DNA from: Nitrosopumilus sp.
Lineage (GTDB): Archaea; Thermoproteota; Nitrososphaeria; Nitrososphaerales; Nitrosopumilaceae
Assembly (NCBI GenBank): GCA_029861345.1
Contig: JAOTZM010000044.1
Span: 1-11,037, forward strand
DNA: 11,037 nt
Direction of reading: 5' to 3'
Shown piece by piece: positions 1 through 11,037 of this stretch (within the stretch, counting starts at the first letter, position 1; the number at the start of each line of letters is the position of its first letter). Under the pieces are notes generated by a model. It was not told the DNA's origin. It was given only the letters and a program-made list of their open reading frames with translations, and did not search any database. A program made the position numbers and the translations under genes.

Positions 1-717
1 GTCAACAACATAATTTTTAGCAATGAATCTAAAATAAAAGAATCATTAAAGAAACTGGAAAACAAGAAAATATTTGTAGATATCTCAAAGGATCTTAATT
101 CTTACAAATTAGGGGAACGCACTAAGAAGGATTATGAGAAGTTACTAGATACACTTTCAGATATGATGGAACTTGCATCTTCAATAATATTGATAAAAAA
201 TGCAAGTAATAGTGAGAAATTAAAAAATAAATTAACAACATGTTATGATGAAATCAAAGAAACACTAGATCAAACTAACAAAAAAATCATCAGAGATAGA
301 AAATCAAATGAAATAATAATATTGCAAAGACGGTTTGCAGGAAGAATTCCAAGTACAGGATATCTTAAACTTTAAAATTTAGACATTAATTTCCATTATC
401 ATTTCCAATCAAGATAATTCTAAATTCTATTTACGGTAAGACAGGACAAAGTGTAAATCATAAAATTGGTAATTTGTTTAGTCCAGTTATTGCAAGTACC
501 ATCACTGGTATGACTAGGGCAATGCTGTATGAGTTTGTCCAGAAACATGGAATTGAGAATGATGTGGTGTCTTTTGCCACAGATTCCATCATAACTACAA
601 AGAAACTAGGCGTGAATTTCTGACGGCTCTCGCAAAGTTTTACAAATTCTGAACAATCTTGTATCAATGACAAAAGATGAGGCACAAATCATTTTAAAAA
701 ATTATCAGAAAATCTAA
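1..717 (+). pseudogene. polB: Protein-primed family B DNA polymerase (casposon-type pPolB), 3' portion, split into three frame segments (1-375, 390-623, 622-717); 5' end lies outside the window
   Basis: Frame 1 is open from nt 1 to TAA at 373-375. Frame 3 (390-623) translates as FPIKIILNSIYGKTGQSVNHKIGNLFSPVIASTITGMTRAMLYEFVQKHGIENDVVSFATDSIITTKKLGVNF*. This contains polymerase motif B Kx3NSxYG (411-437) and, about 50 aa later, a motif C-like SFATDS (570-587; consensus YxDTDS). Frame 1 resumes at 622-717 (GSRKVLQILNNLVSMTKDEAQIILKNYQKI*). DLNSY at 91-105 may be a degraded motif A (DxxSLYP). One stop, two frame changes and no KxY motif after motif C indicate a pseudogene. Assigning 1-375 to the same gene is an inference. 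Confidence 0.6.
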
Positions 718-867
718 AATTTAACAAATTGAATTTAAACAAAGAGACCATATAGGATCAGTTCTCATCAGATCTACGTTAGTTTCTATCAGTAAATTCA
801 TTAAAACAAAACAAAAACAAGTGATCTCCAATTATATTTTAATATACACACAGTATCAACAACAGTA

Positions 868-2505
868 TTGATTCTAAAACTAAGTTTACTTGTTATCGTA
901 GCATTGTTTATAATTTCAATTTCTCCAGCATATGCTCAACATCATGGCGGATCACTTGCACCTCCAATCGATTTTGATGGGATGTCAGTTGCGTTAAGTT
1001 CAATTTTATCACCAGAAGATTTTACGTTTGAAGACACAAAAAGTGCAAACCTTTCAATTAGATTCTTTGATAGTCAAACAGACAAGAACATAACTAGTGT
1101 AACATATCGCATCCAAATATTCCAAGGGGACAATCTTGTGGCAAATGAATATTTTTATGATGAAGATGGAAACCTGGATTTAGAGGTTAGACCCACAATA
1201 GGATGTGAAAACAAAGAACTATGGAAATGTACAAACTACTTTGGTGAAAAACACCCCATTGCAGGAGCATATTTTGCAAGAGGAGATTCAAGACCAGTAA
1301 TTGAAGGTCCAGTGTTTGACAAGAGTGGTCAATACAATGTTAAAGTGTCTATCGTAGGTGCAACAAATCCCAAAACAATGACAACTAGTGACTTACAATT
1401 TGAAACATTTCTTTTGATTCCAGAAAAGCAGAATTTTTTAATCCAAACAGCAAATGCGGAGGAATTTCCTATTTCAATTAAATCATTTGATAGTGAGATA
1501 AGCAATTTTGCTTTTGATGAAGAATTAAACAAGATTTCGTATGAAACATCATTTGACTGGGATCATAGTAAAGAACATGGTTCTAATTCAAAACAGACCA
1601 TTCATGTTCAGAAAGATTTCCCTGTTTTCAAACAAGGACATGACATCGATGTATTCATTGAAGGAATAAAGATAGAAAGACCATTTCTCTTTGATGTTTC
1701 ATCACCAAATGAGAACATCATCAGAATAGACATACCACATAAAGAAATTATGAGCATTCATGATAAATTAGAAGAAAACCATATCAATCAAAATACTATG
1801 AAAGTGGACGTATTTTCAGGATCACAAACACAACTAAACACGTTAAACTTTTCATTTGAAAATGAATATACCACAAATGTCACCTGGAATTCTCAGTTAG
1901 AATCAGGACAAGAAATCCCATTTACGTTTTCATTCTTAGATGCAAATAACAATCCAATCGATGACATGTTGTTTGCATATAGCATTACAGATTCAGATGG
2001 AAATGAAGTATGGACAAACATAGGCCAAAGTCAAACATTTCTGGGCATTGTTGCGCAAAATGAGATACATCAGGAATCAGCTTTGATATCAAATGACGGG
2101 AATTATCAATTTACGGTAATTTTGACAGGACAGGGAATTACAAATTTTGAAAAATTCTTTACATCTAAATCAGATTTTGAGATTATCTCTTCTCATAATT
2201 TAGAAACTACAAAAGAAGTTACATCCAATAAAGTTGAAATTCCGTCATGGATAAAAAACAATGCTGGATGGTGGGCAGAGAGTGCAATTGACGATGATTC
2301 TTTTGTTCAGGGAATCCAATTTATGATTAAGGAAGGATTGATGAGGATACCAATCTCGGAGCAAAATTTAGTTTCTCAAGAAAACAAAATCCCAGTCTGG
2401 ATCAAGAATAATGCGGGATGGTGGGCAGACGATTTAATTTCTGAGGCTGATTTTGTCAAAGGGGTGCAATTTTTGATAAGTCAGGGAATCATTACAGTAA
2501 ATTAA
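868..2505 (+). CDS. Secreted protein of unknown function (545 aa) with N-terminal signal peptide and two C-terminal WIKNNAGWWA modules
   Basis: Longest ORF in the window, with a TTG start. The N-terminus MILKLSLLVIVALFIISISPAYA|QHHGG has the n/h/c layout of a signal peptide with an AxA cleavage site. The body is beta-rich and Asn/Ser/Thr/Asp-rich. There is no C-terminal TM or sorting signal. A TATA-like ttatatttta at 832-841 lies about 26 nt before the start. Confidence 0.85.
   Translation: MILKLSLLVIVALFIISISPAYAQHHGGSLAPPIDFDGMSVALSSILSPEDFTFEDTKSANLSIRFFDSQTDKNITSVTYRIQIFQGDNLVANEYFYDEDGNLDLEVRPTIGCENKELWKCTNYFGEKHPIAGAYFARGDSRPVIEGPVFDKSGQYNVKVSIVGATNPKTMTTSDLQFETFLLIPEKQNFLIQTANAEEFPISIKSFDSEISNFAFDEELNKISYETSFDWDHSKEHGSNSKQTIHVQKDFPVFKQGHDIDVFIEGIKIERPFLFDVSSPNENIIRIDIPHKEIMSIHDKLEENHINQNTMKVDVFSGSQTQLNTLNFSFENEYTTNVTWNSQLESGQEIPFTFSFLDANNNPIDDMLFAYSITDSDGNEVWTNIGQSQTFLGIVAQNEIHQESALISNDGNYQFTVILTGQGITNFEKFFTSKSDFEIISSHNLETTKEVTSNKVEIPSWIKNNAGWWAESAIDDDSFVQGIQFMIKEGLMRIPISEQNLVSQENKIPVWIKNNAGWWADDLISEADFVKGVQFLISQGIITVN
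2239..2502 (+). repeat. Tandem duplication of a ~50-aa protein module at the C-terminus of the secreted protein (period 150 nt)
   Basis: IPSWIKNNAGWWAESAIDDDSFVQGIQFMIKEGLM (from 2239) aligns with IPVWIKNNAGWWADDLISEADFVKGVQFLISQGII (from 2389). The DNA copies differ mostly at synonymous positions (tggataaaaaacaatgctggatggtgggcagag vs tggatcaagaataatgcgggatggtgggcagac). This indicates an old duplication under selection. Confidence 0.85.
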
Positions 2506-2550
2506 TTTGCCACAACGTCAATAAAAATGATCAGGACCGTACATGAAATT

Positions 2551-2961
2551 TTAGGAATTTAACATAGACTGAATTTTTGTTTTTGTAATTTGTTTTTCAA
2601 GATATTTTCTCTTTGATTCATCTCGAAATGTGTCATACTGTCCAATACAGTATTTTGTACCTGTAAGTGAATCCATTAATCCGTTCATTAGGCAGATTGG
2701 ATGGCCTGAAGTATCTGTCAGAATTACATTTCTGTTATTTTGGGCAAGTGACTTTAGTGCAGCAAATATAATGTATCCATTACCTGAAACAACTAGTTTT
2801 TCATATGGCATATTCTTGACAAACCATTCCTCTGTGGTTCCTTCTGAGAATGGGTCATGATTATCTTTTAGAACTATTTTAGAATCTTTTACTGAAATTG
2901 AATGACCATATCCTTTGAGGAATTTTACATTGTAATGGTTTTGTTTTCCCTTTAGAGTCAA
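2551..2961 (-). pseudogene. cas1: Cas1 (casposase) N-terminal domain only; ORF is intact for 136 codons but lacks the catalytic C-terminal domain
   Basis: TTG start; no in-frame ATG, and an in-frame TGA lies 16 codons upstream. PYEKLVVSGNGYIIFAALKSLAQNNRNVILTDTSGHPI fits the conserved Cas1 N-domain block (short strand, G.G.is..Al..L...gi.v..ld..G). QYDTFRDESKRKYLEKQITKTKIQ fits the start of the helical domain (Q......d...r..la..i...Ki). The ORF stops roughly 200 aa short of a full Cas1 and runs into the convergent secreted-protein gene. Recognition is by eye, not by profile search. Confidence 0.6.
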
Positions 2962-3173
2962 GATGCTTGTAAAAATGGATGAAATGTGGGTAATGCTTTT
3001 AGATAATCAGACAGAATATTCTCAATATATAGAGAAGCAGGTTCACATGATGCTTGTTTTACGGAGCAAACAAGAGATCGTCCTGCTTCTCTATGTATAC
3101 TATGAATTATGATTAAAAAGGAACACGTAGAATTCATTACATTCACAATCAACAAAAGAAATGATGTTAGTAT

Positions 3174-3278
3174 TGATCTTAAAGAATTTCCAACAAACCA
3201 CCCTTCCTACTAACGTAAGTTATATCGCGTTTCTAGGCATAAGAGGGGGGCTTTCCCTTTTTACTCTTTGTCGATAAA
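3174..3278. repeat. Terminal-motif copy A: G-rich motif 3220-3262, 13-nt core 3263-3275, exact 21-mer 3258-3278
   Basis: tttttactctttgtcgataaa (3258-3278) is identical to 4847-4867. The flanking sequence cataagaggggggctttccc aligns imperfectly with cataaatcgggggagggaggtacca. Direct similarity starts at tgatcttaa (3174 vs 4781). By eye, the only runs of 5 or more G in the window are in copies A and B. Confidence 0.85.
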
Positions 3279-3376
3279 CTCGTTTACACTTTAGAACAAA
3301 TGTGAATGGGCACACTTCATCAGTGTCAGAATATCCTAAAAGAAACGTAATCATTATTATAAAATTGAATACTATT

Positions 3377-3508
3377 TTACTGAAATGCCATTAGAGAAAT
3401 ATAAGATATGACAGTAGCTACAACTAGTGATGCACATACTATGCTTGTTATTCCATCCTTACGTTTTTGTCTAGCATCAAAGTCAGTTGATGTCTTCTCC
3501 AATTTCAT
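3377..3508 (-). CDS. Small tail-anchored membrane protein, 43 aa (below the ORF-track cutoff)
   Basis: My own translation gives ATG..TAA MKLEKTSTDFDARQKRKDGITSIVCASLVVATVISYISLMAFQ. It has a charged N-terminal part and one C-terminal hydrophobic helix. A TATA box gtataaat (minus strand, 3531-3538) ends 22 nt before the ATG, the same spacing as for the divergent gene at 3611. Confidence 0.4.
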   Translation of the reverse strand: MKLEKTSTDFDARQKRKDGITSIVCASLVVATVISYISLMAFQ

Positions 3509-3530
3509 ATGTTGTCGTTTTGTAATTAGC

Positions 3531-3588
3531 ATTTATACTTATCGGTAATGAATGGTAATAATAGGTAATTACTACCAATGTTTATAAA
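3531..3588. promoter_or_regulatory. Divergent promoter region with two TATA boxes, each 22 nt from its start codon (leaderless-type spacing)
   Basis: atttatac at 3531-3538 (read on the minus strand as gtataaat) serves the ATG at 3508. tttataaa at 3581-3588 serves the ATG at 3611. Archaeal TATA boxes are centred about 26-27 nt upstream of the TSS, which places both TSSs at or next to the start codons. Confidence 0.4.
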
Positions 3589-3610
3589 GAAATAATTCTG
3601 AAGTCTCGTC

Positions 3611-3847
3611 ATGACTTGTAAGGGCATATGTATAAGGTACAAAGCAATAAGGCCAACTACTGGCGTAGGGCGATATTTTTCAGGGCAAAAACGATGCCAA
3701 ATTTGTGAGATTTTCATAAAGTGGGGAGGATTTTGTTGCCCATGTTGTGGATATAAGCTACGTTCCAAACCCAAAAAGCTAAAGTACAAAAACAAACTTC
3801 GTGAAAAAATGCAATTACAAGTTCAATCAATACCCATTCTAAATTAG
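3611..3847 (+). CDS. Small Cys-rich zinc-ribbon protein with basic C-terminal tail (78 aa)
   Basis: ATG start. Eight Cys are arranged C3-x3-C7 ... C29-x2-C32 ... C42-C43-P-C45-C46, followed by RSKPKKLKYKNKLREK. A TATA box lies 22 nt upstream. The antisense ORF 3526-3795 looks like a shadow. Confidence 0.7.
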   Translation: MTCKGICIRYKAIRPTTGVGRYFSGQKRCQICEIFIKWGGFCCPCCGYKLRSKPKKLKYKNKLREKMQLQVQSIPILN

Positions 3848-3922
3848 TTTTAGAAAAAGTGCAAAATAAATGAGATTTGAATTTAAATGAATAAAAGAGA
3901 TGATTGGTAAATTAGTGATATA

Positions 3923-4318
3923 ATGAGCAGCGAAAACACAGATCTCCAAATTTATGAAATAAGGGCTAAAGATCTTCTAGATGAAGACGGAGTTAGATTT
4001 GCTGGAATAATTAATGAGGATGGCAATCTAATCTCTGGTGGATTTAAAAAAGGTGTACTGCCTCTAGAATCTGATCAAGAAAAATTAGAATCATTTTTGG
4101 AATTTGTCTCAAAAATTTCATTAAGAAAGCAGTATGATGATAGCCTGGGACCGATTAACTATCTTGTTGCCAGACGAAATAAAACAGTACTGATCAGCTT
4201 TCCGTTCCCTCTTAGTAAGTTTCTATTGTTAATCTCTGCAGAACCTACAGTGAATATTGAAAATTTAGCTAGCAAAGTCATCAAAGTGTTTGGCGGCCCA
4301 TCACTATCTTCTGATTAG
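3923..4318 (+). CDS. Hypothetical protein, 131 aa, possibly Roadblock/LC7 (MglB)-like fold
   Basis: ATG start. The pattern GVRFAGIINEDGNLISGG ... LGPINYLVARRNKTVLISFPF ... LLLISAEP resembles Roadblock/LC7 proteins (G...a.l...dG.li ... long helix ... v.i....llLv.a). The fold assignment is by eye only. The last ~7 codons and the stop overlap the antisense cas1 remnant. A T5 run (4321-4325) follows the stop. Confidence 0.7.
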   Translation: MSSENTDLQIYEIRAKDLLDEDGVRFAGIINEDGNLISGGFKKGVLPLESDQEKLESFLEFVSKISLRKQYDDSLGPINYLVARRNKTVLISFPFPLSKFLLLISAEPTVNIENLASKVIKVFGGPSLSSD

Positions 4319-4398
4319 AGTTTTTAAGAGAAATCAAAACGCCATAGCCTCTAAGTAATTTTACATTGTAATGGTTCCTTCTTTCCTCTAAGAGTTAA
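4300..4398 (-). pseudogene. cas1: Second cas1 5' remnant (~32 codons, start codon lost, +1 frameshift)
   Basis: An exact 20-mer aattttacattgtaatggtt occurs at 4357-4376 and 2921-2940. The minus-strand translation LTLRGKK/NHYNVKLLRGYGVLISLKNSNQKIV aligns with (M)TLKGKQNHYNVKFLKGYGHSISVKDSKIV of the 2551-2961 ORF, about 20 of 28 aligned residues identical. TTA replaces the TTG start, and one extra nt lies after codon 7. Similarity fades near 4300. Confidence 0.75.
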
Positions 4399-4767
4399 TT
4401 AACCCCCAGTTTGGTCTATTACTCTTTGAGTTATTTCAGGAGTTATCCATTCATCCAAGTTTTTATCACACTCTTTTATGCTAAATTCTTTGGTTATTCG
4501 ATTTAATTCATTTTGATACTCATTGCTGATTTTTTCAGCTTCTTCAGAAGAGAATTGGTTTGGATTAAGAACATATTGTTTCATGTTGTTTCTTGCTTGG
4601 ATCATTTGATTTGTCAATATTTCACATTGAGATAATTTAGGTTCCATGTTGATTTTTCCATATTCTTTTTCAAATTCAAAATCTGAATGTCCATCTCCTC
4701 CAATTACAATCATAAGAATTACTACTGGAATGCCAACTCCTATTCCAATCACTAGATCTTTTTTCAT
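4399..4767 (-). CDS. Membrane-anchored hypothetical protein (122 aa): N-terminal TM helix and helical ectodomain with two Cys
   Basis: ATG start. MKKDLVIGIGVGIPVVILMIVIGG forms the TM anchor, and the remainder is polar and helical. The TAA stop (4399-4401) is immediately followed by the cas1 remnant. This matches the position of ORF 2958-3155 relative to the first cas1 fragment. Confidence 0.7.
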   Translation of the reverse strand: MKKDLVIGIGVGIPVVILMIVIGGDGHSDFEFEKEYGKINMEPKLSQCEILTNQMIQARNNMKQYVLNPNQFSSEEAEKISNEYQNELNRITKEFSIKECDKNLDEWITPEITQRVIDQTGG

Positions 4768-4780
4768 ATTTCTTATAATA

Positions 4781-4911
4781 TGATCTTAACGAAAAGCATT
4801 ACGACCATAACTGTTTTCCCTCATAAATCGGGGGAGGGAGGTACCATTTTTACTCTTTGTCGATAAAAAGGGACAGTCCACCCCTTTCCAGAGCGTGAAA
4901 ATGCGATATAA
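4781..4911. repeat. Terminal-motif copies B-left (4821-4851, direct) and B-right (4865-4911, inverted) bracketing the 13-nt core 4852-4864
   Basis: tcataaatcgggggagggaggtaccattttt | actctttgtcgat | aaaaagggacagtccacccctttccagagcgtgaaaatgcgatataa. The reverse complement of the right arm (ttatatcgcattttcacgctctggaaaggggtggactgtcccttttt) aligns end to end with copy A (ttatatcgcgtttctaggcataagaggggggctttcccttttt). Confidence 0.8.
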
Positions 4912-5064
4912 TTTAGATTATGATCTACCTGTCACGTAAACAATATACAAAATAGATGAAACAACAAGGGAAATGCCAAGGATTATTGCTAATTCTTTTC
5001 TTGAAAATACACTTGCTCTATAATTCACTATCATGCTGTAAGAATAATGAACTTAAGCATTTAT

Positions 5065-5190
5065 CTATTCTTTCTTATCTATCTCTAATTCTTCTATTTT
5101 CAATTCAAGTTCTTTTACTTTTTTCCTTAATTCGATATTTTCATCTCTCAATGAATCAATCTCTCTTTGATGTAATTCATTTAGATCCAT
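5065..5190 (-). CDS. Small coiled-coil protein, 41 aa (below the ORF-track cutoff)
   Basis: My own translation gives MDLNELHQREIDSLRDENIELRKKVKELELKIEELEIDKKE*. It has a heptad-like Leu/Ile pattern. It lies 80 nt downstream of the J-domain gene and in the same orientation. The listed + strand ORF 4956-5192 (Leu/Ser/Ile-rich) looks like its antisense shadow. No independent support. Confidence 0.35.
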   Translation of the reverse strand: MDLNELHQREIDSLRDENIELRKKVKELELKIEELEIDKKE

Positions 5191-5270
5191 GAATTTTCTG
5201 CAAGAATTTCAAACTTAAGATTGTTGGTGTCAGGAGTTTAACAATTTTAGAAGAATTTAATCCAATCATA

Positions 5271-5861
5271 TTATTTTCTACTTTTCATAATTTTATCAAA
5301 TGCAATTTTAATTGAAATGAGCATTTTCTCTGCATATTTTGGTTCATTGGGATTTTTGTCGGGATGCCATTTTAAAATTAAACGTCTGTATGCATCTTTG
5401 ATTTGTGCATCTGTGGAATTCTCCAATACCCCTAACAGACTGTAGTGTATTCCAATATCTGATTCTTTAAATGTTTGCTGTGTTTTTTGATAACTTTTTT
5501 TGTACTTGTTTTGACTTCTCTGCCAAAACTCTCTTTTGAATAGCGACTCGATGTATCTCTGATGTGTCTGCGATTCTTCTGTGGATATGTTTGTCCAGTG
5601 AGCTTGCTCAAACTCTTGAATTATTACATCAAATTCATCATCGGAAATTCTGAACTGGTTTGTTTGAAAAGTCTCTTCTTGTGGAACATAGTCTTGTCTC
5701 TCTCTAAATCTTCTAAAATCACTCTCAAATGATTTTTGCTTTTTTAATCGGCGAGTTGTCTGACAATTCCTACAAATAAACTCACCAGAATTTTCTGGGT
5801 GAGGCCACAAATCAATCCTGTAAAATGATCCTTTACAGTCTGAGCATGTGTACGCCAACAT
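5271..5861 (-). CDS. Zinc-ribbon / C-terminal J-domain protein (196 aa)
   Basis: ATG start. The N-terminus has CxxC...CxxC (C6, C9, C30, C33). The C-terminus [52 protein letters not shown] is a J domain with the HPD tripeptide. The middle part is polar, Gln/Glu/Arg-rich and low in complexity. Confidence 0.85.
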
Positions 5862-6342
5862 AGAGTTTATTTTTTCTTTTCTTTTTGATGTTTTGTTAAT
5901 TTTTTATAATCCTAAAGATTATGAATTAAAAATTCAAAGTGTTAATGAGATACAATATTCAAATCTGTACGGGTTTCTATTCTAAAGGTAATTTGGATTC
6001 TCTGCTCTTTTTTCCTGAAAATTAAAGATTCTATCAAATTATGCAAATCCAATTTTTAGCTTAATTGTGCCTATGATTGTTATTTTTAGCACTGAAAATC
6101 AAAAATATGTTGTCGAGTCAATTATGCACTAAAAGGGCAAACTTTTGTAACTATGAGATGTATCTTCGAGTCATTTGACATTTGGTGTGACGTTCATTTA
6201 TGTTCCAATCAGGCCTAGTAGGAGAGATCAAGAAGTCGATGAAATAGAAGATACTGATGAATAGCATTTTTTTACAATTTGTATGATGAATTTTCAAACT
6301 TTGTAAAGTTGAGCTATTTATTTGCCATTTTTTAGGTAAAGC

Positions 6343-7293
6343 ATGATGAAGAATTGGAATTTGATATTTGGAATTTTGATAATTTCCAGTCCAATTCTCT
6401 TTTCAATGATTGCATTTCCTGATTCTGTAGCTTGGAGCTGGAATGAAGGACGAGGAGGATATTTTTTTGCACTTGTCTTTGTAGCGGCAGAACTTATTGG
6501 TCTTAAAATTGTCATTTCAAGAAAACGATTACTTGCCGTAATTCCTATGGCACTTTTAACAATTTCATATCTGATCTCATTAGAGTATGGTTTAAGGGAT
6601 TACATTATTGAATCTGCACAACAATTTGATGTGCAATTAATTTACTCATGGACTTGGATGTGGGATTTTGTTGTAATGGCAATTTTTGTTGTTGCAGTAT
6701 TAAGTATTTTCTTTGGCAAAAGATGGATTAGAATTGCTCCTGCAGGACCCATCTTTCTAACTGGAACTGCAATAATTCTTTCACTTGATGCCTTTTTCCC
6801 ATATGATACTCTTGGTCCATTACAATACATTGTTCCTTACTTTGTTCAAGCTAATGTATGGATAATCACTGTACTTGATCTGGGAACAGCAGTAGCTAAA
6901 GACAACGTCATGTTTTTACGCGGTGAACATGGTTCAATGGCTCTTCAGGTATTTTGGCCTTCTGCAGGTGTTCATAGCATCATAATCTTCTCTTTAGTCA
7001 TTGGTGCATTCATGCTAAAAATGAATATCGCAAGAAACAGAAAAGCTGTTTATTTTATTTTAGGAATTATTGGTACAATTATTGTTAATCTAATCAGAAT
7101 TTTTTCATTATCTTGGTACGCACTAAAAGTTACCACTGATCCTGTAGCGTGGGAGGAATATCACAAAATTGCCGGCGAAATTATGTTTTTGCCGTGGCTG
7201 TTTGCATTCATACTAGTTGTAATACTGATAGAGTCCAGACGTCTAAAAAAGTTAGAATCTGAAGGTAAATTACCGCCTAAAAATAACTTGTAA
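6343..7293 (+). CDS. Exosortase/archaeosortase-family polytopic membrane protein (thaumarchaeal type), Cys-free
   Basis: 316 aa with about 8 hydrophobic helices. The family signature blocks appear in order: FWPSAGVHSIIIF (corresponding to the v.eCsG..s nucleophile block, with Ser207 at 6961-6963), NLIRIFS (Arg252, 7096-7098) and EEYHKIAGEIMF (His274, 7162-7164). A TATA-like tatttatt at 6315-6322 is centred about 25 nt before the ATG. Confidence 0.75.
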   Translation: MMKNWNLIFGILIISSPILFSMIAFPDSVAWSWNEGRGGYFFALVFVAAELIGLKIVISRKRLLAVIPMALLTISYLISLEYGLRDYIIESAQQFDVQLIYSWTWMWDFVVMAIFVVAVLSIFFGKRWIRIAPAGPIFLTGTAIILSLDAFFPYDTLGPLQYIVPYFVQANVWIITVLDLGTAVAKDNVMFLRGEHGSMALQVFWPSAGVHSIIIFSLVIGAFMLKMNIARNRKAVYFILGIIGTIIVNLIRIFSLSWYALKVTTDPVAWEEYHKIAGEIMFLPWLFAFILVVILIESRRLKKLESEGKLPPKNNL

Positions 7294-8371
7294 TGTCGCT
7301 TTGCCCTTTGACCTCTGAAAGCTCTGTAACTTTAACTCCTAGCCTTCTAATTGTGAGTGTTTGGTTTTCTAGAGCTTCTTTTAGTAACTGATCCACATTT
7401 TTTTGCAATTCCTCAAGATTTGCAGTTGGGTTTCTTAACATTCTTGACTTTGATTTATTTGATAAATCTGACTGGACAAAATGTATTCCAATTGATTTGA
7501 ACATTCTATTGTTTTTCTTCACAACATCGTGTACTTCTTTGCATAACTCTATTAGATTTTCAGATAAAAACTGGTATTCTTTGGAATCTTTTTTTAAAGT
7601 TACAATTTTGCTATATTGAATACTGTCTTCTTTTTCTTTTACTGGCTCATTATCTATTCCTCGTACTGCATTGTAGATGAAAGTTCCACTTTTTCTTCCA
7701 AATTCTTTATTCAAAGTAAAAATATCCATTTTTTTTAAATCTTCAATAGTTTTAAGATTCATTTCTGAAAATCTATTTTCTGTTTTCTTCCCAATCCCTG
7801 GAATCTTTCTGATTGTCAATGGCTCTAAAAATATGTCGACTTTTTCAGGAGATACAATTGTTAGCCCATCCGGTTTTTGAAAATCTGATGCTATTTTTGA
7901 AATTAACTTGTTTGGCGAAATTCCTATAGAGCAACTTAGTTTTGTCTTTTCTCTAATTGAATTTTTTATTTGTTGTGCTAGATGACTTGCTTTTTGAAAA
8001 TTGCCTTCAACTCTTTTTGTTACATCCAAATATGCTTCATCCTTTCCTACGTATTCAAAAACATCAGCATTTTTTTTCATTATCTCCATAGCCTTTTCTG
8101 ACATCTCGATATAGTAATCAAAATCAACTGGTAAAAACACTGCATCTTTTTTCTCTTCGAGTCTTTTTTTTGCAAACATTATGGGCATTCCTGATTTTAC
8201 TCCGTATTTTCTTGCAGTATAGTTTGCTGTGGCTATTGCACCGCTATCTCCACCTCTATCTGAGAAGACACAAACACATACTGGCTTTGATTTTAATTCA
8301 GGAGTTCTAATCTCTTCGCATTGAGCGTAAAAATAATCAAAATCTATGTGGAAAACTATTCTTGTTTCCAA
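7277..8371 (-). CDS. dinB: Y-family DNA polymerase IV (DinB/Dpo4 type)
   Basis: HIDFDYFYAQCEE is the catalytic Asp motif. Also present are YTARKYGVKSGMP, DEAYLDVT, SIGISPNKLISKIASDFQKPDG and IRKIPGIGKKT (HhH). The start is TTG, because an in-frame TAG lies 5 codons upstream and there is no ATG before the catalytic motif. The 3' end overlaps the convergent archaeosortase gene by 17 nt. Confidence 0.95.
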   Translation of the reverse strand: METRIVFHIDFDYFYAQCEEIRTPELKSKPVCVCVFSDRGGDSGAIATANYTARKYGVKSGMPIMFAKKRLEEKKDAVFLPVDFDYYIEMSEKAMEIMKKNADVFEYVGKDEAYLDVTKRVEGNFQKASHLAQQIKNSIREKTKLSCSIGISPNKLISKIASDFQKPDGLTIVSPEKVDIFLEPLTIRKIPGIGKKTENRFSEMNLKTIEDLKKMDIFTLNKEFGRKSGTFIYNAVRGIDNEPVKEKEDSIQYSKIVTLKKDSKEYQFLSENLIELCKEVHDVVKKNNRMFKSIGIHFVQSDLSNKSKSRMLRNPTANLEELQKNVDQLLKEALENQTLTIRRLGVKVTELSEVKGQSDITSYF

Positions 8372-8443
8372 TGTCTTTCTATCCTATCTTGATTATTACT
8401 ATATTGTGTATTCATCTAAATAGTAAGCAGTTTCATTGTTTTC

Positions 8444-8692
8444 ATGGATTATCCTGTCTCAGTAGATGAAAATGGCCTAAATTTAAAACCAGAGAAAATG
8501 GAAAAAGAAAAACTCTATCATTGTGTATTCAAAAACAAAGCAATGTTGGTTTTCAAAGATTCTCAAGATGTTTTAAATTGCTATGAGATCGAACAAGAAG
8601 ATCTAGTTGAAGAAATTAGAAAATGTAACGATGATAAAGAACTTGAAAAATTATTTGAATCTTATGTCAAAGGACAAAACCTCAAAAATTAA
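8444..8692 (+). CDS. Small acidic hypothetical protein (82 aa)
   Basis: ATG start, divergent from dinB with a 72-nt spacer. The sequence has reasonable complexity ([39 protein letters not shown]...). I recognise no domain. Confidence 0.6.
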
Positions 8693-8733
8693 ATAAAAGC
8701 GAGAGAAGGTCTGGTTATAAAAGGAATTTAAAA

Positions 8734-9414
8734 TTGAGTAACCCTAAAAAATCTAAAGATGCAGAAGATATCTTATCTGAATTTGATTCTCGAACTAAAT
8801 CCGAACCTGAACCACAACTAGATGCACCAGAACCTGAACCACAACTAGATGCACCAGAACCTGAACCACAACTAGATGCACCAGAACCTGAACCACAACT
8901 AGATGCACCAGAACCTGAACCACAACTAGATGCACCAGAACCTGAACCAACACCTGAACCAACACCAGAACCTGAACCAACACCTGAACCAACACCTGAA
9001 CCAACACCAGAACCTGAACCAACACCTGAACCAACACCAGAACCTGAACCAACACCAGAACCTGAACCAACACCAGAACCTGAGCCCGCATCTGATACAC
9101 CTGCAGTAACTTCTAGTGAAAAAACAGATTCTCATATCCCTGAAGAACGTGATATTATTTTTGTCGGCACAAAACCCATTATGACTTATGTCTCTGCAAC
9201 TTTAACACAACTTTCAACAAGACCACATGTGACCATTAAAGCTAGAGGAAAAAGAATCACCCAAGCAGTTGATGTATCTCAAATGATTGTTAAGAGAATG
9301 GATTTTGTAGGTTATGTTGTTAGTGATGTGAGAATTTCATCTGATTCTCTTACTTCTCAAGATGGGAAGCAACGTAATGTCTCTACCATTGAAATTGATA
9401 TTTCAAAAAACTAA
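8734..9414 (+). CDS. albA: Alba (Sac10b) family nucleic-acid-binding protein with ~135-aa acidic Pro/Glu-rich repeat N-terminal extension
   Basis: The C-terminal ~90 aa [85 protein letters not shown] matches the Alba pattern (v.igkKpvMnYV.a......g...v.ikArG.aI..AVdvae....r......v..i.i.s......G....vS.IEI.l.k). The frame is open back to TTG 8734. There is no ATG, GTG or TTG between 8737 and the Alba core. AGGA lies 9 nt upstream of the TTG. Confidence 0.8.
8803..9087 (+). repeat. In-frame tandem repeats: 5 perfect copies of a 27-bp unit (8803-8937), then nested 6/12/18-bp units (8938-9087)
   Basis: gaacctgaaccacaactagatgcacca occurs x5 with no mismatch (EPEPQLDAP). It is followed by combinations of gaacct and gaaccaacacc[t/a] (EPEPTP / EPTP). 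Codon choice is uniform throughout (gaa, cct/cca, aca). Confidence 0.97.
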
Positions 9415-9634
9415 TTTAAAATATTTAATTCTAATTGGAATTTTAATTTCTACCACTTTGATCTTAATTATTTTGACTGGTAATTCATGTGGAATACAAC
9501 ACATATTGATTTTAAATGAAATTGCTTCATATGAAAAATCACTTGAACCTGAATTTTGTGAAATCATAGTTGAGAAAATTGATTTGTTTAATGATGACTG
9601 TGAACCTAAAATTGAAATTTTAGATTGTGGCTAG
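9377..9634 (+). CDS. Small membrane-anchored Cys-containing protein (85 aa from ATG 9377; alternative ATG at 9362)
   Basis: A hydrophobic helix [20 protein letters not shown] is followed by a polar domain with four spaced Cys (NSCG, EFCE, DDCE, LDCG). It overlaps the Alba 3' end by 38 nt. Its stop shares the palindrome CTAG (9631-9634) with the convergent LysE-family gene. The start is uncertain. Confidence 0.45.
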
Positions 9635-10251
9635 GGTAATATGTCTGTCAAAAACATAATTCCAAAATAAATCAACATGAAACTTAATCCTATCATCAAT
9701 ATTTTGTAATTTCTGTTAGAAAGAATTCTTGAACTTTTTGATGCAAGAAATGAAATCATTCCTAGCCATGCAAAATCCATCCAAATGTGAAGTGCAAATA
9801 CAATTAGAATACCTGTAAATGCCCATATCAACATTGCATCTGAAATTAATTTGAATCCTATGGTGAGCCACCAGATTAAAAAAAATGGATTTAATGCACT
9901 TAGTGTAATTCCCACAAGTACTGGACCGTGTTTTAAATTAGATGAGACAAGTTGTTTTTTTCCAAATACTGTTCTAATTTGTATTGCTGCAAAAACAAAA
10001 AGTGTGATTGATCCAAAAATGGAAATTATTACCCTAAATTCTGGAAACGCCTCTAAAGAAAAAACTCCTATTCCTAACAAAATCACTAGTGGGAATTCGA
10101 CAATTGTATGGCCAATTGCCATCTTCAAGCCTGCTCTTGTGCCTTCTTTTAGCCCATATGATACATTTGCTGCAAAAAGAGGCCCCGGTGCCATAACTCC
10201 TGAAGCTGAAATTACTATAACTAATACTGCAAATTCAAGGATCTGAACCAA
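9631..10251 (-). CDS. LysE/RhtB-family amino-acid exporter (206 aa)
   Basis: About six TM helices, with the N-terminal PGP motif (SGVMAPGPLFAANVSYG) typical of the LysE superfamily, and NPFFLIWWLTIG. The start is TTG; the first in-frame ATG would remove most of TM1. Confidence 0.8.
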   Translation of the reverse strand: MVQILEFAVLVIVISASGVMAPGPLFAANVSYGLKEGTRAGLKMAIGHTIVEFPLVILLGIGVFSLEAFPEFRVIISIFGSITLFVFAAIQIRTVFGKKQLVSSNLKHGPVLVGITLSALNPFFLIWWLTIGFKLISDAMLIWAFTGILIVFALHIWMDFAWLGMISFLASKSSRILSNRNYKILMIGLSFMLIYFGIMFLTDILP

Positions 10252-10305
10252 TGTCTTCTAACATTACTAGTTTTTTGGTTATGAAATAAACATACTTGGA
10301 AAATT

Positions 10306-11019
10306 CTATCTATACATTGAATCTTTTAGATGGCTTGATTCTTCTTGTGCTTCTTTTATTACTGCTTCTGCTTTTTCAGCTTCTTGTTGTAGTATTGAAA
10401 TGTTGCACGAAGTTCCTGGAATTAATTTAGATATTGCAAGACAAAGCTGTGCACTTGATTTAAAGTCTGGGCCCTTTCTATCTGTGTGAAAAATTACTAC
10501 AATTACATCCTGATCTGACAAACTTCCTTCATTTAACAGCATTCCCGGAATTCCGGGTACAATTCCATGTTCTAAAATTTTCAAACCTGCATCTTTAACT
10601 TTTGCTCTGGCTGAGGCTGTACTTCCTATTCCTATCATCTCTTCAGTTTCACTTGGCGATTTGATTGCAACACTACTAATAATCAATCCAATTTTGTGTT
10701 TCTTTGCCCACTTTAACATTGTTTTAGCTGCAATTCTATGCAACGATTGATCAAGAGTAAGATACGATAAAAAAACCCCTACTTTCAAATCTTGGTTGAC
10801 AAAAATTCGTGTAGGGTAGTTTGGTTTTCCGTCTTTAATGATGCTAATTGATGGAAAACTATCTGAATCTAATATCCCTGCTAACTCAAATTTTGATGTA
10901 TGTATCATGGATTCAGTTGCAATCGCACTACTGAATCCTACTGATGGAAATCCATCTATAAGATACCCTCCTTCTAAATCAAGTGGTTTTAATTCTTTAA
11001 TCCTAATTCGAGGAAACAT
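10306..11019 (-). CDS. PAC2-family proteasome assembly chaperone (PbaA/PbaB-like) with C-terminal HbYX motif
   Basis: ATG start, 237 aa. LIDGFPSVGFSSAIATESMI and IVPGIPGMLLNEG are typical PAC2 blocks. A C-terminal helical tail ends in M-Y-R (hydrophobic-Tyr-X). Confidence 0.8.
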   Translation of the reverse strand: MFPRIRIKELKPLDLEGGYLIDGFPSVGFSSAIATESMIHTSKFELAGILDSDSFPSISIIKDGKPNYPTRIFVNQDLKVGVFLSYLTLDQSLHRIAAKTMLKWAKKHKIGLIISSVAIKSPSETEEMIGIGSTASARAKVKDAGLKILEHGIVPGIPGMLLNEGSLSDQDVIVVIFHTDRKGPDFKSSAQLCLAISKLIPGTSCNISILQQEAEKAEAVIKEAQEESSHLKDSMYR

Positions 11020-11037
11020 TGAATAATTTTTGCATTT

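Follow-up and report, generated by a model that had tools for sequence, protein, structure and literature searches.

Eroded casposon ends beside a detached copy of the aEF-2 3' end in Nitrosopumilus

Introduction

Casposons are transposons driven by Cas1. Why do a Cas1-like ORF, a piece of a protein-primed DNA polymerase (pPolB), and repeated G-rich motifs lie within a few kilobases of each other in DNA from Nitrosopumilus, a marine ammonia-oxidising archaeon? The stretch that was analysed (the window; 11,037 nt in all) holds the eroded ends of several casposons. It is very probable that the region from about 399 to 6008 is a variable island in which debris of dead family-1 casposons is mixed with host genes, with an ectopic copy of the aEF-2 3' end, 36 nt long, as its anchor. 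The kind of element is already known; the copy here is decayed, rearranged, and away from the ef-2 gene. An identical arrangement occurs in six contigs of five assemblies (at least 99.4% identity). The features are collected in Table 1, and loci used for comparison carry L numbers.

Table 1. Features of the casposon-derived island, in window coordinates
Feature	Position	Strand	Description
Protein-primed PolB stub	393-608	+	72 codons
ORF545 segment	829-2526 (ORF 868-2505)	+	Intact, secreted, host-type Nitrosopumilus gene
cas1 stub 1	2551-2961	-	136-codon ORF, Cas1 N-terminal domain only
ORF65	2958-3155	-	Variable 'slot' between TIR and cas1
TIR-A	3211-3262	+	Outer end right; nhmmer 3214-3256, E 1.5e-4; best single TIR 71%
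TSD copy 1	3263-3275	-	ef-2 sense ATCGACAAAGAGT: codons I D K E and first stop base
ef-2 relic	3276-3293	-	TTT leader and 15 nt in ef-2 frame (stop-S-V-N-E-F)
Segment of uncertain origin	3294-4299		ORF51 (-), Zn-ribbon ORF78 (3611-3847, +), DUF6659 (3923-4318, +)
cas1 stub 2	4300-4398	-	About 32 codons, frameshifted
ORF122	4399-4767	-	Ends at start of cas1 stub 2
TIR-B	4799-4851	+	Outer end right; consensus TTACGAC...GGGGG.. by eye; best single TIR 67%
TSD copy 2	4852-4864	-	Identical to copy 1, TIR on each side
TIR-C	4865-4920	-	Inverted, outer end left; inverted repeats I13, I18
DnaJ-like gene segment	5220-5922 (ORF 5271-5861)	-	Host gene inside variable island

Remnants of cas1 and polB

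An earlier note on this DNA had proposed an ORF with only the N-terminal domain of Cas1, and this was upheld. The product of cas1 stub 1 matched Pfam Cas_Cas1 with 28.9 bits (cutoff 22.3; profile positions 5-113 of 283) and aligned with residues 1-136 of the intact 359-aa Cas1 of locus L028 (57% identity, E 5e-42); the stub lacks the roughly 220 codons of the catalytic domain. Cas1 of intact relatives is 334-368 aa long, and casposases of the thaumarchaeal Cas1 clade have about 335-370 aa and no C-terminal HTH. The second, frameshifted copy reported in the note was likewise found to be real, as 49 of the 60 thaumarchaeal cas1 loci compared by tblastn had a match to it (E 1e-8 at best). Its DNA is 74% identical over 76 nt to 2879-2954, its start codon reads TTA in place of TTG, and an additional G behind codon 7 causes a +1 frameshift. 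Stubs of 31-32 codons are also present in L028, L031, and L053, the last within a 187-nt TIR. The window fragments share 57-73% identity with intact thaumarchaeal casposon Cas1. Judged by its sequence, the window Cas1 is a remnant and not an enzyme, with only residues 1-136 and about 1-32 left.

A minus-strand ORF stops at each of the two cas1 starts (2958-3155 and 4399-4767), as had been noticed. The TGA stop of ORF65 overlaps the TTG start of cas1 (TTGA). The same stop-over-start arrangement was seen at 34 cas1 copies in related loci, whose slot ORFs are mostly unrelated to one another. The junction of ORF122 with stub 2 is old and conserved, being present in L001 and L117 as well.

The polymerase remnant is shorter than first thought. 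A broken pPolB had been placed at 1-717; the PolB similarity is real, but it is confined to 393-608 and amounts to 72 aa of a PolB of about 650 aa. The stub corresponds to residues 442-513 of the 665-aa L028 casposon PolB (68% identity, E 1e-25, tblastn), and spans motif B (KIILNSIYGKT) and motif C (ATDS). Sixteen casposon loci match it, with identities of up to 72% (E 2e-33). The Pfam comparison suggested earlier gave a match above the cutoff for Cas1, but the polB stub alone reached 21.8 bits on DNA_pol_B (PF00136), just below the cutoff of 23; L028 PolB scores 95 bits on DNA_pol_B_2 (PF03175). No further portion of polB was found at E<1. The stub adjoins a conserved host flank that ends near 399. 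In frame 1, the ORF that extends to 375 and continues beyond the left edge represents a non-PolB gene of 203 aa, which two related genomes also conserve in their flank.

The leftmost unit has neither a left TIR nor a copy of the target core, which counts against the preferred explanation, and descent of the polB stub and cas1 stub 1 from one common element cannot be proven. Searched by tblastn with the L028 ORFs (121, 82, 123, 169, 216 aa and others, from a single reference element), L003, L001, and L004 showed at E<1 none of the small genes, three to four in number, that are conserved upstream of pPolB. L001 and L004, both divergent alleles, come from metagenomes, and their contigs may be chimeric.

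A duplicated target derived from ef-2

The 21-mer TTTTTACTCTTTGTCGATAAA occurs at 3258-3278 and 4847-4867; 200 shuffles produced no match, even when 3 mismatches were tolerated. Its reverse complement, TTT ATC GAC AAA GAG TAA AAA, spells the last codons of aEF-2 (FIDKE) with the stop. The earlier note had taken it for the end of a G-rich transposon terminus. The repeat is real and a G-rich motif does lie just left of each copy, but intact relatives and published biochemistry (PMC8464041) identify the 21-mer as duplicated target (aEF-2 3' end: TTT leader, 13-bp TSD, A5) and not as a transposon terminus. Wang et al. 2021 (PMC8464041) showed that a family-1 casposase targets the 13-bp sequence ATYGAYAAAGAGT together with a TTT leader; the TIR ends are joined to this site, which leaves the 13 bp in duplicate. 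In the window, TTT-ATCGACAAAGAGT-AAAAA is present at both positions. TSD copy 1 agrees with ATTGATAAAGAGT, the 13-bp TSD of N. koreensis AR1 determined by experiment (PMC8464041), and retains A1, A11, and T13.

The core was found in about 35 cas1 loci. In 16 related loci it forms the end of an ORF of 565-743 aa whose product closes with RKRKGL..PP...EFIDKE; in other places a TIR flanks it on either side. It also bounds intact elements, such as L028 9641-18061 with perfect 57-nt TIRs (TAAAAATGAGATCCCCCC...).

Is the window site then an ef-2 gene? At true ef-2 sites the ORF that ends in the core encodes 565-743 aa; in the window, such an ORF has 9 codons at the first core and, at the second, 20 codons made of TIR sequence. 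No ef-2 gene follows the relic, and no other ef-2 homology was found in the 11-kb window or in 10 kb to the left; insertion in ef-2 itself, the commonest but not universal target of family 1, is therefore not what is seen. The insertion site is instead a decoy of 36 nt, derived from ef-2 and lying upstream of thaumarchaeosortase. This decoy and the orthologous L114 site share 97% identity over 36 nt, and in related genomes it precedes the thaumarchaeosortase gene by about 370 nt. A 36-45-nt ef-2 end with no ef-2 gene within 11 kb counts against the preferred explanation. The ruler motif, ATAA, reads ACAA at the window site.

Terminal inverted repeats and a tandem junction

The G-rich motifs are casposon TIRs, present in three copies. 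Family TIRs are marked by an inner TTACGAC.., a G-run, and an outer ..TTCTA or T5. The window TIRs are 64-71% identical to known TIRs, compared with a family mean of 57 +/- 7%. In an nhmmer search with a profile built from 60 casposon TIRs of cas1 loci, the matches of TIR-B (4812-4834, E 0.46) and TIR-C (4912-4879, E 0.23) were weak. An arm homologous to TIR-B adjoins core b in L001, and TIR-C is 65% identical to TIR-A (shuffle maximum 57%). The G-rich block and terminal T5 of TIR-A overlap the first 5 nt of the 21-mer. A G-rich motif beside each 21-mer had been reported earlier, and one is present left of both copies; the inverted third TIR had been missed.

Given the three TIRs, 4799-4920 is a TIR-TSD-TIR junction of the kind expected in a tandem array. 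Such junctions are also found in L008, L011, L013, L023, L027, L028, L031, L032, L034, L035, L043, L046, and L053. No pair of window TIRs encloses a unit, and with no full-length cas1 either, the window contains no autonomous element. Nevertheless, homology to Cas1 and pPolB, the TIRs, and the ef-2-end target bear out the family-1 reading of the earlier note, and the assignment of the remnants to family-1 (Cas1 + pPolB) thaumarchaeal casposons is supported.

Relation to known casposons

The closest known elements are the family-1 casposons NitAR1-C1/NitSJ-C1 and NitAR2-C1 of Nitrosopumilus (Krupovic et al. 2014, PMC4046053; casposase biochemistry in PMC8464041). The likeness extends to a Cas1 without HTH together with pPolB, to G-rich TIRs, and to an aEF-2 3'-end target in which the 13-bp TSD and TTT leader give an apparent direct repeat of 21-22 bp. 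The window differs in holding stubs only (136- and 32-codon cas1, 72-codon polB) and no element with two TIRs, in that the small genes conserved upstream of polB were not found, and in a target copy detached from ef-2. In Ca. N. adriaticus NF5, two different family-1 casposons, NitNF5-C1 and NitNF5-C2, stand in tandem in one ef-2 target with a single TSD between them (Krupovic et al. 2019, PMC6563490). The window junction has the same form; however, the NF5 elements are complete and in ef-2, whereas those of the window are fragmentary, at the decoy, and interleaved with host genes. Methanosarcina has solo-TIRs and inactivated tandem casposons of family 2/4 (Krupovic et al. 2016, PMC4779613). 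There, too, one site is re-used, elements decay to TIR-only or gene-fragment remnants, strains vary, and contigs break at the elements. The casposon family and the target are different (tRNA-Leu or intergenic, 14-bp TSD), there is no ef-2 decoy, and the literature examined held no report of cas1-less cargo cassettes. By analogy only, and with no claim of membership, the site may be likened to Tn7 attTn7 islands and CRISPR leader-repeat arrays, in which a site-specific integrase regenerates its target with each insertion and material accumulates beside a 'leader'; the enzymes (for Tn7) and the inserted material are unlike those of the window.

Interleaved host genes

ORF545 occupies the position expected of a casposon interior, between polB and cas1. 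It has 1742 homologues at E<1e-20 in ordinary host contexts, and its DNA is 69-83% identical to L115, L116, and L117 over 794/829-2505/2526. A paralogue (92.5%) lies inside a TIR-bounded unit of L001. The segment 3294-4299 is absent from the orthologous locus in L113 and L114; its DUF6659 match scores 73.6 bits, and homologues of its ORF78 occur inside casposon locus L024. The DnaJ-like segment shares 86% DNA identity with L117, where it directly adjoins an ORF122 homologue. ORF122, the DnaJ-like gene, and ORF545 form one contiguous cluster in L117, with no TIR or core between them. A strain-level breakpoint lies at about 5905, after which L004 diverges, and island homology restarts at 6009 (L113) and 6123 (L114).

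Alternative explanations

Could the repeated parts have arisen without several insertions? Segmental duplication of one casposon end would give both copies of terminus, ORF, and cas1 5' end, and the copies do agree in feature order and orientation and in an identical 21-24-mer. However, identity is very uneven across them: 21/21 in the core, 67-74% in the cas1 5' end, 53% in the TIRs (shuffles 47 +/- 4%), and 44%, a random level, in the spacer. ORF65 and ORF122 are unrelated, the nearest relatives of the two cas1 stubs differ, and a similar mosaic exists at junctions of clearly different casposons in other genomes. Duplication is thus very improbable. These comparisons support the view that the two ends come from different casposon lineages and are therefore separate insertions. 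Even less credible is a role for the imperfect palindrome that surrounds the 21-mer as structured RNA, terminator, or regulatory site unrelated to transposition. The inverted symmetry of about 100 nt at 4799-4920 does lie between convergent or divergent ORFs, but Rfam and tRNA searches gave no match, the palindrome centre is ef-2 coding sequence in 16 loci, and the arms vary freely except at the G-run and ends, like TIRs of differing casposons. Domestication of the 136-aa Cas1 N-domain as a functional protein, for instance a regulator or inhibitor of casposition, is improbable as well. The ORF is unbroken in all six contigs, which carries little weight because the contigs are at least 99.4% identical, and many thaumarchaeal Cas1 matches are only 120-170 aa long. 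Against it, truncation points vary by locus (119, 128, 132, 139, 143, 149, 155, 163, 168 ...), and the window copy deviates at K61, S65, E67, and R105, which are nearly invariant in the other 10 homologues.

A different possibility, which we hold only tentatively, is that the decoy is a live landing pad: its cores would still be usable, and TIR-bounded cassettes without cas1 or polB would be moved in trans, through a casposase whose gene lies elsewhere, into an integron-like array that varies among strains. L113 and L114 share the decoy site upstream of thaumarchaeosortase with different contents, giving three differing contents at one site between genome flanks that are 84-89% identical. In L113, a 5.9-kb unit (3729-9610) with 44-nt TIRs of 80% identity sits between cores 3708-3728 and 9611-9631 and carries ParB_N, HTH_20, multicopper oxidase, and YjbQ with no trace of cas1 or polB. 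A 1-kb unit with a 251-aa ORF takes differing array positions in L113 and L114 (84% identity), and an L001 unit (12448-15367) has 93-nt TIRs whose inner 55 nt are 96% identical. The window cores retain the TTT leader, A1, A11, and T13, and in vitro the AR1 casposase inserts mini-casposons of 1-4 kb that carry 20-bp TIRs (PMC8464041). On the other side, window TIR pairs bound no unit, TIRs that are 70-80% identical are also compatible with long-standing decay in place, the ruler motif is altered, and these genomes have yielded no intact casposase source. The empty alleles sought by alignment with relatives did not turn up, as no insertion polymorphism included a clean empty site. That the pad collects trans-mobilised cargo cassettes as a Cas1-based integron driving strain-level rearrangement in Nitrosopumilus is somewhat more doubtful still. 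The landing-pad reading extends rather than contradicts the explanation by casposon debris. The cargo under it would be multicopper oxidase/ParB, the secreted ORF545 paralogue, and the 251-aa repeat protein.

How the present order may have arisen

How would casposon debris have built up? A family-1 casposase joins TIR ends at TTT plus ATYGAYAAAGAGT, duplicating 13 bp (Wang et al. 2021). Natural TIRs start with A5 and end with T5, so each duplicated copy would regain a TTT leader; every TSD copy would then be a fresh target, and TIR-TSD-TIR arrays would pile up. At least three ends (TIR-A, TIR-B, TIR-C) of different TIR/cas1 lineages have landed at the decoy, and none of the elements is still autonomous: the cas1 copies retain 136 and 32 codons, and 72 codons are left of polB. 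Internal deletion, with host ORF545 replacing the casposon interior, may have followed. Serial insertion with internal deletion had been proposed earlier for two ends; separate insertions hold, but there are at least three ends, and their order is not explained without rearrangement. The stretch 3294-6008 lies on the ef-2 ('leader') side of the first core, where casposase insertion cannot place DNA. Because of this, and because the ORF545/ORF122/DnaJ-like cluster is contiguous elsewhere, at least one further rearrangement is needed, probably an inversion or translocation between casposon debris. The interleaving of these host genes places the rearrangements after the insertions.

Significance

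The locus is one more case of a decayed family-1 casposon. Such remnants are common and easily misread, for example as a "Cas1" ORF without CRISPR and without a catalytic domain. It indicates that a target can survive outside ef-2, as a decoy of 16-36 nt, and serve again there, and the A5/T5 TIR ends account for array formation. Cassettes bounded by TIRs but devoid of cas1 and polB would give the mini-casposons, which have hitherto been produced in vitro only, a natural counterpart, and would offer a route for cargo such as multicopper oxidases among ammonia-oxidising archaea.

The remnants in the window are eroded ends of family-1 casposons left by separate insertions, and the core interpretation of the earlier note, which had proposed this, stands.

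The repeated 21-mer is a casposon target

The 21-mer TTTTTACTCTTTGTCGATAAA, referred to here as the core, occurs twice in the window and has zero matches in shuffled sequence. Its reverse complement reads TTT ATC GAC AAA GAG TAA AAA. The earlier note took it for a transposon terminus. Instead, it is the duplicated target, because cores end aEF-2 ORFs and bound intact elements, in agreement with a published TSD. The evidence comes from 60 thaumarchaeal loci encoding relatives of the window Cas1, in which the ef-2-derived core was counted with up to 4 mismatches. It was present in ~35 of the 60, in three kinds of setting. It terminates an ORF of 565-743 aa in 16 loci, and the C-terminus of these ORFs (RKRKGL..PP...EFIDKE) is that of aEF-2. 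Many loci have it flanked by a pair of inverted terminal inverted repeats (TIRs), and at 11 places the ef-2 frame continues for just two to five codons past it, with no gene. One intact core-bounded element (in locus L028) has perfect 57-nt TIRs, a 359-aa cas1, and a 665-aa polB, and ef-2 abuts it.

The 3' end of aEF-2 has been identified as the target of family-1 casposons (PMC4046053), and a tandem casposon pair lies within ef-2 of Ca. N. adriaticus NF5 (PMC6563490). Work on the N. koreensis AR1 casposase resolved an apparent 22-bp repeat into a 13-bp TSD, ATTGATAAAGAGT, in which A1, A11, and T13 are essential, and a minimal TTT leader (PMC8464041). Both window cores read TTT-ATCGACAAAGAGT-AAAAA and retain the leader, A1, A11, and T13. 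In place of the ruler motif ATAA they have ACAA.

Features of the window and of loci fetched for comparison (L numbers)
Feature	Sequence	Position	Strand	Description
PolB stub	window	393-608		72 aa with motifs B and C
ORF545	window	868-2505	+	
cas1 stub 1	window	2551-2961	-	136-aa ORF; Pfam Cas_Cas1 match
ORF65	window	2958-3155	-	slot ORF upstream of cas1
TIR-A	window	3211-3262		profile match 3214-3256(+), E 1.5e-4
Core 1	window	3258-3278		
ef-2 frame relic	window	3279-3293		15 nt after core (stop-S/G-V-N-E), no ef-2 gene
cas1 stub 2	window	4300-4398	-	tblastn against related loci and sequence reading
ORF122	window	4399-4767	-	slot ORF upstream of cas1
TIR-B	window	4799-4851		weaker profile match 4812-4834(+), E 0.46
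Core 2	window	4847-4867		
TIR-C	window	4865-4920		inverted; weaker profile match 4912-4879(-), E 0.23
DnaJ-like gene	window	5271-5861	-	
Thaumarchaeosortase	window	6343-7293	+	TIGR04297, 620 bits
DinB/Pol IV	window	7277-8371	-	
Alba-repeat ORF	window	8734-9414	+	226 aa
ef-2 frame relic	L113	9632-9646		as in window
ef-2 frame relic	L114	9627-9641		as in window
ef-2 frame relic	L052, L007, L032, L009			as in window
TIR-bounded unit	L113 (ENA ERZ25072999 ctg321745)	3729-9610		5.9 kb, between two ef-2 cores; 44-nt casposon-type TIRs, 80% identity
TIR-bounded unit	L001 (ENA ERZ28013244 k141_4027533)	12448-15367		2.9 kb; 93-nt TIRs, inner 55 nt 96% identical; diverged cores flank
Intact element	L028	9641-18061		8.4 kb
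Slot ORF	L028	9714-9998		upstream of cas1
Slot ORF	L027	182-565		upstream of cas1
TIRs	L053	9912-10098 and 15306-15492		187 nt, 91% identical; contain first 32 cas1 codons
TIR-core-TIR junction	L117 (ENA ERZ21788738 ctg58037l)	650-735		core 672-692, 1 mismatch; TIR-B-like inner end
Pentapeptide-repeat protein	L003 (window locus plus leftward sequence)	7970-8467		left of window
Pentapeptide-repeat protein	L032	1073-1477		
Pentapeptide-repeat protein	L045	9840-11630		
Pentapeptide-repeat protein	L064	~10270-10540		

Remnants of cas1 and polB

Both cas1 stubs and the PolB stub described in the earlier note are present, although PolB is limited to 393-608. The frame-1 ORF across 1-375 belongs to the end of a 203-aa gene (ORF203) and not to PolB. 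ORF203 was also rejected as a casposon gene, since Pfam, NCBIfam, and the casposon loci gave no match and both L113 and L114 conserve it in their flank. The PolB stub is 68% identical to residues 442-513 of a 665-aa casposon PolB (E 1e-25), which itself scores 95 bits against PF03175 (protein-primed type), and the stub has matches in 16 casposon loci.

Stub 1 scores 28.9 bits against Pfam Cas_Cas1 (curated cutoff 22.3) over profile positions 5-113 of 283 only. It corresponds to residues 1-136 of an intact 359-aa thaumarchaeal Cas1 (57% identity, E 5e-42). Since Cas1 of intact relatives is 334-368 aa long, the catalytic domain is missing. K61, S65, E67, and R105 are nearly invariant in the other 10 aligned homologues, and stub 1 differs at all four. 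Stub 2 was matched by tblastn in 49 of the 60 related loci (best E 1e-8). On reading its sequence, the start codon was found to be TTA instead of TTG, and a single extra G after codon 7 accounts for the frameshift that the earlier note had reported.

A conserved "mini-Cas1" is unsupported because the truncation points differ. Stubs of 31-32 codons adjoining a TIR also occur in L028, L031, L053, and L001. In L053 these codons lie inside the TIRs, so a 32-codon stub can be a structural part of a TIR and not a deletion product.

TIRs and the tandem junction

The G-rich motifs noted earlier beside the 21-mer copies are present and are TIRs, but there are three of them, not two. All three were matched, one more strongly than the others, by a profile built from 60 TIRs adjoining cores in related loci. 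In direct alignment they are 64-71% identical to their best matches (family mean pairwise identity 57 ± 7%), and TIR-A and TIR-C are 65% identical to each other (shuffle maximum 57%). Region 4799-4920 is thus a TIR-TSD-TIR junction, the signature of tandem casposons. At L003 8690-8738, left of the window, a candidate degenerate TIR was rejected: its E is 9.7, its orientation is wrong, and it lies within conserved flank. Whole-window tRNA and Rfam scans gave nothing relevant.

Natural TIRs start with A5 and finish with T5, as the perfect L028 TIR shows. With such ends, each TSD copy made by an insertion would regain a TTT leader, and this may be why casposon arrays form.

Separate insertions or segmental duplication

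Two such ends could be copies made by segmental duplication or the products of serial insertion of family-1 casposons, as the earlier note preferred. Their uneven identity favors separate insertions. The two ends are identical in the core (21/21), 67-74% identical in the cas1 5' region, and 53% identical in the TIRs (shuffles 47 ± 4%). The 250-400 nt between TIR and cas1 are 44% identical, equal to shuffled sequence, and ORF65 and ORF122 are unrelated to each other. This mosaic is at odds with duplication and fits two casposon lineages that used copies of one target.

In both units a minus-strand ORF stops at the cas1 start, as had been noted, and this arrangement is general in related loci. 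Same-strand ORFs of 40 aa or more precede 34 cas1 copies and stop no further than 20 nt from the cas1 start, in many cases with a TTGA overlap. Nearly all of these ORFs are mutually unrelated, and BLASTP and phmmer found no homology of ORF65, ORF122, or ORF59 of L001 to ORFs upstream of cas1 elsewhere. Between TIR and cas1, these ORFs make up a hypervariable "slot" that is apparently translationally coupled.

A proposed decoy target away from ef-2

The host flanks of the window have no synteny with the 60 cas1 loci, indicating that it is not the canonical ef-2 locus. They are common to L113 and L114, loci on 1.98-Mb and 1.60-Mb contigs picked by a thaumarchaeosortase 96% and 95% identical to that of the window. 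Left-flank homology to both stops at 389/390 (~399 by eye), a few bases before the PolB stub, and right-flank homology restarts upstream of the sortase, at 6009 in L113 and 6123 in L114. Both loci carry the core with the 15-nt ef-2 relic ~370 nt upstream of the sortase gene, and the L114 site is 97% identical to window 3258-3293 over 36 nt. Thus, the site can be read as a conserved ectopic decoy derived from ef-2.

The relic is also present, in other contexts, in four other marine Nitrosopumilus loci (L052, L007, L032, and L009), and no sortase was found beside these sites. In L009, ef-2 homology extends over ~45 nt. Derived bases shared among the marine copies (TCA GGT > TGA GGT > TGA AGT > TAA AGT) suggest one origin. 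Exact-protein look-ups place the window in Nitrosopumilus MAG contigs; its arrangement is common to six contigs of five assemblies at 99.4% identity or more. In the search for an empty-site allele, a metagenome scan with the left-flank luciferase gene yielded short or distant contigs only, and exact-protein look-ups with the sortase and DinB yielded only contigs of the same arrangement or contigs ending inside the island.

The sortase and DinB/Pol IV genes are convergent with a 17-nt overlap (7277-7293), and the pair is conserved in L113 and L114. The Alba-repeat ORF has acidic tandem repeats (PEPEPQLDA five times, then PEPTPE-type units; DNA repeats of 27 nt and 12/18 nt) at its N-terminus, fused to an Alba domain (PF01918, 50.4 bits) at its C-terminus. 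Repeat number probably varies, because the L113 orthologue has 259 aa and that of L114 has 226.

TIR-bounded cassettes in related genomes

The 5.9-kb unit of L113 encodes ParB_N, HTH_20, multicopper oxidase, and YjbQ, with no trace of cas1 or polB in it. A 1-kb unit with a 251-aa ORF occupies differing array positions in L113 and L114. As far as the cas1 start (2960), the L001 contig and the window are identical; past that point they differ. The 2.9-kb unit of L001 carries an inverted 92.5% paralogue of ORF545 with 32-aa and 100-aa ORFs, and a third cas1 stub (~17330-17217) lies beside an rpS26e gene. The TIR-bounded units of L113, L114, and L001 look like candidate non-autonomous casposon derivatives. 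The AR1 casposase can insert 1-4-kb mini-casposons flanked by TIRs in vitro (PMC8464041). No description of natural cas1-less TIR-bounded cassettes was found in the literature searched.

Host genes and rearrangement

Essentially all Nitrosopumilus genomes have members of the ORF545 family (1742 homologues at E<1e-20), in ordinary contexts. L117 has a contiguous block (6444-9647) of homologues of ORF122 (82% DNA identity), the DnaJ-like gene (86%), and ORF545 (69%). The ORF122 homologue, inverted relative to the window, is followed by a ~10-codon cas1 vestige and lies 5.7 kb from the TIR-core-TIR junction, with an ABC-transporter operon between. In the window, casposon junctions separate the three genes. 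Furthermore, 3294-6008 lies on the ef-2 side of core 1, where the casposase cannot insert. Deletions alone do not account for this layout, which requires one or more inversions or translocations between pieces of casposon debris.

Beyond 5905, the otherwise near-identical contig L004 (ENA ERZ27296363 k141_2504946) no longer follows the window. There it has a C-terminal fragment of Cas1 (15661-15954; residues 254-350, E 2e-8), and another stretch matches part of the L001 cassette at 93% identity. The two contigs, L001 and L004, suggest that rearrangement continues; both come from metagenomes and need read-level confirmation. Conserved ef-2/DUF6659 synteny behind the DUF6659 gene beside stub 2 was not accepted and is a lead only, the DUF6659-like ORFs of L031 and L063 being under the Pfam cutoff.

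Two C-terminal ~35-aa repeats (IPxWIKNNAGWWA..F..GIQFLI) are common to secreted proteins encoded at window 868-2505, at L001 15908-17134, and in 9 of the 60 cas1 loci. They have no Pfam or NCBIfam model, and proteins with them are frequent close to casposon debris. Pentapeptide-repeat proteins (PF00805; L003 copy 109 bits) likewise recur beside casposon remnants in several genomes.

Relation to known casposons

The kind of element, the ef-2 target, and tandem arrays have all been published, so the window adds one new, decayed member to a kind already known. Three observations go beyond the literature searched and stand as leads: a decoy target away from ef-2, TIR ends that would regenerate the leader, and cas1-less cassettes in relatives.

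What the first reader, a model, noticed from the sequence alone, without database searches (positions are those of the whole stretch)
3220..4911. Three copies of a G-rich terminal motif around an identical 13-nt core: candidate TIRs and target-site duplication with a head-to-head junction
Copy A (3220-3262) abuts actctttgtcgat (3263-3275). Copy B-left (4821-4851) abuts the same 13-mer (4852-4864). On the other side of that 13-mer lies 4865-4911. In reverse complement it aligns with copy A from ttatatcgc to cccttttt, at roughly two thirds identity by eye. The second core is therefore bracketed by inverted motif copies (ttttt-core-aaaaa). This is the layout expected for the right TIR of one element, a TSD, and the left TIR of a neighbour. 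Copy A has only one arm. No partner terminus for the right-facing arm is visible in the remaining 6 kb, so it may be a solo end. The alternative is that the palindrome is the natural target or a structured RNA or terminator. An imperfect hairpin can also be drawn, pairing gggggagggagg with ccacccctttcc.
Basis: partly seen in the sequence, partly recalled or inferred. Interest (0 to 1): 0.75.

Follow-up and report, generated by a model that had tools for sequence, protein, structure and literature searches.

The report
Decayed casposon ends sharing target site
The repeated 13-mer is the integration target of Cas1-encoding transposons (family-1 casposons) of ammonia-oxidising archaea, and the three G-rich motifs beside it are the ends of three broken casposon copies, so this is a known kind of mobile-element graveyard with one unexplained twist.

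Summary
ACTCTTTGTCGAT occurs twice (3263, 4852), each inside an identical 21-mer. Three G-rich terminal motifs (A 3220-3262, B 4821-4851, C 4865-4911) abut the copies.

Read on the minus strand, the 13-mer is ATCGACAAAGAGT. [quoted passage not shown] The essential A1, A11 and T13 and the TTT/AAA flanks are kept. It encodes the last codons of aEF-2 (IDKE*).

A, B and C are the three best matches in the window to a left-terminal-inverted-repeat (TIR) matrix built from 96 other casposon ends. Cas1 N-terminal relics follow A and B, and a protein-primed PolB relic lies further left.

Position 4821-4911 is a standard junction between tandem elements. At 3263-3291 the place of the missing arm is taken by a 16-nt copy of the ef-2 3' end.

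All three elements are defective. They sit in an 8.4-kb island that is absent from a related Nitrosopumilus genome, and no ef-2 gene lies within 17 kb.

This is a new member of a known kind. The unexplained part is that this 16-nt mimic plus TSD is widespread outside ef-2.

The parts
393..653 (+). [quoted passage not shown] It is inverted relative to the Cas1 fragment when compared with intact casposons.
   Evidence: tblastx/tblastn: window 393-617 matches residues 403-477 of the 605-aa ORF L015:14649-16466 (61% aa). That ORF matches Pfam DNA_pol_B_2 at 4.9e-20. blastn matches the same region in 12 other casposon loci.
868..2505 (+). 545-aa secreted protein gene with a repeated 'WIKNNAGWWA' C-terminal domain. 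Probably cargo or island content.
   Evidence: The ORF has a signal-peptide-like N-terminus. C-terminal-domain homologues occur in 14 other loci that carry the casposon target. This is one of the commonest gene types next to left TIRs in metagenome loci.
2551..2961 (-). Cas1 (casposase) N-terminal fragment of element E1, 136 aa. The catalytic C-terminal domain is deleted.
   Evidence: Pfam Cas_Cas1 at 8.2e-07. 70% identical to residues 1-121 of the intact 340-aa Cas1 of L010, with no homology beyond 2551. 230 homologues found.
3161..3219 (-). Subterminal region of E1, conserved with other casposon left ends. Contains a TATA-like gcgATATAA.
   Evidence: blastn alignments from about 100 loci start at 3161-3190 and run out to the terminus.
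3220..3262 (-). Terminal repeat A, the left TIR of E1. Read outside-in on the minus strand: AAAAAGGGAAAGCCCCCCTCTTATGCCTAG...
   Evidence: Best TIR-matrix score in the whole window, 29.1 bits (window mean -37.8, sd 11.2). 97% identical over 38 nt to the left TIR of L018.
3263..3275 (-). Target/TSD copy T1. Minus strand ATCGACAAAGAGT = ATC GAC AAA GAG T(AA), the ef-2 C-terminus IDKE*.
   Evidence: 11 of 13 bases match the NitAR1-C1 TSD ATTGATAAAGAGT. A1, A11, T13 and the TTT/AAA flanks are kept. The same 13-mer ends true ef-2 genes.
3276..3291 (-). 16-nt mimic of the ef-2 3' end ('leader'). Minus strand AAGTGTAAACGAGTTT = SVNEF, preceded by an in-frame stop codon.
   Evidence: Translation and comparison with true ef-2 ends. 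In a logo of 76 non-redundant sites of this type, conservation starts abruptly at -16. About 100 blastn alignments end at 3289-3293.
3292..4820 (-). Body of unit E2. Genes: 51-aa membrane ORF (3377-3532, -), Zn-ribbon ORF (3611-3847, +), DUF6659 gene (3923-4318, +), second Cas1 N-terminal relic (4315-4390, -, 'NHYNVKLLRGYGVLISLKNS*') and a 122-aa ORF (4399-4767, -).
   Evidence: ORFs and Pfam. Repeat D3, 2879-2954 against 4315-4390, is 74% identical; translation. tblastn to Cas1 of L010 residues 4-32. Zn-ribbon and DUF6659 homologues occur in other target-bearing loci.
4821..4851 (-). Terminal repeat B, the left TIR of E2. Outside-in: AAAAATGGTACCTCCCTCCCCCGATTTATGAG.
   Evidence: Second-best independent TIR-matrix hit, 19.3 bits. 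90-92% identical over about 40 nt to junctions in L194 and L099.
4852..4864 (-). Target/TSD copy T2, shared by E0 and E2 at a tandem junction.
   Evidence: Identical to T1. RTIR-TSD-LTIR architecture as in 25 junctions from other loci.
4865..4911 (+). Terminal repeat C, the terminus of element E0. In target orientation it is a right TIR ending ...GGGGTGGACTGTCCCTTTTT next to T2.
   Evidence: Third-best independent TIR-matrix hit, 14.5 bits. 83% identical over 66 nt to the right TIR in L110, which abuts the same TSD. 36 of 47 aligned columns match A.
4912..6136 (+). Truncated remainder of E0, including a DnaJ/Zn-finger gene (5271-5861, -) that reads towards terminus C. It ends at the island boundary.
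   Evidence: A DnaJ homologue (66% aa) lies about 690 nt inside a terminus of a TSD-flanked, Cas1-less 5-kb element in Nitrosarchaeum LAS73 (L015:4165-9138), in the same orientation. 4937-5058 is 75% identical to casposon-locus DNA in L067/L068. The island boundary comes from the L070 empty site.

Best explanation
The region is a small array of three defective family-1 casposon derivatives joined at copies of the casposase target site.

**Layout on the minus strand**
- [E0 ... right TIR C]
- ATCGACAAAGAGT (T2)
- [left TIR B, 122-aa ORF, 25-codon Cas1 relic, DUF6659 / Zn-ribbon / small membrane genes] (E2)
- 16-nt ef-2 3'-end mimic
- ATCGACAAAGAGT (T1)
- [left TIR A, 136-aa Cas1 fragment, ...] (E1)

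**Mechanism, from the characterised NitAR1-C1 casposase**
1. A Cas1-family integrase recognises TTT plus the 13-bp site.
2. The 3'-OH ends of the element attack the two borders of the 13 bp on opposite strands.
3. Gap repair duplicates the 13 bp.

Every insertion therefore regenerates the target, and later elements pile up head to tail around shared copies. This produces the 'ttttt-core-aaaaa' palindrome at 4821-4911. The T- and A-runs are the last bases of the TIRs, and they mimic the natural leader and spacer flanks.

**Shown here**
- The identity of the target and of the three termini.
- The Cas1 and PolB relics.
- The 13-bp duplication in nature at homologous sites.
- Absence of the island from a relative.
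- A second haplotype with a different element at T1.

**Inferred**
- These particular copies arrived by casposase action, supplied in trans or before they decayed.
- The order of events.
- The origin of the ef-2 mimic at T1.

None of the three elements can move on its own now.
For: **Target**
- The reverse complement of the 13-mer differs from the mapped NitAR1-C1 TSD only at two synonymous third-codon positions. It keeps A1, A11, T13, the TTT leader and the AAA spacer start, and the 13-bp length.
- It is the end of ef-2 (…NEFIDKE*) in 20 or more loci.

**Comparative**
- A scan for Cas1 relatives in species-representative genomes gave 75 loci. About 35 of them carry the site within 2 mismatches, flanked by an ef-2 leader or a right TIR upstream and a left TIR AAAAA-N6-7-CCCCC(C) downstream.
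- 12 of 18 TSD-flanked units have near-perfect 28-34-nt TIRs.

**Termini**
- A, B and C are the top three independent matrix hits in the window.

**Genes**
- A Cas1 fragment lies 260 nt inside A, and a Cas1 relic lies inside B. A pPolB relic is also present.

**Mobility at homologous sites**
- L164/L168 (empty) differ from L181 by a 1342-bp element with an exact 13-bp duplication.
- Haplotype L005 of this very locus is about 98% identical to the right of T1 but carries a different terminal repeat and interior to the left of it.
- The whole 8.4-kb island is missing in L070.

**Literature**
- Thaumarchaeal casposons target the ef-2 3' end, and tandem pairs are known (PMC6563490, PMC4046053).
Against: - No ef-2 gene lies within 17 kb.
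- No element here has both TIRs. The right end of E2 is an ef-2 mimic, not a TIR.
- Cas1 is truncated and PolB is a small inverted relic, so nothing here demonstrates activity.
- The two 13-mers need not be the product of one insertion.
- The ATAA 'ruler' of the N. koreensis TSD reads ACAA here.
- The island's own boundaries show no TIR or TSD. They show only a weak imperfect direct repeat of about 22 nt, so casposase action does not explain how the island reached this locus.
Confidence: 0.9

Rival explanations
1. The 21-mer and its flanks are a promoter, terminator or other regulatory motif repeated next to unrelated genes. They are not transposon ends.
For: The 21-mer occurs in at least 120 metagenome contigs with very diverse upstream sequence. 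Only 11-13% of those with enough downstream sequence have a Cas1 hit within 4 kb. The subterminal region contains TATA-like motifs.
Against: - The 13-mer is the coding end of ef-2 and the mapped casposase target.
- The downstream side is a casposon-type terminal repeat in 99 of 123 matches.
- Perfect inverted copies of these repeats bound 1-14-kb units flanked by the duplicated 13-mer.
- Presence/absence polymorphisms with an exact 13-bp duplication exist.
- Any promoter inside the TIR would be the element's own.
Confidence: 0.03
2. The imperfect palindrome at 4815-4915 encodes a structured small RNA or an intrinsic terminator.
For: A hairpin pairing the G-rich and C-rich arms can be drawn.
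Against: - The fold is not better than shuffles (z = -0.74).
- Rfam finds nothing in the region at E up to 1, and no tRNA is present.
- The two arms belong to different TIR sub-lineages with their own homologues elsewhere.
- Any tandem junction of TIR-bearing elements gives such a palindrome.
Confidence: 0.02
3. The direct repeats (16-nt ef-2 mimic plus 13-mer plus A-run) are attL/attR-type sites of elements integrated by a tyrosine recombinase or by homologous recombination through a circular intermediate. On this view the 13-mers are att cores, not casposase-made duplications.
For: - The conserved block at T1 is 29-34 nt with a sharp upstream edge, like an att core.
- E2 has no right TIR.
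- Elements that integrate into 3' ends of genes typically carry a replacement 3' end.
- One thaumarchaeal casposon is reported to encode a XerC-like recombinase.
Against: - No recombinase gene is in the island.
- DNA upstream of such sites in long contigs is core host DNA (leuS, metK and cobalamin genes, mcm), with no element termini.
- At T2 the sequence upstream of the 13-mer is a TIR, not the mimic, so the repeat shared by T1 and T2 is only TTT+13+AAAAA.
- Where both states are seen, the duplication is exactly 13 bp between TIRs.
Confidence: 0.05

Closest known systems
NitAR1-C1 / NitSJ-C1, family-1 casposons of Ca. Nitrosopumilus koreensis (Krupovic 2014; Béguin 2019; Wang 2021)
   Same: - Thaumarchaeal host.
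- Target derived from the last codons of aEF-2.
- 13-bp TSD: ATTGATAAAGAGT there, ATCGACAAAGAGT here.
- TTT leader and AAA spacer flanks.
- G/C-run TIRs ending in a T-run. The '...TTCTA' motif is seen in many relatives' right TIRs.
- Cas1 close to one terminus, and a protein-primed PolB.
   Different: - Here no element is intact: Cas1 is reduced to 136 and 25 codons, and PolB to about 80 codons.
- No ef-2 gene is nearby.
- One junction has a 16-nt ef-2 mimic instead of ef-2 or a TIR.
- The ATAA ruler reads ACAA.
Tandem casposons NitNF5-C1/C2 in Ca. Nitrosopumilus adriaticus and casposon arrays in Methanosarcina mazei (Krupovic 2016, 2019)
   Same: Re-use of the regenerated target gives head-to-tail elements separated by one TSD copy, as at 4821-4911. 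Remnants of decayed neighbours are known.
   Different: Those arrays are anchored at the natural target (ef-2, or a tRNA gene in M. mazei). This one lies in an island between unrelated genes and consists only of fragments.
Non-autonomous deletion derivatives of DNA transposons (MITE-like elements)
   Same: E2 (1576 bp) and relatives such as the 1342-bp element in L181 and the 311-bp unit in L148 keep a terminus, and sometimes a Cas1 stub, but no enzymes. They are flanked by the duplicated target.
   Different: I found no description of mini-casposons of family 1 in the papers read. E2 lacks the second TIR.
CRISPR leader-repeat unit
   Same: A Cas1-family integrase, a short leader requirement, and duplication of a fixed-length sequence at each insertion. 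The 16-nt leader mimic plus 13-nt TSD makes a 29-nt block.
   Different: There are no short spacers, no regular array and no Cas2 or effector genes. The inserted units begin with casposon TIRs.

Membership tests
Family-1 casposon (Thaumarchaeota) | Encodes a Cas1-family casposase (compact, no C-terminal HTH) | tested here: inconclusive
   Only N-terminal fragments are present: 136 aa at 2551-2961 (Pfam Cas1 8.2e-07) and 25 codons at 4315-4390. They are 60-75% identical to Cas1 of casposons at ef-2. The catalytic domain and C-terminus are absent, so HTH status cannot be read.
Family-1 casposon (Thaumarchaeota) | [quoted passage not shown] | tested here: inconclusive
   Only a relic of about 75 codons (393-617) is present. 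It is homologous to a DNA_pol_B_2 ORF of an intact relative and is inverted relative to Cas1.
Family-1 casposon (Thaumarchaeota) | Terminal inverted repeats at both ends | tested here: not met
   Three termini of the family type are present (matrix scores 29.1, 19.3 and 14.5 bits). No unit has two: E1 and E0 are truncated, and E2 ends in an ef-2 mimic. These are therefore fragments or derivatives, not complete members.
Family-1 casposon (Thaumarchaeota) | Flanked by a 13-bp duplication of the specific target with a TTT leader | tested here: met
   ATCGACAAAGAGT occurs twice, with TTT upstream and AAAAA downstream. It matches 11 of 13 bases of the mapped TSD, with A1, A11 and T13 kept. That both copies arose from one insertion is not shown.
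Family-1 casposon (Thaumarchaeota) | [quoted passage not shown] | tested here: not met
   No ef-2 lies in the window plus 6 kb of flank. Only a 16-nt ef-2 3' mimic is present at 3276-3291. The literature already notes non-ef-2 sites.
Family-1 casposon (Thaumarchaeota) | Casposase-dependent mobility | not testable with these tools
   Indirect evidence only: insertion polymorphism at homologous sites, an alternative occupant at T1 in haplotype L005, and absence of the island in L070.
Structured RNA / intrinsic terminator | Fold more stable than composition-matched controls, or a match to a curated family | tested here: not met
   z = -0.74. No Rfam or tRNA hit in the region.

The most novel reading that the evidence does not exclude
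The 29-nt block at T1 (16 nt of ef-2 leader plus the 13-bp target) may be a portable 'landing pad'. On this reading, family-1 casposons repeatedly export it from ef-2 to new chromosomal positions, usually the 3' ends of co-oriented host genes. It then acts as a secondary, re-usable integration hot spot.

- In my sample, 87 of 149 target sites are of this type, against 20 at true ef-2.
- The upstream edge is sharp at -16.
- Both the leader and TSD variants follow each lineage's own ef-2 sequence.

This would imply a defined cut or copy start 16 nt inside the leader. A transposon that carries its own leader-plus-repeat-like unit bears on models of how casposon ends and targets became CRISPR leaders and repeats.
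Probability: 0.3. Interest if true: 0.65.

Novelty: new member of a known kind. Interest (0 to 1): 0.42.

Why it matters
For the finding itself, it shows that a reader working by eye can recover casposon termini and their target correctly. It also adds a decayed, multi-element casposon array at a non-ef-2 locus in an estuarine Nitrosopumilus population, with population-level variation at the target.

More broadly, the comparison set assembled here suggests three things.

- Most copies of the casposon target in nature sit outside ef-2, next to a sharply bounded 16-nt ef-2 mimic.
- Cas1-less or Cas1-truncated derivatives greatly outnumber intact casposons.
- These sites flank genes for large secreted proteins.

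If confirmed, this changes the picture of family-1 casposons from rare single insertions at ef-2 to a major shaper of variable islands in marine ammonia oxidisers. It would also give a natural system for studying how a Cas1 integrase's leader-plus-repeat-like target spreads.

Tried and rejected
- **Known RNA or tRNA target.** An Rfam scan of the window at E up to 1 and ARAGORN found nothing at the site. ARAGORN on 16 related loci found no tRNA next to the target. The tRNA-target idea was dropped.
- **Hairpin.** Not significant.
- **A second terminus or third TSD for E1 or E0.** None found in 17 kb, even at 4 mismatches.
- **A 29-31-bp duplication made at ef-2 as the source of the mimic.** Disfavoured. 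Every second junction identified in an ef-2-anchored array is of the TIR type, never the mimic type. No mimic site has ef-2 on its contig.
- **The mimic as the right end of TIR-bearing units in general.** Disfavoured. None of 17 mimic sites with 3-12 kb of upstream sequence has a casposon terminus with an adjacent TSD-like 13-mer upstream. Only the window, L148 and L130 look like this.
- **An off-target TSD just upstream of the mimic.** The logo shows no signal.
- **In-frame stop codon before the mimic (28 of 87 sites).** My own estimate from the logo frequencies (A at -16 plus AT-rich background) is about 30%, so I attach no meaning to it.
- **Right TIRs belonging to elements that follow mimic sites.** None recovered, because contigs are too short or the elements are decayed.
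- **The upstream context of L083 inside L087.** Not found.
- **Viral-contig scan for the 21-mer.** No hits.
- **Supplement of Wang et al. 2021 with the TIR oligonucleotides.** Not held.
Full report
**1. The observation**

The sequence is as described. ACTCTTTGTCGAT occurs only at 3263 and 4852, both inside the identical 21-mer TTTTTACTCTTTGTCGATAAA. The repeat finder gives 3255-3278 against 4844-4867 at 96%, and inverted arms 3241-3263/4864-4886 (83%) and 3211-3232/4899-4920 (82%).

Local alignment of 3150-3300 against 4760-4930 scores 46 in direct orientation and 32 in inverted orientation. Dinucleotide shuffles give means near 16.5, sd about 2.2, and maxima of 27 and 28. The window is 33% G+C. 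It contains no tRNA and no Rfam match at the site.

**2. Context**

- A 136-aa ORF at 2551-2961 (-) is the N-terminal domain of Cas1 (Pfam 8.2e-07).
- A second Cas1 N-terminus of 25 codons lies at 4390..4315 (-). It is detectable as a 74% DNA repeat of 2879-2954.
- Window 393-617 (+) is homologous to residues 403-477 of a protein-primed PolB of an intact relative.
- To the right of 4911 lie a DnaJ/Zn-finger gene, an exosortase-like gene, dinB, an Alba fusion and lysE.
- Metagenome contigs of the same population (L001-L006) extend the locus 6 kb to the left.

**3. The 13-mer is the casposase target**

Wang et al. 2021 (PMC8464041) mapped the TSD of the family-1 casposon NitAR1-C1 to 13 bp, ATTGATAAAGAGT. 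Their main findings were these:

- the minimal leader is TTT;
- A1, A11 and T13 are essential;
- the spacer side begins with TTT on the other strand;
- an earlier '22-bp TSD' really consists of GTTT + 13 + 5 bases.

The reverse complement of the window's 13-mer is ATCGACAAAGAGT. It differs at positions 3 and 6 only and keeps A1, A11, T13 and the TTT/AAAAA flanks.

In frame, the 13-mer reads ATC GAC AAA GAG T(AA) = IDKE*. The two differences are synonymous third-codon positions.

I aligned Cas1 N-terminal homologues and scanned species-representative genomes, which gave 75 loci from Nitrosopumilales and Nitrososphaerales. About 35 of them carry the 13-mer within 2 mismatches.

- Upstream is either a true ef-2 end (…RKRKGL.P.PP..[DN]EFIDKE*) or a right TIR such as ...GGGGGGATTCTATTTTT.
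- Downstream is a left TIR such as AAAAATAGAATCCCCCC....

Twelve of 18 units bounded by two copies of the site have near-perfect 28-34-nt TIRs and range from 1.0 to 13.6 kb. The literature places thaumarchaeal casposons at the ef-2 3' end and reports one tandem pair.

**4. The three motifs are casposon termini**

A position matrix was built from 96 distinct left-TIR 20-mers of other loci and scored over both strands of the window. The three best independent positions are exactly the outer ends of A (29.1 bits), B (19.3) and C (14.5). The next unrelated hit scores 5.6, and the window mean is -37.8 with sd 11.2.

- A is 97% identical over 38 nt to the left TIR in L018.
- C is 83% identical over 66 nt to a right TIR in L110.
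- A and C share the inner motif GCGATATAA and match at 36 of 47 aligned columns.

The hairpin formed by B and C is not thermodynamically unusual (z = -0.74). It is the expected by-product of two TIRs meeting at one target copy.

**5. Anatomy in target (minus-strand) orientation**

The order is: E0 remnant ... right TIR C (4911..4865), T2 (4864..4852), left TIR B (4851..4821), 122-aa ORF, Cas1 relic, then antisense DUF6659 and Zn-ribbon genes and a small membrane ORF. After these come AAGTGTAAACGAGTTT (3291..3276), T1 (3275..3263), left TIR A (3262..3220) and, after 260 nt, the Cas1 fragment.

- **E0.** The DnaJ gene reads towards terminus C. Its homologue in Nitrosarchaeum LAS73 lies about 690 nt inside a terminus of a TSD-flanked 5-kb element without Cas1 or PolB. 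This supports C as a true element end.
- **E1.** It has only its Cas1-side end. The rest of Cas1 is deleted, and the PolB relic is inverted relative to intact casposons.
- No other terminus or target copy exists in 17 kb.

**6. The island**

In a related MAG (L070, Nitrosopumilus 13_July_SF_Bin28), L001:1-3787 and L001:12215-13577 are contiguous at 78-79% identity. The segment from window -2290 to 6136 (8.4 kb) is therefore an insertion or deletion difference between a 159-aa membrane-protein gene and the 316-aa gene.

The island's edges carry only a weak direct repeat of about 22 nt and no casposon features. L070 has its own decayed casposon relic elsewhere.

A second haplotype of the window locus (L005) is about 98% identical from T1 rightwards. 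To the left of T1 it carries a different terminal repeat, about 75% identical to A, followed directly by a PolB relic. Homology resumes at window 275-484. T1 is thus a boundary at which different casposon ends occur in otherwise near-identical genomes.

**7.

The viral collection gave none.

Of 123 matches, 99 are followed by a left TIR. By a tblastn match to EF-2, only about 13 lie at true ef-2 genes.

I then pooled all loci and took sites within 1 mismatch of the 13-mer. Of 149 such sites, 143 could be classified:

| Upstream context | Sites |
|---|---|
| Short ef-2 3' mimic | 87 |
| Right TIR | 25 |
| True ef-2 | 20 |
| Other | 11 |

A logo of 76 non-redundant mimic sites shows background upstream of -17 and an abrupt start of conservation at -16: A[A/G]GTGT[T/C/A]AACGAGTTT. 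The window's 3276-3291 belongs to this class, and about 100 blastn alignments end at 3289-3293.

Mobility at these sites is shown in three ways.

- L164/L168 against L181 is a clean presence/absence of a 1342-bp element with 60-nt perfect TIRs and an exact 13-bp duplication at ef-2.
- Several mimic sites share the same upstream DNA but carry different elements (L103/L127, L197/L198).
- The same element follows a mimic in one contig and another element's right TIR in another contig (L083/L087, 99.9% over 1.9 kb).

**8. What remains unexplained**

Mimic sites are not part of ef-2 arrays. Every second junction identified in an ef-2-anchored array is of the TIR type, and no mimic contig has ef-2.

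In 17 cases with 3-12 kb of upstream sequence, there is no casposon terminus with an adjacent TSD-like 13-mer upstream. Where annotated, the upstream DNA is core host sequence, and the site lies at the 3' end of a co-oriented gene:

- leuS in L010, next to a casposon with an intact 340-aa Cas1;
- a cbiC-like gene in L197, whose stop codon lies inside the mimic;
- an mcm-like gene in L200.

Leader and TSD variants follow lineage-specific ef-2 sequences: GVNEF, TANEF and PDEF for the leader, and IDKE, IDRE and IDSE for the TSD.

The simplest reading is that 16 nt of leader plus the TSD are carried from ef-2 to new places together with a casposon end. This implies a defined break or copy start at -16. 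I could not test that.

For the window, two readings remain open.

- E2 is a TSD-flanked unit with a leader-mimic right end, like the 311-nt and 1305-nt units in L148 and L130.
- The mimic and T1 arrived with E1.

A. boonei casposase needs about 15 nt of leader, which may be relevant to the 16-nt length.

**9. Further side observations**

- All 120 best Cas1 homologues are 238 aa or shorter.
- In the unbiased 21-mer loci, only 11-13% have any Cas1 hit within 4 kb, and all of those hits are short. Defective derivatives therefore dominate.
- The commonest neighbouring genes encode large secreted proteins, including relatives of the window's 545-aa ORF.

**10. Verdict**

The finding is real and correctly interpreted in outline. 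It consists of casposon termini and the casposon target, arranged as a decayed array. This is a new member of a known kind. Interest is moderate for the finding itself. It would be higher if the dispersed 29-nt ef-2 mimic proves to be a transposon-borne landing pad.

Noticed in passing
window 3276-3291; about 87 sites in loci L007-L201: A sharply bounded 16-nt copy of the ef-2 3' end (A[A/G]GTGTTAACGAGTTT) precedes the casposon target at most non-ef-2 sites. Conservation begins exactly at -16. Upstream DNA is diverse host sequence, often the 3' end of a co-oriented gene (leuS, cbiC-like, mcm-like). I did not find this described in the casposon papers read.
   Followed up: partly
L181 (whole locus) against L164:~724 and L168: A clean presence/absence polymorphism at a true ef-2 3' end. 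The inserted 1342-bp mini-casposon has 60-nt perfect TIRs, a decayed Cas1 N-terminus and an antisense ORF, and it produced an exact 13-bp duplication.
   Followed up: yes
L005:1-700 against window 275-3300: A second haplotype of this locus. It is about 98% identical from the 13-mer at 3263 rightwards. To the left it has a different terminal repeat followed directly by a PolB relic (residues 412-503 fused to a membrane tail), in place of the Cas1 fragment and the 545-aa gene.
   Followed up: yes
window -2290 to 6136 (L001:3788-12214); L070:1343-1354: The whole 8.4-kb region is absent from a related Nitrosopumilus MAG, where the flanking genes are adjacent. The region holds a luciferase-like gene, a pentapeptide-repeat gene, the casposon relics and DnaJ. 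Its edges share only a weak repeat of about 22 nt (TACTA..G.AAA.TT.TG).
   Followed up: partly
L015:4165-9138 (Nitrosarchaeum sp. LAS73); also L034/L015 together: A triple tandem array at ef-2: a 5.5-kb casposon, a 10.9-kb casposon (Cas1, pPolB and a TIR-domain protein) and a 5-kb Cas1-less element. The last carries OsmC, a possible AbiGi-like protein and the DnaJ/Zn-finger homologue of window 5271-5861.
   Followed up: partly
L148:3117-3461 and L130:1316-2654: Very small units (311 and 1305 nt) bounded by two copies of mimic+target. Each starts with a left TIR. The 311-nt unit encodes only a Zn-ribbon peptide of about 35 aa. The motif CATCCTTCCCAAAAAATAATTTC recurs in the tails of such units (L148, L093, L083, L086).
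   Followed up: no
protein hits P0001-P0120; metagenome loci L082-L201: All top 120 homologues of the Cas1 fragment are 238 aa or shorter, some on contigs of 100 kb to 2 Mb. Only 11-13% of unbiased target sites have any Cas1 remnant within 4 kb. Truncated or Cas1-less derivatives appear to outnumber intact casposons.
   Followed up: partly
window 868-2505 and loci L030, L189, L144, L082, L094, L019, L032, L035, L011, L107: Genes for large secreted proteins with a repeated 'WIKNNAGWWA...GIQ(F/Y)LI' C-terminal domain recur next to casposon targets and termini. Casposon-derived sites may mark islands of variable surface proteins.
   Followed up: no
window 8776-9131: The Alba-domain ORF (8734-9414) contains a long in-frame tandem repeat with 12-27-nt periods (EPEP/TP-rich). 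It gives a weak Pfam match to procyclic acidic repetitive protein.
   Followed up: no
L010:9273-11020: An apparently intact casposon left end (HEPN/AbiV-like ORF plus a 340-aa Cas1) sits directly after the leuS stop codon. It is separated from it by a 26-nt ef-2-like segment plus the target. The true ef-2 site of the same MAG (L033) shares the rare ...GAGTTC leader ending.
   Followed up: partly
L111:~700-765, L149, L185 against window 4821-4851: A 50-60-nt tail module (CCGGGAGGGAGATTTATCGATCTAGTTCAAATCTCCGCCTAATTGAG) lies directly upstream of some mimic sites. It resembles repeat B, but the G/C run is replaced by its complement. Its significance is unknown.
   Followed up: no
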